Notes under the pieces: generated by a model
Database searches by the model: none
Told to the model about the DNA's origin: nothing
Seen by the model: the letters and a program-made list of their open reading frames with translations, nothing else
From: Promethearchaeota archaeon
GTDB lineage: Archaea > Asgardarchaeota > Lokiarchaeia > Sigyniarchaeales > SOKP01
Assembly (NCBI GenBank): GCA_029838195.1
Contig: JALGVJ010000024.1
Coordinates: 1-64,000 of the forward strand
Direction: 5' to 3'
Length of the DNA: 64,000 bases
Part shown: one piece after another, positions 1 through 64,000 of the stretch
Position numbering within the stretch: position 1 is the stretch's first letter
How the letters are laid out: each line of letters opens with the position of its first letter
Position numbers and translations under genes: made by a program

Positions 1-1
1 A

Positions 2-130
2 TATTTATCGGAGATAGAACTTGCCCTCGTGAGATATAAAGGCTCACGCAAGGTGATTAAAAAAATTGTAGAGATATCTCCGGAAGCAAGGGAATTATCC
101 GAATTTTTAAAGCTTACGGATTTTATATAA
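2..130 (+). mobile_element. 3' end of a probable DDE transposase (IS1634-like), partial
   Basis: Open frame from the window edge, YLSEIELALVRYKGSRKVIKKIVEISPEARELSEFLKLTDFI*, resembles IS1634 transposase C-termini. Possible right end AAGTCAAG near 241-248. Confidence 0.4.
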
Positions 131-325
131 ATATTCTCCATTTTTTTTAGCGTGCTCCCTAACTTTTTTTAAAGATATTTAGAGTATGCCATTTTTTTTA
201 TTTTTAGAGGAAAAAAAATTTGAATGATAGATATCTTATAAAGTCAAGAAATTAAATAAAATAATGCCCTCAAAAAGGTTCCGATGATAAAGGCTATAAA
301 ACTTTCAACTTTTTAAGAAAAAGAG

Positions 326-434
326 GGCCCGGTACGGGAATTGAACCCGTCTCTAGGGATTTCTGCTCTGTTCAATTGCTCATTCTAAAAAATGATTCAC
401 AGTCCCCAATACTAACCACTATACTAACCGGGCC
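326..434 (-). tRNA. tRNA-His(GTG) with encoded G-1 and a 36-nt intron (361-396) at position 37/38
   Basis: Minus strand: G-GCCCGGT acceptor paired with ACCGGGC-C, anticodon stem GGGGA/TCCCT, loop CT-GTG-A|intron|A, T arm ACGGG-TTCAATT-CCCGT. BHB: CTGT/GCAG helix with GA|A and AA|A bulges. CCA is not encoded. Confidence 0.93.
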
Positions 435-781
435 ATGGTTTTACGAAAAATATCTAAAAATATCATGCAACTTAAAATTTAATAAAGGATCATTTTCATG
501 ATCTTCATGAAAACTAATTTTAGATGGTAAAAAAGTTTTATTCATGATTTATTATTAGAAAAACATTATAAAGCAAATGCGTGTTATTCGTAAAAAAAGA
601 AGAGATTCTATCATTTACCTAAAAGTGAAGGCCCATTCTTAGATTTTTTCTTTTTTTTTAATCTCCTTTTCATTTCATGATCTCTCTCAATTTTTAGAAT
701 AATGGATAGAATGCCTGAAAATTATCTTGAAAATGCTTAATATAATTAGGGTAGTCATTTAATGAGCAACAAGTCCTTTAA

Positions 782-967
782 TTAACACATTTTCTTGGCG
801 CATTCTTCACAAATCATGTGCTCAAAACTCACATATCCGCATTTAGGACCCATCCAGCATTCCAACTGACCCGTTTCTTCGTTCATGATCATGTCTTGAC
901 CGCAATGTTGAGGGAGTGTTTTTATTTCGGCCCCACAATTTGCACATTTTAATCCTTTCAAGCTCAA
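782..967 (-). CDS. small Cys-rich putative metal-binding protein
   Basis: 61 aa, TTG start preceded by GGAGG; CANC, HCG, CEEC, 8 Cys in total. Confidence 0.7.
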   Translation of the reverse strand: MSLKGLKCANCGAEIKTLPQHCGQDMIMNEETGQLECWMGPKCGYVSFEHMICEECAKKMC

Positions 968-1385
968 ACCTCCAAATTATAATTAAAAATCTTAATGAAT
1001 TAATTCAATTGATAGAAGGTAAATGAGTAATTTATGGATGTGTCTCATGAATTATATGAAAAAAGTTTGATTTTCCATCGTGAATTAAGCAAAATTGGAG
1101 AATTGTATAAAAATAATAAGCCCATTCCTCTTTTAACTTTAAAACATGGTGATAATTCTATTTATGGAATTTTGCAATTAGTGATACTTTAAATAAAATT
1201 AAAATTTTTCAATTAAGGGGCACTAGATTAGAGAGGAATTGAGAGATTCAAGAGTTCCGGGGCAAAAAAATTTCATGAAATCTAAGAATTAATAATAATA
1301 CTCCATCAAAATCGATGCTCTTCACTATTTAAATAACTAAAATGACGAAATAAAAAATCAAAATTAGGTAAAAAAATGGAGAAAA

Positions 1386-3191
1386 TTAGGGGGGTTTTCC
1401 CTCGGCATTCCATCCTCTAAATTCATAATATCGCGTTAGCATTTCTTTTAATGGAGGAATATTTTTTTTCGTTCCCCCTTTTTCGATGGGCGTGAAAAAT
1501 CGCTTTCCCAAAGTATCGTCTTCCTTGGTGATTCCACATGCCAAATTAAATTTTCTTTTCAAATTGAATATTTTTTCTCCGCATTTCATCCAAGAATCAA
1601 TCGTGTAAGTGGTTCCGGTTATCGCATTTAAACATTCAATCCATGGCGTTATCTGATCCGTGTAATGAAATCCAAAAATACAGCCTCCACATGCAGTAAA
1701 AGCTTCGCTAGCGTCTTGGATCTTTTTCACGGCTATAATGGGTGCCTCATTCTTGCTAAAAGGGTCAATTTTCTCGGACAGACCTATATCCTTTTTAAGA
1801 TTCATCATGAAAGATAAATGGAGGGGTTCAAAGCAGTGATAAGCTCCACGTGAGCTGGTGGCATAATCCAAGGCAGTCATGTTATTTGCCCGTGGTTCAT
1901 GGGCGGGCACTTCTAAGCCTTTCACATGAGTTTGTAAATCCTCGGGAAGGTTTTTAAGTTCACAAAATCGTTTAACCCCTTCGGCTAAATCATTTCCGAT
2001 CCCCTCTCGGAAAGCTATCATTTGGATGAGGCGCTCAATAGGTTTAACATTGCCCCAAATTATAAATGAACCTTCTTTTTCGGGATCTGGTTGGAATCCT
2101 AAGGATTTTAAATCTACATCGAGCAAACCACGTTCCGCTGCTTCTAGAAAACATCCAAGGGTTGCTCCTAATGTAATGCAATCGATTCCATGATCATTAA
2201 TGATGACATTCCATTTGATTAGCGTTTCTAAATCATCAATATAAAGATTTGCACCGAGCATGGCTAAAAATTCATATTCTGGCCAATCCACCCATTCTCC
2301 TTGGTATTCAATTTTACCACGACAAGCAACCAGGCAGTTAAAACAACCGTGGTGCTTGGGTTGTCCCCGCGCTTTAACTGCATAGGCTCCAATTTTCTTG
2401 GTGCCTTTCCACCTGCTTTCCGTATAATTTTTAATCGGAACATCGCCCGCACTAACATAATTATCCATGTGTACTAAAGTTCCTAACTCTTTCATGACTT
2501 GAGCATGAGGAGTATTTTGAACCATTTGACGGATAGTTTTAATTGCTTTGGATAATAATTCGGGATCTTGAACGATTGGTTTTTTCGATCCTCGAATTGC
2601 AATAGCTTTTAACTTTTTGCTTCCCATGATAGCCCCCATTCCGGTACGACCGGCAGCGTGTCCCGTTTCATTCATGATAGATGCATATCTGACTAAATTT
2701 TCACCCCCAATTCCGATAGAAGCAATTTTATACTTGTTATCTCCCAATTCCTTTTTAATTCTTTCTTCCGTTTCTCTAACCCCCTTCCCCCATAAATGCT
2801 GGGCATCATGGAGCTTACTATTATTCTCAGTAAGGGAAAGATATACCGGCCTATCGCTTTTTCCTTGGAGGATCACGTGATCATATCCGGCAAATTTCAA
2901 TTCTGCGCCGAAAAACCCTCCTGCTGATGATTCGCCTAAAATGTTAGTCAAGGGGGATTTTGCCATGACAAAATGTCGCCCACAAAATGGAACTGGTGTT
3001 CCGCAAAAAGGTCCGACGGAAAATATTAATAGATTTTTTCCATCCCAAGGATCAATGTCAGCAGGGACTTCTCGGGTAAAAATTGCTGCTGCTACACCCG
3101 CTCCACCGATAAATTCCGCCTCATCTTCTTTTCTTGTATCTTCTGTTTTAATTTCCCCTGAATCTAAATTTACTCTAAGGATTTTTCCCAT
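1386..3191 (-). CDS. aor: aldehyde:ferredoxin oxidoreductase (W-AOR family)
   Basis: GKILRVNL, KSPLT, GRTGMGAIMGSKKLKAIA, CxxCxxxC, HVKGLEVPAHEPR, YYEFRGW. Confidence 0.93.
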   Translation of the reverse strand: MGKILRVNLDSGEIKTEDTRKEDEAEFIGGAGVAAAIFTREVPADIDPWDGKNLLIFSVGPFCGTPVPFCGRHFVMAKSPLTNILGESSAGGFFGAELKFAGYDHVILQGKSDRPVYLSLTENNSKLHDAQHLWGKGVRETEERIKKELGDNKYKIASIGIGGENLVRYASIMNETGHAAGRTGMGAIMGSKKLKAIAIRGSKKPIVQDPELLSKAIKTIRQMVQNTPHAQVMKELGTLVHMDNYVSAGDVPIKNYTESRWKGTKKIGAYAVKARGQPKHHGCFNCLVACRGKIEYQGEWVDWPEYEFLAMLGANLYIDDLETLIKWNVIINDHGIDCITLGATLGCFLEAAERGLLDVDLKSLGFQPDPEKEGSFIIWGNVKPIERLIQMIAFREGIGNDLAEGVKRFCELKNLPEDLQTHVKGLEVPAHEPRANNMTALDYATSSRGAYHCFEPLHLSFMMNLKKDIGLSEKIDPFSKNEAPIIAVKKIQDASEAFTACGGCIFGFHYTDQITPWIECLNAITGTTYTIDSWMKCGEKIFNLKRKFNLACGITKEDDTLGKRFFTPIEKGGTKKNIPPLKEMLTRYYEFRGWNAEGKPP

Positions 3192-3732
3192 GAGGTTTTA
3201 CACCTTTTTTTAAAATATTTTTTAATATATATCTTTCCCTTCATAGTAATTAAATCTTTGTGTATTTTAAAAAAGGAACACTTCAATCTACAAAAAAAAT
3301 TATTAAATTCATATCATGAGACGAGGCTATTTTTTCCGTAATGTTTTATAAACATCGATTTAATCCTCCCCATCATTAATACTTGTATGAAATAGCAAGC
3401 GAGAATGAGGAATGGTAATGAAAAAATGACTAAAAGTGAATGATCTATTAAAAAATAAATAGATGATTGTTCTTTAATTATAGAAACTCTAATTAAATCC
3501 TAACATTTTCTGTCTAAAATATTGATAAAATTATAATTTTAGAGATTTAATTTAGCTAAATGATCTTGAATAATCCCTATATTAAAATCGTATTAGAAAA
3601 AAGAAATTCATCGGGGGAGGTTTTTTATTTAAAATGTGAAATGGGCATGTTGCTTTTAATTAATATCTCCTCTTATTTCGAAAAGGACTGATATAAATAA
3701 TATCTCTTTCGAAGATTTTGTTGTCGTGTTGA

Positions 3733-4626
3733 TTAGAAATCATTAAACTCAAAATCAGAAAAAATTTCCTTGATCTGGCTTTTCTCTTCTGCTGTGAGAG
3801 ATTCCGAGCGAGTATAAGCCGGAATTACACCGATTTTGCTTGGTTTGGAAAGCCAGAGAGGATTATATGGTAATAATCCCACCTTTTTTACATTTTCAGC
3901 CTTGAGAAAGGTGACTAAATTATTTAGATTTTCTCTTGTAGTCGTGATTCCCGGAATTAAAGGAATGCGCGGGAGTATTTCTATTTTATTTAATTTATTC
4001 AAATATGTAAAATTGTTAAAAATTAATTCATTTGAAACGCCACAATATTTCTCATGAAGGTTTGAATCTTTAATTTTCAAATCAAAATAAATCAAATCTA
4101 AAAATGGCAAGATTTTTTTCTTAAAGGCATCAAGGTTAAAGTATCCGCACGTTTCCAAGCACGTGTGAATGTCATGGGCTTTTAATTTTATCAATAATCC
4201 GTGTAAATACTCCATATGTAGGGTCGGCTCTCCTCCTGAAAACGTGACGCCTCCTCCCGTGTTATCGAAAAATATTTTATCTTTCAAGATGATTTCAAGT
4301 AAATCTTCATGCGTACATGCCTTTCCTACAAATTCGTAGGCTTGATTGGGGCAAATTTTAATACAATTTCCGCAAAAATTACATAGCGCCCTTTTTATTC
4401 GAAATTCATTCTCAAGACTTAAGGCTCCTTGATCGCATGCCTCAATACATCTCTTACAAAATGAGCAATAATCCCTCTCAAATTTTATCTCTTGCTTGGG
4501 AGATTTGGTTTCTGGATTTTGGCACCACACGCAATCCAAGGGACAACCCTTAAAAAAAATTAGCGTGCGTATTCCGGGGCCATCATCTAAAGCGTTTCTC
4601 TTTATATCAGCGATTAACGTTTCCAT
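3733..4626 (-). CDS. glycyl-radical enzyme activating enzyme (radical SAM with 2x[4Fe-4S] insert)
   Basis: DGPGIRTLIFFKGCPLDCVWCQNPE, two ferredoxin Cys motifs, GGVTFSGGEP. Confidence 0.95.
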   Translation of the reverse strand: METLIADIKRNALDDGPGIRTLIFFKGCPLDCVWCQNPETKSPKQEIKFERDYCSFCKRCIEACDQGALSLENEFRIKRALCNFCGNCIKICPNQAYEFVGKACTHEDLLEIILKDKIFFDNTGGGVTFSGGEPTLHMEYLHGLLIKLKAHDIHTCLETCGYFNLDAFKKKILPFLDLIYFDLKIKDSNLHEKYCGVSNELIFNNFTYLNKLNKIEILPRIPLIPGITTTRENLNNLVTFLKAENVKKVGLLPYNPLWLSKPSKIGVIPAYTRSESLTAEEKSQIKEIFSDFEFNDF

Positions 4627-4778
4627 TATGAATAGAAAATAATATATGAGTTTTAAATTATCTCATGGCATCGTAGCCACGCATGAAGGAAAAAGGATAA
4701 ATGAGAATTAAAAAAAATTTTTTTAACCTTTAAAAAGATTCCTTTTAACCACGTGCTTAAGATCTAGATGAGATCTAA

Positions 4779-7745
4779 TCATCTACAATGAAATTCCGTT
4801 CGTGCGATAATTTCCAGTTGCATGTTCTTATTAATTTTTGTGAAGTAAGCATTATATCCCGAGACTCTCACCAGGAGCCATTGATAATTTTCGGTGTGTA
4901 CCATCGCATCTTTTAAAGTATCGGAGGTTACGATGTTAAATTGCCATTGCATGCCTCCTAAATCAAAATAGCTTTGTACGTATCCCGAAAAAAGATCCAA
5001 TGTTTTTTCATGCAAATCTCCCGGATGAGGCACGAGTTTCACGTTAAAAGAAGCATTATTTGGCATTTTCAAGTGATCTAAACTTGCAATTGTATGGATG
5101 TTCTGTAATAACAGGTCAGATCGACCTGGTGCGGGGGTTAATCCAGGAGTCAAGGGAGCTCCTTTCTTTCTGCCAGAAGGAAGCGCACCTGATAGGAGAC
5201 CCCATCCCACGTGATAACTAATGGACCAATAGCCAACAAGATAATCTCCTCCTCGGTAATTTTTCATGGATTTATATTCTTTATAACAAAAATCGATTAA
5301 ATCATCTGCTATATCGCGTGTTCCGGGCTCATCGGATCCAAATTTCGGTATTTTATTTATCTTATTTAATAATTCAGCGGAGCCATTTTCAAAATTATCT
5401 TTTAGCGCGTACAGAAGCGTGGTATAATCCAATTCTTTTTTATCATATATTAAGTCTTTTATTACTAATAGGCTATCTACTATGTCCGTGAGGGCCACGA
5501 GAGCAACTCCTGAAGTATTGTAAATTGCCCCACCCTTGATGAGATCTTTTCCTTTTTCGAGAGGACCTTCAAAAAAAGCAGATAATAGGGGTGTAGGATG
5601 GATATATTCATGACTTTTACCCAAGTAATTATTGATTTCCATGGATTTTCTGATCAAATAGCTAAGCTGTGTCTTGCATGCCTTGTAGAAATCCTCAAAG
5701 GTGGGAAAGGTTTCTAATGAGGGGATGCCCGTTTGTGGGCCTACTTGCTCTCTTATTAAAGGATGGATTCCATTATTTAATGCCATCTCTAAGGGTGCTA
5801 CTAAATTTAATAACATGCAATTTGTATGGCCATAATGCTTTCCTTGAATCGTTGGTTCCACGCAACCCGTTGCCGCCCAGTCCCTTGCATCCTCTAAAGC
5901 AAAACCTTCATTCACGAGAGCTTCGATCATGGCTTTATCATTATGAATGGAAGGAGAGGATATCATGTTGATGTTTACTTCCACCAACCGTTTCAAGTAT
6001 TCCTTGGAATTGATGCCCGAATAATATCGAGCGTTCATGTTCGGATCTTGAAAACATAACATTTCATTCGCCTTGAGAATGATAAAAGTCATATCGCAAA
6101 CCGCATTATTTCCCTCCCTATCCACGCCCCCTACCGTCACGGTATCATCGGAAGAGGAACCGCCAAATAATTTATTCCCAATGGATGGAACAAGCGGATC
6201 ATGGTCATTAAATCGGAGAAAAAGCGAGCCCACTAATTCTATTGCTTTTTTAATGTACTCTTCTCTTTCTTCTTCCGTTTTTAGCTTCTCCATGTCCTTC
6301 AAGAAATACGGTTGTAGCATTATATCTAATCTTCCAATCGACATTGCAGAATTAGCGTTTTCTGCATGAATGGCAACAAAAGAAGTCCAAATGGATTGGA
6401 TGGCTTCGTGGAGGGTTTCTGCGGGATGTGCTGGTACCGTAGCACAAATTCTCGAAAGTTCCTTTAATTCTTCAATCCGTTTTGCCTGTTCGGGAATACT
6501 TGGATCTAAAGTTCCTATTAGGTTTTGAGCTTCTTCACTTAAATGGTTTGAATACGTGATGATTCCGTCAATGGCGATCTGCATGGCTTCATAAAAGTTC
6601 CTTTTTTCTTGAGAATCGGCTTTACCTTCCATCTCCTTAGCTTTCTGTTTAACGCTTATTAACCCCTCTTTTAAAATACGTGGAAAGCCAGGAACCGTGT
6701 GAGAAATGGCATTGTTTTTCATCATAAAATAGAACACCCAGCGCTCTTCGAGCCATTGACTGATGGGATTATTAAATTTTTTTCTACAATATTCCCGCAC
6801 ATTTCGTTCCATCCAATAGGGAAATACCTCTTGGCTCAAGATATCCGCGTCTTGGGGGGCAATATCATTCGGATTGAGTTCTCGCTCTCCGATTACCCTC
6901 AATTCTGGCCATACTGCAGTACCAATTAATTCGGGATAAATGGGAACGCCCACTTCTTTCGAGGTGGTGGAGCCGGCAAGGAGATGCTTGTCGTGAATGA
7001 TGGGTTTTTTATGAGTTAAGATGTAATTCACGGCTCCTGCCTGCCTTAATTCGGGGTCGATGGGGGTTCCATTTGCATCCATTTCAAACCCGTTTTTTTT
7101 GTGATATTCCGTGACTAATTTCGCCCGTTCCACGCAGATGGCGGGTTTCATGGCCCGTCGGCGGCTTTTTAAATATTTTAAACGGGGGAAATCATTAATC
7201 GTATAAAGCGCTAAATAGGGGTCTTTTAAAAACTTGACATTATCAATCTTTTTGTTCAATGCCACGTTTTTTAACTTCCTTTTCTCCTCTCCTTTCTCGA
7301 TTTCCTCGATGGAATGAATTAATTGATTCTCCGGTCCTTTATATCCTTTAATTTTTGCTCCCGTGGCAACAGACGTTAGATATGAAAATCGAGTCAAGTA
7401 TGTCATGTTGCCGATGAACGACATTGAATTATCCAACAAGTATTCCAGCGTTTCATCAGCGCTCTTATTCCATGTCGTTGCCAGCGTTTCTTTATCCTTA
7501 TAGACAATGGTTATATTAGGATTATCGATCTTCCCCTCTCCCGCGGTAATGGTGCCGTCTTGAAAAACCAAATAAAAATTAAAATCGCCACCGCGCGTGC
7601 AAAATTGATATCTTGCATTATAACCTTGTCCAGTTTTATCATCATATATTTCTTTGCGCAATCTCTTTCTCGAAAATACCACGTTTAAAAGGGAAAGTGA
7701 TTCTTTAAATTTTTCTAATGATTCTTCAATTTCTTGCTCGTTCAC
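4779..7745 (-). CDS. glycyl-radical enzyme (PFL-like) with N-terminal SCP2 lipid-binding domain
   Basis: Cys loop ATGCVEP, Gly loop LLVRVSGY. Residues ~35-125 are SCP2-like (YQFCTRGGDFNFYLVFQDGTITAGEGKIDNPNITI...FIGNM). Confidence 0.9.
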   Translation of the reverse strand: MNEQEIEESLEKFKESLSLLNVVFSRKRLRKEIYDDKTGQGYNARYQFCTRGGDFNFYLVFQDGTITAGEGKIDNPNITIVYKDKETLATTWNKSADETLEYLLDNSMSFIGNMTYLTRFSYLTSVATGAKIKGYKGPENQLIHSIEEIEKGEEKRKLKNVALNKKIDNVKFLKDPYLALYTINDFPRLKYLKSRRRAMKPAICVERAKLVTEYHKKNGFEMDANGTPIDPELRQAGAVNYILTHKKPIIHDKHLLAGSTTSKEVGVPIYPELIGTAVWPELRVIGERELNPNDIAPQDADILSQEVFPYWMERNVREYCRKKFNNPISQWLEERWVFYFMMKNNAISHTVPGFPRILKEGLISVKQKAKEMEGKADSQEKRNFYEAMQIAIDGIITYSNHLSEEAQNLIGTLDPSIPEQAKRIEELKELSRICATVPAHPAETLHEAIQSIWTSFVAIHAENANSAMSIGRLDIMLQPYFLKDMEKLKTEEEREEYIKKAIELVGSLFLRFNDHDPLVPSIGNKLFGGSSSDDTVTVGGVDREGNNAVCDMTFIILKANEMLCFQDPNMNARYYSGINSKEYLKRLVEVNINMISSPSIHNDKAMIEALVNEGFALEDARDWAATGCVEPTIQGKHYGHTNCMLLNLVAPLEMALNNGIHPLIREQVGPQTGIPSLETFPTFEDFYKACKTQLSYLIRKSMEINNYLGKSHEYIHPTPLLSAFFEGPLEKGKDLIKGGAIYNTSGVALVALTDIVDSLLVIKDLIYDKKELDYTTLLYALKDNFENGSAELLNKINKIPKFGSDEPGTRDIADDLIDFCYKEYKSMKNYRGGDYLVGYWSISYHVGWGLLSGALPSGRKKGAPLTPGLTPAPGRSDLLLQNIHTIASLDHLKMPNNASFNVKLVPHPGDLHEKTLDLFSGYVQSYFDLGGMQWQFNIVTSDTLKDAMVHTENYQWLLVRVSGYNAYFTKINKNMQLEIIARTEFHCR

Positions 7746-8225
7746 GTGTCATTCTTCTCTATGTTTATAAAATTTATATTCTACTCCAATTTATTATTCC
7801 ATTTTAAAGTTTTTAGGGAATTAATTTTGGATAATAAAAAAATACTCAATATTTTAATTGTTCTTTTTCCCTCCTTTTAAATTTTATTGATAAAAAAATA
7901 GGGTGTAAAATCTAATGTTATCTTATTAAAATTAGAAGATCCCTTACTATTAATAATTACAATTAAAACCATTGCTAAAAAAGTGGAAACTTTAACTGAA
8001 AAAAATAAATAGTCAGAATCAATTTGATGAACAAGTTATCTCTTGAAGAATCACTTCATATTTTTTTCCTTAATCCTCTCCTTCCATTCTTCCTCCAAGA
8101 AGAAAGAAAGATTTTTATTCTCAAAAACCAAAATTTAATAATATAACAATGTTTATTTTAAAAAAAAAATTTACACACAAAATTTAACCTCAAATTTAAT
8201 TTAAAAGTGAAAACGTGAAAAAATC

Positions 8226-10088
8226 ATGCCAAGTTTGGAAGATTTCTTAGTGGATGAAAATAAAGTGTGGTTCACGGGAGGATACTGGCCCGAAGGCGTT
8301 CCTTATCAACTAAAAGATGTCGAGGGTATTGAAATCACTCCCATGTGGGAGGGGTTCATTAAATCCGCTAATGATAATGATGCCTGGGATGTAGATATTT
8401 GCTACTTTGTCGTGGGATCCTATATCGAGCGAGTAAAATTACGTGATTTGTTCGAGATGGCTAAAAAATTTGGAACCTTCCTCTACGATACATTAGGAAT
8501 CCGAAAGGGCGATTGCGTAGCTATTGACTTGCCTAATTCGATCAATTTCGTCGTCGCTTACATGGGATGCATGTATATTGGAGCTGTCGCTCAAGGGATT
8601 AATCCAACCTATCGTCCCATGGAACTCCTTCACTCGCTTCAAATGACCGATGCTAAGGTTTTCGTAATGATGGATGCTCTTTACATCGCCGGTCCGAATT
8701 CCGTGTTACCTAAAACTAAGGTGAAATACGTAATTTCTACCAATCTCTTGGATTTTGTAACCGCCGATGAACAAACTTTTGCGGCCCTCAGAAAAAACGT
8801 GCCCGATTTCCAAGGAAGCGTTCCGGATGAAACCGAACATTTCAAGGTATACAGGATGAAAAAAGTTATCGAGGAAACCGAACCTAAAGAAATCAAGGTG
8901 GAAATCGACCCTTGGACAGATCCGGCGGTGTATCTCATGACGGGAGGCACAACTGGGCTTCCAAAGGTTGCCATGCTCAGCCACGCAAATTTAGTTTCTA
9001 ATCTTTACCAAATAAAGCCATGGGTAAATTTAAAACCAAGAATGATAACGATCGGTTCTATTCCTTTCTTTCACTCTTTTGGAATGACATGCGTGATGAA
9101 CGGAGCTTTAACTCTTGGAATGACCATGTTATTATTCCCTAAACCACCTCCAGATGAACAATTATGCGAAACCATCAATAAAATTGATGCTCCAGAAGGA
9201 ATCATGTATACAGGCGTCGAAATGTTGTTTAAACGGTTAACAGATTTTGCAGAAAGCATGGGAGGAGAAGAAGAATTCAAGAAAAAATATGACTTTTGGA
9301 AAAAGCTTAAATACGCAACTCAAGGTGCTGGCCCCTTACATGACTACGTGCGCATCCCATTTGAGAAAATCTTTTGTCCAATTCGCGTTGGCTATGGATT
9401 GACTGAAACTACACCTGTAGTGAGTATAAATCCTTTCTGGGGCCCTACAAAAGTTGGAAAATTAGGATTACCACTTCCTGGTACTGATTGGGCTATATTC
9501 CCGTCCGATGATTTTGAAGCTGGTCCTATATGTGATGGAACTCCCGAAAGAAATAATTTCGGAATTGAACATACGGGAGAAATTTGCGTAGCAGGTCCAC
9601 AAGTAATGTTGGGCTACCTAGGTAAGCAGAAAGAGCAAGAAGATAATATAAAATACTGGAATGGGAAACGCTGGTTATTAACCGGTGATATTGGCTTCAT
9701 GGATGAACATGGTTTTATAGAGATAAGAGATCGTAAGAAGTCTTTAATAAAAGTGTCAGGACACAGTGTATTTCCGAAGGAAGTTGAGGAGCTCATGGGG
9801 CATCATGAAATGGTGGATGAGGTTGCGGTCGCAGGTTTGCCCGATGAGATGACAGGCGAAGCCGTGAAAGCCTGGGTCACACTCAAGAAAGGGTATAAAG
9901 CAGGTAAAGACATAACCGCAGAGCAATTAAAAGAGTGGTGTTTGAATAATATGGCCAAATGGAAGACTCCTAAATACATAGAATTCGTGCGCAAGCTACC
10001 CGTTAGCATGACGGGTAAAGTTCAGCGAAGGGAGTTGCAAGAGAAGGATTTAGAGAAATTAAAGAAAGGGAAGCAGATTAAGGGGTAA
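8226..10088 (+). CDS. long-chain fatty-acid--CoA ligase (AMP-binding)
   Basis: MTGGTTGLPK, GYGLTET, TGDIG, GKVQRR. Confidence 0.9.
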   Translation: MPSLEDFLVDENKVWFTGGYWPEGVPYQLKDVEGIEITPMWEGFIKSANDNDAWDVDICYFVVGSYIERVKLRDLFEMAKKFGTFLYDTLGIRKGDCVAIDLPNSINFVVAYMGCMYIGAVAQGINPTYRPMELLHSLQMTDAKVFVMMDALYIAGPNSVLPKTKVKYVISTNLLDFVTADEQTFAALRKNVPDFQGSVPDETEHFKVYRMKKVIEETEPKEIKVEIDPWTDPAVYLMTGGTTGLPKVAMLSHANLVSNLYQIKPWVNLKPRMITIGSIPFFHSFGMTCVMNGALTLGMTMLLFPKPPPDEQLCETINKIDAPEGIMYTGVEMLFKRLTDFAESMGGEEEFKKKYDFWKKLKYATQGAGPLHDYVRIPFEKIFCPIRVGYGLTETTPVVSINPFWGPTKVGKLGLPLPGTDWAIFPSDDFEAGPICDGTPERNNFGIEHTGEICVAGPQVMLGYLGKQKEQEDNIKYWNGKRWLLTGDIGFMDEHGFIEIRDRKKSLIKVSGHSVFPKEVEELMGHHEMVDEVAVAGLPDEMTGEAVKAWVTLKKGYKAGKDITAEQLKEWCLNNMAKWKTPKYIEFVRKLPVSMTGKVQRRELQEKDLEKLKKGKQIKG

Positions 10089-10400
10089 TTTAATTAATTT
10101 TTTATTTTTTTCATTTTATTTTCTTGTCTTGATTGAAGGATTTAGCTAACGGGCATGCCCTTGTTTAAATTATACATTTTTTTAACTATCATGTTGATAA
10201 TCCATGATAATTTAAAGCATGAGGAAAGTTTAATATTTCATAAATTTTTGAGAGGAACATATAATGACATGCAAATGAAGAGCCTGAAAATCTTACAATC
10301 TATAAAGATATAGTTTTATATTTTTAAATTTTTCATTTAGAGTAAGAACATGGTAAACAAGTTTTTTTCTTTTCAATGGAAAAATTGAGGAAAGATATCG

Positions 10401-10604
10401 ATGACGAATGAAGAAAGGGAAGAAATAATAAATTACTTGCTGGAAGCAACAGCGTTGGACAAAGAGATATTATTTAAAAAAATTGAGGAGAAGAGGGAAC
10501 AATATAAAGAGTTTGTATCTGAGAAAGGAATATTATTTTTATTGGCTCGCGACTTAGGAATCACATTGCCTCCAAATAGGAAAGGAAAAAAAAATCAAAA
10601 TTGA
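10401..10604 (+). CDS. DUF2240-like small helical protein (resembles the archaeal RPA N-terminal domain)
   Basis: EEIINYLLEATALDKE..IEEK...VSEKGILFLLARDLGI pattern. Confidence 0.6.
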   Translation: MTNEEREEIINYLLEATALDKEILFKKIEEKREQYKEFVSEKGILFLLARDLGITLPPNRKGKKNQN

Positions 10605-10910
10605 GCTTTTAAAGGTTCAGTAAAAGAAGAGCAAAAACTATAATTTTTTTTAATTTTTATTTGGATTTTCCTATTATTTTATCTATAAAGAAATGAACTC
10701 GAGAGCCAAAATTGAAGGAGTAAATAAATTTTGGAGGGTTCTAGCAAGTTCATTTTAAAAGATAATCGGCTAAAAAATCATGACACGAATCGTTGAATTT
10801 TTTCTTTAATAGGTAGATCCAATGGCATTTCTTTAAAATAAAAAAAAAAGACACTTTTACCTTTATTTTCACTTCTCATTCGTGGATGAGTTATCAATTA
10901 TAACGGACGG

Positions 10911-12320
10911 TTATGATTGCCTTGTTTTTTTGAGATATTCCAAGTATTCTTTTTCTTTTTGCTCGTGAAGGCGGCTGATTTTTAATTTTTGTTCAATCCA
11001 TTCGGGACCATCCAGAGGGAAGAATTTCATCACGAGGGCTCCGAACAAGGCGAAGAGTGCGGGAATGATGGTGAAGCCGATCATGATGCCGAATAATGCG
11101 GAATCTGATTGCGTGATGGAGCCTTCTTTAAACCCAAAAGAGGAAATTATTGTTAAAAACATCCAATTGGCGATAGATATGGCAGGTTTGGTTAATAAGG
11201 CTTCTACTCCGGAATAGGTAGTTTCTCTGCGCTTTCCCGTGCGAGTTTCATCATAATCAATGGTGTCGGCAAATAGAATTTGACTTGTTAGCATGACAGC
11301 TGAAAGTCCAATGCCAATGAGGAAAAATCCGATTATCGCGGTAAAGAAGTTCCATCCGATGAAATAAAGCAAGATCAAACTCACCGCACTGAAGACGAGA
11401 CCAAAAATGCTTATTTTTTTTGGTCCTTTTTTAGCAACTAACTTGCTAAAAATATAAGTGAAGATGAATATCGTGATGAAGATGAGTAAAAGAGGGAGAA
11501 CAGTCAGAAATCCGCTTAATCGAAGCACGTACTCCACGTAGTAGAAGATAGCAGAAGTTAAAATCGTAGAAGTAATTAATAGTACAAACACGCTAACTTC
11601 AAGAATTAAAAAGGGTTTGTTTTTTAAGGTTTCTTTAATTGCTTCAAAAAATCCGAGTGCCTCTTCCATTTGAGTGAATTCATTTTCCTTTAAGAAGAAA
11701 CTGGAAACAAATAATACAAGTGAACAGCTCACGCCAATTACGATCATGGCAATATAAAAGTTAGGATTTACTTCCGTGGAGTTATCTCCCGTGAGAAAAA
11801 GGATGGGAAAGATGAATTGCACGATATAACCGATAGCTCCTATAAACGTGGAATACACCATCAAGCTTGCTCTTTCTCGTGCAGTTAAAGCCATTTCTGC
11901 TGGTAAGGAATAGGTAATTAAGCCAATAATGGTAAAGATCGTGTCAAATAGAAAGAGCATGAGGAGAAAATAAGCGAATAGAGCGGTTTCATTAGAAATG
12001 TCAACCAACGGAAACCAACAAAGAATGAATAAAAACCCATAAACCGGGGCCCCAAAGCGGATATACGGAACCCTGCGGCCCATTTGGGTTTTAGTTTTAT
12101 CCTCAAGGATTCCAAAGAGGGGATCGTTGATTGCGTTCCATACGGCGAAAATTAGCCAAGCAATTCCGATCAACTCCGCCGATAACCCCAATTTTACATT
12201 ATAAAAAAAAGTGATGGCAGATAATCCTATTCCCGATAAGATATTACTTGCAGTATTTGCACTTCCATATGCAATTTTAGTTCTTCGTGGTAAGAATTCC
12301 ACAATTTCCTCTTTTTTCAT
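10911..12320 (-). CDS. MFS transporter, GPH (glycoside-pentoside-hexuronide) family
   Basis: WNAINDPLFGILEDKTKTQMGRRVPY, ADTIDYDETRTGKRRE, ~12 TM helices. Confidence 0.9.
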   Translation of the reverse strand: MKKEEIVEFLPRRTKIAYGSANTASNILSGIGLSAITFFYNVKLGLSAELIGIAWLIFAVWNAINDPLFGILEDKTKTQMGRRVPYIRFGAPVYGFLFILCWFPLVDISNETALFAYFLLMLFLFDTIFTIIGLITYSLPAEMALTARERASLMVYSTFIGAIGYIVQFIFPILFLTGDNSTEVNPNFYIAMIVIGVSCSLVLFVSSFFLKENEFTQMEEALGFFEAIKETLKNKPFLILEVSVFVLLITSTILTSAIFYYVEYVLRLSGFLTVLPLLLIFITIFIFTYIFSKLVAKKGPKKISIFGLVFSAVSLILLYFIGWNFFTAIIGFFLIGIGLSAVMLTSQILFADTIDYDETRTGKRRETTYSGVEALLTKPAISIANWMFLTIISSFGFKEGSITQSDSALFGIMIGFTIIPALFALFGALVMKFFPLDGPEWIEQKLKISRLHEQKEKEYLEYLKKTRQS

Positions 12321-12488
12321 TAGTGTTATCCCTCTAAATTAATTTAATCAAGGTTCTCATAATTCTTAAATAACTTTTTATAACAATTAAATATTTCAAA
12401 TTTTATTTTTCTTCATTAAAATGAATTCTGGCGGGGAAGCGACATGATCGACCCTAAAAATGAGGTGGTTTATTACTCATCAATGAAT

Positions 12489-13536
12489 TTAGATTTTAAT
12501 GGGATAAGTTCCATATTTTTTAGTGGTTTGGATCATGGCTTTAACGTTTTCTAATTTTGGCTTGTTTGGTGGCATTAATCGTGTCTTCTATCGTTCCAAA
12601 GGTCAAGATATCACTGGCAGCAATATTTCCAATTAAAGTAATTTTATCCCCGAAATGTTTTTTAAGCGGTTTTAATTTAATGCCAGCTTCGGGTTCTAAG
12701 GGTTCTATAGCGTCTACTCTTGCATCTACGAGAAAAGGAAGCGTTTCTCTAACATCTCCATCGGAATGGACGAGGAAATGAGCATCATGGGCATGAGCAT
12801 TTTTAGCTAATTCTTTATACACGGGTTTAACTATTTCATTCCAATGTTTTGGATTGTAGATTAATTTATTTTTAAAAGCCCAATCATCGCAAATAAAGAC
12901 CATATCGATCCCGTGTTCGAAGAGACAATTATGAAATTCCCTCGTAATTTTACCTAATATTCTCGCAAGTTCTTTGACTAAATTTAAATGTTTTCGTACC
13001 ATATAAGCAAACCGATTCATTCCTATCATTGCCCAAATGGGATAAGCTATTCCTCCTCCAGTAGGTATGGTTAATAACCCTTTTGAAATATATTGTTCCC
13101 AAATCTTTTTAAAACGCTTGAATTTTGAATCATTAGCGGGCGTCCATGTTTTAATGTAAGAGATCCATTCTTTTAGTAATTCTGGCGTTTTTACTACTCC
13201 ATCATGATACCAAAAACCATTTATATTATAAGTACCCCACTCATCCACGAATTTTTCATCTATTCCATATTTTTCCTTTATTTCGTTTGGAATATTGGGT
13301 TTTTCCTTACCCTTCATTTCGATTAACGAATTATGATACCAGATGGCATCAAAACCCACGTGAATTGCCGCTTCAAGCATTTGTTTTTTGACAGAAAATG
13401 TTTTCGGCCGTGAAGAGGAAGGGATGGACTCAATTACCTTTTTAGTAAAATCATGGACAAATACTTGGGCAAGAGTAGGAACGCGATCTGGCTCTTCATG
13501 ATGTAATGTTTTCTTCATGCGTTCATGAACGTTCAT
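12489..13536 (-). pseudogene. uroporphyrinogen decarboxylase/MtaA-CmuA family protein with a frameshifting internal deletion near the C-terminus
   Basis: EPDRVP, DDWAFK, HSDG, GNI motifs. The ORF stops at ATKQAKIRKR*, while the family C-terminus KLENVKAMIQTTKKYGTYPIKI* continues in another frame to 12489. The GGGYIL segment is absent. Confidence 0.75.
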
Positions 13537-13749
13537 GAGAAGAAAATTATTTTTTCAAGGATTAATTTATTTTTAATTAATTTTTTAAAACCATGGCGGT
13601 ATTAAATGGTTTCTAAAAAAAGTGAATTATTTTAAAATCTTTTAGTTTGACATTAAATTAAAAAAGGCAAAAAACTGTAATGATTAAGGCATATTTTCAA
13701 GTAGTATTTATTATATTCATTCATGATGTGATGGTGATGATACCATCTC

Positions 13750-14313
13750 TTAAATGGTCCTAATAATGTAGTCTAAGAACTGAGAAATCGCATGGTCTAA
13801 ATCTTTAGAATTGTCAACGATGAAATCCGCTTCGGGATATTTCTGATATTTTTTAGCCCGTTCAATTCTTTTTTTTAGACTTTTTCCTTTTTCTCTTCCC
13901 CTTTCCATGATTCTTTTAATGGTTAGTTCAATTGGAACTTCAATGAATATGACTTTCACGTTTTTATAAAGTTTTCTTGCTTCTGGAATTATCATCCTGC
14001 TAACATTGACAATGACCGAGTGTCCTTTTTTCAGCCAATCATCTATTTCTGCGGGCACTCCATAATCCAAATCGTATACATGCCATTTAAGCGCGAATTT
14101 TGCTTGTTTATCCATTTCTTGGAATTGTTCAGGTGTAATCGAATAATTGTCCTCGAATTCAGAAGGGTTTCTCGTAATGAATCGTTTTGCCACGTGAATG
14201 GGTGTTAGATGGGGAGGATATTTTTTAATAGCTCCTGAAATGATGCTGTCCTTGCCGCTTCCAGAATTTCCTACAACTAAAAAAAGAATACCCGGAAAAT
14301 CTTTAAATTTAAT
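13750..14313 (-). CDS. PhnN-like ribose 1,5-bisphosphokinase / guanylate-kinase-like P-loop kinase
   Basis: The frame extends 40 codons upstream of the called GTG and includes Walker A VGNSGSGKDS; KRFITR, WHVYDLDYGV, VIVNVSR. No ATG/GTG/TTG lies upstream of the P-loop. Confidence 0.8.
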   Translation of the reverse strand: MKFKDFPGILFLVVGNSGSGKDSIISGAIKKYPPHLTPIHVAKRFITRNPSEFEDNYSITPEQFQEMDKQAKFALKWHVYDLDYGVPAEIDDWLKKGHSVIVNVSRMIIPEARKLYKNVKVIFIEVPIELTIKRIMERGREKGKSLKKRIERAKKYQKYPEADFIVDNSKDLDHAISQFLDYIIRTI

Positions 14314-14539
14314 TCACCGTTTTTACCAAGTACATGTTATATAATTTACTCAAAATTAAATTAATAATTATTCTTTTTTACTTTTAAATAGAGAATGAGC
14401 AATGAATTTTCAGAGAAAAGAATTTTTTTTTTCAAATTAAGAGTAAAAAAATAAAAACCCGAATTGATTTTAACATAATGATTCATTACTAATATCATCT
14501 TCAAATATATAACGAAACGATAAAAATTTTTTTTTAATA

Positions 14540-14941
14540 ATGGAACAACCGGAAGAAACAGATGTTCCCGAATCGTATCAGAAATATCTCGATGGAATTT
14601 ATTTAATCTCACGAAAAAATAAAGGAGGATGGGTTTCTAATAAGGAGATTGCAAATTACTTAAAAGTAGAACCCGCTAGTGTTTCCGGAATGTTAGAAAA
14701 ATTAAAAAAGCAAGGTTTTATTAATTGGGAGCCAAGAAAATCCATTCGGCTTACTAAGAAAGGTAAACAAGTGGCACGGCAATTGAGTGAAGTTCATAAA
14801 TTACTATCCATTTTCTTTAAAAATGTCTTAAAAGTTCAAGATGAAAAATTAATAGAAAAACTTTCTTGCGATATAGAACATCATATTACTGCTGATGTTG
14901 CCATTTCGTTGCGCGATTTTTTAGATAATTATTTACAATAG
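14540..14941 (+). CDS. DtxR/MntR family metal-dependent transcriptional regulator
   Basis: YLDGIY, EIANYLKVEPASVSGMLEKL, HKLL, CDIEHHI. Confidence 0.9.
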   Translation: MEQPEETDVPESYQKYLDGIYLISRKNKGGWVSNKEIANYLKVEPASVSGMLEKLKKQGFINWEPRKSIRLTKKGKQVARQLSEVHKLLSIFFKNVLKVQDEKLIEKLSCDIEHHITADVAISLRDFLDNYLQ

Positions 14942-14999
14942 ATTTAATTAAAATATTGAATTTTAATCAATAATTAAAAATTCACGAGGTAACTCCAAA

Positions 15000-15761
15000 A
15001 TGTCTACCATGATAGAAGAAAAAATAAAATATATTAAAGGGCGGTTTCAAGATTTTTCTAATTACATTGAGCTTCCTTCATTCCGTTCTTTCTTGCTTTT
15101 TACTCTTACGAGTAAGGTACCTTCGAACATTTTAGCACAATTGGGGATGGGAGGAAATAGAGAATTAATTATTTTGCCTTACGATCCCTTATTAAAAATC
15201 TATTACCAAAAAATTAACTTGTTTTCCATTGGAACTTTAATTATTTATGTTCAATCCGACCCCATCTCAGAGGAATTTGTTCTAAAGAGAGACAATCCCA
15301 TAATTAAAGAATATTTAAATCCTAATGAAGAAGCTCTTGCTTTTCACGGAAAAGAGAAATTCCTCCTCCCAAAAATTAGTGATGGAAGGCTTCATGACTT
15401 TTTAGATAAGGAGGAAAAAATCGCTTTGAATGTTGATGATTTATTCCATTCTGCAGAATCTTTTATTGCCACCTCGGAACCAAATATTTTATTTGTTTTA
15501 GATGGAAGGGAGGAAAATGAACCGGATATTTTATTCTCCTTTAACATGATGCCCCAGATGCCCATGAAACTCGATCAAAAAATATTGATGATCGACGTTT
15601 ACATCGATAATGAGCATAAAACCAGAGGCATGACTTATCTTAAGAGAGAAGAGGATTTTACTCTCACGTATCTCAAAGGGATAAAAGAAGTAAGCCATGC
15701 GGATTTATACAAATCATCATTTTCCTTGATCCTCCATATAAAATCGTTTACAAAACCTTGA
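15000..15761 (+). CDS. hypothetical protein
   Basis: 253-aa ORF with GAGGT SD; no recognised motif. Confidence 0.7.
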   Translation: MSTMIEEKIKYIKGRFQDFSNYIELPSFRSFLLFTLTSKVPSNILAQLGMGGNRELIILPYDPLLKIYYQKINLFSIGTLIIYVQSDPISEEFVLKRDNPIIKEYLNPNEEALAFHGKEKFLLPKISDGRLHDFLDKEEKIALNVDDLFHSAESFIATSEPNILFVLDGREENEPDILFSFNMMPQMPMKLDQKILMIDVYIDNEHKTRGMTYLKREEDFTLTYLKGIKEVSHADLYKSSFSLILHIKSFTKP

Positions 15762-15976
15762 CTTTTAAAACATGGTTTAATTAACTCCTTTCTCTCTCTT
15801 TTTGTATTTCCCTTTTTACATCCACGAATAAAAGGGAATGCCTAAAGATTAAAAGGAACCTCCTTTTAAATCGTTAAGAGATTAATAAAATTAAAGGATT
15901 AATATTAGGGATTTAAAAGCAATCCGACAAATTTTGTTTATTATAGAAGAATACACGTGATTTTAAATTAAATGAA

Positions 15977-16189
15977 TTGATAATAATGAAAATCATAACG
16001 ATTAATTTACCCGAAAAATACTTAGATGCTATTCAAATATTAAACGATTTGGGGTTGTATACCTCTCGTTCTGAAGCCATTCGTTCAGCACTAGAGAATT
16101 TCCTGGCTAAAGAGATAAAAATGGATTCAGATTTACATGTAGAGCAATTTCGATCCTTAATGACAAATAAAATAAAAAAAAAAAATTAG
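15977..16189 (+). CDS. ribbon-helix-helix (CopG/NikR-like) regulator
   Basis: MKIITINLPEKYLDAI...SRSEAIRSAL. Confidence 0.85.
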   Translation: MIIMKIITINLPEKYLDAIQILNDLGLYTSRSEAIRSALENFLAKEIKMDSDLHVEQFRSLMTNKIKKKN

Positions 16190-16645
16190 ATTCTATTTTT
16201 TTTAAAATTTTCTTTTTTTTCTTTCTTGATTTACTCATGCTCGAATAAAATCTAATATCATTAGATAAAAAAACTGCATTAAGTCAAAGTTTTGGTTGAA
16301 AGAACCGTGCTATTTCATTAATTAAATCCTCTGCTTGCTCAGAACCACCAATATTCTCGACAAAACCATGATCCGTATTTTTGTGTTATAAAGAAATAGC
16401 TTTATTTCCTCCTCCTTCCAATCACTTAGCATGATTCTACCACGCCAATGTGGAACATCTTATTCTCGCAGTCAGTGTTAATTTAATATTACATTTTGAA
16501 AAAAAAAAGTAGGATTAATTAATTAACCAATCCTTATACAATTTAATATTACCCACAATACTATGTTCCGCTATAGTAGATTAAATATCTAATAATGGTT
16601 TTAAATATATTAATCTAAACAACAAGCTTTTATATAGAAAGAACC

Positions 16646-17344
16646 ATGAAAATTAAAACAGATCTTTGCGTTGGTTGTGGAAATTGCGTCATCATATGTC
16701 CAACTCAAGCGATAAGCCTTATTGACAAGAAAGCCCACATTAATGACGAGCTTTGTGTAGAATGCGCCGTTTGTCAACGAAATAGCTTATGTCCGGTAAA
16801 TGCCATAAAACCAACTAGGTTAAAATGGCCCAGAGTAATCAGAAGTCCCTTTAGTAATGTTATAGCACCCCATAAAGTCACGGGCATTCCCGGGAGGGGA
16901 ACGGAAGAAATGAAAACAAATGACCTCACAAACCGTTATGGCAAGGGGGAGGTGGGTGTTTCTATCGAAATCGGGCGTCCTGGAGTCGGAACGCACCTTT
17001 ATAACATTGAGTTATTCACTGAGCGATTATCGAAAATTGGCGTGAGTTATGAAAAAGAGAGTCCTGTAACTGCTCTACTAGAAGAAGATCAAATTCACAT
17101 CAAGGACGATATAAAAAACGAGAAAGTGTTATCTGCAATAATAGAGTTTAAGGTATCCCTGGAAAAACTACCTCATGTCCTTGATGTCATTAAAGAGGTC
17201 GATCCTATCATTGATACCGTCTTTTCGGTGGGGCTTGTTTCGAGGTTTGAAAATGAAGAGATTCCCATCAAGGAACTCGTCGAGAGGCACGGATTTCAAC
17301 TAAGGCCAAATGCAAAAATTAACATGGGGTTAGGTATATTATGA
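16646..17344 (+). CDS. 4Fe-4S ferredoxin-domain protein
   Basis: CVGCGNCVIICP and CVECAVC...CP; GIPGRGTEEMKTND, IEIGRPGVG. Confidence 0.85.
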   Translation: MKIKTDLCVGCGNCVIICPTQAISLIDKKAHINDELCVECAVCQRNSLCPVNAIKPTRLKWPRVIRSPFSNVIAPHKVTGIPGRGTEEMKTNDLTNRYGKGEVGVSIEIGRPGVGTHLYNIELFTERLSKIGVSYEKESPVTALLEEDQIHIKDDIKNEKVLSAIIEFKVSLEKLPHVLDVIKEVDPIIDTVFSVGLVSRFENEEIPIKELVERHGFQLRPNAKINMGLGIL

Positions 17345-17363
17345 ATGAGGTGGAAAAAAAAAC

Positions 17364-17954
17364 ATGACCCATACTTTACATAGAAGAGGAACCGTGGAAA
17401 ATTTAAAAAGAGATTATGTCATTCTTGCTATGTTGGCGAGAGGAATCAATGACCGTGATCCCGAGGCAAAACAAAATTTATATGAAATTGGAAAGATTTT
17501 CAAGCAACATGGACCTGAAAATATCATCACGGAAAATGTGTGGAAAATCTCTACGGTAATTACTGCTTCTTTTAAGGATATAGAAACCGTGAAAAGGATT
17601 TTGAAAATTCTAAAGGAGAAAAAATTCGGGATTTCCATCGTGGTCTCCGGTTTAATTTCTGAAATAAAACGAGTTGCTTCGGAGCTAGGACTTTCCCCGC
17701 ATACGGGACATTTCTCTTTAGGAGTCTTTGGTAAAAAAGATTTATTACCCGAGGAAAAGGTTTTAGAGATAACTACCATGTGCGGACATCATTGTGTATC
17801 ACCCCAATCCGTAAAATATCATGCTAATTTAATAAAAAATAACAAGATTTCTCTCGAAAAAGCAGTTGAAAAATTGGCAAAACCGTGTGTCTGCGGAATA
17901 ACGAATAAAAGCAGGATACGAGAAATCTTGGAGCGAATCCTTCAAGAAAATTAA
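17364..17954 (+). CDS. conserved Cys-containing protein, partner of the upstream ferredoxin-domain gene
   Basis: MTHTLHRRG, TMCGH, PCVCG; co-oriented with an SD. Confidence 0.75.
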   Translation: MTHTLHRRGTVENLKRDYVILAMLARGINDRDPEAKQNLYEIGKIFKQHGPENIITENVWKISTVITASFKDIETVKRILKILKEKKFGISIVVSGLISEIKRVASELGLSPHTGHFSLGVFGKKDLLPEEKVLEITTMCGHHCVSPQSVKYHANLIKNNKISLEKAVEKLAKPCVCGITNKSRIREILERILQEN

Positions 17955-17978
17955 AATTAAAAGGAGGTCAGATTTACC

Positions 17979-19019
17979 ATTAAGGTCGCAAAATATTACA
18001 GCAATAAAGATATCAGAATAGATGAAATTGAAAAGCCTAAAATAAGGTCCGATGAATTTCTCGTGAAAGTTAAGGCCTCTGGAATCTGTGGCTCGGATAT
18101 TTTAGAATATTATCGCTTTGCAAAAATGAAAAAATTGAACGTGGATCATCTCATCCTCGGCCATGAGATCGCCGGAGATGTAGTCGAAGTTGGACAGGAA
18201 ATTAAAAACGTGAAAATCGGAGATAGAGTATTCGTATCTCATCACGTTCCTTGCGATGAATGTCATTATTGCCATTTAGGGCATCACACCGCTTGTCACT
18301 TGCTCCATTCGACCAATTTTGATCCGGGAGGTTTTGCGGAATTCGTGAGAGTGCCTCACGTAAACATCGAGAAGAAGGGCGTTTACGTTTTGGATGATAC
18401 TGTACGTTATGAGCAAGCAGTATTTATTGAACCCTTAGGATGCGTCTGTCGTGCTCAAAGCCTTGCTAAAATTACTAAAGGACAAACACTTCTAATTTTA
18501 GGGAGCGGAGTTTCGGGATTGCTGCACTTGAAATTAGCCAAGGCCAAAGGCTTGGAGACAATCATCACGACGGATATTAGTGAATATCGATTAAAACAAG
18601 CAAGAAGATTAGGAGCAACTCTTGCACTTAAGGCAACTGAAGACATCAAGATGAAGATTAAGAAAATAAATGATGATCGGATGCCGGATTGCATTATTGT
18701 ATGCACCGGCGCACTTCCCGCTGCAAAGCAGGCATTAGATTGTGCCGGTCCTGGCTCCACTATTATATTTTTTGCAGTTCCCCCACCCGGCGTCAATCTC
18801 GAAATCCCTATAAATGATTATTGGCGTAATGAGATTACAATCATGACCTCATACGGTGCAGCTCCCGCTAATTTAGACGAATCATATGAATGGATCAAAT
18901 CAAAAAGAATTGAAGTGGAAGATCTTATTTCCCATCGATTTCCTCTTGAAAGAGCTCAAGAAGCTTTTAAAGTGGTGTGTGAAGCAGATCGATCCATGAA
19001 AGTGATTTTAGAACCTTAA
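17979..19019 (+). CDS. Zn-dependent alcohol/sugar-alcohol dehydrogenase (MDR), probable ATT start
   Basis: GICGSD, GHE, CDECHYC..C, GSGVSG. The family N-terminus (M)KVAKYYSNKDIRIDEIEKPKI begins at ATT 17979 after a GGAGGT SD. Confidence 0.88.
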   Translation: MKVAKYYSNKDIRIDEIEKPKIRSDEFLVKVKASGICGSDILEYYRFAKMKKLNVDHLILGHEIAGDVVEVGQEIKNVKIGDRVFVSHHVPCDECHYCHLGHHTACHLLHSTNFDPGGFAEFVRVPHVNIEKKGVYVLDDTVRYEQAVFIEPLGCVCRAQSLAKITKGQTLLILGSGVSGLLHLKLAKAKGLETIITTDISEYRLKQARRLGATLALKATEDIKMKIKKINDDRMPDCIIVCTGALPAAKQALDCAGPGSTIIFFAVPPPGVNLEIPINDYWRNEITIMTSYGAAPANLDESYEWIKSKRIEVEDLISHRFPLERAQEAFKVVCEADRSMKVILEP

Positions 19020-19054
19020 AGTTAAAGAACGGTAAAAATCTTATACCGCTAAAA

Positions 19055-19096
19055 CAAAATCAAGGTTATAGTAATCAAAATCAAGGTTATAGTAAT
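19055..19096. repeat. 21-bp tandem direct repeat (2 copies)
   Basis: CAAAATCAAGGTTATAGTAAT x2. Confidence 0.85.
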
Positions 19097-19523
19097 CATT
19101 TAAGGATCATTAAAATTAAAAAAATGATTTGATACCTTTTTTTTCAATTAAATAAAACCCAATCATCCATTCAATAAATTTAATTCATGAAAATATCATC
19201 ATGAGGATCATTTCTCATTAAGATTATTAATCCAATGCTTTTTGCATTTTTCTTATTAATTAATTTTCCATTTGAATAAGAACGAGTTAATAGAAAGATT
19301 GTTTTAAGTTTTTCTTCTTATAAACGGGAATTTAACTACTTATCGTGAAAATATTTAACATGCGTAGTGAAAAAGCTAAATATTTTATTATATATGGAGA
19401 CTAGAACAATTAAATACCTCTTCATCCTAAGATTTTTAATTTTTTTTTAAAAGTATGAAAAATTAGTATAAGTTTAAGAGTTTGGTTTAAGCATGGATTT
19501 TTAGTATATTAACGGCGGAATCG

Positions 19524-20486
19524 CTATTTTTGTCGGTCTCGTCTCCATTCTAAATGCTTTTTTATCATCCATTCTTCCCATAGGGTATAAATTTCCAATA
19601 AAAAATCTTTCATTTTTCTTTTAGGGAAAAAGATATCCTGTTTTAATAATTCTCCTATAAGTTCTTCCCCTGTATTTATCTTTGGATTTATGTTTTTAAG
19701 GGCATGCTCGATTTTTGCATGATTTTCTCCGATTTTTTTTCTCATGTATTTAAATGGCGTGAGATCTGGATGGTTGACAATATAAGAGTGGCTTGACGTC
19801 AAATATCTTGCATTTTGTAGAAAAATTTTCTCGCATCTGTCTATGTCTAAAAGATATTGAGAAATAGAGCATTCTTTAAAACCGTACCACGGACCAAATC
19901 CTTCTTTTCCGGGATTCTTCATGTCAAATCCAAGGCAGCTCACGTGAAGTATCTTCTCTTCGGGTAAAAAAAATCCAACGTGAGATTTTGAATGCCCTTT
20001 TAATGGAATGGTTTCTATTTTATAACCATCAAAATCTAACACATCTCCCGGTTCAAACGTGTTAACTTTTTTACATTTTTCGTAGCCGTTGATTTTTCCA
20101 AACTGCCTGATTACGGAAAAATCTAACTTGTCATTAAATCCAAAACTCTCATAAAAATGTTTCAAATCTGTTAGACAAGAATTTTCTGGATGCGGAGCCC
20201 AAATTTTAGTACCTAATTCTTCCCACGCATGAACATGGGCAATATGGTCCATGTGTCCGTGGCTGCACACGTAATTTTTAATTGACTCCACTTGCTTTAC
20301 CAAGGCTCTAACATGGATGGGTTCAATATTCGCGTCTAATATAATGGCATTTCTATTATTTTCTTTATTCGGCAAAATAAGCAAGCCATCACAGCAAGAA
20401 AAATAGAAAGGAGGCCTCTTCTGATGAATGAGTAATATTCCTTGCGAAACGGGTGTTATTTGAAGACCCTCCACGTGAATTTTCAT
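19524..20486 (-). CDS. MBL-fold metallo-hydrolase
   Basis: SHGHMDH, GHS, SSH motifs. Confidence 0.88.
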   Translation of the reverse strand: MKIHVEGLQITPVSQGILLIHQKRPPFYFSCCDGLLILPNKENNRNAIILDANIEPIHVRALVKQVESIKNYVCSHGHMDHIAHVHAWEELGTKIWAPHPENSCLTDLKHFYESFGFNDKLDFSVIRQFGKINGYEKCKKVNTFEPGDVLDFDGYKIETIPLKGHSKSHVGFFLPEEKILHVSCLGFDMKNPGKEGFGPWYGFKECSISQYLLDIDRCEKIFLQNARYLTSSHSYIVNHPDLTPFKYMRKKIGENHAKIEHALKNINPKINTGEELIGELLKQDIFFPKRKMKDFLLEIYTLWEEWMIKKHLEWRRDRQK

Positions 20487-20601
20487 GTTATTAGAGAATT
20501 TATTATCATATTCTTGCGTAAAATAACATGAACTAGTAAATGAAATTTTAGATCATTTAAATGAAAGAATACAATTTATATAATGTCCAAAAAAAAATAT
20601 G

Positions 20602-20942
20602 AGGTAGCAAATTAATCTTACCTCCGACTAAATTGCGCCCCCGCCTTTTTTTGCTTTTTGTCGAACATGCTTATTCACATACACGTCAAATTCCCTGTAT
20701 TGCTTGCTTCTTGCCCGACCAATAGCGCTTATTTCCCGCATGGCAGCGCTTAATTGGTTTCTTAGCTGTCTTATTACTTCTTCAGGATATTGGAAGATTA
20801 TATCCGATGCCGGCTCGTCCCGTTCACAATTTTTCGATTCATTAATATATTTATAATGGATCGTCATGTTTTTTCAACTTTTTGGTGGTTTTGTCGCCAA
20901 TCTTAAAGCTGGAGCGTGGTAACTGAGATTAATTTGCTACCT
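20602..20942. mobile_element. MITE-like or internally deleted IS with 17-bp perfect terminal inverted repeats
   Basis: AGGTAGCAAATTAATCT (20602-20618) and AGATTAATTTGCTACCT (20926-20942) bracket a GC-richer 341-bp segment carrying a 79-aa ORF (20628-20867). Confidence 0.65.
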
Positions 20943-21289
20943 TATAAAAAAAAAAGAAAAAATAATGAACACATCATTCCTTATCTTGAGCTTGTAAATA
21001 CGTTTTAAATTCGTCATATAATTCATGCATTTTTATTTTCTATTTTAAGTTTATTATACTTGAAAATAAGATCTCTCATTTTAATATTCTATTTATAAAT
21101 TACAAATTCTATTTTTCGCCAGCCATAGCATCATTCATGAGTTCTTTCAAATAAATTGATCTAGAAATGACTCTTGGCTAATCATTAAAATAAAAAAAAA
21201 ATTCTTCTTGCTTTTTAAACCGTTTCTAGTATTTTAAAAATAAGATAAGAAAATAAAAAAAATAAAAACTATTGAAAAAAAATTAATTT

Positions 21290-22102
21290 TTATAGCCCTT
21301 TCGGACCTTGCTCGTAAATCTCATATGCTTCATCAACAGAGGCATTTTCGTGAACAATCGCTCGGACGGCTTGAATCATGCCTATCGGACTATCTGATTG
21401 AAAAATATTTCTTCCCATATCTACGCCTACAGCTCCCTTATCAACAGCATTTTTGGACATTTGTAAGGCGTCCCGCTCCGGAATCTTCTTACCTCCTGCA
21501 ATGACAATCGGCACCGGACAAATGCTCGTTACATCTTCAAAATTATCGCAATAATAGGTTTTTACAAAGGTTGCGCCCATTTCGGCAGCTAATCTGCTTG
21601 CCATGCCCAAATAGCGCGCATCTCTTACCATATCTCGTCCTACAGCTGTAACTGCAAGTACTGGAATGCCATATTCTTGCCCCCAATTGACCAATTTCGA
21701 AAGATTCATGATGGTCTGCTTTTCATACTCTCCTCCTACGAATATTGAACACGTAATCGCCGAAACGTTCAAACGAATTGCATCCTCGATCGTTACATTA
21801 ATTTCTTCATTAGATAGTTCCTTTAACATGCTCGCACCAGCTGAAACTCTTAAAACGATGGGAATGTCCGAGTCAGGGCTCACGCAACTACGGAGCATCC
21901 CTCTCGTGAGCATGAGAGCATCAGCATACTGAAATAAAGGTTCTAAATCTCCAAAGCATTTGAGTGTACCTGGAATGTTGCCAAAATATTCATGAACATG
22001 CATGAATCATGCACGTTTTCCATGATCTACGGCAAGCATCACGCAACGTCCCGTTTTAGGCTTTATAATTCTTGAAAGACGGTTTTGCATTCCCCAATCC
22101 AT
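21290..22102 (-). CDS. lsrF: LsrF-like class I aldolase/thiolase (DhnA/FbaB family); split gene, exon1 22102-22019, exon2 21988-21290, 260 aa spliced
   Basis: [28 protein letters not shown]|YFGNIPG..., [29 protein letters not shown]. Confidence 0.88.
21989..22018 (-). other. 30-nt BHB-type intron in the lsrF-like mRNA
   Basis: CATG/CATG 4-bp helix, bulges GA|A and AA|T, intron hairpin AACGTGCATG-ATT-CATGCATGTT, in-frame TGA; removal restores DHGYF. Confidence 0.88.
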
Positions 22103-22333
22103 TATATATCAACTTCCATGATGGTAATTTAATTTCTTATTTTTTTTTAATTATTTACTTATTTCTTATCATGCGTTCTTAATTTTAGTAATTTTACTTC
22201 ATTTTAAAATCTTAAGAGAAAAAAAATTAACAAAGGCATTAAACACACGTGCCTCAAATGATTTTAAAGGCATTGTCCTGAAAAGTTCTACTCTCAATAA
22301 AGAAAGAATGAGAAGAAAAAAAATCGAGGTGAG

Positions 22334-23317
22334 TTAGAGTAATCCCAAGAATTCATGTACTCTGTTTTTGATCTTTTTTACTAAGGAGCTAGAAATTCTG
22401 TTTTGGATGTATTCTTTTATTAAATCGAAATGATATTTATTGATTTTAGAAATGTGAAGGGCTTTAGTCATTTGTTCAATAAGGTCGTTCATGTAAATCT
22501 CTTCCACGTCTTCTAGCACCTTTTTCACGTATTCTACTTCTTTTATGAATTTTTTAATTCCTTGCTGGAGAACAATTATTTGCTCATCTTCATTCATGAT
22601 ATTCAATGCTTTTTTAACGAGTTCTTCTTCAAATTTTAGAGAAGAATAATTCCAAGGAGTCTGTAAGATAATGTTATGAAGGTCAATGAGTAAAGCGTTT
22701 TTCTCTTTTAGTTTAATCTTATCATACTGAATATCTTTTAATGCTTGTGAGATCAGCTCTTCTTCAAATTTAACTGAAGAATAGTTCCATGATGTTGCTA
22801 AGATGTTGGGTTTGAAGTCAATCGGTGCACTTTTTTCTTTTGATTCGATCTTAGCATGTTGAATATCTTTTAAAACGGTTAACGGAGCAGTATCTTGAAT
22901 TGATGCGGGCAGAAATTGTTCGAAAAAGGCATTTAATTTATTGGCATCCTCGTCTGATATGTTATCTCTCATGATATAACTTGGATAATTAAAGAGTTTG
23001 GCATGAATTAAACTTAAAAAACCATAGGTGCCAAATTCATCGAGTAATGAACGGATGGTAAATTTTTTTTCAGCTCTTTCCTCTTTAACTTGAGGCGTGG
23101 GCCCCATGAAAATATCAATTTTTTCATATCCTCGTATGATACCTTTAGCATCGACGAAGACAATGAATTGATGCTCGCGACAAACGGCTCCAGCGGGAAT
23201 TTGGATTTTAATAGTTCCAAATTTCTTTTGTGAGAAAATGCGGTGAGGAACTTTAATGCTCTTAACCATTTGGCATATAGGACACGTTATCTCTAGTTCT
23301 TTAAAATCCTCTGGCAT
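22334..23317 (-). CDS. hypothetical protein with N-terminal Zn-ribbon-like domain and an internal 44-aa duplication
   Basis: CPIC...CREHQF; repeated DIQ...WNYSSxKFEEEL. Confidence 0.75.
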   Translation of the reverse strand: MPEDFKELEITCPICQMVKSIKVPHRIFSQKKFGTIKIQIPAGAVCREHQFIVFVDAKGIIRGYEKIDIFMGPTPQVKEERAEKKFTIRSLLDEFGTYGFLSLIHAKLFNYPSYIMRDNISDEDANKLNAFFEQFLPASIQDTAPLTVLKDIQHAKIESKEKSAPIDFKPNILATSWNYSSVKFEEELISQALKDIQYDKIKLKEKNALLIDLHNIILQTPWNYSSLKFEEELVKKALNIMNEDEQIIVLQQGIKKFIKEVEYVKKVLEDVEEIYMNDLIEQMTKALHISKINKYHFDLIKEYIQNRISSSLVKKIKNRVHEFLGLL

Positions 23318-23466
23318 GAAATCCCCAATTCCTATACTTTTTAAAAAATCGTGCTTTAATCAAATATATATATCTAAATTCTTAATGGTGCTACATAATT
23401 TAAAGTTATTTATTCAATAAATATTATACAAATTCCTACTATATAACTTTGATCCCTTTTTACCTC

Positions 23467-24486
23467 TCATCCTTGATGGGAGAAGAGGGATTCTATCCAT
23501 GGAATGATTTCTTTTAAAGCCTCATCGATGTATTCTTGAAAGATTAAATGTGAGGCGCCCTTTATCACGACCAATTGTCCTGGAGCGTTACTTAAACGCT
23601 CTTGTATTTCTTTCATGTAGTCCAATGAGAATAAGAAATCATGTTCGCCATTAATGATCAGGATAGGGGTAGTAATCTCTTCTATGGGTTTTGCTAGAGG
23701 CTCTTTTAACTGGGCTCTAAGAGCCGTTAATGTGTATTTCTTGGTGAGGAGTGGATCGTTCAAGAGAAATTCAATTCGCTCCGTGAATTTTGAATGTGCC
23801 AATTTTGAAAAATCTAAATAAAGGAAAACGCTAAACCTCCACGTGGGAAAGAGTCGAGCCATGAAAGGAATCAAATGAACTAAGATTCTTAATAAACCCT
23901 TAGGTTTTATGATTTTCTTGTAAGCTTTTTCGTTAAAAATGGCTGCATTATGGCATATTGCTCCTGTAATTCTAATATCATGGGCGGTAGCATAGAGCGT
24001 GGCGATTCCTCCTAAGCTTGACCCCATTAAAACGATCTTGTTTCCATGATTTTCAATTACATGATTAATAACCGCTTGAATCGTCTCCGAGAATTTTTTC
24101 ATGGTAAAATGGCCCCGCTTGCCTCCACTAAGCCCGTGCCCAATTAAATCAGGAGAAATAACGCAGTACCCTTCCTCATGCAAACGATAACAAAACTCCG
24201 CATAAAATTTGCTATATACGGCGGTGCCATGAATAAAAATAACGGTTCCTTTTACGTTCTGCGTAGGTTCATAAACATCGAGATGGATGGGCGTGCCATC
24301 GTCTAATTCAATGTATTTTTCTTGGATTACTTTTTTAATTTCATGGGGATTTTCAGAAAGAACATAATGAAACCAATAATCCGTATCCTTCACTTTTATT
24401 AACTCCTCATTTAAAGTATCAATTTTTAATAAGTCATGACAATTCTTTAATTTTAAGTCGTCCAATAGAATGGAATGTTGCCTCAT
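23467..24486 (-). CDS. alpha/beta hydrolase (lysophospholipase-like)
   Basis: FIHG, DLIGHGLSGGKRG, GSSLG nucleophile, GEHD, SH. Confidence 0.9.
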   Translation of the reverse strand: MRQHSILLDDLKLKNCHDLLKIDTLNEELIKVKDTDYWFHYVLSENPHEIKKVIQEKYIELDDGTPIHLDVYEPTQNVKGTVIFIHGTAVYSKFYAEFCYRLHEEGYCVISPDLIGHGLSGGKRGHFTMKKFSETIQAVINHVIENHGNKIVLMGSSLGGIATLYATAHDIRITGAICHNAAIFNEKAYKKIIKPKGLLRILVHLIPFMARLFPTWRFSVFLYLDFSKLAHSKFTERIEFLLNDPLLTKKYTLTALRAQLKEPLAKPIEEITTPILIINGEHDFLFSLDYMKEIQERLSNAPGQLVVIKGASHLIFQEYIDEALKEIIPWIESLFSHQG

Positions 24487-26219
24487 TATTTAATACTTGA
24501 TTTTTCTTTTCTCGCCTTTGGAAACATGCGATTAAAGATGAGATACATGAATCCCAATTCTACCATTCCCAGTCCTAAGAGGCATGAAATGAAAAGGAGG
24601 ATCCCTTGGGTGTAATATAAAAATGCTGGAAGTAATGCGGAGAGAGAAATGAAAAGATACGTGAAAAATATTAACCCAATCCATTTTAATATCTTATGAT
24701 TGGGATGGACTTCTTCCACTACGTATTTATATTTTAATTTGCCAAAAAACTGTACTTTTAACATGAAGGAAAGCAAGATACTTGCCCAAATCAGAGGTAA
24801 ACTTGCCGGAATAAAAATGAGTAAGTTGAACAATTTAGCATTAAACAGAAAGAGTACCATTTGTAATGAAAATGAAAGGGTCAATATCATCAACATGAGA
24901 TATAATTTTGCTTTAGCTTGGTCCCGTGGATAGATGGGCAAAGCGGCTAAGAGCGTGGTTCCAGATTCTTCCATTCCTAATAAACCCGAAATGAGCATGA
25001 GAGAAATAAAAGGACTCATGAATAACAAGATCCCAAAAATGGAAATTACTCCGATCTCGCCCATCTCGTTTTGGACATTCATTAATAGCGGAACACTGAA
25101 AAAAAAAGGAAAAATCAAGGGCATGATTAAAAACATTAAAGTTTGCAAGTCTCTGGTGGCTGTTAAAAGATCTTTTTTGAGAAATGCCTTTATAGGCGTG
25201 CTTAATTCAATTTCAATCACGATGTTGCCCTTGCTTTCCTCAATGCGTTGGCTACGGGAAGCTCTGATTTCATGAGAAGTAATTGTTTTTAATGAATTTA
25301 ATGCCCTTTTATAGATTTTAATAGTGATTATCGTGAAGAAAAAGAGGCCCACAAGAGAGGAGATCCACAGCTCAATGGGCTCCTCAACGGCATAACTCAT
25401 CAGTGTAATAAAATAACCCGAAGAAAATGGAAAGGGAATTAAACTCATTAGTATATTAAACCAAGTAGACGAGAGAAGAACAAAATCCGCGTGAACAAGA
25501 ACCTCAATGGACATGAAAAAACTCTGTAAGACAAACGCAGTACCAAAAGAAATGAAAATATACCCTAACATGGAAAAAATCCTCAAGAACGCGGCCTTTT
25601 TAGAATTAATATCGCCCAAGGTCATGATTTTATTTAATTTTTCTCCCACTATCACCAGCAAACTAAAGGAGAACATGACATTCAAAATTGAAATTAATAA
25701 ACTTGAAATAAATATTATTAGATTTAAGGTTCTTAATCCCATTATGATGGGAAATACGATGATTACAGCAATCAAAGGAAGGTCGAAGCTTCTAAAAAGG
25801 GTCATGAACCCAATTTTTCTCAGTTGGTCTTTTGAAATGGGCAATGTCTCCAACCATCTAAAAGTTTCTCCGGACATCATTGCACTCACGTTAAATAGCC
25901 CTAAAAGAAAAATATATAAAAATTGGATGATAAAGGTCATGCTAAAAATAAGATTTCCAATAAATAAAATGGACATTCTTGATAGTCCCCCTTCTTTCAT
26001 CGCTTCAAACAAGTATTGATAGGAAAAGAACGGCATTAAGGGAAGAATCACTAACACCCCCGTAAGAATTAATTTTATGATAAGCAATTGATATTTGAGG
26101 GATTTTTTATGCTTATCGAATTTTTCTAAAACTCGAGCTTGATTAGCTCCCGCTGTCATGAGCTGAGAATCCAGTACGATCTCAAGAGTCGTGTATTTCG
26201 CAATGGAATACGCTTTCAT
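24486..26219 (-). CDS. ABC exporter membrane subunit
   Basis: Polytopic membrane protein (LETLPIS, KKDL...RD) directly downstream of an ABC ATPase. Confidence 0.75.
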   Translation of the reverse strand: MKAYSIAKYTTLEIVLDSQLMTAGANQARVLEKFDKHKKSLKYQLLIIKLILTGVLVILPLMPFFSYQYLFEAMKEGGLSRMSILFIGNLIFSMTFIIQFLYIFLLGLFNVSAMMSGETFRWLETLPISKDQLRKIGFMTLFRSFDLPLIAVIIVFPIIMGLRTLNLIIFISSLLISILNVMFSFSLLVIVGEKLNKIMTLGDINSKKAAFLRIFSMLGYIFISFGTAFVLQSFFMSIEVLVHADFVLLSSTWFNILMSLIPFPFSSGYFITLMSYAVEEPIELWISSLVGLFFFTIITIKIYKRALNSLKTITSHEIRASRSQRIEESKGNIVIEIELSTPIKAFLKKDLLTATRDLQTLMFLIMPLIFPFFFSVPLLMNVQNEMGEIGVISIFGILLFMSPFISLMLISGLLGMEESGTTLLAALPIYPRDQAKAKLYLMLMILTLSFSLQMVLFLFNAKLFNLLIFIPASLPLIWASILLSFMLKVQFFGKLKYKYVVEEVHPNHKILKWIGLIFFTYLFISLSALLPAFLYYTQGILLFISCLLGLGMVELGFMYLIFNRMFPKARKEKSSIK

Positions 26220-26242
26220 TAGAAGACCATTCTAAACCATGA

Positions 26243-27043
26243 TTAATTTACTTTATTTTTTTTAAAGGACACCCGCAGCCGTTCTACGATTTGATCTACG
26301 GAAGTGTCTTGTTCTGTAAGCCTTAAAAACACGTCTTCCAAGCTTGCTCCAATTTTATTCGCTTTTTTGCGTAATTCTTCCATGGTACCAATTCCTACCA
26401 TTTTTCCTTTATTAATGATCCCGATTCTATCGCATAAATCTTCAGCGATTTCCATGATGTGCGTGGAAAATAAGACAGACCCTCCATTTTGAACATGTAA
26501 TTCTAATATTTCTTTTACCACCTTGACGGATTTTGCATCCAAACCAGACAAGGGCTCATCCAAGATAAGGAGATCGGGTTCATGAAGAATTGCAGCGATG
26601 ATCTGGATTTTCTGTTTATTTCCATGCGATAACGTGCCAATTAATTGATTATAATATTCTATCGCTTCTAAACTTTCTAAATATTCTCTTGCTTTTTTTG
26701 AAGTATAATCTTGATCTAACCCGCGTATTGAAGCTATAAAGTTAAATGCATCCTTTGGAGTGAGAGATTTAAATATGAGAGCCTCTTCGGCTACATATCC
26801 TATTTTCTGTTTTATTAATACGTCATCTCGTTCTGGATTCCATCCAAATACCTCCATTTCACCACCATCAGGCTCTAACAGACCTAAAAGTAGTTTAATA
26901 GTGGTTGTCTTACCCGCTCCATTAGGCCCTAATAATCCAAAAATTTCTCCGGGAAAAACTTCAAATGATATTCCATCTACAGCATTAATTTCATTAAAAT
27001 ATTTCTTTAAGTTACTAACGCGAATTATCGGTTGAGATTCCAT
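26243..27043 (-). CDS. ABC transporter ATP-binding protein
   Basis: GPNGAGKTT, LSHGNKQK, ILDEP, STH. Confidence 0.95.
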   Translation of the reverse strand: MESQPIIRVSNLKKYFNEINAVDGISFEVFPGEIFGLLGPNGAGKTTTIKLLLGLLEPDGGEMEVFGWNPERDDVLIKQKIGYVAEEALIFKSLTPKDAFNFIASIRGLDQDYTSKKAREYLESLEAIEYYNQLIGTLSHGNKQKIQIIAAILHEPDLLILDEPLSGLDAKSVKVVKEILELHVQNGGSVLFSTHIMEIAEDLCDRIGIINKGKMVGIGTMEELRKKANKIGASLEDVFLRLTEQDTSVDQIVERLRVSFKKNKVN

Positions 27044-27103
27044 GATATTGGTTCAAAAATTAAATTTTTTAAAAAGTTATTAACGCTTGAATTTTTCATG
27101 TAA

Positions 27104-28096
27104 TTAAAATTGTAGGAACTTATATTTTTTCTCATTTTTGTTATGTTCTTTTTCCTTTTTTTGGGACATGATAACTATAATGGAAAAAATAACAATAATC
27201 GTCCCGATTAAATGATAGATCGTGAATTCTTCCTTTAAAAGAAGGGTAGCATAGAGCGCTGTTGTGATAGGAGTTGGAGAAACAAGCATGCTTGCTTTTG
27301 ATATGTCTAAGTAAGATAATGTTTTATACCAAGCCCATAATCCGCTACAATATACAAGTCCCATGGCCCACATGTAAAATAAATTTAGGGGATCTAAAAA
27401 GAGACTGATATTTTCTATAGGAAAGAAGATAAAATAACTTGAGATTAGAGCGATTCCTCCAATTATATTTCTCAAAAATACTATTTGTGTTGGTGTAGAT
27501 TCGTTCTTTAAGAAGAGTGGCTTAGTATATGTGTGAGCCAACATCCAAAAGCAAGTAAGCACGAGTAATATAATTACCCCTTGGTTAATCTCTAATAAAT
27601 TGAATGAGGCTTGAGTGACAGCAAAGATTAATCCAAAAAAAAGAAGAAAACAGAAAATAATTTGAATTTTCGTGAGCCTTTCTTTCAAGATGAGCGCTCC
27701 AAAAATTAATGAAAAGATAATGGTCGATTTTTGAGCAATAGCACCAGGAATGGCTCCAGCAAGTTGGTATCCAAGGAAAAAAAGAATATGTCCAAATCCG
27801 AAGGTTAATCCTATAAACAATAATAGTTTTTTATTCCTTTTCCATCCATTTAATTTTGCCATTGCAAGTTCTTTATTTCCTCCTTCTTCAGCATTATTCA
27901 AGACCATTCTTAATTTTTTCCTTTCTTTCAAAAATAATGGGAAAAATATAATTGCTTCTACCAGGCAAGTAGTCGCAGCAAATAAATAAGAATCAATAAT
28001 TAAAGGCCTGGAATTTGCAACTATGGGTTGGAATCCAATTAAAAATGTAGCTAATACTCCGAAACTTACTCCTTTTTTCTCATTTGTTAATTTCAA
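27104..28096 (-). CDS. DMT/EamA family transporter
   Basis: 10 TM helices, ILKERL and LLKEEF repeats. Confidence 0.85.
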   Translation of the reverse strand: MKLTNEKKGVSFGVLATFLIGFQPIVANSRPLIIDSYLFAATTCLVEAIIFFPLFLKERKKLRMVLNNAEEGGNKELAMAKLNGWKRNKKLLLFIGLTFGFGHILFFLGYQLAGAIPGAIAQKSTIIFSLIFGALILKERLTKIQIIFCFLLFFGLIFAVTQASFNLLEINQGVIILLVLTCFWMLAHTYTKPLFLKNESTPTQIVFLRNIIGGIALISSYFIFFPIENISLFLDPLNLFYMWAMGLVYCSGLWAWYKTLSYLDISKASMLVSPTPITTALYATLLLKEEFTIYHLIGTIIVIFSIIVIMSQKKEKEHNKNEKKYKFLQF

Positions 28097-28357
28097 AACA
28101 TGATTACGAAATGTATTGATTAATAAAAAATTTTAGAAAATTTTGAGGAACTAGTGCGGTGTTTAGGGAGGTGAGAAGGATAAAACCTTGATGCGCTTTT
28201 TTTAAAGAAAAATTGAGGAGTATTATAAATAATAATATATGCTATTGAATTTAATCATGGTTATTTTTTTAATTTGGTAAAAAATCAGATATTTTACGAC
28301 TCTAATAACCAGTATTTAATTAAAATTTTTATGAAAAAAGTATTTCCCTACATCTCT

Positions 28358-29209
28358 TTATTTCGATAATTTTGCGTAGCCCGGTTTTATTAAGAAACCA
28401 AGAAATACCATGAAATACACGAACATGTCGATGAGTTCTGCAAAAATTAAGGAAGACACTAAGGAGGCATCATTTACAAACTCATTTCTTAGCTGAGAGG
28501 TATAAAAGCTCAGGATGATTGCCAATAGAAAGCCAAGACCGATGATTAACCCGTGAGCCTGAGAGAGGCGTTTATATTTATACATGATAAAAAACATTAC
28601 AACAATTCCGAGGAGTGTAGTAGTCAATATGATTGAATAAAGTAAAATTACCAACTCAATCGTAGGAAGAATGAGGATGATAAACGTAGTGCCCGTAAAG
28701 AAACCAGTAAATATGAAAAATCTAACCCTCTTTGCCACGTATTCAGGCAGTTCTCTAATAAACGTGGTGAAAATGGAAAAGAGGACAAAAATTCCTAAAT
28801 AAAAGAGAGGAAGAGTGTTAAAAATGATCAGTAAATATCTCGTCTTTAGATAAAATAAGATGATTTGATATTCCAAGGTAATTTGAGAATAATAAAGATA
28901 CCCGAATAAGTCTTGAATTTTTCCATATATCAAAATGTTAAAAAACATCCCGAATAAGAAATAAGCGTCCGACAAGAAAAGAGCTTCCTGTTGAAACCAT
29001 TTATGATATAAAATCACACTCATCAAGATAAACAAGCCAATTCTGATGAGTTCAATGAAAATTATTTCCCATAAGATGTGTAGTGGAGAAGAAATATTTA
29101 CAAGCACCTGAAACATTATTGTCCAATAAATTATCACTAAAACAATGCCACTAATGTTGCCCGATATAATCCCAAGTAAATATTTTCTTTTTTGATCTAA
29201 TTCTAACAT
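28358..29209 (-). CDS. hypothetical polytopic membrane protein
   Basis: ~7-8 hydrophobic segments. Confidence 0.7.
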   Translation of the reverse strand: MLELDQKRKYLLGIISGNISGIVLVIIYWTIMFQVLVNISSPLHILWEIIFIELIRIGLFILMSVILYHKWFQQEALFLSDAYFLFGMFFNILIYGKIQDLFGYLYYSQITLEYQIILFYLKTRYLLIIFNTLPLFYLGIFVLFSIFTTFIRELPEYVAKRVRFFIFTGFFTGTTFIILILPTIELVILLYSIILTTTLLGIVVMFFIMYKYKRLSQAHGLIIGLGFLLAIILSFYTSQLRNEFVNDASLVSSLIFAELIDMFVYFMVFLGFLIKPGYAKLSK

Positions 29210-29429
29210 TTTAGAGTTTATTCATGTTTCTGTACGAATTGATAAAAACATCGAGAAAAATCTTACAATCGTAAAAAAATAATTTCTAATAGATTATTAA
29301 AAAATTATTAATGCCAAGTTTTACCTTAAAGATTTGAAAAAAATGCTAGATTAAAATAACGTGTCAATTGAAAGGGTTAAAAATTAATAAGAAAAAAAAT
29401 AAAAAATTGTTGAATTTAACTGTGCTTTT

Positions 29430-31256
29430 TTATCCCTTAGAATACGTTCCAAAAAGGGGATAATCTTTTAAAAATGTACCCGTAAAAATCGGTCCCTCCT
29501 TACACACGCATGCGTCATTATTTGGTCCAATACAGCATGAACCGCAAGTTCCCACGCCGCATTTCATTTTCCGTTCTAAAGAAGCTTGTAATTCAATCCC
29601 TTTTTCTGTAGCAATCTCTAGTACTTTTTTCATCATCACTTCAGGGCCGCATGTTATTATTAAATCTATGGGATGCTGGTTTAAAATGTCATCTAAAGCA
29701 TCCGTTACGAGACATTTTTTTCCAACAGAGCCATCATCCGTCGTACATAAAGTATTTGGAATATGTTCTATTAATCTATCGGCAAAAATCAAGGAAGCCT
29801 CGTCTTTTGCTCCGATAGCCACGTATACGTTCTTCTTATTTTGTTTCAAGGGTTCGATTAAAGATGTAAGTGCCGCAATTCCCATGCCCCCTCCTACAAT
29901 GAGGATATTTGTCGCATCTTCGTAATTCCAGGCATTTCCAAAAGGACCACGAATTCCAATTTTATCCCCCTTTTTTAATTCAAAAAGTCTTGAGGTACCC
30001 TCTCCGATTTTTTGCACGGTAATTTCTATTAGGCTGCCATTCACTGCCGATACAGACATTGGGAGGAAATCCACGTCCGGAATCCAAAGAATGACAAATT
30101 GGCCCGGTTTATACGCACTTGCAATTCTGGGGTTTCGAATCACGAACGATTTAATCTCAGCAGAATGCTCAATAATATCTTCTATTATTGAAAGATCCGT
30201 TTTGTTACGGGTGAGTTCAAGGACTAATTCTTCCTCATCCTTTTCTAAAGGAGCAATTTCTATAATTCCTTTATCAACAGCCGCCTCCATTAATTTTTTT
30301 CCTTTTTCCGTTCTAATAATAACGGTTCGCCAGCCTTCCTTACTATTACTCCCCACCTCGCCTATGGATAAATCAGCAAAAGATGCTGTATAATCCGAAC
30401 ACGAAAAGCAAGCCGTTCGAATCGCCTTATCATATAATTCTTTTAGGGAGATATTTTTTTTCTCCGAATCGTGATGAATGATCATTTTAAAGCGGTCGTT
30501 ATCTTTCTCAATTTTTTTAATATTCTCTGAAATAACACCATTCTCCTTGAATAGCTCCATTAAGCCTTGATTATGAAAAGTTCCAAAACAAAACGTTCCT
30601 ATCGCCAGTGTTACTAAATCATACGCCTCAAAATCAAATCTCGGATGATTTTGTAGTTTTCTAAGGGCTTGAACTTGACAAGGCGTTCCCACTACACCTA
30701 TATCCACGAATCCCTTGTTAATCGCTTCTCCGACCAAGGAAAGCGTCGGACTCTGACTTGGTTTATATCCAATCCCCTTAGTTAACTCTTCCTTCGATTT
30801 TGCAAGAAAAGGTTGCGGCCTAAATTTATCATCCTTTGAAGTAATGATTGCTGCATCAATCATTCCTACATCCATCGCAACCCACGATAATGCGGTTATG
30901 ACTCCTGCTTCTATGGGTAATTCTTTACGAGCAGCCTCCGACACGCGTGCTGATACGATCTCAATATAATGCCCTAAAATTTTATCCTGCTGCTTACCGA
31001 ATACCCATTTATCCAGCAATTGCAAGGGAATTTGATTCGTCTCCGTTTTAGGACAAATATTATAGCATAACCCGTATCCATCCCTACAAGTATTAGCATC
31101 CTTACAAGAACCGTCCTCAAATGGACGTTCTTTATCAATATCAAACCGAATATTGGCACAAAACGCTCCGCAAGCCCCACAATACACGCATTTACCCGTT
31201 TCTATTATTTCCTCGTTTAATTCCTTCCACCCCTTCTGAATCTTTTGAATATACAT
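29430..31256 (-). CDS. FrhB/FdhB (F420 hydrogenase beta)-like domain fused to a PyrK-like FAD/NAD/[2Fe-2S] electron-transfer domain
   Basis: CVYCGACGAFC, VGTPCQ, CFSCSD, ADLSIG; then KPGQF, GPFGN, GGGMG, CGP, MKCGVGTCGSC, CKEGP. Confidence 0.88.
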   Translation of the reverse strand: MYIQKIQKGWKELNEEIIETGKCVYCGACGAFCANIRFDIDKERPFEDGSCKDANTCRDGYGLCYNICPKTETNQIPLQLLDKWVFGKQQDKILGHYIEIVSARVSEAARKELPIEAGVITALSWVAMDVGMIDAAIITSKDDKFRPQPFLAKSKEELTKGIGYKPSQSPTLSLVGEAINKGFVDIGVVGTPCQVQALRKLQNHPRFDFEAYDLVTLAIGTFCFGTFHNQGLMELFKENGVISENIKKIEKDNDRFKMIIHHDSEKKNISLKELYDKAIRTACFSCSDYTASFADLSIGEVGSNSKEGWRTVIIRTEKGKKLMEAAVDKGIIEIAPLEKDEEELVLELTRNKTDLSIIEDIIEHSAEIKSFVIRNPRIASAYKPGQFVILWIPDVDFLPMSVSAVNGSLIEITVQKIGEGTSRLFELKKGDKIGIRGPFGNAWNYEDATNILIVGGGMGIAALTSLIEPLKQNKKNVYVAIGAKDEASLIFADRLIEHIPNTLCTTDDGSVGKKCLVTDALDDILNQHPIDLIITCGPEVMMKKVLEIATEKGIELQASLERKMKCGVGTCGSCCIGPNNDACVCKEGPIFTGTFLKDYPLFGTYSKG

Positions 31257-31882
31257 CTACTTTTCTCCCTCCTTTAATTTATTAAGAAATTCTTGAGCCT
31301 CTTTTTTTCCCAATTCAAATGCTTCTAAATTCTTTTCCAAAGCTGATTTGGGAACAAATTCTTTAATTGTCTCTATAGCGGCCTCCTCAGAAAAAAGCCC
31401 GGAGAGAACGGTAAACGCTCCAAACAAGATGGTGTTGCCATATACCCGATCCCCGAACTTTTCTAACGCCATTTTCTGAACCGGAATCGCCAACGATTTT
31501 ACTCGTGCCGCTGTCTTGAACTTGCTTATCGTGGAAGGATCCCATAATAAAAATCCCGTATCTTTTCCCTTCTTTAACTGATTTTTTTTGACATCTTTCG
31601 CCGCCTCCTCAGATAAAATGATCAAAAAATCATAGGGCTCCAAGGCTTTTGGATAATCTATGAGTTTTGTTTCCCTATCTCTATCCACCACGACCTCAGC
31701 CCAACATTTTCCTCCCCGTGCAGATGCTGAATAAGCTTCTGTTTGCGTGGCAGCCAAGCCCTCGTGGATAGCACTTGCCATGGTGATCATCTTCGAGAGG
31801 GTGATAACGCCATAGTCTTTAAGAGGATATCTCTTTAAATTTGACCACCAAACCCGGAAATCCTAATCTCATATCTGTCCAT
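31257..31882 (-). CDS. korC: 2-oxoacid:ferredoxin oxidoreductase gamma subunit; split gene, exon1 31882-31841, exon2 31811-31257, 198 aa spliced
   Basis: MDRYEIRISGFGGQ|GVITLSKMI..., AYSASARGG, NTILFGA, NLEAFELG; GAGGT SD upstream of 31882. Confidence 0.88.
31812..31840 (-). other. 29-nt BHB-type intron in the gamma-subunit mRNA
   Basis: GGTC/GACT 4-bp helix, bulges AA|A and AT|G, intron hairpin TTTAAAGAG-ATATC-CTCTTAAA; removal restores the frame and GFGGQGV. Confidence 0.88.
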
Positions 31883-31887
31883 GGTAT

Positions 31888-32799
31888 TTACCTCATCGCT
31901 ATTTCTTGAATTTTTCTATATTCTTCAGAATATTCAGGTTTATCTGGTTCGTAGCGAAATTCTCCAATGACATACTTGTTAAACAACTCTTTTTCGGTCA
32001 TGAACTTGGCTTGATTAATCCGAACCGAATTTCGCTTGATCCAGTCCATCATGATGCCTGCTCGATCCATCTTCACGCCTTTTTCTCCTACATCCTCCGC
32101 TCCTAAACTGCTCAAGTTTTTTCTGCCAAAATACGTAACGCATGGCGTGATTATTTCGATGACTGACGTGCCTTTATGTCGCAAGGCCTTTTTAAAATAT
32201 TTCATGAAAGTACGGGGATGAGCCACGGTTGTTCGGGCCACGTACGTTGCTCCTGCGGCCAATGCCAATTGCACGCCATCGCTTCTATTTTCAAACATCT
32301 TGTAAGGCGTGGTGGTGCTATTAGCACCATAAAGGGTTGTAGGAGCTCCCTGCCCGCCCGTCATGGCATAAATGCTGTTGTTAAAGATGAATAAAATCGC
32401 ATCCAAATTTCGACGGCATAAGTGAATGAAATGATTTCCTCCAATTCCCAAGCAATCTCCATCACCGGAAAATATGATCGGCTTCAATTTCGGGTTTGCC
32501 ATCTTAATACCCGTGGCAATCGCCGGCGCTCTACCATGTAATGTTAAGATTTTTTGAGCGGCATGATGCACGATTAACATTATTTGTGAATAACAGCCAA
32601 TTCCTACAACTAATGGATATAATCTGGGATCTAATTTCTCATCCTCAAACACGCGGGTATAAATTTGCCCAATTATGCCATAACCGCATCCTGCACAAAA
32701 TCTAGTGGTAAAATTCCCAAAAAGCTTGCCCCCATAAGATGAAGTTAAATAGGGATGTTCAGGCTTCTCGTTTGGAAGCATCTGGCCAATCTCACTCAT
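31888..32799 (-). CDS. korB: 2-oxoacid:ferredoxin oxidoreductase beta subunit (TPP-binding)
   Basis: FCAGCG, GIGC, HGRA, GDGD...GGNH, NNSIYAMTGGQ. Confidence 0.92.
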   Translation of the reverse strand: MSEIGQMLPNEKPEHPYLTSSYGGKLFGNFTTRFCAGCGYGIIGQIYTRVFEDEKLDPRLYPLVVGIGCYSQIMLIVHHAAQKILTLHGRAPAIATGIKMANPKLKPIIFSGDGDCLGIGGNHFIHLCRRNLDAILFIFNNSIYAMTGGQGAPTTLYGANSTTTPYKMFENRSDGVQLALAAGATYVARTTVAHPRTFMKYFKKALRHKGTSVIEIITPCVTYFGRKNLSSLGAEDVGEKGVKMDRAGIMMDWIKRNSVRINQAKFMTEKELFNKYVIGEFRYEPDKPEYSEEYRKIQEIAMR

Positions 32800-32800
32800 T

Positions 32801-33976
32801 TTATTTTGCCACCTCTCTTATTGCATTTAATATATCATCTGGATGATGAAATTCGCATACTTTTGGTATTCTAATGATGGGAGTATCGGGATTAGTCACA
32901 CGCTCTACTTGTTCGGCAATGAATCCGGTATAATTCAATTCCGGAACGATTATCGCTTTGGCATCTTTTATAATCTCTCTAACTTTTTTGAGAGGAAAGG
33001 GCCACACAGTTATTAATCGTAGGATTCCCACTTTAATTCCTTCCTCTCTTGCGATATCCACGGCCCGATAGCTGGAGCGAACGGGAAGGCCATACGCAAC
33101 GATAATGATTTCAGCATCTTCCAGCTTGTAAGTATCCATTAAAGTAATATCGTCAATATTGCTATTGATTTTTTCCAATAGCATCTCTACAAATTGACCG
33201 GGCTTTGGAGTGGGCAATCCATCTGGCCCATGAGGTTGATGAATTAATAGGGAACTTCCGAATTTCGTGCCCATTTGAGAAGGAGGGGGAATGACATACT
33301 TTCCGGATTTAGGGTCCAGATATGAAAAGATTCGACCTCCGACTTCTTCTGGTACTTTTCTCTCCACCACGTGCTCTAAAATCTCTTTTTTGGAAGGTAT
33401 TTTCACTACTTCGTGCAAATGTCCTAAATACGCATCAGATACAATAAATACAGGACATCTATACAACTCGGCATAATTAAAAGCAGTAATGGTCAAATCA
33501 AACAATTCCTGGCAACTCATGGGAGCAATGGCAATAACCTGAAATTCTCCATTACCGGCAAAGCGCATGAGCCCAAGATCATTATGATGAGGCTCCGTCA
33601 CGAAGCCCGTACCGGGTCCATTTCGCTGCACGTCACAAAACACGAACGGGACTTCTAAATTTGCCGCCATGGATATCGTTTCGGTCATTAAACTCAAACC
33701 TGGCCCAGATGTCGCCGTCATGGCTTTTGCTCCCACTAATGACGCACCAATCACGGCATTAATGGATGCCAATTCATCTTCCATTTGCATGCAACATCCT
33801 CCTACTTGCGGTAATCGCATGGCTAAATGCTCTATTACTTCAGTACTCGGAGTAATCGGATATCCGCCAAAAAATTTCAATCCTGCGGAAATGGCTCCTT
33901 CTGCCATGGCAACATTCCCCATCATGAGATATTTTCCTTCCGGTAAAAACCTTTTTCCATTATCTTCTTCACTCAT
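32801..33976 (-). CDS. korA: 2-oxoacid:ferredoxin oxidoreductase alpha subunit
   Basis: GYPITPSTE, QMEDE, TATSGPG, QRNGPGTG. Confidence 0.92.
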   Translation of the reverse strand: MSEEDNGKRFLPEGKYLMMGNVAMAEGAISAGLKFFGGYPITPSTEVIEHLAMRLPQVGGCCMQMEDELASINAVIGASLVGAKAMTATSGPGLSLMTETISMAANLEVPFVFCDVQRNGPGTGFVTEPHHNDLGLMRFAGNGEFQVIAIAPMSCQELFDLTITAFNYAELYRCPVFIVSDAYLGHLHEVVKIPSKKEILEHVVERKVPEEVGGRIFSYLDPKSGKYVIPPPSQMGTKFGSSLLIHQPHGPDGLPTPKPGQFVEMLLEKINSNIDDITLMDTYKLEDAEIIIVAYGLPVRSSYRAVDIAREEGIKVGILRLITVWPFPLKKVREIIKDAKAIIVPELNYTGFIAEQVERVTNPDTPIIRIPKVCEFHHPDDILNAIREVAK

Positions 33977-33986
33977 GTTATCCCTC

Positions 33987-34268
33987 CTAAGTTTTGGCTT
34001 TTTTAGCTTCTACCGATGATAATTGGCTTTCATCTAAAATATAAATTGCCCAATCAGGACATCCAAATTCACATCGACGGCATGCTGTACAATATTTTTC
34101 TTTTCCCTCTTTCACTTTCGGAATAAACGATACTCTCATGTTAAGCTCATCGCTCATTTCCAAGATTCCCGTGGGACAGAGCGTCACGCACGATTCGCAA
34201 CCTCCGCAGCGGTTCTTATTCAAGAAGAGGACAAAATGTTTTTCTTTATTTTCGATTAATTTTGGCAC
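33987..34268 (-). CDS. korD: 2x[4Fe-4S] ferredoxin (oxidoreductase delta subunit)
   Basis: CGGCESCVTLCP, CTACRRCEFGCPDWAI; first gene of the operon. Confidence 0.85.
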   Translation of the reverse strand: MPKLIENKEKHFVLFLNKNRCGGCESCVTLCPTGILEMSDELNMRVSFIPKVKEGKEKYCTACRRCEFGCPDWAIYILDESQLSSVEAKKAKT

Positions 34269-34701
34269 GGTTTAATCAACTCGTTTTAATTAAATTTTAT
34301 TCATTTAGCTAAATGAATGATAAGATAAAAATACCATTTTGAATGAATAAAAGATACACTACTTAAACTAAATTTTTTCCTAAAAAATTTAACGTAAAAA
34401 TATGAAATAGACTTATTATTTTAGTAAGAATGGATTTATTTTCAAGCTTCCATTATCTTGAGAAAACACGCTTTCTGGATGAGATTTGTCATGATTTTAT
34501 CATTTAAGTTTCATGAAATTTTTTTTCTTACAATTATTTGTTTAGTATTTTAGCTCTACTCTATAATTTGGGTTTAGAACCGAGAGATAATTTTCATGTA
34601 AATTTCATAGAACTATTAAAATTGTTCATGAATTCAAAGAAAATTCAATTAAAAATAGAAAAAATTCACGTAAATTTTCGGCAGCTGGTAAAAATTAGAT
34701 A

Positions 34702-35898
34702 TCATGTTAATTCTTGGTATTCTTCTATTATTTTATCTGCAACGTCCATGGTGCTTCCATGTTTTCCTTCTTTCCCAAAGTTAGGAGGCAAGGCATCTTT
34801 TGGTAGATATCTCCAATTTTTCTCGGGCTTTAATCCTCCCGCCAGTGTGTTTCTCAACGCTTCTAATAAGTTTTTGGATTCTTTTTCAAATCCCAAATAA
34901 TCCAGCATCATAGTGGCAGAAATTACGGTAGCAGCGGGATTTGCGATGTTTTGACCGGCAATATCGGGGGCTGAACCATGCGTGGGTTCAAAATAGGGAG
35001 TTCTGGGGCCATATACTCCCGAACCCGCAACACCTAATCCGCCTACAATCTGAGCGGCTTCATCTGATAAAATATCCCCGTACATGTTGGGCAATACGAT
35101 GGTATCATGATAATCAGGAAAGCGGATTAATCGTGCTGCGAAATCATCGACGATATACGTTTCCACCTTGAGAGAGGGATAGTCCTCTTTTGCAATTTTT
35201 TTAATTCTATTGATGAACATGCCGTCTTGAGAACGCAAGACATTGGGCTTGCAAACGATTTCAAGCAACCCTTTCCCTATCCCTTCTTCCAATCGTTTTA
35301 AGCAAAGCTCACATGCGACCCTTCCGATTCGATCGGTCGCACGAGGCGAGACTACACGTAAGGCGTAAATAGCATTTTCCGTCCACCTTTCGGCATCGGG
35401 CTTATATATTAATCCTTTTTTAATTAATTTTTTTAATTTTCCTTCTTTTCCGGTAGCCGCATACATACCCTCCGTACATTCTCGCACGAATACATAATTA
35501 ATATTTTCTACGTACTCTTGTTTAAGAACGGTATGCATTCCCTTAAAATACATGATGGGTCGAATATTTGCGAAATTTCCAAGCCCCCATCGCAAATAGG
35601 CGATCACTTGGATCGCACTTTCATGAGTTGCTCCGAAAAGCACGGCATCGCACTGATCAATAGCTTTTTTAGTTTCATCCGGAAAGGCATTCCCATGAGT
35701 TTTTAAGGCACTTTCTCCGCACGGCATGGTTCTTATTTCTATTCCTTTAATTTTCATGTATTCTAAGATTTTCACCGTAGCATTAACCACTTCCGGCCCT
35801 ATTCCGTCTCCTCCTAATGCCACCACTTTTTTTATTGATTTATTTAGATTTGGACATTTTAAGACATTATTTGACCGGTTATTCATATTTATTATCAT
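34702..35898 (-). CDS. isocitrate/isopropylmalate dehydrogenase family protein
   Basis: GDGIGPEV, RECTEGMY, NMYGDILSD, FEPTHGSAPDIAG; start uncertain. Confidence 0.9.
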   Translation of the reverse strand: MIINMNNRSNNVLKCPNLNKSIKKVVALGGDGIGPEVVNATVKILEYMKIKGIEIRTMPCGESALKTHGNAFPDETKKAIDQCDAVLFGATHESAIQVIAYLRWGLGNFANIRPIMYFKGMHTVLKQEYVENINYVFVRECTEGMYAATGKEGKLKKLIKKGLIYKPDAERWTENAIYALRVVSPRATDRIGRVACELCLKRLEEGIGKGLLEIVCKPNVLRSQDGMFINRIKKIAKEDYPSLKVETYIVDDFAARLIRFPDYHDTIVLPNMYGDILSDEAAQIVGGLGVAGSGVYGPRTPYFEPTHGSAPDIAGQNIANPAATVISATMMLDYLGFEKESKNLLEALRNTLAGGLKPEKNWRYLPKDALPPNFGKEGKHGSTMDVADKIIEEYQELT

Positions 35899-36254
35899 TA
35901 AATAAAAATTTCAACCTCATTATTTATATAATTAAAGGATTTAATTATGACCCTTTTTCCTTGGGAAAAATAAAATTTTAAGCACGCCTTGAAAAACTAA
36001 TAATTTTGAGGTGTAAAATGTCTTGAATCCTTTGTAGGAAGAAAAAATGATTAGGTTTATTTTTCCCAAAAATTTTCCCCTAAACAATAGGTTATTAAAT
36101 CCTGTTAAATTCACGGTGTTAAAAATACCGAGTTATTTTCATTTTAAAATCAAATGGAGAAAAATTCATTATTTCTTATGCCATAGAATTTATTTTTTAT
36201 TGGACCATGATTATTAGTAATAATTAGATCATTGAAAAAGAAATAAAAAAATAA

Positions 36255-37001
36255 ATGAAAAAGATGACAAAACTTCTTTATTTAGGATGTTTATCCCGAA
36301 ATCGATTTAAAAACACGTGTGAGAATGCTATAAAATTGGTTCAAGCCATTGATCCGGAATATGCGGTGTTAGAGGATGCCCCTTGTTGCGGGTCCTTGAC
36401 GTTTCACGTTTCCAATGACCAGGAACTCAAAAAACACGTGGAATTTGTTAATCAATGGTTCAAGGATAATAACGTGGAAAAATTAGTTACAATTTGCGCA
36501 GGCTGTTATAGATATTTAACCGGTTATTATCCCGAACTTTTAAAAGATGATTTTAAGGTAGAAGTCAAGCATTTATTACAATTCATGGCTGAGGATGTAA
36601 ATTTAAAGAAATTAAATTTGAAAAATGAGAAGAAAAAATTAGTGGTGAATTATCATGATGCGTGCCATTTAAAAAACGCAGACCCTCCCATTCTTGAAGA
36701 GCCGAGAAAGATTTTAAATTCAATTGAAAATGTAGAGGTGTTCGAAATGGAAAATAATCGATTAAATAGCATCTGTTGCGGGGCAGGGGGCGGAGTGTAT
36801 TCAATCTTTAAAGAAAATAGTGATTATAATGCCAAAACCATCTTCGATCAAATGAGAAAAGGAAAAGCCTTGTTAACGGCGTGTCCTTTTTGCTATAATG
36901 CATTAACCCGCATTCGTGAAGAGAATAATATTAAAAAACCGGTAATTAAATTTGAAGATTTTATTGTAAAATTAATGGAAGGAGAGGATCCTTTAAAATG
37001 A
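36255..37001 (+). CDS. CCG-domain Fe-S oxidoreductase subunit (LutA/GlpC/HdrB-like)
   Basis: CCG twice, CAGC, YHDACH, ACPFC. Confidence 0.85.
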   Translation: MKKMTKLLYLGCLSRNRFKNTCENAIKLVQAIDPEYAVLEDAPCCGSLTFHVSNDQELKKHVEFVNQWFKDNNVEKLVTICAGCYRYLTGYYPELLKDDFKVEVKHLLQFMAEDVNLKKLNLKNEKKKLVVNYHDACHLKNADPPILEEPRKILNSIENVEVFEMENNRLNSICCGAGGGVYSIFKENSDYNAKTIFDQMRKGKALLTACPFCYNALTRIREENNIKKPVIKFEDFIVKLMEGEDPLK

Positions 37002-38302
37002 GCGGGAAAGGAAAGGAAATCTATGAGGAAATAAAGGCAAAAATTGACTTGCTAAAAGATGAGAATTCTGTTTATAGTAAGTTTGGAGAAATTTGGAAAC
37101 TTGCAGGCTTGGGGAAATATAGATCATTTGATTTAAGATATCTCTATGAGGATACAAGTAGAGAATTTGTCAATAAATATAAATCCCAATTAATTGCCAT
37201 GCGAAATGATTTTTTAGAAAATATTGAAGGATATGTGAAAAAATGCATTAACGTCATGGAAAAAACCAATAAATTTAAGGTGTATTATGCTAAGACAAAT
37301 GAAGAAGCTCAAGAAATTTTCATGAAGGAATTGGGGGAAAATAAAGTTATATATAAATCAAAATCTTTAGAAGCTAAAGACATTGGAATCATTGATGTAT
37401 TAAAAAAGAACAATATTGAGATTAAAGAAACGGATTTAGGAGATGTTCTCTGCCAATTATTTGATTATAAGTATCCGAGTTTTACTCTAGCTCCGGGAAT
37501 ACAATTTACGGAAGAAGAAATTGTAGCAAAAATTAAAGAAAAATACGGTGTAGAGCTTAAACCAGAAGCCGAAGAAATAGTGAATTTTTACAGGAAAACC
37601 TATAGACCAGAATTGCTAAATGATGTCAAAATTTCTTTAACCTCAGCAAACGCAATTTCAGCACATGATGGTTCTATTGTTTTAATAGAGAATGAAGGCA
37701 ACATAAGCCTTCTCACGAGAGCTACAGAAAAGCATATCGTAGTAGCCGGAATCCAAAAAATAGTACCGGATATTCTTGATGCTGTACTCGTCGCTAAAAT
37801 TCAAGAAAGGATAACGAATGTAGATGGTGCATATATAAGTTTAATTTCCGCACCATCAAACACTTCAGATATAAAAGGAAAACGCGTTATGGGCATGTAT
37901 GGAGCGAAAGAAGTTGTTGTAATCCTTGTAGATGATTGGAGAATAGCTGCTGTGAAAGAAAATAAGTTTTATAAGGATATTCTCAAGTGTGTCTCTTGTA
38001 AATCGTGTGATTTCGTCTGCACAGCTTCAAGAGCGTTTGGGAATATCTACGCTTCAAAATATGGCATTGGAGCAATAAACATCATAAGAGATTACATTCA
38101 TAATGGCATTGAAGCGGCGGTCAAAGATGGGTTATTTTTATGCACGGGATGCGAGAATTGTAAGAACTGGTGTCCTGTTGAGATAAATCTGGGCGAAATG
38201 ATGAGAGAGTTAAAAAGAGAAGCGACAAGAAGAGGCCTCTGTCCTCCCCCTCTTGAAGCTTATAAAGAAAAAATATTTAAGGAAAAAGATCCTTTTAAAT
38301 GA
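36998..38302 (+). CDS. LUD-domain Fe-S protein (LutB-like)
   Basis: KSKS, ETDLG, ENEGN, CVSCKSCDFVC, CTGCENCKNWCP. Confidence 0.85.
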   Translation: MSGKGKEIYEEIKAKIDLLKDENSVYSKFGEIWKLAGLGKYRSFDLRYLYEDTSREFVNKYKSQLIAMRNDFLENIEGYVKKCINVMEKTNKFKVYYAKTNEEAQEIFMKELGENKVIYKSKSLEAKDIGIIDVLKKNNIEIKETDLGDVLCQLFDYKYPSFTLAPGIQFTEEEIVAKIKEKYGVELKPEAEEIVNFYRKTYRPELLNDVKISLTSANAISAHDGSIVLIENEGNISLLTRATEKHIVVAGIQKIVPDILDAVLVAKIQERITNVDGAYISLISAPSNTSDIKGKRVMGMYGAKEVVVILVDDWRIAAVKENKFYKDILKCVSCKSCDFVCTASRAFGNIYASKYGIGAINIIRDYIHNGIEAAVKDGLFLCTGCENCKNWCPVEINLGEMMRELKREATRRGLCPPPLEAYKEKIFKEKDPFK

Positions 38303-38444
38303 TTCAAATTTTCCTTTTTTTTGTCCTTCTTTTTTTTTTAAATTCATGAAATCAGCGATTAGTGTTTCCTGATCTGTCCTCAAGAGTAATGGGATGGAAT
38401 TAAATCTTTAAAAAGTAAATAATTATAATGTTTGAGAAAGAACC

Positions 38445-39662
38445 ATGAAAACCGTTAAAGTCGCAATAGTCGGAGCGGGTTTTGCAGCGAATCTCCATTT
38501 AAAAACATTTAAACGCCTTCATGGGGTTGCTGTTGAGGTAATCGGTATTACCTCAAAATATGAAGAAAGTGCCAAACAATTTTGTTTCACCTATGGTTTA
38601 GACCCGGCTATTATTCATGAAAACGCTGAAACCTTAATTCGGAAAGCAGATGCGGATGTTATTGATTTAGTCGTTCCTACATGGCTCCATGTACCACTTG
38701 CCATCTTAGCAGCAGAAAATGGAAAACATGTTATATGTGAAAAACCTCTCACCGGCTATTTTGGAGATCCTGGCGTTCCTATTGAGCAGCGAGAAAACGT
38801 GGGACTCATTGACAAAAAAATAATGTTAAAGAAAGTTCTCGTGGATTGCAAAAAGATTCATGATGTTTTTAAGCGTTCTTCTACTCGCTTTTGTTATGCG
38901 GAAAATTGGGTGTATGCACCTCCCATTACAAAAGCAAAACGTCTTTTACAAAGCTCGCGGGGGAAAATTCTTGAAATTAGAGGGGGAGAAAGTCATTCGG
39001 GCTCTCATTCTAAATACGCTTCCGAATGGAAATATACCGGGGGCGGTTCTCTCGTGCGCATGGGTGCTCATCCCTATGGTGCCGCAATTCATTTAAAAAT
39101 TTGGGAAGGAATGATGAGGAACGGCACGCCCATCTATCCACGTTCAATTACCGCTATCACTGCTAAATATCGAGAATTTCTTGATGAGCTCCCTTCCGAA
39201 CAGGATTATATTCGCTCGCGACCTAAAGATGTGGAAGATTGGTCATGCGGAATTTTGACTTTTGAAGATAATACTAATAGCGTCATTTTTGGTTCTGATG
39301 TGACCTTAGGTGGCATCGAAAATTGGATGAATATTCATGCGAGCAATGTCCGAATTGAATGTAAAATCTCTAATAATAATTCTGTGATGGCTTATGCACC
39401 CACGGAAGCGCAATTTAAGAATGAGTATACCATTGAGAAAATCGAAACCAAGGCAGGATGGAGTCACGCTCAACCGGATGAAGAATGGATGACGGGATAT
39501 CCCTTTGAAATGCAAGATTTCATGGAATGCCTGTTAAACGACAGAGAACCTCAATCCAACTTGGAATTAGCCATTTGGACGACAAAGGCTATGTATTCGG
39601 CATATCTTTCGGCTGAAACGGGGCAGAGAATCGAAATTCCTAAAGGATTTTCATTAGATTAA
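38445..39662 (+). CDS. Gfo/Idh/MocA family oxidoreductase
   Basis: VGAGF, CEKP, YAENW, GGGSL..MGAHP. Confidence 0.9.
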   Translation: MKTVKVAIVGAGFAANLHLKTFKRLHGVAVEVIGITSKYEESAKQFCFTYGLDPAIIHENAETLIRKADADVIDLVVPTWLHVPLAILAAENGKHVICEKPLTGYFGDPGVPIEQRENVGLIDKKIMLKKVLVDCKKIHDVFKRSSTRFCYAENWVYAPPITKAKRLLQSSRGKILEIRGGESHSGSHSKYASEWKYTGGGSLVRMGAHPYGAAIHLKIWEGMMRNGTPIYPRSITAITAKYREFLDELPSEQDYIRSRPKDVEDWSCGILTFEDNTNSVIFGSDVTLGGIENWMNIHASNVRIECKISNNNSVMAYAPTEAQFKNEYTIEKIETKAGWSHAQPDEEWMTGYPFEMQDFMECLLNDREPQSNLELAIWTTKAMYSAYLSAETGQRIEIPKGFSLD

Positions 39663-39687
39663 TCGATATTCATTATCATGTTAGAAA

Positions 39688-41346
39688 ATGAAGAAACGAC
39701 ATTATATCATTCAAGAACTTCTAGAACAAATACCTTGGGACGATTTCCTTAATGAAATGGAGGATCATGGCTTTATCAAAAGCTCTCATGAGGATTTTAC
39801 TCATGAAGTTCCAAAGTGGGCCAATAGAAGCCTCCTTCAATCAGGAAAATTAATGTTTATTGATAACATGATTCAAGGCGGAGCCATACGGGATGCCTCT
39901 TACCTTCATCTCTTACCGCACATTGTTTTTCAGCCCAAAACAGAAACTCAATTACACGAGATTGTCATGACTTCCCAAAAATATAAAATCCCCATGACTT
40001 TTGCTTCGGGCAAAACCGGACTTTCTGGAGCTTTCGCTAACTACGCAATAATTGTAGATTTATCAAGCCTTCATTCCCTTTCTGCCCCTTTCCGGATTAA
40101 TTTTGAAGAAGCGAGATTACTCACCGAGCAAGGCGTGCTCGTATCAGATTTAATCAAATGGGTGTCATGGGCAAGTAAAGGCGAGTATATTTTTCCCGTT
40201 CAACCCTCGAGTGCTTTAAAACTTCCAGTTCGCGTTGGGGGAATAATAGCAACGGATGCAAGTGGCTTAACCTCCGGAAAATTAGGATCCACTAAAGATT
40301 GGGTTGAATACATGCGTATCATGAAACCAAATGGAGAAATTGTTCAAGTCACTAAATCGGATTCGATTTTTCATGAAATAATAGGGGGAGAAGGTCAACA
40401 TGGAATCGTTTTAACGGCTTCTTTCAAATTATGTAAAGCGCCTAAGAACGCTACTAATGTAGTTTTATATGGTTCTAATATTGAAAAAGCATTTGAGGGC
40501 CTCCATGAAGTTCAAAAACTTAAAGTTTTTCCTTTAATTAGCGAATTCATCGTCTCTCCGTTTAATTTAACAGAAAAATTTAAAGTTTACTTTCAAAATC
40601 CTGATAAAAATGAGCATGAAAGGGTTGAATGGATGGTTCTTTTAAAAGGAACTTCGAATCTCATGGATCAATTTATCGAAATCATGAAAAACCATATTAA
40701 TTTAAAATTATCCCAATTAAATGACTTGGAATTTAGTAATCTCTTAAAAGAGAGAGCTTCCATTTCTCTTAACTCATATACGGAAGATCCTAAAGCTAAA
40801 ATCTTAAAAATCCCTGGTTTCGAGGATATCTTGCTTGCTCCCAAGGATGTTCCACGGGTGGTTAATTTTTTAAACACAAAATTCAAGCAAAAGGGATTCG
40901 AACGAGTCATTTTAGGATATGGGCATTTAAATTTCCAAAGAGGGCAAGGCGCCCTCCTTCATTTCCGATTACCGGTACCCATTCACTACTTTCTTGAAAA
41001 TAAAGAATCCTATTTTCGATTCCTCGCAGAAGTTTTCCATGATATCATTATCTCATTAAAAGAAAAATATCATGTGAAAGTGAAGGCAGAACATGGAACG
41101 GGACCATTTAAAATATGGGTAGATCTCGGTTATCGGGAAACTTTAAGAAAAAAAATAGAAGAGGGAAATGCGTTTCACAATCCTCATTTAAAAATTTTCG
41201 ATAAACTCACAGAATATAAAATTCTGAACAAAATAAGCGGGATAAGTGAAAATCTTAATTATGAAAAAAAATTGAAGAAACATTACGAAAAAGAAATCTT
41301 TATTGATTGCATGAGTTTATATTTCTCAAATGGCTTGAGTTGTTGA
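39688..41346 (+). CDS. FAD-binding oxidoreductase (GlcD/D-lactate dehydrogenase-like)
   Basis: GKTGLSG, VGGIIATDASG, GGEGQHGI, AEHG. Confidence 0.8.
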   Translation: MKKRHYIIQELLEQIPWDDFLNEMEDHGFIKSSHEDFTHEVPKWANRSLLQSGKLMFIDNMIQGGAIRDASYLHLLPHIVFQPKTETQLHEIVMTSQKYKIPMTFASGKTGLSGAFANYAIIVDLSSLHSLSAPFRINFEEARLLTEQGVLVSDLIKWVSWASKGEYIFPVQPSSALKLPVRVGGIIATDASGLTSGKLGSTKDWVEYMRIMKPNGEIVQVTKSDSIFHEIIGGEGQHGIVLTASFKLCKAPKNATNVVLYGSNIEKAFEGLHEVQKLKVFPLISEFIVSPFNLTEKFKVYFQNPDKNEHERVEWMVLLKGTSNLMDQFIEIMKNHINLKLSQLNDLEFSNLLKERASISLNSYTEDPKAKILKIPGFEDILLAPKDVPRVVNFLNTKFKQKGFERVILGYGHLNFQRGQGALLHFRLPVPIHYFLENKESYFRFLAEVFHDIIISLKEKYHVKVKAEHGTGPFKIWVDLGYRETLRKKIEEGNAFHNPHLKIFDKLTEYKILNKISGISENLNYEKKLKKHYEKEIFIDCMSLYFSNGLSC

Positions 41347-41376
41347 CATGATGCTTCTTTTTTATGTTAAATTAAA

Positions 41377-42873
41377 TCAAGGAACGTGAGGCCACGATTT
41401 TTTCTTCAGGTGACCATCGGGCTTGTATTTTTCTTTAATCGCACGGTCATGTGTCCTTAATTCTTCTCTTTTCACGTGATATTTCATGTTCTTTAATTCT
41501 CTATATGATGGGATGGATTCAGAAAAATTATTAAGCCATTTTTTCTCATAGAATAGCATGTTCCACATCAAAGCTTCAATCTTATCCTCATCTTCAATGA
41601 ATTGACACATGGGATCTGCTAATAATGCCTTTAATAACAAGTCTGGATTTCCGGATCGAGCCGCATCGACTACTAATTGCTGATTTTTAGCATGAATTTT
41701 TAAAAGCTCCTTGAGAGAATTTGGAAAGGAGGTAATTTTAGGTGCTCTTATTTCATTATTAATAAACCAAGCCGGTACTTCCACTACACAGTTTTCCGGA
41801 AGAAAGGAGATGATATTTTTATTAATAATATTACTGACATGGTGCCTTGGTAAATTTTGTTCCTTGCTCTCAATCATCCTTAAAGCCTTTTCCCCCCCTG
41901 TCCAAGGGCGAATCAAGAATTTATATAACCATCTGTTTACATTTCTATTAGCCATTTTGTATATCGAATAAACCAAATGGCGATAAAAATTGAGTCGTTG
42001 GACATCTCTTAATCGTGTGATACCAAAAGGACGTTGTTTATAATTGAAATAATTATAATAATGAGGCATGAATTCGGCAACATGACGATCTTCCACGTAA
42101 TTTAACAACCCATGTTGGTGTAATAAATAGAAATTAAAACGCCTTCCAAATTTACCAGATCTATACGCTTCAAACGCTTTTTCTTGTATTTTTGGATAAA
42201 TATTTTCATTCTCGAGCGTGAATTCTGTAATCCAAGCAAAATGGTTCAAGCCTCCATGAATGATTTTAATATTATCTTTTGGTTTTATATTAATCCCGCA
42301 CCACGTTAAAAATCGGATAAATTCTTTCGAACCGATATAAAAAAATTCATGACAGAGGCCAATCGCTTGGATTTGGGGAGCAATTTGATGAGAACTTAGT
42401 ATTATGGTTCCTTGAGGATTTGTATAGTTAAATACAATACCTTGAGGGCATAATTCTTTTATATCCTTAATGATATCATTAAAAATTGGTATTGTTCGGA
42501 TACCCCGAAAAATTCCACCAGGCCCCACTGTATCTCCCGTATTTTGAGGTATTCCAAATTTTAAGGGAACATGTATATCATACCATTCTGATTCTTGCAT
42601 TCCTACCGAGATAGAAATTATAATATAATCGGCACTGGGTAATGCTTTCCTTCTATTAGTAGTATGATGGATTCTAATGTCTTTACCATGTATCAGTACA
42701 CCATATTTGAAAATATTTGAAACTAATTTTAAAGATTGTAGATCAATATCCACTAACCAGAGTTCCATGGGATGGAGAATTTCTGCTTCGAGAATGTTCA
42801 TGAAAAGTGGAATGGAAAATCGGAATGATCCCGCACCAATATAAACTAACTTGCTACGTTTTTTTCCTTTCAA
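41377..42873 (-). CDS. glycoside hydrolase family 4 (alpha-galactosidase-like)
   Basis: IGAGS, GDTVGPGG, NYTNP, GLCH, GLNHF. Confidence 0.9.
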   Translation of the reverse strand: MKGKKRSKLVYIGAGSFRFSIPLFMNILEAEILHPMELWLVDIDLQSLKLVSNIFKYGVLIHGKDIRIHHTTNRRKALPSADYIIISISVGMQESEWYDIHVPLKFGIPQNTGDTVGPGGIFRGIRTIPIFNDIIKDIKELCPQGIVFNYTNPQGTIILSSHQIAPQIQAIGLCHEFFYIGSKEFIRFLTWCGINIKPKDNIKIIHGGLNHFAWITEFTLENENIYPKIQEKAFEAYRSGKFGRRFNFYLLHQHGLLNYVEDRHVAEFMPHYYNYFNYKQRPFGITRLRDVQRLNFYRHLVYSIYKMANRNVNRWLYKFLIRPWTGGEKALRMIESKEQNLPRHHVSNIINKNIISFLPENCVVEVPAWFINNEIRAPKITSFPNSLKELLKIHAKNQQLVVDAARSGNPDLLLKALLADPMCQFIEDEDKIEALMWNMLFYEKKWLNNFSESIPSYRELKNMKYHVKREELRTHDRAIKEKYKPDGHLKKKSWPHVP

Positions 42874-43225
42874 GAGATAAAAATGGTTCTTAAATTATTT
42901 AAATGAATAAAATTCTTTGTTAAAAAATTATATTTATTGAAAAACTTATAAAATATGAATTTAGTGTTTTATAGATTAATAGCTTGAAATCCTAACTTTA
43001 AATCTGTAGATCATGTTAGGGAGGAAAATTATTTGAGTTTTACTCTTTTATTTTTAATTTTAGAATATTCTTCTTATCTCAAAAATTCATGAAATAAAAG
43101 GAAGAAAAATCCTCATTCTAAAGAAAAGGATGATTGGAAGAAATTTTGGATTTTTATAAAAATTCCCAATATTATTTTCTAATAATTTGGAAAAAATTTG
43201 CCGTCTTAACATAAAAAAAAAAAAA

Positions 43226-44053
43226 TTAAATAGGCAAACCTAACCAGTTGAATACTCCAATCATTTTCAGGCCCATGTAAATCATTACAATTATGAAGAG
43301 ATATTTTAACGCCTTCGCAGGAAGTTTATGTGCGAATTTAGCTCCAACAATAGCCATTGGAACACTAGTGCCTGCAAGAAGTGCCCATTGTAATAAATTC
43401 ACATATCCCAATGAGAAAGGGGGTAGGTTTGTAGCAAATAGTCCTAAAATGATATATGAAAGAGCACCAACTGCAGCGGTAAAAATCATTACTCCGGTGG
43501 AGGTTCCTACGGCATCATGCATTTTAAATTTAAGTGCCAATACCATTATAGGAATGATAATTACACCCCCTCCAATTCCAATAAGCCCTGAACAGAACCC
43601 AACTGAAATTCCCCACAATGCATAGGCTACAGTGTTTTCAGATATTTGCTCATCAATTTTAATTGGTTTAGCTGTTAGCATTCTTAATGACCCTGCAAGA
43701 ATCACCGCACCAAAAATTATCGTTAGAATTGCACCTGGGGTGTTTGCAGCAATTAAAGCTCCAAAGAAAACTCCTAGAGCTCCAAAACCACCTAATAAAT
43801 AAGCTTTTTTCCATAAAACAGCCCCTTTTTTAGAATGCTGATAAGATCCGGAAGTAGCAGTAGGAACTACAACAAGTAAATTGGTACCGAAAGCTACACG
43901 GATTGCTATTGTTGGATCAACACCAAGGCTTAAGAGCAACCAATACTGAACTGGAACCATGATGAAACACCCTCCAACACCAATTGCACCGGATATAAAA
44001 CCTACTCCTATACCCGTTATTAAAAGAATTATAATATAAAGTGTAAAGTTCAT
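43226..44053 (-). CDS. TauE/SafE family sulfite exporter
   Basis: GAIGVGG..VP, GLIGIGGGVIIIP, AVGTS. Confidence 0.88.
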   Translation of the reverse strand: MNFTLYIIILLITGIGVGFISGAIGVGGCFIMVPVQYWLLLSLGVDPTIAIRVAFGTNLLVVVPTATSGSYQHSKKGAVLWKKAYLLGGFGALGVFFGALIAANTPGAILTIIFGAVILAGSLRMLTAKPIKIDEQISENTVAYALWGISVGFCSGLIGIGGGVIIIPIMVLALKFKMHDAVGTSTGVMIFTAAVGALSYIILGLFATNLPPFSLGYVNLLQWALLAGTSVPMAIVGAKFAHKLPAKALKYLFIIVMIYMGLKMIGVFNWLGLPI

Positions 44054-44123
44054 TTTTTTTTTTACTTTTTTTATTAAAATTGATGTTATGAAATTAAATA
44101 TGTAATAAAATATAAACCTTAGC

Positions 44124-44137
44124 TTACATAATGTAAC
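44124..44137. promoter_or_regulatory. palindromic operator TTACATAATGTAAC (candidate Lrp/AsnC site)
   Basis: Dyad between divergent tauE and Lrp/AsnC genes; related copies at 53836, 54587 and 57607. Confidence 0.55.
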
Positions 44138-44159
44138 TAAATAATATTTAAAAATATAT

Positions 44160-44615
44160 ATGATAAAAAAAATTAAGAAATCTCTGAAATTTGATGAGAT
44201 TAATTTCTATATTTTAAAAGTTTTAAGCGGAAATGGAAGAACAAGTTATTCTAAAATCGCTAGGGATTTAGGTTTAACCCATGTATCAATTAAGAATCGA
44301 TTCGAGGTCATGGAATCAAAAGAAATAATCAAACCTATAATTAAATTATTCAAATTTGGAGCCATTCCTAAAAAAAGGATGCTTGAAGCATTGAAACTTA
44401 CTAAACGAGCACCATATAGTCCAAATACTCACAATAAATTAATCTCATTAGCTAGAACCTCGAATAAAAAACTAAAACATCAATTGGGGAATAGAAAATC
44501 ACAGCAAATTAAGTTTAATAACGGTGTTAAGAAAACTATTAAATACCTGAGAAAACCAGATAATATTACATTATCCTTATTTACAAGCAAAATTTATAGA
44601 GAAAGATCGTCTTAA
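44160..44615 (+). pseudogene. Lrp/AsnC HTH domain joined to an unrelated C-terminal fragment (chimeric/truncated)
   Basis: The first ~60 aa match the paralogs at 53936 and 56938; their effector and Cys-rich domains are missing. Confidence 0.6.
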
Positions 44616-44709
44616 AAAATTAATTATTTCAACTAATTATAAAAAATTCTATAAGTTATGTCATTTTTAATTACTTGATCTCATAAAAAGAAAAAGGTGT
44701 GGTTTTATC

Positions 44710-46905
44710 TTGATTAATACTGATATCAAGAAAAATATTGAAGAGTATAAGCATGAGATTCAAAAGATAAAACAAAAAATAGAAGAATTGGAACAATTTG
44801 AGAATAAGGATAATAGTTTATTTGAGAGACTGGAATATTTATATCATCAAGTAATCTTTAACATTGAAAAACTACTTACAGAATATTCCAATTTTAGTCT
44901 TTTAGAATTTGATGAAAAAATTATAGAAGAAAAAATAAATTTTCAACACGAACTAGCGCTATATTTTGAGAAATATTTGAATATCACAGAAAAGTTGAAA
45001 TATCATGGAGAAATCCACTACTCTAATTATTTAAAATTAAATAACTTATTATATGAAGATTATGAAAATATAAGAAATCAGATAATTCATGATAACCCAA
45101 CCATCAGATACGATTTTGATACTTTTGAAAAAGAGATTAAACCAAACTTCTACAAAAAATTTATTGATAATTTAGACAAGGCAATCAATAGTTTAGAACA
45201 AATGATTTCGGATCCTAAAAAGAAAGCCTCAGATAAAAATTATTTTTATAGAGAAAATTATGAAGTTTTGGGCGATTTATATTTGCATAAAGCATTACTA
45301 ATTAAAGATATTGAAGCTGATGAAACCAATTACTTAAGTGAAGTCAAAAAAGCATTAGATCGATATAATCAAGCTATTAACTTTGAAAGGCTATTGAAAA
45401 AATTGAATAAGAAATATTTATCATACAAAAAGCAAGATTACATGCGAATATTCAATAATTTTCTTTATATCGATAAATTGGGAAATCTAAAAAAGATCAC
45501 GAATTTAGTAGATAAAAAAAATCATGTGGAAAAAAAGTTCAAAATTTGGGAAAAATTAACCTATAAAAGATTTGATACTAAACCGCTTAAAGGAATGAAA
45601 GATTTTTATCCTCAAGACTTAAGATTAGTAAAGTATATCTTATCTATTGTTGATGAGGTTGCTGAATTATATGGATATGAAGAATTTGAATCGCCTTTAT
45701 TAGAACCTCTTGAAATTTTTGCCGCGAAATCTTCACGTGAACTTGTTAATGAGCAATCATTTTACATTGAAAAATTTGAAGATCAAAAAATAATTCTTAT
45801 TCCAGAATTAACTCCTTCTCTTGCCCGAATGGTTGCGGCTAAATTTCAAGAATTAAAGAAACCTATTAAATGGTTTTCTGTTCCCACGTGTTTCAGATGG
45901 GAACAGCCTCAACGTGGAAGATTAAGAAGCTTTAAACAAGTTAATTTCGATATCCTCGGAGAGGACAGCCTTTACGCAGAGTTGGAAATATTTAACATAA
46001 TTATTAACATTTTGACAGGATTAAATGCCACATCTGCGCAATTTCAGATATATTACAATAGCAGGCGATTCATAGATGCACTTTGCGACCTTGTTATTGG
46101 TATTCCTAAAGAGAAAATGCCATTAGTTTATAAAATACTCGATAAATCCGATAAAATGGAAGAGCAAGAATTTGAAAAATACGTGATAGACACGTTTGAG
46201 GAGGAGAGAATCATCCAAGGAATTTTAAAATTAAAAAATAGCAATAAAATAGAAGATTTATTAAAGAAATTTGATGAGATCCCTCTTGAATTTTATGAAT
46301 CAAAAGGATATGAGGAATTAAAAAAATTGGAAAATTTAATAGAAATATCAGGCATCTCGGAATATTGCTCGTTCTCCTCCAACATCGTGAGGGGATTAGA
46401 TTATTATACGGGAGTCGTGTTTGAAGTGTTCGATACGGGGGAGAAAAATCGAAGAGCGATTTTTGGAGGAGGGCGATACGATGATTTACTCTCTCTTTTT
46501 TCGGATGAGCCCTTATCTGGCATTGGATTCGGGATGGGCGTGCTCATAGTACAATTATTTCTTGAAACTTATGGATTACTTCCCCCCGATATAAAGGAAA
46601 AAGATTATTCGGATACCATCTATATTACTTGCGTGGACGAAAGCGTGGCGGACTATGCCTTGCAAATCGCACGACTAATACGCAAGGAAAACATTCCCTG
46701 TATTATTGATTATCGATTTGGAGGATTAAAAAATCAGTTGAAAAAAGCAAGTGATCTTGGGGTTTTGATCACTTTGATCATTGGACCAAAAGAGAAAGAA
46801 CAAAATAAAGTGAGCGTCCGAAACATGACCACCGAGAAGCAAACCACTATTGTTCTTAAAGACCTCATCTCGGAGATTTTTAGCATTCTTGAGGAGCAAG
46901 AATGA
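44710..46905 (+). CDS. hisS: histidine--tRNA ligase with a ~285-aa N-terminal extension
   Basis: PLKGMKDF, PELTPSLAR, FRWEQPQRGRLR, RGLDYYTG, GGGRYD, GFGMG. Confidence 0.92.
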   Translation: MINTDIKKNIEEYKHEIQKIKQKIEELEQFENKDNSLFERLEYLYHQVIFNIEKLLTEYSNFSLLEFDEKIIEEKINFQHELALYFEKYLNITEKLKYHGEIHYSNYLKLNNLLYEDYENIRNQIIHDNPTIRYDFDTFEKEIKPNFYKKFIDNLDKAINSLEQMISDPKKKASDKNYFYRENYEVLGDLYLHKALLIKDIEADETNYLSEVKKALDRYNQAINFERLLKKLNKKYLSYKKQDYMRIFNNFLYIDKLGNLKKITNLVDKKNHVEKKFKIWEKLTYKRFDTKPLKGMKDFYPQDLRLVKYILSIVDEVAELYGYEEFESPLLEPLEIFAAKSSRELVNEQSFYIEKFEDQKIILIPELTPSLARMVAAKFQELKKPIKWFSVPTCFRWEQPQRGRLRSFKQVNFDILGEDSLYAELEIFNIIINILTGLNATSAQFQIYYNSRRFIDALCDLVIGIPKEKMPLVYKILDKSDKMEEQEFEKYVIDTFEEERIIQGILKLKNSNKIEDLLKKFDEIPLEFYESKGYEELKKLENLIEISGISEYCSFSSNIVRGLDYYTGVVFEVFDTGEKNRRAIFGGGRYDDLLSLFSDEPLSGIGFGMGVLIVQLFLETYGLLPPDIKEKDYSDTIYITCVDESVADYALQIARLIRKENIPCIIDYRFGGLKNQLKKASDLGVLITLIIGPKEKEQNKVSVRNMTTEKQTTIVLKDLISEIFSILEEQE

Positions 46906-47074
46906 TTTAAAAGTCAGAGGATGGTAAATTTCGATCTATTTATCTTTTCGCTAAATTTTGAAATCCTTTTAGGAAAAAATTTAATAATAAAAGGCCTCAC
47001 GAAATCGCATTAATTAGTACAACTTGGAGGGCCCTCTAAATCAAACAAAAAATAAAACCTTAAAAAATAATACC

Positions 47075-47395
47075 TCATGATTTTCGACTGAAATTAATAA
47101 ATTTAAAGGGATTGCATTTTGTATCTTGGACGAGCAGAATAGCGCATACCAACTCATCTTCTAACCAGTTATTTAAGGCAAAATAATCTTTTTTAGAGAA
47201 CAATTCCTTGTTTTTTTTAATTTCATTCATGAATCTTTTTATCGTAGTGATAACTTGGGGGTATTTTGCAGGATTGGATACTTGAGAGAAAAATTCTCTT
47301 ATTTCCTCCCTTGGAAATATCTGTGACAATAATTTTGCGTGATATTCTCTTTCTAATTTTCGGGACTCCTTTTTATTCATTAATTTTCGCCTCAT
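47075..47395 (-). CDS. hypothetical protein
   Basis: 106-aa ORF overlapping the stop of the upstream gene. Confidence 0.55.
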   Translation of the reverse strand: MRRKLMNKKESRKLEREYHAKLLSQIFPREEIREFFSQVSNPAKYPQVITTIKRFMNEIKKNKELFSKKDYFALNNWLEDELVCAILLVQDTKCNPFKFINFSRKS

Positions 47396-48114
47396 ACCCC
47401 CGTACGGGCTTTATATTCTTCCTTTAATTGCTGAATAAAATTTCTCAAGTCCTCATTTAATTTATCGCTATAATTTTGTTCGATGCTCTCTAAAAAAGAT
47501 AAAATGTGAATGATTCCTGAAATTTCTTTATCACACGTATGGCCAAATCGAGGAGCGCGACATTCATGACAGACCGTTAACACAAAATCTCTCATGTTTT
47601 GGATGGTTAATTCTTTATTTTCCATGAATTTCGCTCCTGCTCCTGAAGATCCACAAGGAGAAGATCGAAGCACGGAAACTTTTTTTATCGTTCTATCAGA
47701 CCCCATCTCAACTTGAAAATGTGGTCTGCCGAAAAATTTAGCAAATTGGTCTACTTCAGGAATCTTTGTATTTGGTTCCAAAGAGCACATTGTTCGGGGG
47801 CTTATTACTTTTGGATTGATCTGCTTGGCTTGAAGATAGAGTCCCCATCCGGGTGTAATGCCTAATATTAATGGTTTTTGAATCTCCGCTATTATTAATA
47901 TGATATCAGGATGACGCACGTAAGATACGTAAAGGTCCCAATCGGGAATATCTAACTCAATATCTTCGTCTAATATAGCTGAAGTTGGAATGTCCGGAAT
48001 CAAAATCCATTCTGTCTCAAAAAATCGCTTGAAATTCTTACATGCCCTTTCTCCATATTTTCCATCTGTTATTAATCCTATTTTCATTTTTCCATGCAAC
48101 TTTCGTTTTTTCAA
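47392..48114 (-). CDS. DUF166 family protein
   Basis: GKYGERA, HPD, MCSL, FGRP, VLRSSPCGS. Confidence 0.75.
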   Translation of the reverse strand: MKKRKLHGKMKIGLITDGKYGERACKNFKRFFETEWILIPDIPTSAILDEDIELDIPDWDLYVSYVRHPDIILIIAEIQKPLILGITPGWGLYLQAKQINPKVISPRTMCSLEPNTKIPEVDQFAKFFGRPHFQVEMGSDRTIKKVSVLRSSPCGSSGAGAKFMENKELTIQNMRDFVLTVCHECRAPRFGHTCDKEISGIIHILSFLESIEQNYSDKLNEDLRNFIQQLKEEYKARTGV

Positions 48115-48192
48115 ACGATGTGATTAAATATTTGAATAAATTAAATGGAAAAAAACATGCATTATTAATTTTTCAAGGTTTACCCCCAATAT

Positions 48193-48645
48193 TCACGCTA
48201 ACTTTTTTCTTTTCATGAGGTGTATTTTTACACTAATGAAGAATTCATCTACTTTTCTAGCAATTTCTTCAGCGATTATCTCCGCTAATTTCATCCCCTC
48301 TTCTCCTAAATCTTCCCTTGATTTAGGCTTTAATTCGGGATGGGCTTTCAAAATTTCATCTACTCTAATTGTCGCAGCTGCTGGTCCGCTGTATCTTTCT
48401 ACGGCAATTTTGGAACATTCCTCTTCACATCCATCTACGGTAATGGTAGGATGTTCTTTAGCAAAGTTCCTTTCTTCCTGTCCTCCATGACGTTCTAGAC
48501 CTCCCGCTGCGAATAATGGTTGACAGAGAACGATGGTGCTATTCGGTCTAAGCTTCTCTACAACAATTCTGGCGGCGGCTCTACTTAGGGTTCCACCAAT
48601 CAATTTCTCCCCGCTACATGCAATGATTCCCACTTTTTTCTTCAT
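48193..48645 (-). CDS. DGC-domain (putative Zn-binding) protein
   Basis: IACSG, VLC, VDGCEEEC. Confidence 0.85.
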   Translation of the reverse strand: MKKKVGIIACSGEKLIGGTLSRAAARIVVEKLRPNSTIVLCQPLFAAGGLERHGGQEERNFAKEHPTITVDGCEEECSKIAVERYSGPAAATIRVDEILKAHPELKPKSREDLGEEGMKLAEIIAEEIARKVDEFFISVKIHLMKRKKLA

Positions 48646-48649
48646 TTAT

Positions 48650-49078
48650 TTATTCCCCTATTTTATCATCTTCTATTAATTCTTCCACTTTTTTTGAAAC
48701 TTGTTCTGCTAATTTACGAGACAAGGCTTTCGTATTTTCGCCGATAGGAATTATTGAGGGCTCTGGTTTTAAATCTCGGTTATCCTTCACGATGTTGGTC
48801 GTCATGAATTGAGCATCAACTTTTCCCACTTGTTCCATGAGATTATTATAAGAACATTTCAATGGGCATCCATCAATAGCTATTACGTTGTTTTCCTTCA
48901 ATTTTTCTATCACTTCTTTTTTCCCCTTTACTATGAGCGGTAAGCACTCCAATTCTGTTTTTCCTCTTGCTAATTCATTCACTACTATATAGGTCGTTTC
49001 ACGGCCTATACTTCCGAAAACCTTTCCAATTCCGCTACATGGAATGATATATACTTTCTTTTCAGCCATTTTTATCAC
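48650..49078 (-). CDS. DGC-domain (putative Zn-binding) protein
   Basis: IPCSG, ECL, IDGCPLKC. Confidence 0.85.
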   Translation of the reverse strand: MIKMAEKKVYIIPCSGIGKVFGSIGRETTYIVVNELARGKTELECLPLIVKGKKEVIEKLKENNVIAIDGCPLKCSYNNLMEQVGKVDAQFMTTNIVKDNRDLKPEPSIIPIGENTKALSRKLAEQVSKKVEELIEDDKIGE

Positions 49079-49958
49079 TTTTCATTTTATCTAAATGTTC
49101 TTTTTCTTTCATTGCTCTACTTTTCATGTAATTAAAATATTCAGGCCCATCCATCAAGAGTTCACGATCCTCTTCAAAATGATCCAATTCAATTTCAACA
49201 AACCATCCTTTTCTGTAAGGATCTTGATTAATGTATTCTGGATGTTGCTCTAACTCTTTATTTACAGCAATTACTTTCCCGGACCCGGGAGAAATCAATT
49301 GAAGTACCGTTTTCGTTGATTCAAAAGAGCCCACATCATCAAATTGTTCCACGTGCCTTCCTATTTCGGGTAAATCCACGAACAAAATATCATCGGCAGC
49401 ATTTTGAAGATAATCTGTAATGCCCATTAACCCAGTTTTTTCGGCCGGCTTTATCCAACAATCATTTTGATTAAAAAAATATCCCTCTTTTGGAACGGAA
49501 AAATTATATTTATCAATGGTAATGATAAAATATTCTTGTTCAGTAAATATACGCTCTTCTGTTATTGCTTCGGATGATTTTTCTCTAAGATCTTCAAGGA
49601 TCTCCTCCGTTATGAGCTCGACAAGTTGATTACCATCCTCATCTAATTTTAAATTCTTAGGAGGTTTAATTTTAAATTTCTTAGCAATCTCAGGTATCAT
49701 TATCTGTTTAAAAGGTTTTAATTTCCGCTGCTCTATTAGTTTGACGGGACATCTTGTCATGCAGCCATTAATTACGATAATTTTTGATGCGTGCAATAAC
49801 TCTTCATAAGTTTTATCTCCGGAATTCAATAACACAGGGCAAATTAATTCAATATCAGCAACTTTTTCCATGATTTTCAATGCCACTTCTCGGGTAATCA
49901 CGCCTAAAGACTTGTCTAACCCGTTGCATGGAAGAATGCAAAACTTCTTTTCACCCAT
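49062..49958 (-). CDS. DGC-domain protein fused to glycine cleavage H (lipoyl-carrier) domain
   Basis: LPCNG, ICP, INGCMTRC; then GITDYLQ, FVDLP, FESTKT (lipoyl Lys), SPGSGKV, INQDPY..GW. Confidence 0.85.
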   Translation of the reverse strand: MGEKKFCILPCNGLDKSLGVITREVALKIMEKVADIELICPVLLNSGDKTYEELLHASKIIVINGCMTRCPVKLIEQRKLKPFKQIMIPEIAKKFKIKPPKNLKLDEDGNQLVELITEEILEDLREKSSEAITEERIFTEQEYFIITIDKYNFSVPKEGYFFNQNDCWIKPAEKTGLMGITDYLQNAADDILFVDLPEIGRHVEQFDDVGSFESTKTVLQLISPGSGKVIAVNKELEQHPEYINQDPYRKGWFVEIELDHFEEDRELLMDGPEYFNYMKSRAMKEKEHLDKMKSDKNG

Positions 49959-49973
49959 TTTCTTATCATCTCT

Positions 49974-50270
49974 TCATTTTTCTCTTAATTCTTTTATTAA
50001 TTTCGTGATTTCCCGTTTGTCCGGAAAGCTTAATGCATCAAGAGAACAAGCTTTCGTGCAAGCTCGGCAAAATACTACACAATTATAAGGATTTTTAATA
50101 ATTAACTTTCGTTTTTCATCGTCCGTTTCTTCATAAACGTCATGAGGGCAAAATTTAGCACATTCCAAGCAAAAATTACATTTTTCATAATCAATAGTAG
50201 GCCACCACGGGATTTTATTCCGAGGTACGCCCATGAATGTCTCTTTTTCCGCATCATAATTATTGCTCAT
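49974..50270 (-). CDS. 2x[4Fe-4S] ferredoxin
   Basis: CNFCLECAKFCP, CVVFCRACTKAC. Confidence 0.88.
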   Translation of the reverse strand: MSNNYDAEKETFMGVPRNKIPWWPTIDYEKCNFCLECAKFCPHDVYEETDDEKRKLIIKNPYNCVVFCRACTKACSLDALSFPDKREITKLIKELREK

Positions 50271-50652
50271 TTTTATCCTTCTCCTCTTCTAATTTTTCTA
50301 ACGTTTTTTTAACGAGGTTTACAGCTTCCTCGGTAGTCATTTCTCTAATATCCAAGGGAATGAGATCCTTTTTGATATCCAAACCCGCTTTTTGAAATGC
50401 ATCACGAAACATCTTATACTGCATGTTGGGCGAGCATCCTCCGATTAAATATTTACGTCCAGGACGTAAGAAATCATCTAGAAAACGATCACCATCTTCC
50501 TCGCATAATTGGGGATGGATGAAACCATATTCCACGGGCAATTCAATTCGAACACGATTAATAAAATCCCAAATATCCATTTTAGCAAATCCCGGACATT
50601 TCCCCGTACATACACACATTATGAATCCAATTTTTTTCTCATCTTCACTCAA
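50260..50652 (-). CDS. stand-alone HdrA N-terminal-like Fe-S domain protein
   Basis: FIMCVC, HPQLC, GGCSP, LDIRE. Confidence 0.75.
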   Translation of the reverse strand: MSEDEKKIGFIMCVCTGKCPGFAKMDIWDFINRVRIELPVEYGFIHPQLCEEDGDRFLDDFLRPGRKYLIGGCSPNMQYKMFRDAFQKAGLDIKKDLIPLDIREMTTEEAVNLVKKTLEKLEEEKDKNEQ

Positions 50653-50731
50653 CTATATCACTTGCTTTCTTAGTTTCGGAAAAATAAAATGAACCATCTT
50701 ATGTAGAAAAAATAAGATATAATATAAACCT

Positions 50732-50755
50732 ATGCATTAATGTACATTGATGCAT
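50732..50755. promoter_or_regulatory. 24-bp imperfect palindrome, candidate ArsR operator
   Basis: ATGCATTAATGTACATTGATGCAT between divergent operons, next to a TATA-like element. Confidence 0.55.
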
Positions 50756-50846
50756 CAAGCATGTTAATTATTTAAAATAAGGTCTATATTTATATTTTAG
50801 TTCAAATTTTATTATCATGAATACATTCACGAACATGCATTGAATT

Positions 50847-51173
50847 ATGATCATGAATCTTGAGAAATTACAGTTGGAAAAACTAAAAGCATTGGCAGAT
50901 GAAACAAGACTGGAAATATTGGGGCTCCTCCGTCATGGAGGTGAATTATGTGCTTGTGATCTTGAAAAAATGTTGGATAAATCTCAATCAACTATTTCAA
51001 GACATCTTAAAAAGCTGGAACTCGCAGGTATAATCGAAAGCAGAAAGGAAGGCGTGAAAGTAATGTATAAAATAAGGGATTTACATGTATACAAGCTCTT
51101 CGCTGTATTAGATCAAATCATTAAGCGAGAAAAAAAATATAAAAAAATTTTACAGATTCAAGAAAATATTTAA
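50847..51173 (+). CDS. arsR: ArsR/SmtB family regulator
   Basis: KALADETRLEIL, ELCACDL, SQSTISRHL. Confidence 0.9.
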   Translation: MIMNLEKLQLEKLKALADETRLEILGLLRHGGELCACDLEKMLDKSQSTISRHLKKLELAGIIESRKEGVKVMYKIRDLHVYKLFAVLDQIIKREKKYKKILQIQENI

Positions 51174-51186
51174 AATGTGAATAAAA

Positions 51187-51477
51187 ATGTCTAAATCCGA
51201 ACAGAAGGTGGCAGATAATAAGGTTAAGGTAGATATTTACGTGCCGTTAAATGTTTGTGCATGTCAGTGGGAGAAATTCATGAACCTCGTATTTCAAGTA
51301 TTAATGGAATATAATAAATACATAAAATTCGAAACGAAAAATCTTGACTCCGAGGAAGCTCGCAAATTAAATCTTCGTGGGAACAGCGTGGTCATCGATG
51401 GAAAAGAAATAGTTTCGAGCTCCTTTGCCCTAAAGAGGAAATTGCCTGAAATTTTAAAACAAAAAGGATTGATCTAA
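51187..51477 (+). CDS. thioredoxin-fold small protein
   Basis: VCAC motif; SVVIDG strand pattern. Confidence 0.6.
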   Translation: MSKSEQKVADNKVKVDIYVPLNVCACQWEKFMNLVFQVLMEYNKYIKFETKNLDSEEARKLNLRGNSVVIDGKEIVSSSFALKRKLPEILKQKGLI

Positions 51478-51478
51478 C

Positions 51479-51958
51479 ATGGACAATTTAAAAGAAAAAT
51501 TAAATAATATTATCTTAATTCCATGTTCTGGTTCCGAATATCATGGAGAGCTGGCACGCCAAGTAGCCATTCAATTAGCAGAAAATAGTATAATTTCACC
51601 CATTTCATCGATGACGTGCTCAACAATTTTCCTCAAAAACGTGCTATTAGGCAAGGAGGCACTAGTTGAGATTTCAAAAAATCACTTAAAAAATTCGTAT
51701 GTAATCATCATTAATGGCTGTAATACAAAATGTGCGAGTAAAATTTATGAACACCTTGGAATTATCCCAGATTTAACTATTTCTGTACAATATCTCATTC
51801 CAAAACAGCGTATTGATCTTACCGATCTAAATACCTTTAAGTTAATGAATAAAATAAGTAATGTCAAGCAAGAAGATATCGAAAAAGTCAAACAACACGT
51901 TCTAAATAAATTGAAAGAAGCTGGACTTAATCTTGAAGAGTTAGAAATAGTCGAATAA
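51479..51958 (+). CDS. DGC-domain protein
   Basis: IPCSG, TCS, INGCNTKCA. Confidence 0.82.
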   Translation: MDNLKEKLNNIILIPCSGSEYHGELARQVAIQLAENSIISPISSMTCSTIFLKNVLLGKEALVEISKNHLKNSYVIIINGCNTKCASKIYEHLGIIPDLTISVQYLIPKQRIDLTDLNTFKLMNKISNVKQEDIEKVKQHVLNKLKEAGLNLEELEIVE

Positions 51959-52150
51959 AAATTAATAATTTTTAATAGATATCTCCCTTTTTCCTTTTCT
52001 TTTTTATTAGATCAATCGTTCTGACCCTCTTGAAACATGCAATTCTTTTATAAAATATGTTAATAATTATCGGTTAAAATATTTTGATATTTAAAATTCA
52101 ATGCTGAGCACTCTTAAATTAGAAGCAAAAAAAAATAATGGAAAAAAAAA

Positions 52151-53182
52151 TTATAGTTCTCCTAAATATAATCCATAAAAAATACCGGATAATACAGAAA
52201 AGAGAAAAAATATTGCCGTATATAAAGCAACACCTTTCCACCTGAAGAATTTACTGTTCGGAAACATTGAAACCACATCATAGGGCTGCCCCATCATGAA
52301 AGAAAGCGCCGTAGATCTTGACATCCCTTTATTTAATAATTCCTTGGTTAAAATGATTTCTACTAGTGTCGGAGTATAAAGAGGTCCGCCAACTGTTGCT
52401 CCTATGAGTATTCCAATATATCCCGTTAAATATATAGAAATAAGTTCATCTGGAAGATAAGCTGCGAGGAAACTAACGATGGCCAAACCTATTAATAAAT
52501 AAGGAAGAATTATTTTTACCATCTGCCAAGTATATTGATACCAATAGTAGACTTTCTCGTGAATGTCTTGTTCTTGAGTTAATTGTTCTGCTTTACCGAT
52601 CCTAACGTTTTCATATTGTTTCTCAATTTCCCTTGCTACTTTAGTTTTAGAAAATAACATTCCACAGATAATTGCAGCTATTGCTGAAAATACAAACCGT
52701 AAAAGCACGAGATCCCAACCAATATAATCACCGGTAATCCATAATGTAAGAAAATTTGCCGCAGGAGCCATTAATAAAAACGTCATTGCCACTCCAATCC
52801 CTGCTCCTGCCATTAACAAACCGGCATAAACAGGAATCACCGAACAACTACAAGTTATGAAAACGGGCGCTAATAAAATAGCAAAAATATAATTTCTATT
52901 TCTTCCACCGCCAAGATATTTAATGATTGTCTCTTGAGAAATGAACACTTGAATAACACCCGACATTAAAAAAGCAAATGTTAAACTAACACCAGCATGC
53001 AAAAAATAATCATAGATATACATTATAGGCACTAGATACCATTGAAATTGAGAATAGTCAACTCCTTTTTCCGGTACAGTCGAAATGACAAGCTGAATCT
53101 TTCCCCATACCAACCACCCTAATATGACTACAAAAAAAGTAATTCCAGCTATCGTACGAATTTTTATTTTTAATTCTGTCAA
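52151..53182 (-). CDS. DUF318/ArsP-like permease
   Basis: TCSCSVIP, FLLMAP, GGPLY. Confidence 0.85.
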   Translation of the reverse strand: MTELKIKIRTIAGITFFVVILGWLVWGKIQLVISTVPEKGVDYSQFQWYLVPIMYIYDYFLHAGVSLTFAFLMSGVIQVFISQETIIKYLGGGRNRNYIFAILLAPVFITCSCSVIPVYAGLLMAGAGIGVAMTFLLMAPAANFLTLWITGDYIGWDLVLLRFVFSAIAAIICGMLFSKTKVAREIEKQYENVRIGKAEQLTQEQDIHEKVYYWYQYTWQMVKIILPYLLIGLAIVSFLAAYLPDELISIYLTGYIGILIGATVGGPLYTPTLVEIILTKELLNKGMSRSTALSFMMGQPYDVVSMFPNSKFFRWKGVALYTAIFFLFSVLSGIFYGLYLGEL

Positions 53183-53197
53183 TTTGGCCTCCTCCTG

Positions 53198-53509
53198 TTA
53201 TTTGGCCATTTCCATGACTTTTTTCAAGCCATCCTCTAATTTTTTTTTCGTGGGTACGTGTCCTTGCGAAATTACTATATCATTTGCGATTACCGCGGGA
53301 CCCTGTAAAATTCCATATTTTTCCACGACTTCTTTTGATTTAATATCTAAATGTGAGTATTCAATGTCTCCCAGTGTTTTTCCCATTTTTTCAATGGTCG
53401 CTTCAAGGTTTTTTCTGGTTTTCTTGCATTTAGTACATGGATTAGGTGGTCCTAAAGTATAAATTTTTAATTTTTTAGTAATATTTATTCCCCCCATTTC
53501 TATTTTCAT
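53198..53509 (-). CDS. small redox-active disulfide (thioredoxin-like) protein
   Basis: CTKC, YGILQGPAV, GHVP. Confidence 0.82.
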   Translation of the reverse strand: MKIEMGGINITKKLKIYTLGPPNPCTKCKKTRKNLEATIEKMGKTLGDIEYSHLDIKSKEVVEKYGILQGPAVIANDIVISQGHVPTKKKLEDGLKKVMEMAK

Positions 53510-53648
53510 TATTGTTTTATTTAAAATTCGAAATATATTTTAAAAAGGGTGATTAATAATTGTAAAAATCCACCTTTATTAATTTTTATGAAAAAGGCTT
53601 CTTAAACTGATCTGATCTTCAAAGTGCCTTTCCACATGAAAAAAAATA

Positions 53649-53823
53649 AAGTTTCCACTCACTCACCTTTAACCCCATTTCAATTCTCACGTTTTTTAAA
53701 CCGCGAACCTTGATCCCCCAAATTATAATTTCCTTGAAAATTTCCGAAAAAGGCTTCAATTTTAGAACGTATGCGCAATTTTTTCTTCACATCATGCTTT
53801 TTTTTGAACGCTTTCCAGTCTCC
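53649..53823 (-). mobile_element. degenerate DDE transposase C-terminal fragment
   Basis: Frameshifted translation ...LRIRSKIEAFFG / FKE..WGIKVRGLKNVRIEMGL matches the R..IE..FG..K...RGL..V..E signature. Confidence 0.55.
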
Positions 53824-53935
53824 TCTTTAAATTTATTACGAAATGTAACTTTTTTAGAAATAAATCTTTTCCGTTGAAACTTCTTTTGCTTGATTTTAAG
53901 TTTTCTAACGGTAATATACATGGAAATTCATTATT

Positions 53936-54544
53936 TTATTCAAATTTAAGTGGGCCATTATAATACTTGCTTGCCGGGCATCCTAAGCATTCTTTTTGGA
54001 TAAAAGCTTTACAAAATTTACAACACGTTTCACAAGGTGTTCGTTCATTTTTTTGATTTATCAACAAGGAAAATTTTAAGGGAAGATAAAGATCTTCTTC
54101 GAGTTCTCCTAAAATTAATATGTTTGATTTTCGCACTCCTTTTTGGTTATAAAGCATGCAAGAATGAAGGATCGTTTCTAAACTTTTTAAATCTTCGGCA
54201 TAAAATAATAAAAAATAATTATATTGCCCTATGATGTTAAAAAAATAGATTGTTCTTGGGCATTTTAAATAGATTGGCTTTAGTTTTTCTATACCTTCTT
54301 GATCTAATTCTAATAATAATATTCCTAATTTAAAATTTAATTTTGAAAAATTTAGCAATATTTGGGGTTTTATGAGACTATTTTTCAATAATTTTTCAAA
54401 GCGATTTTTAATGGCTACATGAGACATTCCTAATTCTTTACCGATTTTAGAATAATTTATTTTATTTTCTTTTTGAATAAAATTTAAAATTTTTAGATCT
54501 AACTTATCTAGGCGCGAATTTTCTCTCATGCGTTGTTTCCTCAT
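53936..54544 (-). CDS. Lrp/AsnC regulator with Cys-rich C-terminus
   Basis: LDKLDLKIL HTH; CPR; PCETCCKFC...CLGCPA. Confidence 0.88.
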   Translation of the reverse strand: MRKQRMRENSRLDKLDLKILNFIQKENKINYSKIGKELGMSHVAIKNRFEKLLKNSLIKPQILLNFSKLNFKLGILLLELDQEGIEKLKPIYLKCPRTIYFFNIIGQYNYFLLFYAEDLKSLETILHSCMLYNQKGVRKSNILILGELEEDLYLPLKFSLLINQKNERTPCETCCKFCKAFIQKECLGCPASKYYNGPLKFE

Positions 54545-54727
54545 CTTTTAAACATTCTAATTTATTTTAAATTCTTTTAGTTAAAGTAACAAATTGTAAC
54601 ACTAAAATAAAACTTAATGAGTTTGTTTTAAATCTTTAATATCTTTCTTTAGAACCTTTTCGTTAAAAATATTTTGATTTAAGGAGACATCAACATTCTT
54701 GTTGTTCATTTCCGAAAGATGCAAGCG

Positions 54728-55048
54728 TTAATTCTCTTTATCTTTATTGGCATCATTTATTAGAGATTTAAGAATTTCATTGAGAAATTCATGAGCCAAA
54801 TCTATATTAGGAGTATTTGTTACACCAATCTTTTTAGTAGGAAATAAAGTAACATTTCGATTGAACATCCTTAAAGTAATTTTATTTTCATCTTGCAAAT
54901 AATTTACTTTCCCTGATGGAGTTTGCACGAATATTAAAGGTAATACATCATCAAGTTTATTGTATGCTTGCGCAACTTACCTAATATATCTTGGGGTTGT
55001 TAAAAATCGTAATAACTCTTTGATTTCAAAATTAGTAATTAAATCTGA
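54728..55048 (-). pseudogene. pseudogene paralog of the gene at 63733
   Basis: NFEIKELLRFLTTPRYIR*VAQAYNKLDDV...; in-frame TAA at 54977-54979 and the Cys is lost. Confidence 0.8.
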
Positions 55049-55200
55049 ACGAATTACTATTTTAATAAAATATCTTTAATTTCAACCTCTAAAAATCTAT
55101 GAACCTTAGAAAACGTAATCATTATCATTCTTTTGGTGATAGATTGTTGGACTGATTATAAAAATATTAACGAAATTAGTTTATTACTCGTTCTTATAAA

Positions 55201-56106
55201 TTAATTTTTCTTCCTAATACCGATTTCTTCTTGTTTGTTTTGGTTTTCCTTGAATTTTATGCTAGATTCATTAGAATTTCTTACCAAAATCCTATGAAAT
55301 CCCACGGCAGTTATTGATTGGAATGTAAATCCTATCGCAATCGATAAAGCTACTATGGGTCCAAATGATATCATTGCTATTCCTAACGCAATAGGTAAAT
55401 TTTTCATTCCTGAAGAATAAGCTAAAGCAATATTCCTTTTCCTATCAAAAATCTTAATACTTATTAGATACGCTACAGCAAATAAAATCGGGAATAGTGC
55501 TACAATTGGGAAAATTATAACAGCTAATAAATTCATGTTTTTTAATAAAACCAACATTGCATTATTAACTGATATAAACATCAAAAATACAGCGCATATT
55601 CCTGAACTTGCTGGGCTTATGGGTTGCCATTTTTTAACGTTTTTATTTTTCTGTTCCAAAATTTCCCTACAAAAAATACCAACAAGAAGAGGAATTAAAA
55701 TTGTATAAATTAATTGTAAAAACATGTCAAGGATATTAATTTGTACATGATTTCCGGCTAATAATATCATCAATAAAGGAATAAGAAGGGGTGCTAGTAT
55801 CATTGTTCCAATATTTATTGCTGCAGCAAGAGGAATATGGCCATTTAAAAGCCCTGTCCATACTAGCGCCATTCCCGCACACGGAACAACCCCTATTAAG
55901 ATAATCCCAACAGCAATATCTGATTCTGGAATGGATAAGGATAAAAAATAGCATATCAAGGGTGCTAAAATTAAATTTAATATTATCCCTATACCAAAAC
56001 CTTTTCTTTCTTTAAATGCAACCATAAAACTCTTGAAAGTCATAGTAAACCCCATAAAAGCAATCATTATTATCATAAAAATGGTTGTATAGGGTTTCAA
56101 TAACAT
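55201..56106 (-). CDS. Acr3/bile acid:Na+ symporter family protein, N-terminus decayed
   Basis: PCAGMALVWTGL, MKNLPIAL. The upstream frame continues SSLAIAIIVGIF but is cut by TAA. Confidence 0.7.
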   Translation of the reverse strand: MLLKPYTTIFMIIMIAFMGFTMTFKSFMVAFKERKGFGIGIILNLILAPLICYFLSLSIPESDIAVGIILIGVVPCAGMALVWTGLLNGHIPLAAAINIGTMILAPLLIPLLMILLAGNHVQINILDMFLQLIYTILIPLLVGIFCREILEQKNKNVKKWQPISPASSGICAVFLMFISVNNAMLVLLKNMNLLAVIIFPIVALFPILFAVAYLISIKIFDRKRNIALAYSSGMKNLPIALGIAMISFGPIVALSIAIGFTFQSITAVGFHRILVRNSNESSIKFKENQNKQEEIGIRKKN

Positions 56107-56369
56107 TCCGATGATTGATGTAAAAATACCAACAATTATCGCGATTGCTAATGAACTTTAAAATATTTGGAAGCTTCTATTATTATACAAATTATCTTTA
56201 TATTTCTCTTTAAATTCTTGGACTCAAATTAGTCCACGATCATATTTCAAACGAATCGTCTTTCTTGATTAAATTATTAGGATCAAGAACTCGCCGGATT
56301 AAATTTTTTATTATGTGTTTCATCATTTCAACAAGTTATTTTTATTAATTCTTTCATTGATCTTGCACC

Positions 56370-56912
56370 TTAATCAAGTTTTTTGATTAATTTATGAAGT
56401 TCAAGAATACGCAATGCTAATCTTTCTGTTGCTTCAATTGCTTCAAAATCTGTTTTAATCTCGTTTACTTTAAAAGCTATTCCATTTACTCCTCTATTTG
56501 CCGGAATAATTTCGTGCTTAAGGAAAAATGCATGGATTGCCGTTATAGCATTCTCAGCGCCATATTTCCGCCCTACTACTATTGCTCCTCCAATTTTATT
56601 TTTTAATTTTCCTTTAATGGACCATGTCCTATCTATAAATGCTTTTAATTGAGCGGTTATGTTATTAAAAAAAACAGGGCTTCCCAAAACCATACCTTCA
56701 CATTCCAAAAGTAATGGTATAAGGATTTCTGTCATATCATCATTTATAGTGCATTTAGCTGTTTTAAGGCATGTCCAACAAGCATTACAAGGATGAATAT
56801 TATAATCGATTATTTTTATGAAACGTCCTCCCGTAATGGATAAAGCTAAGCCTAACAAATAATCCGTGTTGCTTCTTTTTCTTGGACTTCCTGAAATGTA
56901 AAGAATGTTCAT
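56370..56912 (-). CDS. flavodoxin-like iron-sulfur flavoprotein / NADPH-dependent FMN reductase
   Basis: GSPRKRSNT, CNACWTC..C, GSPVFF, KAFIDR. Confidence 0.88.
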   Translation of the reverse strand: MNILYISGSPRKRSNTDYLLGLALSITGGRFIKIIDYNIHPCNACWTCLKTAKCTINDDMTEILIPLLLECEGMVLGSPVFFNNITAQLKAFIDRTWSIKGKLKNKIGGAIVVGRKYGAENAITAIHAFFLKHEIIPANRGVNGIAFKVNEIKTDFEAIEATERLALRILELHKLIKKLD

Positions 56913-56937
56913 GTTAATTTTTTTTTAAATTTCATAA

Positions 56938-57549
56938 TTATTCTTGAGCTTTAAAGGGCCCTATGTAATGTTTCGAGGCAGGGCAACCTATACACTGTTT
57001 GATTTTAAATTTTTCGCAATCTTTACAGCAAATTCCGCAAGGAGCGTTCTCAGAATTTATATAAAATGTATTATGTTTTAGTGGAAAGAAGAGAGGTTTA
57101 TTTACATTTCCAATGAGTAGTAAATTTGATTTTCTGATTCCCTTTAGATTATAGAGCATGCAAGAATTTAAAATTGTTTCGAATGTATGTTGATCTTCAC
57201 CATAGAATAAAACAGCAAGATTATATTTTCCCATAATATTAAAGGAATAAAGAACTCTCGGGCATTTATCATAAATAGATAATATTTTATCTATCTCCTG
57301 ATATTCCAATTCTAACAATAATAGTCCTAATTTCATGTTAAATTTACTGAAATTAAATTCTGCCCGTACTTTAATTATATTCTTATTTATTAAATTCTCA
57401 ATCCTTTTTTTTATTGAAACATGTGTTAGCCCTAAATGTCGAGCGATTTTTGAATAGCTTGTTCTTCCATCTTTAGTCAATGTATCTAAGATATAGAAAT
57501 TAATCCTATCATTTTTTAAATCTTTAAATTTTCTCTCTTTTTCTTTCAT
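56938..57549 (-). CDS. Lrp/AsnC regulator with Cys-rich C-terminus
   Basis: DGRTSYSKIA; CPR; PCGICCKDC...CIGCPA. Confidence 0.88.
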   Translation of the reverse strand: MKEKERKFKDLKNDRINFYILDTLTKDGRTSYSKIARHLGLTHVSIKKRIENLINKNIIKVRAEFNFSKFNMKLGLLLLELEYQEIDKILSIYDKCPRVLYSFNIMGKYNLAVLFYGEDQHTFETILNSCMLYNLKGIRKSNLLLIGNVNKPLFFPLKHNTFYINSENAPCGICCKDCEKFKIKQCIGCPASKHYIGPFKAQE

Positions 57550-58332
57550 TCAGTTACATGATATTAATATTATTATTAAAATTTTAGCAATTTGTGATTA
57601 AAAAATCTACAATCTGTAACCAAACCATCAAAACCATCAAATCCCTAAATACTCAGCCTAAATACCACAAATTAGACGAACTTTATTACAATATGTGGAT
57701 AAATCAATGAAAAAAATAATTAAAAGGAAATAATGAAAAATATGTTCCTGTCTGCTATGATAAACATAATTTAGAACATGGTTATAATTCGGATATTGAT
57801 GATAAAATGATCCTCTTTAAAGAGAGGTAAGACAAATGTACTAAAAATCATGTGCGGTCGTGTTTAACTTAAGAGCCCGTATTTCCCTATATAATATGTT
57901 AGTATTTATAAATTCACTAAAGAAATTACCATGCATGTGGAAAAGATCTTAAAAAAATATAATATTCCTTGTGTTTCCCCCGCATGTTCTTTTTTTTGTT
58001 CTTGATAATAGATATAGATCTGATTTAAAACGAGAAAAAATAACGGAAAAAAAATATTTCTTGAATAATTTTTTAATGGTGAGAAAGTAGATCCTTTTAT
58101 CACTTCGTAAGGAGCAGTATTTACATTTTAGAAAGCGCTTGAAGGAAAAAGTTCCTAAAGAAAAGAAGTGATAGTTTTCTTTGAATAAACTTTATTAAAA
58201 GCAAGGGATGAAAGTATTGTTTCAATGAAATATGATATTCAATTTTACGTTGAAATTTTAATCATTCTTCTTACTATTTTTAAAAAGGTAAATCATCATG
58301 AAAAACAAGCATGTTTTTTATTCAGCCTATTT

Positions 58333-58731
58333 TCATATCAAAGAGAGTTGTTCATTGATAAAATTAAGAAGTTCTTTAAAATTTTCCCTAATTAGTTCAT
58401 AATGCGTGAAATATCCTCGCTTTATACCCCGGATTAATCCTGATTTTTCAAGAAGTTTTAGATGATGGGAAATGGATGATTGAGATTTATCTAATATTGC
58501 TTCCAATTCACAGACGCAAAAATCCTTTTGATTTAATATCTTTATTATTTTCAATCGGGTATCATTCCCTAAAATATTAAAAAATTCAGCTAATTCTTTT
58601 AGGATTTTATTTTTATCCAGCTCTTTTCCCTTTTGATGTAATTGTTCAAAATAATCCATTAAATCCTCATTCTTTAAATCCACGCACATTTTAAGACTAT
58701 CAATTATTTCCAATTTCCTTTCTTGTTTCAT
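58333..58731 (-). CDS. arsR: ArsR/SmtB family regulator
   Basis: LGNDTRLKI, FCVCEL, SQSSISHHL; divergent from acr3. Confidence 0.9.
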   Translation of the reverse strand: MKQERKLEIIDSLKMCVDLKNEDLMDYFEQLHQKGKELDKNKILKELAEFFNILGNDTRLKIIKILNQKDFCVCELEAILDKSQSSISHHLKLLEKSGLIRGIKRGYFTHYELIRENFKELLNFINEQLSLI

Positions 58732-58790
58732 TTCTAAATTTATTAAGTCTTTTTCTTATTCATATATTATTGTTATAAGAATAAAAAATT

Positions 58791-58856
58791 ATCTGAATCG
58801 AAGAATACGAATTCGGACCGAGGAATGTGGATCTGAATCGAAGAGTATAAATCTGA
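58791..58856. repeat. degenerate 20-bp-period direct repeats in the arsR-acr3 intergenic region
   Basis: ATCTGAATCGAAGA at 58791 and 58831, with degenerate units at 58811 and 58851. Confidence 0.6.
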
Positions 58857-58903
58857 TCTAATATTCCAATCAAATAAAACCATTAAAAAAATTTGATTTA
58901 AAA

Positions 58904-60013
58904 ATGAAAGAACAAGAAATTGAAGTGAGAAAAGTGCAAGAGTCCAAGAAACATGAGGATGGAGAGGGGTTAGGGATCTTTGAAAAATTTTTGCCTGCTT
59001 GGATTGCCATTTGTATTTTTATCGGCATCTTGATGTCTCAATTCATCCCTGGTTTAAGTGAAGCGATCGATTCTTGGCAAGTGAGAGGAATTTCCATTCC
59101 CATTGGCATCTGCCTGTTCTTGATGATGTATCCCGCCATGCTAAACTTACAAGCTTCTGAATTGAAAAAATTAAGAAAAGATCCAAAACCAATCATTCTA
59201 ACCCTCTTTTCTAATTGGATAGTTGCTCCTCTTGTTGGGGTTTGGATGGCCATTACTTTCGTTGGCAATAATCCTCAACTCGTCTTAGCAGTAATCCTTT
59301 TGAATGCTAGTCCATGTACTGCAATGGTTTTGGTCTGGGGCTGGTTAGCAAAAGGACATCAGGAACAGAACGTCATTACCACGAGTTTGAACACGGTATC
59401 AATCATTTTCTTTTACATTCCGGTGGTTTATCTTTTAGTAAGCATTGCAAACATAACCTTAGAGAAAAAAATACCTCTCGATATCTTGACGCTTTTAATT
59501 TCTTTAGTCGTGTTTATTGGGTTGCCTCTTTTTTTAGGAGTCGTGAGTAAAAAAACGCTCATTAATTCGAAAGGAGAGGATTGGTTTAACAATAAATATC
59601 GTCCAACGGTCTCTAAAATTGCTATTATCGCTCTCTTAATGACCTTGATCATATTATTTTCTTTAAACGGAGAAGTTCTCATTGCTCATCCTGATTTGTT
59701 GGTGCAAGTATCCATACCTCTCTTAATTGGATTCGCAATCGTCGTTGGATATAATATTTTAATAACAAAATTAGCAAAATTGGATTACAAGCACGCCATA
59801 ATCACGATTATAATCGGGTCATCAAGTCATTTTGAAATAGCTATTGCTGTAGCGGTTGCAATGCACGGAATTGGTTCTGTGGCGGCATTGGGAACAACTA
59901 TGGGGCTCTTCTGGGAAGTACCCATAATGCTTTCCTTGGTATATCTCGGTAGATTCTTAGGTAAAAAAGGGTTTTGGAAAGGATACGTGGATACGATTTC
60001 AAAATATAAATAA
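58904..60013 (+). CDS. acr3: Acr3 arsenite efflux transporter
   Basis: MMYPAM, NWIVAP, SPCTAMVLVW, SSHFEIAIAVA, EVPIML. Confidence 0.93.
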   Translation: MKEQEIEVRKVQESKKHEDGEGLGIFEKFLPAWIAICIFIGILMSQFIPGLSEAIDSWQVRGISIPIGICLFLMMYPAMLNLQASELKKLRKDPKPIILTLFSNWIVAPLVGVWMAITFVGNNPQLVLAVILLNASPCTAMVLVWGWLAKGHQEQNVITTSLNTVSIIFFYIPVVYLLVSIANITLEKKIPLDILTLLISLVVFIGLPLFLGVVSKKTLINSKGEDWFNNKYRPTVSKIAIIALLMTLIILFSLNGEVLIAHPDLLVQVSIPLLIGFAIVVGYNILITKLAKLDYKHAIITIIIGSSSHFEIAIAVAVAMHGIGSVAALGTTMGLFWEVPIMLSLVYLGRFLGKKGFWKGYVDTISKYK

Positions 60014-60193
60014 ATCGATTTTTTAATTTTTTTTTAAGGATTATTTTTTTCTTAGAATGAAGGGTGAAAATAAACACTACTAATAAATAATAATAAATAG
60101 AAAATTATAGGGAAAAATCATGAAAAAAAATTAAATTAACTATTTTTACACCTGATCCAGAAAAAAATACTTTCTAAAGGCAAAGAGAATGTC

Positions 60194-60466
60194 GTGGAAA
60201 TAGATGCTGAAGGTTCTATTATAGATGTTTTAATTAAAATCGATAAAAATATGATGGAGAATCATGAAAAATCAATTTTTTCTCTATATAAAGGCTTAAT
60301 ACATTGTTATTTACAGCTGATTTGGGATGTTGAAGAAAATAAAATATATGAGGATTATGGCGTTGATGCGTACGGGTCTAATAAAAAATTCATTCCACTA
60401 AGAGAAGATGTGAATTATCCTCTTTCTCATCATTCTGAAATAACCATTACCGTACATGCGGATTGA
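60194..60466 (+). CDS. hypothetical protein, 5' end probably frameshifted (ATG at 60120)
   Basis: 90-aa ORF; upstream MKK-IKLTIF reads only across shifts in homopolymer runs. Confidence 0.45.
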   Translation: MEIDAEGSIIDVLIKIDKNMMENHEKSIFSLYKGLIHCYLQLIWDVEENKIYEDYGVDAYGSNKKFIPLREDVNYPLSHHSEITITVHAD

Positions 60467-60725
60467 TGAGCAGACAACATGAAAAAATGATTGGATTTTG
60501 GAACCTTTAAGCGATTCCTTAGAACCAAATTCGGAAAAGCTGACGAGAGATTTAAACCTTGTTTTGAATTGAAACGAACATAATTGAAATAATGGGACGA
60601 GCTCTTTCAATAAACCTTAGTGAAAGAAGGACAATGGGATTGCATTCCTTGAAAATTTATTCAAAGAATCCTTAAAAAGTATTAGTATCTTTAGCAAATT
60701 AGCATCATTACTAACAAAATTGATT

Positions 60726-61115
60726 TTAATTAAGGAATTTCTCTTTTAGCAGATTCAATCGCTTTTCTAATTCTTCTTTATTTAAGACATAAAATGCAAA
60801 CTTTCCTTTTTTCCAAGCTCGAATTAAATTAGCTTTTTCTAAGATTCTCAAATGATGAGAGATAGTTGGCTGGGCTTTATTTAATATTACTGCAAGTTCA
60901 CATACACAATATTCATCATCTATTAAAAGTTCTAAAAGATGAACCCGTGTTTTATTTCCTAACACATTACAAAAGGTCCATAATGGATTATTTTCCTCTA
61001 AATTTGATAATAATTTTCGTTTATTTTTTAATTCTTTATATCGGGTCCTCCCATCATTAATATTTCTACAAGCACTTAAAGAAATAATTAAATCGTCAAA
61101 TTTTTTATTTTTCAT
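60726..61115 (-). CDS. arsR: ArsR/SmtB family regulator
   Basis: LGNKTRV, YCVCEL, QPTISHHL. Confidence 0.88.
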   Translation of the reverse strand: MKNKKFDDLIISLSACRNINDGRTRYKELKNKRKLLSNLEENNPLWTFCNVLGNKTRVHLLELLIDDEYCVCELAVILNKAQPTISHHLRILEKANLIRAWKKGKFAFYVLNKEELEKRLNLLKEKFLN

Positions 61116-61314
61116 TTTTAAATACCATTCTGTTTATGTTAATATATTTTTAAAAGTTGTTAATAAATAAAAATTTTTGTTGCAATCGATAATTTTTTTT
61201 TCAAATCCAAATATTTTTATTTGACTAAAAATTCTTCATGATTATAAAAATTACTTTTAACTTTTAATATATTTTTAAGAGATTTAAAAATTATAAATTT
61301 AAAAGGCAAAAAAG

Positions 61315-61725
61315 ATGGAAAATGGAAACCATACAAAAAACGTTCCTGAAAATGCACTTTTTTGTTGTTTTGGTTGCATGTCAAGTGTTGGCACTCTTAC
61401 AGGAGTGGCCATGCTTGAGGCTTATAAGAGGTTGGATCACGATAAAAATGGTCTTTTTTGTACTTCTGCTATTGCTATAGGTGTGCCAAAGCATAAAGCT
61501 ACGACGGAGAAAGCTAAGAATATTATTGTTATCGATGGATGTTATAATCGATGTGCCAAGCGAATTCTCGAAAACAATGGTTTTAAAGTAGATCGGTATC
61601 TAAATTTATTCAAAAACTTAAAAATTGAAAAGAGAGGCCCATTTAAACCATTTGAATACACTCAAGAAGAGTTTGAGAGTGCAGTTAATGCAATAATTAA
61701 AATATGTATTGAAGAGGTGAATTAA
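61315..61725 (+). CDS. DGC-domain protein
   Basis: FCCFGCMS, FC, IDGCYNRCA. Confidence 0.85.
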   Translation: MENGNHTKNVPENALFCCFGCMSSVGTLTGVAMLEAYKRLDHDKNGLFCTSAIAIGVPKHKATTEKAKNIIVIDGCYNRCAKRILENNGFKVDRYLNLFKNLKIEKRGPFKPFEYTQEEFESAVNAIIKICIEEVN

Positions 61726-61728
61726 ATA

Positions 61729-62973
61729 ATGTTAATGGACTTGCTTTTGGTTCTTTTTATTTTAGGAATTGTTGTTTTAACTTTAGGTGTTCTTTTAGAG
61801 AAGACTATTAAAATGCCTTGGATGTTTAGTTTGGTTATTTTTGGAATGATTATATCCCCTTTTAATTTCTTTCCTGAAACTGTAAATTCACCAGAATTTA
61901 AGTTCATTTCTCAATTAGGAATGTTAGGATTTCTTTTCCTTATAGGATTAAATTTAAACCTTGAAAAGATAAAAAAACTTGGAGGATATATTCTTTTTAC
62001 CACAATTTCTTTAGCTTTAACCGAAGTGACTATCATTGCTATGATAATATATTTCTTTTTCCCGGCTGATGTGAGTTATTCATTACCAATTGCCATATTA
62101 GTAGGCTATGGATTTGGGACAATTGGAGAAGTGGTATTGCTTGCAATTTTGATGGAATTTAAAATCGAACATACCAAATTTGGGCAAATTACTCTTGGTA
62201 CGGGAGTATTCGATGACATCATAGAAATTTTTCTTCTGGCAAGTTTAGCGGTCTTACCTGAATTAAGCGCAAATTCGGAGGTAAGTAACATCAGTAATTT
62301 CCTTTTTGTATTAATTAATCTAGGGAGTTTGATTTTACTTCTTTTTATCAATATAAAAATAGGAAAACGCTTAAAGTCATATCTCAAAGAAAAAAGTAAT
62401 AAATTGCCATCTTATATCATGCCATTTATGATCTTGTCTGTCCTATTTTTATATTGTGTTTTTGGTGGAATTACTTCTGAGAATTTAGGATTCGTCGGGG
62501 CAGTATTTGGTGGAATTGCAATAAAAGCAATGCTACCAGAAAGGATGTTAGAGAAACATCATAATTTGATTAGATATGGGTTCATGTTCATAATTTCTCC
62601 TGCTTTCTTTTTCAGTATGGGATATCATATCTCTTTGTTTGCTATATTAGTTGCTCCTTTGCTTATCATTGGAATAGTGGCAATTTCTTTAAGTGTACGT
62701 GTTTCAGGCTCAACTCTCATATATAGAAAGATTTTAGGTACAAAAGAGGCTGCCCTTTTAGGTGTAGGGCTATGTGCAAAATTTAGCACGAGTATTATTA
62801 TTTTGACAATTCTCTATAATTCAGGACTCTTATCAGAATTCATGTTTTCCGTGCTCATGGGCGCTTTTTTAATAATGAAACCCATTATCGTAATAATCTA
62901 CTCTAAGGGTGTTTCGAAATATCTGGCTCCTAAAGTAAAAAATGAATTAATAAAAAATGGAGGTGTTGTTTAA
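61729..62973 (+). CDS. cation:proton antiporter (CPA2)
   Basis: LFLIGL, GVFDDI, ~12 TM helices. Confidence 0.88.
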   Translation: MLMDLLLVLFILGIVVLTLGVLLEKTIKMPWMFSLVIFGMIISPFNFFPETVNSPEFKFISQLGMLGFLFLIGLNLNLEKIKKLGGYILFTTISLALTEVTIIAMIIYFFFPADVSYSLPIAILVGYGFGTIGEVVLLAILMEFKIEHTKFGQITLGTGVFDDIIEIFLLASLAVLPELSANSEVSNISNFLFVLINLGSLILLLFINIKIGKRLKSYLKEKSNKLPSYIMPFMILSVLFLYCVFGGITSENLGFVGAVFGGIAIKAMLPERMLEKHHNLIRYGFMFIISPAFFFSMGYHISLFAILVAPLLIIGIVAISLSVRVSGSTLIYRKILGTKEAALLGVGLCAKFSTSIIILTILYNSGLLSEFMFSVLMGAFLIMKPIIVIIYSKGVSKYLAPKVKNELIKNGGVV

Positions 62974-62976
62974 CAC

Positions 62977-63612
62977 GTGGATCATGAGTATGAAAAAATT
63001 AATGAAAAAAAATATGAGGAGATTCACAAAAGAAGAAATGACTCGTTTGTAAAAGTTGCGGAATTTGGTGAAGCTATTTTAAATAGTGTTCAATTCAAAA
63101 ATTTAGAATTATCTGATGAAATTCCCCAAGATCTTGAAGCTAAGAAACTACTCATTTTATATGAAAAAAGATTATCTTTTTTAAAAATATCTTTCAATCC
63201 TAAATTAATGGAAGAGTTAAGTATTTTACAAGATAAAACCTTAAAAAATAAATGGAATCAAGCTTTAATGAAATTACAGCAAGAATTCATAGAATTATTA
63301 AGAATGTCGAATTATATTATAAGTGGAATCATGGGAAGGGATTCATTCGTAAATGATTCTGACGATTTAGTGACGATATCTGAGAATCCATTTTCAGAAA
63401 ATGATCCCCATCATCATCTATTTAAGAGCAAAACTAAAAGCAAAGATGAAGAATTAGCATGGTCAATATTAATGTCGAAAGAGTTCCGTGAGGGAAATAC
63501 TCAGCTAAAAAAGAATTTAATTTTAAAATGCAACCAAAAAATTAATTTTGTTTTAAAAATAAATCATGCGGCGCTATGCTCACCTCCTATAAGGTGTTTT
63601 TGTGGAAGATAA
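62977..63612 (+). CDS. hypothetical protein
   Basis: 211-aa ORF in operon position; the C-terminus may be a degenerate Zn ribbon. Confidence 0.5.
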   Translation: MDHEYEKINEKKYEEIHKRRNDSFVKVAEFGEAILNSVQFKNLELSDEIPQDLEAKKLLILYEKRLSFLKISFNPKLMEELSILQDKTLKNKWNQALMKLQQEFIELLRMSNYIISGIMGRDSFVNDSDDLVTISENPFSENDPHHHLFKSKTKSKDEELAWSILMSKEFREGNTQLKKNLILKCNQKINFVLKINHAALCSPPIRCFCGR

Positions 63613-63732
63613 TGAATTTTTTCCTAAAAAAATGCAAGAAATTTAATTAAAAATAAATTCAAACGATAAAATTATTTATGTTTCTAAGTACATTAAAAAT
63701 TTTTAATAAAACTAAAAAAGTGAGAAGAAATA

Positions 63733-64000
63733 ATGGAAGAGAAAATATTAGTAAGAAATTTTGAAATCAAAGAGATTTTACCTTGTCTAACAACGCCAGG
63801 ATATATTAGATTTGTTGCGCAAGCAGATAATAGACTTGATGATGTAATACCTATAATTTTCATACAAACACCACCAGGGAAAGCTAATTACATCCAAAAG
63901 GATAATACTTTAACTTTGCGCATGTTTAATCGAAATGTAACGCTTTTTGCTTCCGGAAAAATTGGAGTAACTAATACCCCCGATGTAAATGCGGCTAAAG
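63733..64000 (+). CDS. conserved putative metal/Fe-S-binding protein, partial (runs off the window)
   Basis: MEEKILVRNFEIKEILPCLTTPGYIRFVAQADNRLDDVIP...TLFASGKIGVTN. Confidence 0.75.
   Translation, partial: MEEKILVRNFEIKEILPCLTTPGYIRFVAQADNRLDDVIPIIFIQTPPGKANYIQKDNTLTLRMFNRNVTLFASGKIGVTNTPDVNAAK

Follow-up and report, generated by a model that had tools for sequence, protein, structure and literature searches.

Does an Asgard archaeon carry tRNA-type introns inside ordinary protein-coding genes? The window analyzed here, a 64,000-nucleotide stretch of a Promethearchaeota archaeon contig (JALGVJ010000024.1), raises this question through two genes, one for a DhnA/LsrF-type aldolase and the other for the gamma subunit of a 2-oxoacid:ferredoxin oxidoreductase (OFOR). 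The original prediction held that both are interrupted, after codons 28 and 14, respectively, by bulge-helix-bulge (BHB) inserts with an in-frame stop, and direct reading together with the geometry confirmed this (Table 1). The predicted Asgard-like host also stood, as relatives are labelled Promethearchaeota, i.e. Asgard.

Table 1. Coordinates of the two interrupted genes, their BHB motifs and the tRNA-His gene in the window.
Feature	Position	Strand	Details
Aldolase (DhnA/LsrF-type) exon 1	22019..22102	(-)	ATG at 22102, 28 codons, 3' end is the conserved DHG
Aldolase BHB intron A, 30 nt	21989..22018	(-)	in-frame TGA; contains ATG 22003 used by gene callers as start
Aldolase exon 2 (YFGNIPG... 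to stop)	21290..21988	(-)	PF01791 and NF006081 matches
Aldolase whole BHB motif	21984..22028	(-)	outer helix 22028-22025/21987-21984, central helix 22024-22021/21994-21991
Aldolase bulges	22020-22018 and 21990-21988	(-)	BHB motif of intron A
OFOR gamma subunit exon 1	31841..31882	(-)	ATG at 31882, 14 codons, MDRYEIRISGFGGQ
OFOR gamma BHB intron, 29 nt	31812..31840	(-)	TAA at 2nd codon and frameshift
OFOR gamma exon 2 (GVITLSKMI... to stop)	31257..31811	(-)	PF01558; gamma models from position 13-14
OFOR gamma whole BHB motif	31809..31848	(-)	outer helix 2 bp; central helix 31846-31843/31817-31814
OFOR gamma bulges	31842-31840 and 31813-31811	(-)	BHB motif of the OFOR gamma intron
tRNA-His(GUG)	326..433	(-)	Rfam; 36-nt canonical 37/38 BHB intron at 396..361

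Exon 1 of the aldolase gene ends with the codons GAT CAT GGA (to 22019) and exon 2 opens with TAT TTT GGC, while the TGA is the fourth codon of the 30-nt insert (22018..21989) by direct reading. In a family scan, the downstream ORF starting at ATG 22003 matched PF01791 as well as NF006081 (347.6 bits), the latter over positions 59-288 of a 291-position profile. In the OFOR gamma gene, exon 1 ends with GGT GGT CAA (31841) and exon 2 begins with GGC GTT ATC; here exon 2 matched PF01558 and gamma-subunit models only from profile position 13-14 on. Both downstream ORFs thus lack their N-termini. The public records list exactly these truncated ORFs (237 and 177 aa), and the genes were indeed hidden from gene callers, as had been anticipated. 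Removing the insert left a single reading frame in either gene, of 260 aa for the aldolase and 198 aa for OFOR gamma, and increased the alignment score of the latter to its ortholog in a related genome (G026) by 55.

Both inserts have the BHB core, namely a 4-bp central helix and two 3-nt bulges on opposite strands. In the aldolase gene, the central helix pairs CAUG with CAUG between bulges GA/A and AA/U (the slash marks the cut). Both flanking helices of the strict hBHBh' form are present, with an outer helix of 4 bp (AGAU paired with AUUU) and an inner helix of 10 bp closed by a 3-nt loop. The minimum-free-energy fold favors a slightly shifted register with one bulge, to which the BHB is an alternative within the same hairpin. 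In OFOR gamma, GGUC pairs with GACU between bulges AA/A and AU/G, the inner helix consists of 5 bp, a 1-nt bulge and 3 bp, and the fold did not outperform shuffled sequences (z -0.09 to -1.8). Given its 2-bp outer helix, this motif is closer to the relaxed HBh' form. Cutting each bulge behind its second nucleotide, in agreement with the published cleavage rule "between the second and third residues in the bulges" (PMC2738675), would generate DHG/YFG and GGQ/GVI, identical to the insert-free orthologs. The canonical cuts therefore coincide with the junctions required by conservation, as originally claimed.

The same geometry, again as foreseen, is found in the intron of the tRNA-His gene (central CUGU paired with GCAG, bulges GA/A and AA/A); a default ARAGORN run reported no tRNA in the window, although Rfam detects this one. 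Under a strict definition of the motif (central helix 4/4, inner helix at least 5, length 18-80), chance BHBs were found in 153,031 of approximately 5.7e8 (site, length) pairs, or 2.7e-4, and each junction permits few such pairs. The inserts share structure and not sequence, another element of the original prediction: the aldolase and OFOR gamma inserts have no sequence in common, and none of the five intron sequences searched occurs more than once in the 4.5-Mb assembly. No other copies were found, and a MITE or other repeated mobile insertion was rejected. A group I or group II self-splicing intron was also rejected, since their ribozyme core spans hundreds of nucleotides, the inserts are 29-30 nt long and the only Rfam matches in the window were to tRNA.

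We then compared 28 aldolase orthologs from related genomes (80-92% amino acid identity over exon 2), which carry 0, 1, 2 or 3 inserts each. Position A (DHG/YFG) holds a 30-nt insert in five genomes, position B (GG/KK) an insert of 30-36 nt in three genomes, and position C an insert of 32 nt in six genomes and two further MAGs. The central helix was complete (4/4) in 14 of the 16 distinct instances and 3/4 in the other two, and deleting the inserts yielded an aldolase of 256-261 aa in 27 of 28 orthologs. For intron C, 92.5% of the cells were paired and six pairs had changed on both sides; none of 500 shuffles reached this level, and slid controls gave 22-48%. One of the compensated changes joins exon and intron, as a C>U in the exon part of the central helix is matched by a G>A in the intron. 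For intron A, 94% were paired, with three compensatory pairs. As for OFOR gamma, genome G006 carries a 30-nt BHB insert offset by 1 nt relative to the site in G000, and in addition another, non-strict insert with a 3' site displaced by 2 nt; no insert was found in the 21 other orthologs compared. The ortholog survey suggested at the outset thus revealed discrete inserts, present or absent among close orthologs. With the poorly resolved backbone of the aldolase gene tree, the patchy distribution fits gains, losses or allele transfer alike, and the introns resemble passengers with a fluid evolutionary history, which arise and disappear where the exon sequence can form the motif.

Relaxed selection (dN/dS near 1), named at the outset as a mark of pseudogenes, was not observed. 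Between insert-bearing aldolase genomes, pS ranged from 0.55 to 0.79 and pN from 0.06 to 0.14. Within exon 1, insert-bearing genomes of genus g1 and genus g4 differed by 10-12 synonymous versus 2-6 non-synonymous changes, and this exon is conserved in 28 of 28 orthologs. Judging from these substitution patterns, strong purifying selection acts on aldolase exon 1 in genomes that bear inserts.

As for the splicing machinery, EndA is represented in the genome by three homologs (PF01974, above cut-off), two of which are 202 and 199 aa long, and RtcB by a single one (PF01139). The best EndA homolog is most similar to crenarchaeal catalytic subunits, and Asgard EndA has been described as a broad-specificity (alpha-beta)2 type (PMC5829648). 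In the mechanism we propose, the pre-mRNA would fold locally, pairing four nucleotides of exon 1 with four from the insert's 3' end. Around the resulting central helix would lie two 3-nt bulges, the hairpin of the intron and a short helix between the exons. EndA, the tRNA-splicing endonuclease, would cut each bulge behind its second nucleotide, leaving RtcB to ligate the exons and probably also to circularize the 29-30-nt intron. This would restore the single reading frames of the 260-aa aldolase and the 198-aa OFOR gamma, with predicted junction peptides ..AVDHGYFGNIPG.. and ..GFGGQGVITLSK.. in the spliced products. Comparison with related genomes supports removal of the inserts from the mRNA, whereas the cleavage and ligation steps and the choice of acting EndA subunits are inferred. 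From the sequences, we estimate at roughly 85% the probability that both inserts are archaeal BHB introns in coding sequence, excised by EndA and with their exons joined by RtcB.

Other readings of these loci leave the inserts in the mRNA or question the genes themselves. The cells might never remove the inserts and instead make N-truncated proteins from internal starts (ATG 22003 and ATG 31790), with exon 1 dispensable or encoding a separate peptide. Such internal ATGs do exist, one of them within intron A, but that ATG is not conserved in the other intron A sequences. Moreover, the protein sequence of exon 1 is conserved despite saturated synonymous change, this exon bears the family motifs DHG and GxGGQG, and the profiles begin 13-58 positions upstream of the truncated ORFs. 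As selection on the BHB would also be left without explanation, we regard this reading as very unlikely. Alternatively, the ribosome could skip the retained inserts by translational bypass or another form of recoding. In the classical case, T4 gene 60, a stop codon immediately follows the take-off site and the short untranslated gap has a hairpin; our inserts resemble it in all three respects. However, their take-off and landing codons are unmatched (GGA versus GAA/UAU, CAA versus UAU/GGC), and bypassing needs neither the selected pairing of exon 1 with the insert's 3' end nor the 3-nt bulges. The geometry is, in addition, identical to that of the tRNA-His intron, and the BHB cut rule is obeyed in 16 instances at four positions, which leaves bypass highly improbable.

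Inserts that are pseudogene lesions, or assembly or sequencing artefacts, would readily account for the in-frame stops and the frameshift, and for the truncated ORFs being all that public gene callers returned. Against this stand purifying selection, which in insert-bearing lineages acts on exon 1 as well as on the gene as a whole, and the recurrence of the same insert positions in independent MAGs, with sequences that have diverged and structures that are compensated. Four DNA runs yielded only short contigs of low depth for the stretch. Nevertheless, one contig, from a different metagenome run, reads through the OFOR gamma insert without a gap (X3 record 24), and the aldolase of G004 contains all three inserts, yet retains about 80% amino acid identity. 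This reading is already largely refuted, and we consider it barely credible. Finally, the inserts could be excised from RNA by an agent other than EndA and RtcB, such as another RNase or self-cleavage; the role of EndA is a prediction, and the genome has three EndA-like genes. The conserved features are nevertheless exactly those that EndA recognizes, the size of 29-36 nt is far below that of group I/II introns and no Rfam ribozyme family was detected in the window. We accordingly give excision by another agent very little credence, and favor BHB introns processed by EndA and RtcB.

How common such introns are in the genome was addressed by homology. Plain splitting of tblastn HSPs missed both introns of the window because gapped HSPs absorb short first exons and in-frame inserts, and it was replaced by a BHB-guided spliced-alignment census against one relative (G026). 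Such introns were detected in 3-4 of 668 gene pairs (~0.5%), which suggests tens of introns per genome, not the 4% implied by the window. The claim of an mRNA splicing system is supported by comparative evidence, but the density of two cases in about 55 genes proved too high. Further strict-BHB inserts lie at conserved motifs of E2, elp3 and dnaG in the source genome, and the G026 ortholog of E2 lacks the insert. At candidate sites in rpl11 and pyrG, the scan showed no complete strict BHB. A reverse census in G026 returned two broken genes without a clear BHB, for which mirrored candidates gave an equally good repair. Structure-only genome scans (strict BHB plus ORF joining), whether or not a hexamer coding score and filters on hairpin quality were applied, gave no excess over a mirrored-geometry control (e.g., 1956 versus 1948 and 348 versus 307). 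Gene boundaries and hairpins arising by chance outweigh the signal, which makes these scans unable to count introns; the genome-wide signal comes from homology rather than from the motif alone.

The inserts had also been likened to HAC1/XBP1 splicing, in which a small mRNA intron is excised without the spliceosome by an endonuclease cut followed by tRNA-ligase-type joining (RtcB in animals). That endonuclease is Ire1, which recognizes paired stem-loops, and the splicing is stress-regulated. The likeness extends to the non-spliceosomal route and RtcB-type ligation, but the endonuclease and the RNA motif (here a BHB) differ, and the comparison is only an analogy. An Ire1-type intron, with two stem-loops and cut sites in 7-nt loops, was rejected since the cut sites here lie in 3-nt BHB bulges.

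The closest known counterpart is the intron of crenarchaeal cbf5 pre-mRNA (Watanabe 2002; Yoshinari 2006; Yokobori 2009, PMC2738675), which is likewise short and intracoding, with a BHB-type motif formed by exon and intron. It also shares the cut between the second and third bulge residues, the link to hetero-oligomeric EndA, and gain and loss among related species. In contrast, the hosts described here are aldolase and OFOR gamma, but also E2, elp3 and dnaG, in an Asgard lineage, with several host genes per genome, a single gene having as many as three introns. The motifs described here are mostly of the strict hBHBh' form, whereas that of cbf5 was described as an "unconventional" BHB, and we infer the splicing. 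Membership in the cbf5 intron family itself (cbf5, catalytic Asp codon) was rejected on account of the host genes; the introns are of the same kind, not the same intron. Archaeal tRNA introns, which occur in great numbers in some Asgard lineages (PMC11291895; bioRxiv 10.64898/2026.10.13.758758), share the motif, the size range (tens of nucleotides), the presumed enzymes and a patchy, repeated gain, with tRNA-His as a direct example in the window. In Haloferax volcanii, circRNA-seq and in vitro cleavage identified a BHB intron in the 5' UTR of HVO_1309 as an mRNA substrate of EndA (PMC7714728); this 46-nt intron differs in lying in an untranslated leader, not between codons, and is a single case in that genome. 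The same 2020 paper still gave cbf5 as the sole coding-sequence case (PMC7714728). In the literature searched, archaeal mRNA BHB introns were documented only for cbf5 and the one Haloferax 5' UTR, and no paper on BHB introns in Asgard protein genes was found.

Archaeal mRNA splicing has so far been treated as a one-gene curiosity. What is new here is the presence of BHB introns in ordinary genes of metabolism; they are polymorphic among closely related genomes, and their structure is under selection. Public calls are wrong for both genes (N-truncated or split ORFs), and Asgard genomes need intron-aware annotation. The lineage nearest to eukaryotes would thus tolerate and repair interrupted protein genes via a protein-only splicing system, which opens intron gain and loss, and "proto-splice sites", to study in a prokaryote. 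We lean towards the broader view that an Asgard family runs routine EndA/RtcB mRNA splicing, affecting tens of metabolic and informational genes per genome through BHB introns of 16-40 nt, up to three per gene. Their gain and loss would proceed on a time-scale of genera, at sites with codons able to form half of the motif. If true, interrupted protein genes and a dedicated mending of their transcripts would be normal in the closest prokaryotic relatives of eukaryotes, and the expression of these genes may depend on splicing.

Two metabolic genes in the window, a DhnA/LsrF-type aldolase (gene 1) and the gamma subunit of a 2-oxoacid:ferredoxin oxidoreductase (OFOR; gene 2), are each interrupted by a short insert near their 5' end (see table). 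Family profile searches identified the downstream ORF of gene 1 as a DeoC/LacD-family aldolase, with the LsrF-type thiolase model NF006081 scoring 347.6 bits from profile position 59, and the downstream part of gene 2 as an OFOR gamma subunit, with model matches starting at profile position 13-14. Since the matches begin only at these positions, the plain ORFs lack their N-terminus, and public collections hold the same truncated products, as anticipated by the original prediction that the introns are hidden from gene callers. A contig of another run covers the insert of gene 2 with no gap. In run X2, the match of one low-depth contig stops exactly at window position 31840, where intron and exon 1 meet, and unrelated sequence takes over beyond it.

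Coordinates and properties of the inserts and related features (a slash marks a predicted junction; G000 is the genome holding the window, other G numbers are related genomes and C numbers are contigs)
Feature	Location	Strand	Details
Gene 1 exon 1	22102..22019	minus	start ATG 22102; 28 codons, C-terminal ...AVDHG
Gene 1 insert	22018..21989	minus	30 nt; TGA is the 4th codon
Gene 1 exon 2	ends at 21290	minus	frame resumes at YFGNIPG...
Gene 2 exon 1	31882..31841	minus	start ATG 31882; reads MDRYEIRISGFGGQ
Gene 2 insert	31840..31812	minus	29 nt; TAA is the 2nd codon, frame shifted
Gene 2 exon 2	ends at 31257	minus	GVITLSKMI...
OFOR beta subunit gene	31888-32799		directly upstream of gene 2 (profile matches)
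Fusion gene, 608 aa	29430-31256	minus	FrhB/FdhB-like F420-type flavoprotein and PyrK/NfnA-like FAD/NAD/[2Fe-2S] domain; directly after OFOR gamma
tRNA-His	326-433		36-nt intron at 37/38
Aldolase position A	DHG/YFG		30 nt; G000, G001, G016, G030, G004
Aldolase position B	GG/KK		30-36 nt; G003, G035, G004
Aldolase position C			32 nt; six genomes and two more MAGs
E2 ubiquitin-conjugating enzyme insert	G000:C72 ~37273	minus	strict BHB, 31 nt; FQPP/YAYAVTLMWHPN
Elp3 insert	G000:C23 ~59922	minus	strict BHB candidate, 31 nt; GHDVD/KIELIVMGGT
DnaG insert	G000:C38 ~55023	minus	strict BHB candidate, 37 nt; GAIFGQ/TEGLL
EndA-family genes	C1:152191-152421, C8:28388-28642, C53:22042-22209		in G000; two full-length, 106-aa ORF fragment-like

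The canonical archaeal bulge-helix-bulge (BHB) motif has, in order, an outer helix, the exon half of the central helix (4 nt), a 3-nt bulge, the intron hairpin, the intron half of the central helix (4 nt), another 3-nt bulge and the outer helix. The tRNA-His intron of the window has this layout, as had been claimed. Both mRNA inserts had been described as strict BHBs, which holds fully for gene 1 (outer AGAU with AUUU, central CAUG with CAUG, bulges GA/A and AA/U, inner helix of 10 bp). Gene 2 has the central helix, bulges and inner helix (GGUC with GACU, AA/A and AU/G, 5+3 bp) but only two outer pairs. The chance frequency of a strict BHB in G000 is about 2.7e-4 per (site, length) pair. Cuts after the second bulge nucleotide, the rule for cbf5 (PMC2738675), yield DHG/YFG and GGQ/GVI, confirming that the BHB cuts fall at the required junctions.

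Among 61 genomes of one class, G000 included, an aldolase ortholog was found in 28, all of the G000 family, with 80-92% identity over exon 2. In their DNA alignment, the genes had zero to three inserts at three positions, and G004 carried all three. Canonical cuts restored the frame in each of the 16 distinct insert instances, the central helix being 4/4 in 14 and 3/4 in two, and insert deletion gave a 256-261-aa aldolase in 27/28 genomes. Introns were spread over several clades of an aldolase gene tree too weakly resolved for counting events. In one ortholog (L010, G013:C144), two conserved Glu codons of GGEYEKQ (~115 and ~117) read TAA with no insert (two GAA>TAA changes within 7 nt); a pseudogene, a read error or another cause may account for this. 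For OFOR gamma, 21 orthologs were insert-free. The G006 ortholog (L042, G006:C189) has a first 30-nt BHB insert in phase 1 (phase 0 in G000), and its position 1 nt off the G000 site and unrelated sequence suggest an independent gain at a hotspot. Its second 30-nt insert, further on, has a canonical 5' site and a 3' junction 2 nt beyond the strict position, which we read as a relaxed motif.

Intron sequences diverge rapidly while retaining their pairing. In intron C, 92.5% of cells were paired, a level reached by 0/500 shuffles (slid controls, 22-48%), with both-side changes in six pairs; in its central helix, a synonymous exon C>U is compensated by an intron G>A. Intron A had three compensatory pairs. 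Stop-containing inserts could also mark pseudogenes, with relaxed selection and dN/dS near 1. Pairwise comparisons of insert-bearing aldolase genomes contradict this, with pS of 0.55-0.79 (near saturation) and pN of 0.06-0.14, and exon 1 alone differs between genera g1 and g4 by 10-12 synonymous and 2-6 non-synonymous changes, which rules out pseudogenes. This substitution pattern means that exon 1 is presumably translated in frame with exon 2. A repeat-family origin was also rejected, as each intron is single-copy, with no copies elsewhere in G000.

Structure-only BHB scans of G000 returned equal counts for real and mirrored (control) geometry and no informative signal, so we performed an ortholog-guided census against 1.19 Mb of the relative G026, asking whether removal of a strict-BHB candidate improved colinearity per ortholog pair. 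Colinearity improved in G000 for 4/668 pairs, namely gene 1, gene 2, an E2 ubiquitin-conjugating enzyme (C72) and one ambiguous AT-rich case (C1); mirrored control scores were confined to the same broken genes. By this census, about 0.5% of genes would carry BHB introns, amounting to tens per genome, a figure that misses relaxed motifs and introns common to G026. Against this figure, the two such genes among about 55 in the window are a local excess. The E2, elp3 and dnaG inserts split conserved motifs; the ortholog comparison covers E2 only, whose insert is missing from G026. The C1 gene (~112571-112592, minus strand) is disrupted in comparison with the G026 ortholog. Any of several AT-rich BHB-like candidates (22 or 28 nt) mends the gene, and a mirrored candidate does so about as well, which leaves a frameshifted gene or a relaxed intron as the two readings. 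Two G026 genes (C10, ~423570 and ~762060) are broken when compared with their orthologs in G000, and neither offers a unique strict BHB.

Three proteins encoded by G000 are homologs of the tRNA-intron endonuclease (EndA); their lengths are 202, 199 and 106 aa, and the 202-aa one is nearest to crenarchaeal catalytic subunits. G000 also encodes one RtcB ligase. Close relatives bear the label Promethearchaeota, an Asgard group. ARAGORN called introns in 23/36 tRNA genes, a rough count. Asgard EndA was reported to be of the broad-specificity (alpha-beta)2 type (PMC5829648). In the literature searched, coding-sequence BHB introns were documented for crenarchaeal cbf5 only, and an mRNA 5' UTR BHB intron for Haloferax; work on Asgard archaea dealt with tRNA introns alone. 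Our comparative data strongly suggest that the inserts add new members to the cbf5-type class of mRNA introns, which EndA would excise. They would share the class of the cbf5 introns but differ in occurring in a new lineage, the Asgard archaea, and in several genes per genome.

Follow-up and report, generated by a model that had tools for sequence, protein, structure and literature searches.

A 30-nt insert in the active-site motif of lsrF

The window analysed here is a stretch of 64,000 nucleotides, positions 1 to 64,000 of contig JALGVJ010000024.1 in assembly GCA_029838195.1 (4.5 Mb, 33.5% G+C), the genome of a Lokiarchaeial archaeon that we label G000. On its minus strand, at 21290..22102, lies an lsrF-like gene made up of two exons and a 30-nt insert, recognised by NCBIfam, structure and Pfam matches. 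Exon 1 (22019..22102, minus strand) opens with the ATG at 22102 and holds 28 codons; exon 2 (21290..21988, minus strand), delimited by translation and structure alignment, starts with YFGNIPG... and comprises 232 codons and the stop codon at 21290-21292. The 30 nt between them (21989..22018, minus strand) have the fold and the cut sites of an archaeal bulge-helix-bulge (BHB) intron, and their limits agree with the comparison of orthologues described below.

With the stop codon masked, the product scores 389 bits against the NCBIfam equivalog NF006081 (cutoff 297), has DeoC/LacD as its Pfam match and aligns to the crystal structures of E. coli LsrF with an E value of 1e-88, the sole sizeable gap of that alignment falling at the DHG/YF insert. 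The Schiff-base lysine, K203 of E. coli LsrF, is kept: FVKTYY aligns to IIKTYY, which in 4p2v, a deposited chain with the K-to-A mutation, is IIATYY. By these matches the host gene is a clear LsrF orthologue, a member of the 3-hydroxy-5-phosphonooxypentane-2,4-dione thiolase / DhnA-type class I aldolase family.

Read without splicing, the frame runs ...DHGKRA-stop, with ten codons (KRA-TGA-FMHVHE) between DHG and YFGNIPG, an in-frame TGA at 22009-22007 and a spurious ATG at 22003-22001. ORF calling yields two pieces, an ORF of 31 aa and another of 237 aa, the latter beginning at the ATG at 22003, within the insert. Taking out the 30 nt leaves a gene of 783 nt that encodes 260 aa from ATG 22102 and has the motif DHGYF back. 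An earlier note on this DNA had placed a 30-nt intron at 21989-22018, splitting the DHG-YF motif of an LsrF-like aldolase, and had predicted a stop after DHG-KRA in the unspliced reading, a 260-aa product with the family motif in the spliced one and a wrong start of the ORF track inside the intron. Sequence and coordinates bear this out in each respect, and DHGYF is indeed the motif of the orthologues.

The insert is single-copy in G000 and is not a repeated element, and an Rfam search at this position returned no group I or group II intron and no other family. G000 is a MAG with an estimated contamination of 7.9%, which would be the ground for suspecting an artefact of assembly or binning; against this, DNA contigs of two independent runs, from different studies, cover 21955-22123 gap-free with the insert in place, and four other assemblies have an insert at the same site. 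We regard such an artefact as exceedingly improbable.

The full hBHBh' motif, delimited by its fold and by pairing among the carriers, extends over 21978..22035 (minus strand). It consists of an exon-exon helix of 6 bp, one bulged U and a further 4 bp, then a central helix of 4 bp flanked by two 3-nt bulges, and an intron hairpin of 10 bp with a 3-nt loop. The 4 bp of the outer helix next to the bulge join AGAT (22028-22025) with ATTT (21987-21984), and the central helix joins CATG (22024-22021) with CATG (21994-21991). The 5' bulge is GAA (22020-22018) and the 3' bulge AAT (21990-21988); with a slash for the cut, they would be cleaved as GA/A (22019/22018) and AA/T (21989/21988). The inner helix pairs 22017-22008 with 22004-21995, including one G.U, around the loop ATT. 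All of these elements had been described in the earlier note, which did not contain the extra 6-bp exon-exon helix, TTGCCG (22035-22030) with TGGCAA (21983-21978). The layout is that of an archaeal pre-tRNA, with the 3' bulge beside the exon helix and the 5' bulge beside the intron helix, and cleaving each bulge behind its second nucleotide joins GGA to TAT in silico. Folding of the motif gives -22 kcal/mol (z = -3.5) and recovers the hairpin, the 3-nt 5' bulge and the central helix. The 4-bp exon helix by the bulge is weak (A-U, G-U, A-U, U-A), and in the unconstrained minimum free energy structure the register at the exon helix is shifted by 1-2 pairs, giving a helix of 6 bp and AAA as a bulge in place of a strict BHB.

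Strong motifs, in which the central helix is paired 4/4, the inner helix has 10 bp or more, the outer helix has 4 bp or more and the length is 26-40 nt (15 lengths), occur five times in 9.03 million genome positions, or at ~4e-8 per pre-specified cut pair, and the lsrF insert is among the five. Loose BHB motifs, for which 5 bp of inner helix suffice, are found in these genes at the background of shuffled sequences (30 observed vs 33.9 expected). Because BHB-like motifs of the loose kind reach background, the evidential weight lies in the lengths of the helices and in how exactly the cuts coincide with the boundaries needed to restore the frame.

Inserts and selection across lsrF orthologues

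A set of 60 related genomes together with a species-level genome collection yielded 92 distinct lsrF orthologues. About 69 are uninterrupted, 783 nt long and read DHGYF directly. Alignment with intron-less orthologues had been suggested in the earlier note as a check; it finds a translated 10-aa insertion in none of these ~69. The 30-nt insert (site 1) recurs at exactly the same place in five genomes of two genera, G000 and G001 belonging to one and G016, G030 and G004 to the other (loci L002, L003, L023 and L025 besides the window). The inserts have diverged in sequence and their flanks are conserved; the stop codon in the insert is TGA in G000 and TAA in the four others. The central helix is paired 4/4 in all five carriers, and across the motif 90% of cells are standard pairs, vs 21-49% for slid partners. 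Among the five carriers, three pairs of the hairpin have changed on both sides; the observed values are reached by 17-19 of 500 shuffles, so that the covariation support at site 1, coming from five related sequences, is modest.

One of the orthologues without an insert, at L009 (G013:C144:5208-5987), carries two in-frame TAA codons; it may be a real pseudogene or reflect sequence errors.

The comparison bears directly on recoding of the stop codon, by selenocysteine or read-through, which would give a protein with ten extra residues. The length of the site-1 insert is a multiple of three, the stop codon in G000 is TGA, and ARAGORN reports tRNA-SeC candidates in the genome. The other four carriers, however, have TAA and not TGA, the ten codons of the insert show no conservation at the protein level, the active-site motif is free of insertions in ~69 orthologues, and inserts at another site of the gene are 32 nt long. 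We give recoding next to no credence.

That other site is one of two further positions at which lsrF is interrupted. Site 2, AGG/KK, holds inserts of 30 or 36 nt in three genomes (L013, L025, L027), and site 3, GVD/MGR (MGRNIF), holds inserts of 32 nt, with one 30-nt variant, in ~10 genomes (L023-L028, L091, L100, L101, L104). Both obey the same BHB cut rule, and at L025 all three inserts are found in one 783-nt gene. At site 3, 94% of cells are paired and seven pairs have changed on both sides, a result that 0 of 500 shuffles match; at one pair of the central helix a synonymous change in the exon is matched by a change in the intron, that is, by covariation between exon and intron. The 32-nt insert of site 3 cannot be read by translating through it, because 32 nt shift the frame.

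A gap that the ribosome hops over, as in the programmed translational bypassing of T4 gene 60 or the byps of yeast mitochondria, would also leave the protein intact, and a short gap of 30 nt with a stop codon and a stable hairpin does look superficially like gene 60. But the take-off and landing codons differ (GGA stands before the gap, and the last codon of the gap, before TAT, is GAA), and the stop codon does not directly follow the take-off codon. Bypassing predicts neither two 3-nt bulges exactly 4 bp apart nor the exon:intron covariation of site 3, and inserts of the same shape are present in tRNA genes of G000, where no ribosome is involved. We therefore consider bypassing a poor candidate, with a probability of a few chances in a hundred at the very most.

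Removal of the inserts leaves an intact ORF of 260 codons in 14 of 14 interrupted lsrF genes, and no carrier has any other stop codon or frameshift. Between interrupted copies dN/dS is 0.05-0.07, at dS values between 0.75 and saturation. For exon 1 alone, pN/pS is 0.00-0.17 among the five site-1 carriers, with synonymous sites near saturation. By this measure the interrupted lsrF genes are functional and under strong purifying selection on both exons. These figures also weigh on the simplest alternative to splicing, namely that the insert is kept and that the gene is broken or makes only the 237-aa protein from the ATG within the insert. That ORF, starting at 22003, does exist and is what the ORF caller returns, and the orthologue with two in-frame stops but no insert indicates that pseudogenes of lsrF may exist. 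Set against this are the strong purifying selection in 5 of 5 carriers on exon 1, which would serve no purpose if the 237-aa ORF were the sole product, the lack of a further stop or frameshift in any of them, and the absence from a truncated product of two features kept by all orthologues, the DHG motif and the conserved N-terminal strand; a retained insert would also leave the BHB geometry, the compensatory changes and the 32-nt insert at site 3 unexplained. Retention of the insert is thus very unlikely, though it is the least improbable of the four alternatives to splicing considered here. From the comparison with ~90 related genes, the lsrF inserts almost certainly have to leave the mRNA.

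tRNA introns, splicing enzymes and a second interrupted gene

The window contains another gene with an insert of this kind, a tRNA gene at 326..433 (minus strand; Rfam RF00005, 47.8 bits) with a 38-nt intron in the anticodon loop. It was missed by ARAGORN when run without the intron mode, and it is a natural substrate for the machinery that would splice lsrF. A second tRNA of G000, recovered by our scanner at L159:113-234 (minus strand; contig C58), has a 22-nt intron and, in the T loop, a 30/31-nt intron of the same bulge-helix-bulge layout. The mRNA inserts thus have the size and shape of the tRNA introns of G000. Many tRNA genes of this genome contain introns. Motifs of the form gggg GTTC AA/N ... 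GAAC AA/N tccc are present on contigs C19, C50, C38 and C69 and may belong to multi-intron tRNAs; Rfam searches of two of these four gave no match. ARAGORN also predicts tRNA "introns" of 818, 1104 and 2401 nt and two tRNA-SeC candidates in G000.

Three matches to the EndA family (PF01974) are found in G000, at 100.7, 66.4 and 29.6 bits, two of them in ORFs of ~200 aa. Asgard archaea are reported to have an (alpha-beta)2 EndA with an L1 loop (PMC5829648), and the two ~200-aa ORFs are consistent with such an enzyme. Candidate loci for its alpha and beta subunits are C1:152191-152421 and C8:28388-28642. RtcB is present once, at 553 bits.

A second protein-coding gene of the window is interrupted. 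The gene for the gamma subunit of 2-oxoacid:ferredoxin oxidoreductase (OFOR gamma), on the minus strand, has its exon 1 at 31841-31882 and its exon 2 at 31257-31811, separated by a 29-nt, frame-shifting BHB intron at 31812..31840. The gene is split after codon 14, between GFGGQ and GVITLSK; the central helix of the intron is GGTC:GACT, and in sixteen orthologues GFGGQGVITLSKMI is uninterrupted. At L123, on contig C189 of G006, OFOR gamma has an unrelated BHB insert of 30 nt, with a central helix GCCA:TGGT, a 7-bp hairpin and an in-frame TAA, which lies 1 nt off the position of the G000 intron. This offset suggests either an independent gain or intron sliding.

Taken together, these data make it very probable that an archaeal BHB intron, spliced by EndA and RtcB, accounts for the 30 nt in the lsrF pre-mRNA of this Lokiarchaeial archaeon. 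The earlier note had likewise called the insert a BHB intron, and the reading is now backed by five carriers, two more sites, selection on the gene and the presence of EndA and RtcB in the genome. In the proposed mechanism, the RNA of exons and intron would fold in the transcript as helix-bulge-helix-bulge-helix. The tRNA-splicing endonuclease EndA would then cut both 3-nt bulges behind their second nucleotide, GA/A and AA/T, and the ligase RtcB would join the exons as ...GAT CAT GGA/TAT TTT GGC... (DHGYF), giving the 260-aa enzyme; the predicted spliced junction is GATCATGGA/TATTTTGGC. The intron would probably be freed as a small circle. Cleavage and ligation of the lsrF transcript in the cell are what we infer from sequence. 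In archaea translation is coupled to transcription, and splicing of an mRNA would have to compete with translation.

A census that makes no use of homology was taken over both strands of G000, in which BHB motifs of 16-100 nt (40,265 candidates) were scored for joining ORFs that are broken when unspliced. The true cuts gave 736 ORF-joining motifs vs 661-731 in eleven controls with shifted cuts, which is no excess, and stratification by helix strength, ORF length and intron length gave no excess either. The background of the census comes from hairpins between adjacent co-directional genes, and its thresholds left out N-terminal introns such as those of lsrF and OFOR gamma. Strong BHB motifs whose inner helix is 9 bp or longer are present in G000 at C6:47924-47953 (minus), C92:32893-32922 (minus), C22:163924-163954 (plus) and C87:116383-116420 (minus). 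Their removal leaves long open frames on one or two sides, and they are possible mRNA introns or mere in-frame hairpins.

Known mRNA splicing systems and a putative homing endonuclease

The closest known parallel is the BHB intron of cbf5, a pseudouridine synthase gene, in Crenarchaeota (Desulfurococcales and Sulfolobales), which is 16-44 bp long (Watanabe 2002; Yoshinari 2006; Yokobori 2009, PMC2738675). In 2009 no gene other than cbf5 had been confirmed to carry such an intron (PMC2738675), and in 2020 cbf5 was still given as the sole example besides an intron in a 5' UTR of Haloferax (PMC7714728). Like the cbf5 intron, which has been attributed to a heteromeric EndA, the lsrF insert is short, lies inside the coding sequence, interrupts a catalytic motif, has boundaries of BHB type and is present in some lineages and absent from their close relatives; some cbf5 introns, too, keep the frame. 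The differences are the host gene, the phylum (Asgard/Promethearchaeota) and the number of introns, with up to three at three sites of one gene. Splicing of cbf5 has also been shown experimentally, whereas that of lsrF is deduced from comparative data. We can rule out that we are looking at a homologous cbf5 intron: the host is lsrF of a Promethearchaeote, and cbf5 of G000 is uninterrupted (421 bits, no stops).

The BHB introns of archaeal tRNAs (Marck and Grosjean 2003; bioRxiv 10.64898/2026.10.13.758758) share the motif, the cut rule and the size of the lsrF insert. They differ in that the host RNA of lsrF is translated, so that removal must restore a reading frame. The tRNA-splicing endonuclease of Haloferax volcanii likewise acts on an mRNA, that of HVO_1309, as experiments in vivo and in vitro have confirmed; unlike the lsrF insert, the HVO_1309 intron lies in the 5' UTR and not in coding sequence, and the EndA of this euryarchaeon is homodimeric (PMC7714728). 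A similar process is the unconventional cytoplasmic splicing of HAC1/XBP1 in eukaryotes, in which Ire1 cuts the mRNA at two small stem-loops and tRNA ligase, or RtcB in animals, ligates it (PMC3400036). Here too a protein endonuclease cuts an mRNA, a ligase of tRNA type joins the exons and the reading frame is changed, but the endonuclease and the recognition motif are different, and HAC1/XBP1 splicing is a stress switch, of which lsrF gives no sign: we see no indication of regulation.

The tRNA genes of Asgard archaea are known to be heavily interrupted, and a two-subunit EndA is widespread among them, in a study that does not treat mRNAs (bioRxiv 10.64898/2026.10.13.758758). The literature we searched, outside subscription journals, described BHB introns within coding sequences of archaea for cbf5 alone and contained no report of mRNA introns in Asgard archaea and no experimental test of the substrate range of Asgard EndA. 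What appears new is a predicted BHB intron of a pre-mRNA in a new host gene and a new phylum, with several polymorphic sites per gene as an added feature. In this Lokiarchaeon, genes of ordinary metabolism (lsrF and that of an oxidoreductase subunit) would need splicing by the tRNA endonuclease, and the lsrF family has three intron positions that have been gained or lost between genera. If this reading is true, the archaea most closely related to eukaryotes would routinely rely on protein-only splicing of mRNA, which would bear on the tolerance of interrupted genes and on the separation of transcription and translation before the spliceosome. Standard gene callers would then systematically mis-annotate such genes, as with the truncated 237-aa ORF here, and the presence/absence polymorphism, together with a possible link to homing endonucleases, would offer a handle on intron gain.

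This possible link comes from two relatives, G030 and G006, in which a free-standing ORF of ~380 aa lies directly 3' of lsrF, between two copies of the last lsrF exon (L134:2207-3355 on contig C50 of G030, minus strand; L133:1316-2449 on contig C16 of G006, plus strand). The ORF matches phrog_4645, annotated "endonuclease", with E values of 1e-25 to 1e-28. Its structure model has a pLDDT of 83.5, and Foldseek ranks I-Tsp061I, I-SceI, I-DmoI and PI-PfuI at the top, with a probability of 1.00 and a TM-score of ~0.5 by target; of these, I-Tsp061I and I-DmoI are encoded by archaeal introns. There are two core motifs, and in LAFLLGFFDGDG the residues G, D and G are invariant. Sequence searches of Pfam, NCBIfam and the PDB gave no match, so the classification comes from PHROGs and the fold search, by which the ORF is a predicted LAGLIDADG homing endonuclease. 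The family is sporadic, occurring in 18 of 61 genomes, and was not found in G000, the site-1 carrier of the window.

The duplication in G030 has its edge exactly at the 3' splice site of the 32-nt intron at site 3. G035 has the last lsrF exon in a further, orphaned copy (L157:3619-3753, contig C84, plus strand), which starts within ~2 nt of site 3; a PIN/AbrB-like toxin-antitoxin pair precedes it, the ancestral neighbour gene follows it as in G006, and the functional lsrF of this genome is on another contig. On the gene tree, a quick one with many unresolved forks, similar site-3 introns and their carriers are scattered, and the well-supported branches of this quick tree force at least four changes of intron gain or loss. 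Elsewhere, too, copies of the endonuclease lie between duplicates of the 3' end of the host gene. At the edges of these duplications we find weak mini-intron candidates only, and in the clearest case, L153, where the helicase gene reads through motif VI, there is none.

An alternative for G030, a large BHB intron that would span the endonuclease gene and leave the second copy as the genuine exon, was rejected because TTGA, the 4 nt before that copy, cannot pair with the exon half GCGT. The layout in G030, G006 and G035 suggests that site 3 may be an endonuclease target. On account of that edge, of the orphan exon of G035 and of the scattered but alike introns at site 3, we propose, as a speculation with odds well against it, that the mini-introns of Asgard archaea are linked to homing endonucleases, either by spreading jointly with them ("collaborative homing") or as splice-able scars that make the target immune. 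At L139, L145, L151 and other loci, copies of the endonuclease are found inside open frames of 600-1100 aa, which may be inteins or fusions.

Follow-up and report, generated by a model that had tools for sequence, protein, structure and literature searches.

A predicted bulge-helix-bulge intron in the gamma-subunit gene of a 2-oxoacid:ferredoxin oxidoreductase from a Promethearchaeota archaeon

The oxidoreductase operon and its interrupted gamma gene

The window analysed here is a 64-kb stretch of DNA, corresponding to contig C90 in the 4.5-Mb genome (94 contigs, 33% G+C) of a Promethearchaeota (Asgard) archaeon. This genome is G000 in what follows; other G-numbers denote genomes of its family and L-numbers denote loci. 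The minus strand of the window carries genes for the delta, alpha, beta, and gamma subunits of a 2-oxoacid:ferredoxin oxidoreductase (POR/OFOR), followed by a fusion gene with FrhB/FdhB-like and PyrK-like parts (Table 1). As the original prediction had stated, the subunit genes other than gamma are intact. The FrhB/PyrK-like neighbor, which also follows the gamma gene in relatives, is intact too. Reading of the sequence places the gamma ATG 5 nt past the beta stop codon, with GAGG upstream.

The gamma gene is split by a 29-nt insert. If the insert is left in place, the reading at this point is CAA AUU UAA and the product is a 15-residue peptide; the claim of a frameshifting 29-nt insert with an immediate stop was thus accurate in both coordinates and sequence. 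Gene callers give the gene a length of 177 aa instead of 198 aa. The part downstream of the insert (exon 2) matches the Pfam POR profile (PF01558) over profile positions 4-171 of 173 (E 1.4e-23), and the NCBIfam profile for the gamma subunit of 2-oxoacid:ferredoxin oxidoreductase over positions 14-179 of 181, with scores under the NCBIfam equivalog cut-offs that do not fix the substrate of this gamma subunit (2-oxoglutarate or other). Exon 1 supplies the N-terminal residues missing from the POR match of exon 2, as in 198-aa orthologues, and its peptide agrees with the N-terminus of uninterrupted orthologues. A paralogous gamma gene (C34:41675-42157), flagged as having an internal TGA, was also considered; it runs in one frame throughout and contains no intron.

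The surroundings of the gene vary among relatives. In several of them (L012, L037, L163, and L164), A+T-rich non-coding DNA, and not the beta gene, lies upstream of the gamma and FrhB/PyrK pair, which is thus separated from the genes for alpha, beta, and delta. At L037 and L163, the aligned start position of exon 1 reads ATC or ATA, neither of which is a standard start codon.

Table 1 Features of the gamma-subunit locus and of the aldolase insert in the 64-kb window. A bar marks a predicted cut or the resulting junction.
Feature	Position	Strand	Details
Delta subunit (2x[4Fe-4S] ferredoxin-like)	33987..34268	-	Intact, 93 aa
Alpha subunit	32801..33976	-	Intact, 391 aa
Beta subunit (TPP-binding)	31888..32799	-	Intact, 303 aa
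Gamma-subunit exon 1	31882..31841	-	MDRYEIRISGFGGQ; ATG at 31882
Insert	31840..31812	-	29 nt, AUUUAAAGAGAUAUCCUCUUAAAGACUAU; in-frame UAA at bases 4-6; frame shift +2
Gamma-subunit exon 2	31811..31257	-	GVITLSKMITMAS..., begins GVITLSK; 184 aa + stop
FrhB/FdhB-like + PyrK-like fusion gene	29430..31256	-	Intact, 608 aa; ATG abuts gamma stop codon
Central helix H, 5' strand GGUC	31846-31843	-	Last exon-1 bases ahead of the bulge; pairs with 31817-31814
Central helix H, 3' strand GACU	31817-31814	-	Intron side; pairs G.U, G-C, U-A, C-G
5' bulge AA|A	31842-31840	-	Predicted cut between 31841 and 31840
3' bulge AU|G	31813-31811	-	Predicted cut between 31812 and 31811
Intron helix h', UUUAAAGAG / CUCUUAAA	31839-31818	-	UUUAA(A)GAG strand; 8 bp, one bulged A, loop AUAUC
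Aldolase insert	21989-22018	-	30 nt, canonical BHB; CAUG GA|A ... CAUG AA|U, 10-bp hairpin (strict scan)

Bulge-helix-bulge geometry and splicing machinery

The insert and the exon bases next to it can be arranged into the motif known as bulge-helix-bulge (BHB), and all elements of the geometry originally described hold, namely a 4-bp helix of GGTC and GACT, bulges AAA and ATG, an outer helix of ~2 bp, and a junction that does not slide. The exon-side helix h consists of a U.G and a G-C pair only and thus measures 1-2 bp. The endonuclease EndA cuts between the second and third bulge residues (PMC2738675). Cleavage at this point in both bulges would give ...GGU CAA|GGC GUU... and the peptide GFGGQ|GVITLSK, as in uninterrupted orthologues, so that the spliced reading has the typical gamma N-terminus that had been foreseen for it. 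As the intron begins with A and exon 2 with G, the junction cannot slide.

We assessed the motif with a strict rule that requires a 4-bp helix H with at most one G.U pair, 3-nt bulges, and at least five contiguous base pairs in the intron helix h'. This arrangement occurs in 138,952 of ~7.5e8 trials in the genome, a frequency of 1.9e-4 per fixed position and length. The 29-nt site is recovered by the strict scan of the genome, and the BHB register at this site is fixed independently by protein homology. Folding of the 68-nt region is no more stable than that of shuffles (z = 0.14), and the canonical BHB of G000 (-5.5 kcal/mol) is not the minimum free energy (MFE) fold (-12.2 kcal/mol), for which reasons the structural support rests on geometry and covariation, not on energy. 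The MFE fold keeps the 5' bulge, H, and h', and absorbs the 3' bulge into two extra pairs that extend H. In the four other carriers scored (G049, G105, G075, and G104), the canonical fold comes to about -0.7 to +6 kcal/mol.

Six genomes, from at least three genera, share a homologous 29-nt insert at this site, and the six sequences align without gaps. The central helix H is paired in all six introns (100% of cells), with alternation between G.U and G-C and with one compensatory change, from U-A to A-U in G049, whose exon side is the synonymous change GGU to GGA. In h', two pairs have changed on both sides across the six introns. For the helix h, 83% of cells are paired across the six sequences. 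Overall, 89.3% of cells are paired, versus 31-57% when the partners are slid, and none of 500 shuffles reaches the observed score. The sequences are only six and are related, so that independent events are few, and the covariation lends support to the structure without settling it.

Genes for both EndA and RtcB were identified in the genome. Matches to PF01974 scored 100.7 and 66.4 bits, together with a weak third. The catalytic alpha subunit of EndA is present (202 aa; TIGR00324, 110 bits), as are a second, beta-like EndA paralogue of 199 aa and RtcB (553 bits). The three genes lie at L001:1459-2067 (minus strand; alpha), L002:1201-1800 (plus strand; beta-like), and C23:93378-94685 (RtcB). 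Asgard archaea have been assigned an (alpha-beta)2 type of EndA, in which the L1 loop gives a broad substrate specificity and which tolerates a short h (PMC5829648). Introns were called by ARAGORN in 23 of the only 36 tRNAs that it found in the genome, which agrees with the literature, where Asgard tRNA genes are described as heavily interrupted; some of these tRNA introns are implausibly long (818-2401 nt). The low count suggests that many tRNA genes were missed in this genome owing to multiple or non-canonical introns.

A genome-wide census of strict BHBs whose removal (20-45 nt) fuses two open frames found 463 in the true register and 386-441 in four controls with frame-shifted acceptor sites. 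The excess falls short of significance, as junctions between same-strand genes drown out the signal. A junction test based on paralogues likewise did not separate the signal from the controls. The protein collection for the species cluster of G000 contains truncated gamma forms only (174-182 aa) and no 198-aa spliced form.

We consider it probable, at roughly 85%, that the 29 nt are a genuine archaeal BHB intron in a protein-coding message, from which EndA cleavage and RtcB ligation would yield a 198-aa gamma subunit; cleavage and ligation in vivo are steps that we infer from sequence. The delta-alpha-beta-gamma-(FrhB/PyrK) transcript would fold locally, with the exon-1 end GGUC pairing with GACU in the 3' part of the intron, and two 3-nt bulges and the intron hairpin would flank the GGUC/GACU helix. 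A heterotetrameric (alpha-beta)2 EndA would cut after the second base of each bulge, and RtcB would ligate the exons and probably also circularize the intron. The predicted spliced junction is GGUGGUCAA|GGCGUUAUC and the predicted junction peptide is ISGFGGQGVITLSK; the spliced RNA (...GGU CAA GGC GUU...) would be translated into full-length, 198-aa gamma with its GFGGQG motif, and translation of unspliced RNA would terminate within two codons of entering the insert. In all likelihood the intron itself is functionless and would be tolerated because it is removed.

Inserts in relatives and alternative readings

To place the insert among relatives, we searched the family with a full-length orthologue. 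The gamma gene is present in 76 of 135 family genomes, and in about 65 of these 76 it is uninterrupted over the N-terminal region; 20 orthologues that were read directly have an uninterrupted ...GGN GGN CAA|GGN GUN... at the junction. Inserts, all of 29-31 nt, occur at five positions within the first 46 codons of the gene. Site A, after Gln14, has the 29-nt insert in G000, GCA_054386595.1, G049, G105, G075, and G104. One base beyond it, site A' is occupied by 30 nt of unrelated sequence in G006 and GCA_019057835.1, and site A'', in the Ile17 codon, has a 30-nt insert in one Logan contig. Site B lies in the Ser42 codon (29 or 31 nt; G104, G136, and G134) and site C in the Arg46 codon (30 nt; G006 and G049). 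At each of the five positions, the inserts form a canonical or one-mismatch BHB, and their removal restores the conserved protein exactly. A gene tree based on the C-terminal 150 residues comprised 43 rows, and three Helarchaeota-like rows were excluded because their matches were short. On this tree, carriers of the site-A insert occupy at least four distinct places, so that several losses or lateral spread must be invoked.

Two members of the family differ along the length of the gene. The gamma DNA of G006 (L012, AMARA_1S) and G049 (L037, TEKIR_6S) is identical from about codon 20 on, including the site-C intron, whereas 5' of this point the two are only ~75% alike and have unrelated introns one base apart. 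This pattern points to a recombination breakpoint inside the gamma gene. MAGs placed in the family by genome search (L070, L071, L089, L105, L110, and L111) are labeled by their submitters as Hodarchaeota, Thorarchaeota, Hermodarchaeota, or Odinarchaeota, and these labels look inconsistent with the gamma-gene phylogeny.

A second gene in the window, encoding a DhnA/LsrF-like aldolase, also contains a BHB insert, which splits the DHG|YF motif (Table 1). G001 (same genus) and G016 (a different genus) have this insert too, with hairpin changes that compensate each other, and it is absent at the DHG|YF site in G020, G014, and G003. Further inserts of ~30 nt were observed at two other aldolase positions, AGG|KK and GVD|MGRN, at L153 (G003), L159-L161 (G017, G006, and G015), and L162 (G004); the G004 aldolase has three inserts in the single gene. 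In the aldolase gene of L150 (G013:C144), two conserved Glu codons of FVGGEYEKQ read TAA (FVGG*Y*KQ) with the length unchanged, which could be sequencing error, decay, or recoding.

The insert sites are clustered, with the five positions in gamma and at least three in the neighboring aldolase gene. It is possible, as a tentative reading of these comparisons, that the family of G000 has dynamic ~30-nt BHB introns in ordinary protein genes, which would be gained repeatedly at clustered sites, persist because the splicing motif is selected, and pass from one lineage to another through recombination.

The insert might alternatively act as a regulatory gate, as the original prediction had inferred, with a rate-limiting or condition-dependent removal that controls the supply of gamma and, through translational coupling, of the abutting FrhB-PyrK protein. 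Such a switch would be consistent with the immediate stop in the unspliced RNA, with the downstream ATG that abuts the gamma stop codon, and with the conservation of the intron, which exceeds that of synonymous sites (4 of 29 intron positions differ between G000 and its closest carrier, GCA_054386595.1, at a synonymous pS of 0.37). However, this conservation is accounted for by the need to keep the BHB, and most orthologues have no intron at all, which speaks against a regulatory role that is conserved. Carriers are dispersed over the gene tree and neighboring sites hold different, unrelated introns, which fits tolerated insertions better than a conserved switch, and we regard a gate as unlikely.

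According to another alternative, a hairpin-forming insertion stays in the RNA, and the gene is a pseudogene or yields a truncated 177-aa product from the AUG at 31790. The gene callers annotate truncated products only (P0002, 177 aa; P0123, 182 aa) and the BHB fold is weak, as this alternative would have it, but the substitutions between two carriers, G000 and GCA_054386595.1, speak against it. Exon 2 has a dN/dS of 0.058 at a dS of 0.51, and in exon 1 all six changes within codons 3-14 are synonymous; exon 1 of the GCA_054386595.1 copy starts with ATA, which is not a standard start codon. By these measures, both exons are under purifying selection in carriers with the insert in place. This is not expected for a disrupted gene, and in exon 1 it is not expected if that exon were no longer translated in frame with the rest. 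In addition, the insert is kept in all six genomes with its helix maintained, the gene and the operon are otherwise without defects, and the exact BHB register is very unlikely to arise by chance. On this comparative evidence, the insert shows the properties of a conserved, selected feature and not of a broken gene, and we consider a dead gene very unlikely. The original prediction of a BHB intron in place of a pseudogene is supported by these findings, by the other BHB inserts in the same gene, and by the presence of EndA and RtcB.

We also considered that the 29 nt could stem from assembly or sequencing and be absent from the DNA of the organism. Coverage is low in the metagenome behind the source MAG (word depth ~3-5x across the runs compared), and run X1 has a coverage break at 31776-31822. 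However, four DNA sequencing runs match parts of the 64-kb stretch, and Logan contigs from other studies contain the insert without an indel: one from run X2 is identical over 31789-32034, insert included, and one from run X3, of a different study, spans 31752-32151 without gaps and with 9 substitutions, of which those listed are mostly at third codon positions and none falls inside the intron. A homologous insert is also present in the separate MAG GCA_054386595.1 and in four further genomes. An assembly artefact, a concern raised with the original prediction, is extremely improbable in view of these contigs and the second MAG. The 29 nt were also considered as a repeat or mobile element and rejected as such; a blastn-short search against the genome found no second copy, just chance matches of 11-17 nt. 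Higher-depth Logan contigs from three runs match 18 nt of the intron (31823-31840) and have a 24-nt match to the end of the beta gene (31902-31925), ~365 nt away and on the opposite strand; these matches are probably due to chance or to another organism.

Translational recoding, in which ribosomes would bypass the 29 nt (hopping like that in phage T4 gene 60) or shift frame on uncut RNA, is barely credible: a stop codon and then a hairpin do follow the take-off position, and in three relatives the insert ends in ...GAUCAA, similar to the exon end GGUCAA, but this likeness is an expected by-product of the near-palindromic central helix, the G000 insert ends in GACUAU and a matching landing codon is not conserved, and the features that are conserved are the BHB pairs.

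Relation to known archaeal introns

Taking the gamma insert as a spliced BHB intron, its kind is known from cbf5, and what it adds is deep conservation, selection that can be measured, and the clustering of five intron positions within a single gene. In Crenarchaeota, the pre-mRNA intron of cbf5 was reportedly described by Watanabe in 2002 and by Yoshinari in 2006. A hetero-oligomeric EndA cleaves this intron between residues two and three of the bulge (Yokobori 2009; PMC2738675), splicing of archaeal protein genes other than cbf5 was merely predicted (PMC2738675), and cbf5 was named as the only archaeal coding example as of 2020 (PMC7714728). Like the cbf5 intron, the gamma intron is a short BHB intron located inside a coding sequence at a conserved motif, and its patchy distribution resembles that of cbf5 introns in implying gain and loss (PMC2738675). 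It is nevertheless the same kind of intron and not the same intron, as it does not share the cbf5 position in the catalytic Asp codon. In contrast to cbf5, the host gene encodes a metabolic enzyme subunit within an operon (POR/OFOR gamma), the lineage is Promethearchaeota, and a single gene has several distinct intron positions. The gamma BHB is canonical, whereas most cbf5 introns have been described as unconventional BHBs. Splicing has been shown for cbf5, while for gamma it is predicted from the sequence.

Similarities also extend to the non-canonical and multiple tRNA introns of Asgard archaea, which share the presumed machinery and the motif, are similarly short, and have been gained repeatedly at BHB-capable sites (PMC11291895; bioRxiv 10.64898/2026.10.13.758758). 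Unlike these, the gamma intron has an mRNA as its host, so its removal has to be exact enough to keep the reading frame, and splicing has translation as a competitor. In Haloferax volcanii, a BHB intron in the 5' UTR of HVO_1309 was detected as circular RNA and cleaved in vitro (PMC7714728). It is an EndA substrate within an mRNA, as the gamma intron is predicted to be, but lies in an untranslated leader and leaves the coding sequence uninterrupted. The literature searched yielded nothing on BHB introns in Asgard protein-coding genes.

With the gamma intron, mRNA splicing that depends on the endonuclease would reach the archaea most closely related to eukaryotes, and two questions are raised, namely how splicing holds its own against coupled translation and by what route such introns are acquired. 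Genes of this type come out truncated or split in gene calling, with the consequence of distorted metabolic reconstructions and completeness estimates for Asgard MAGs. If ~30-nt BHB introns are indeed dynamic in the protein genes of this family, mRNA splicing by the tRNA machinery would be routine in these closest relatives of eukaryotes among the archaea, and the gain of introns there might use active insertion (for example, reverse splicing and reverse transcription) and not chance.
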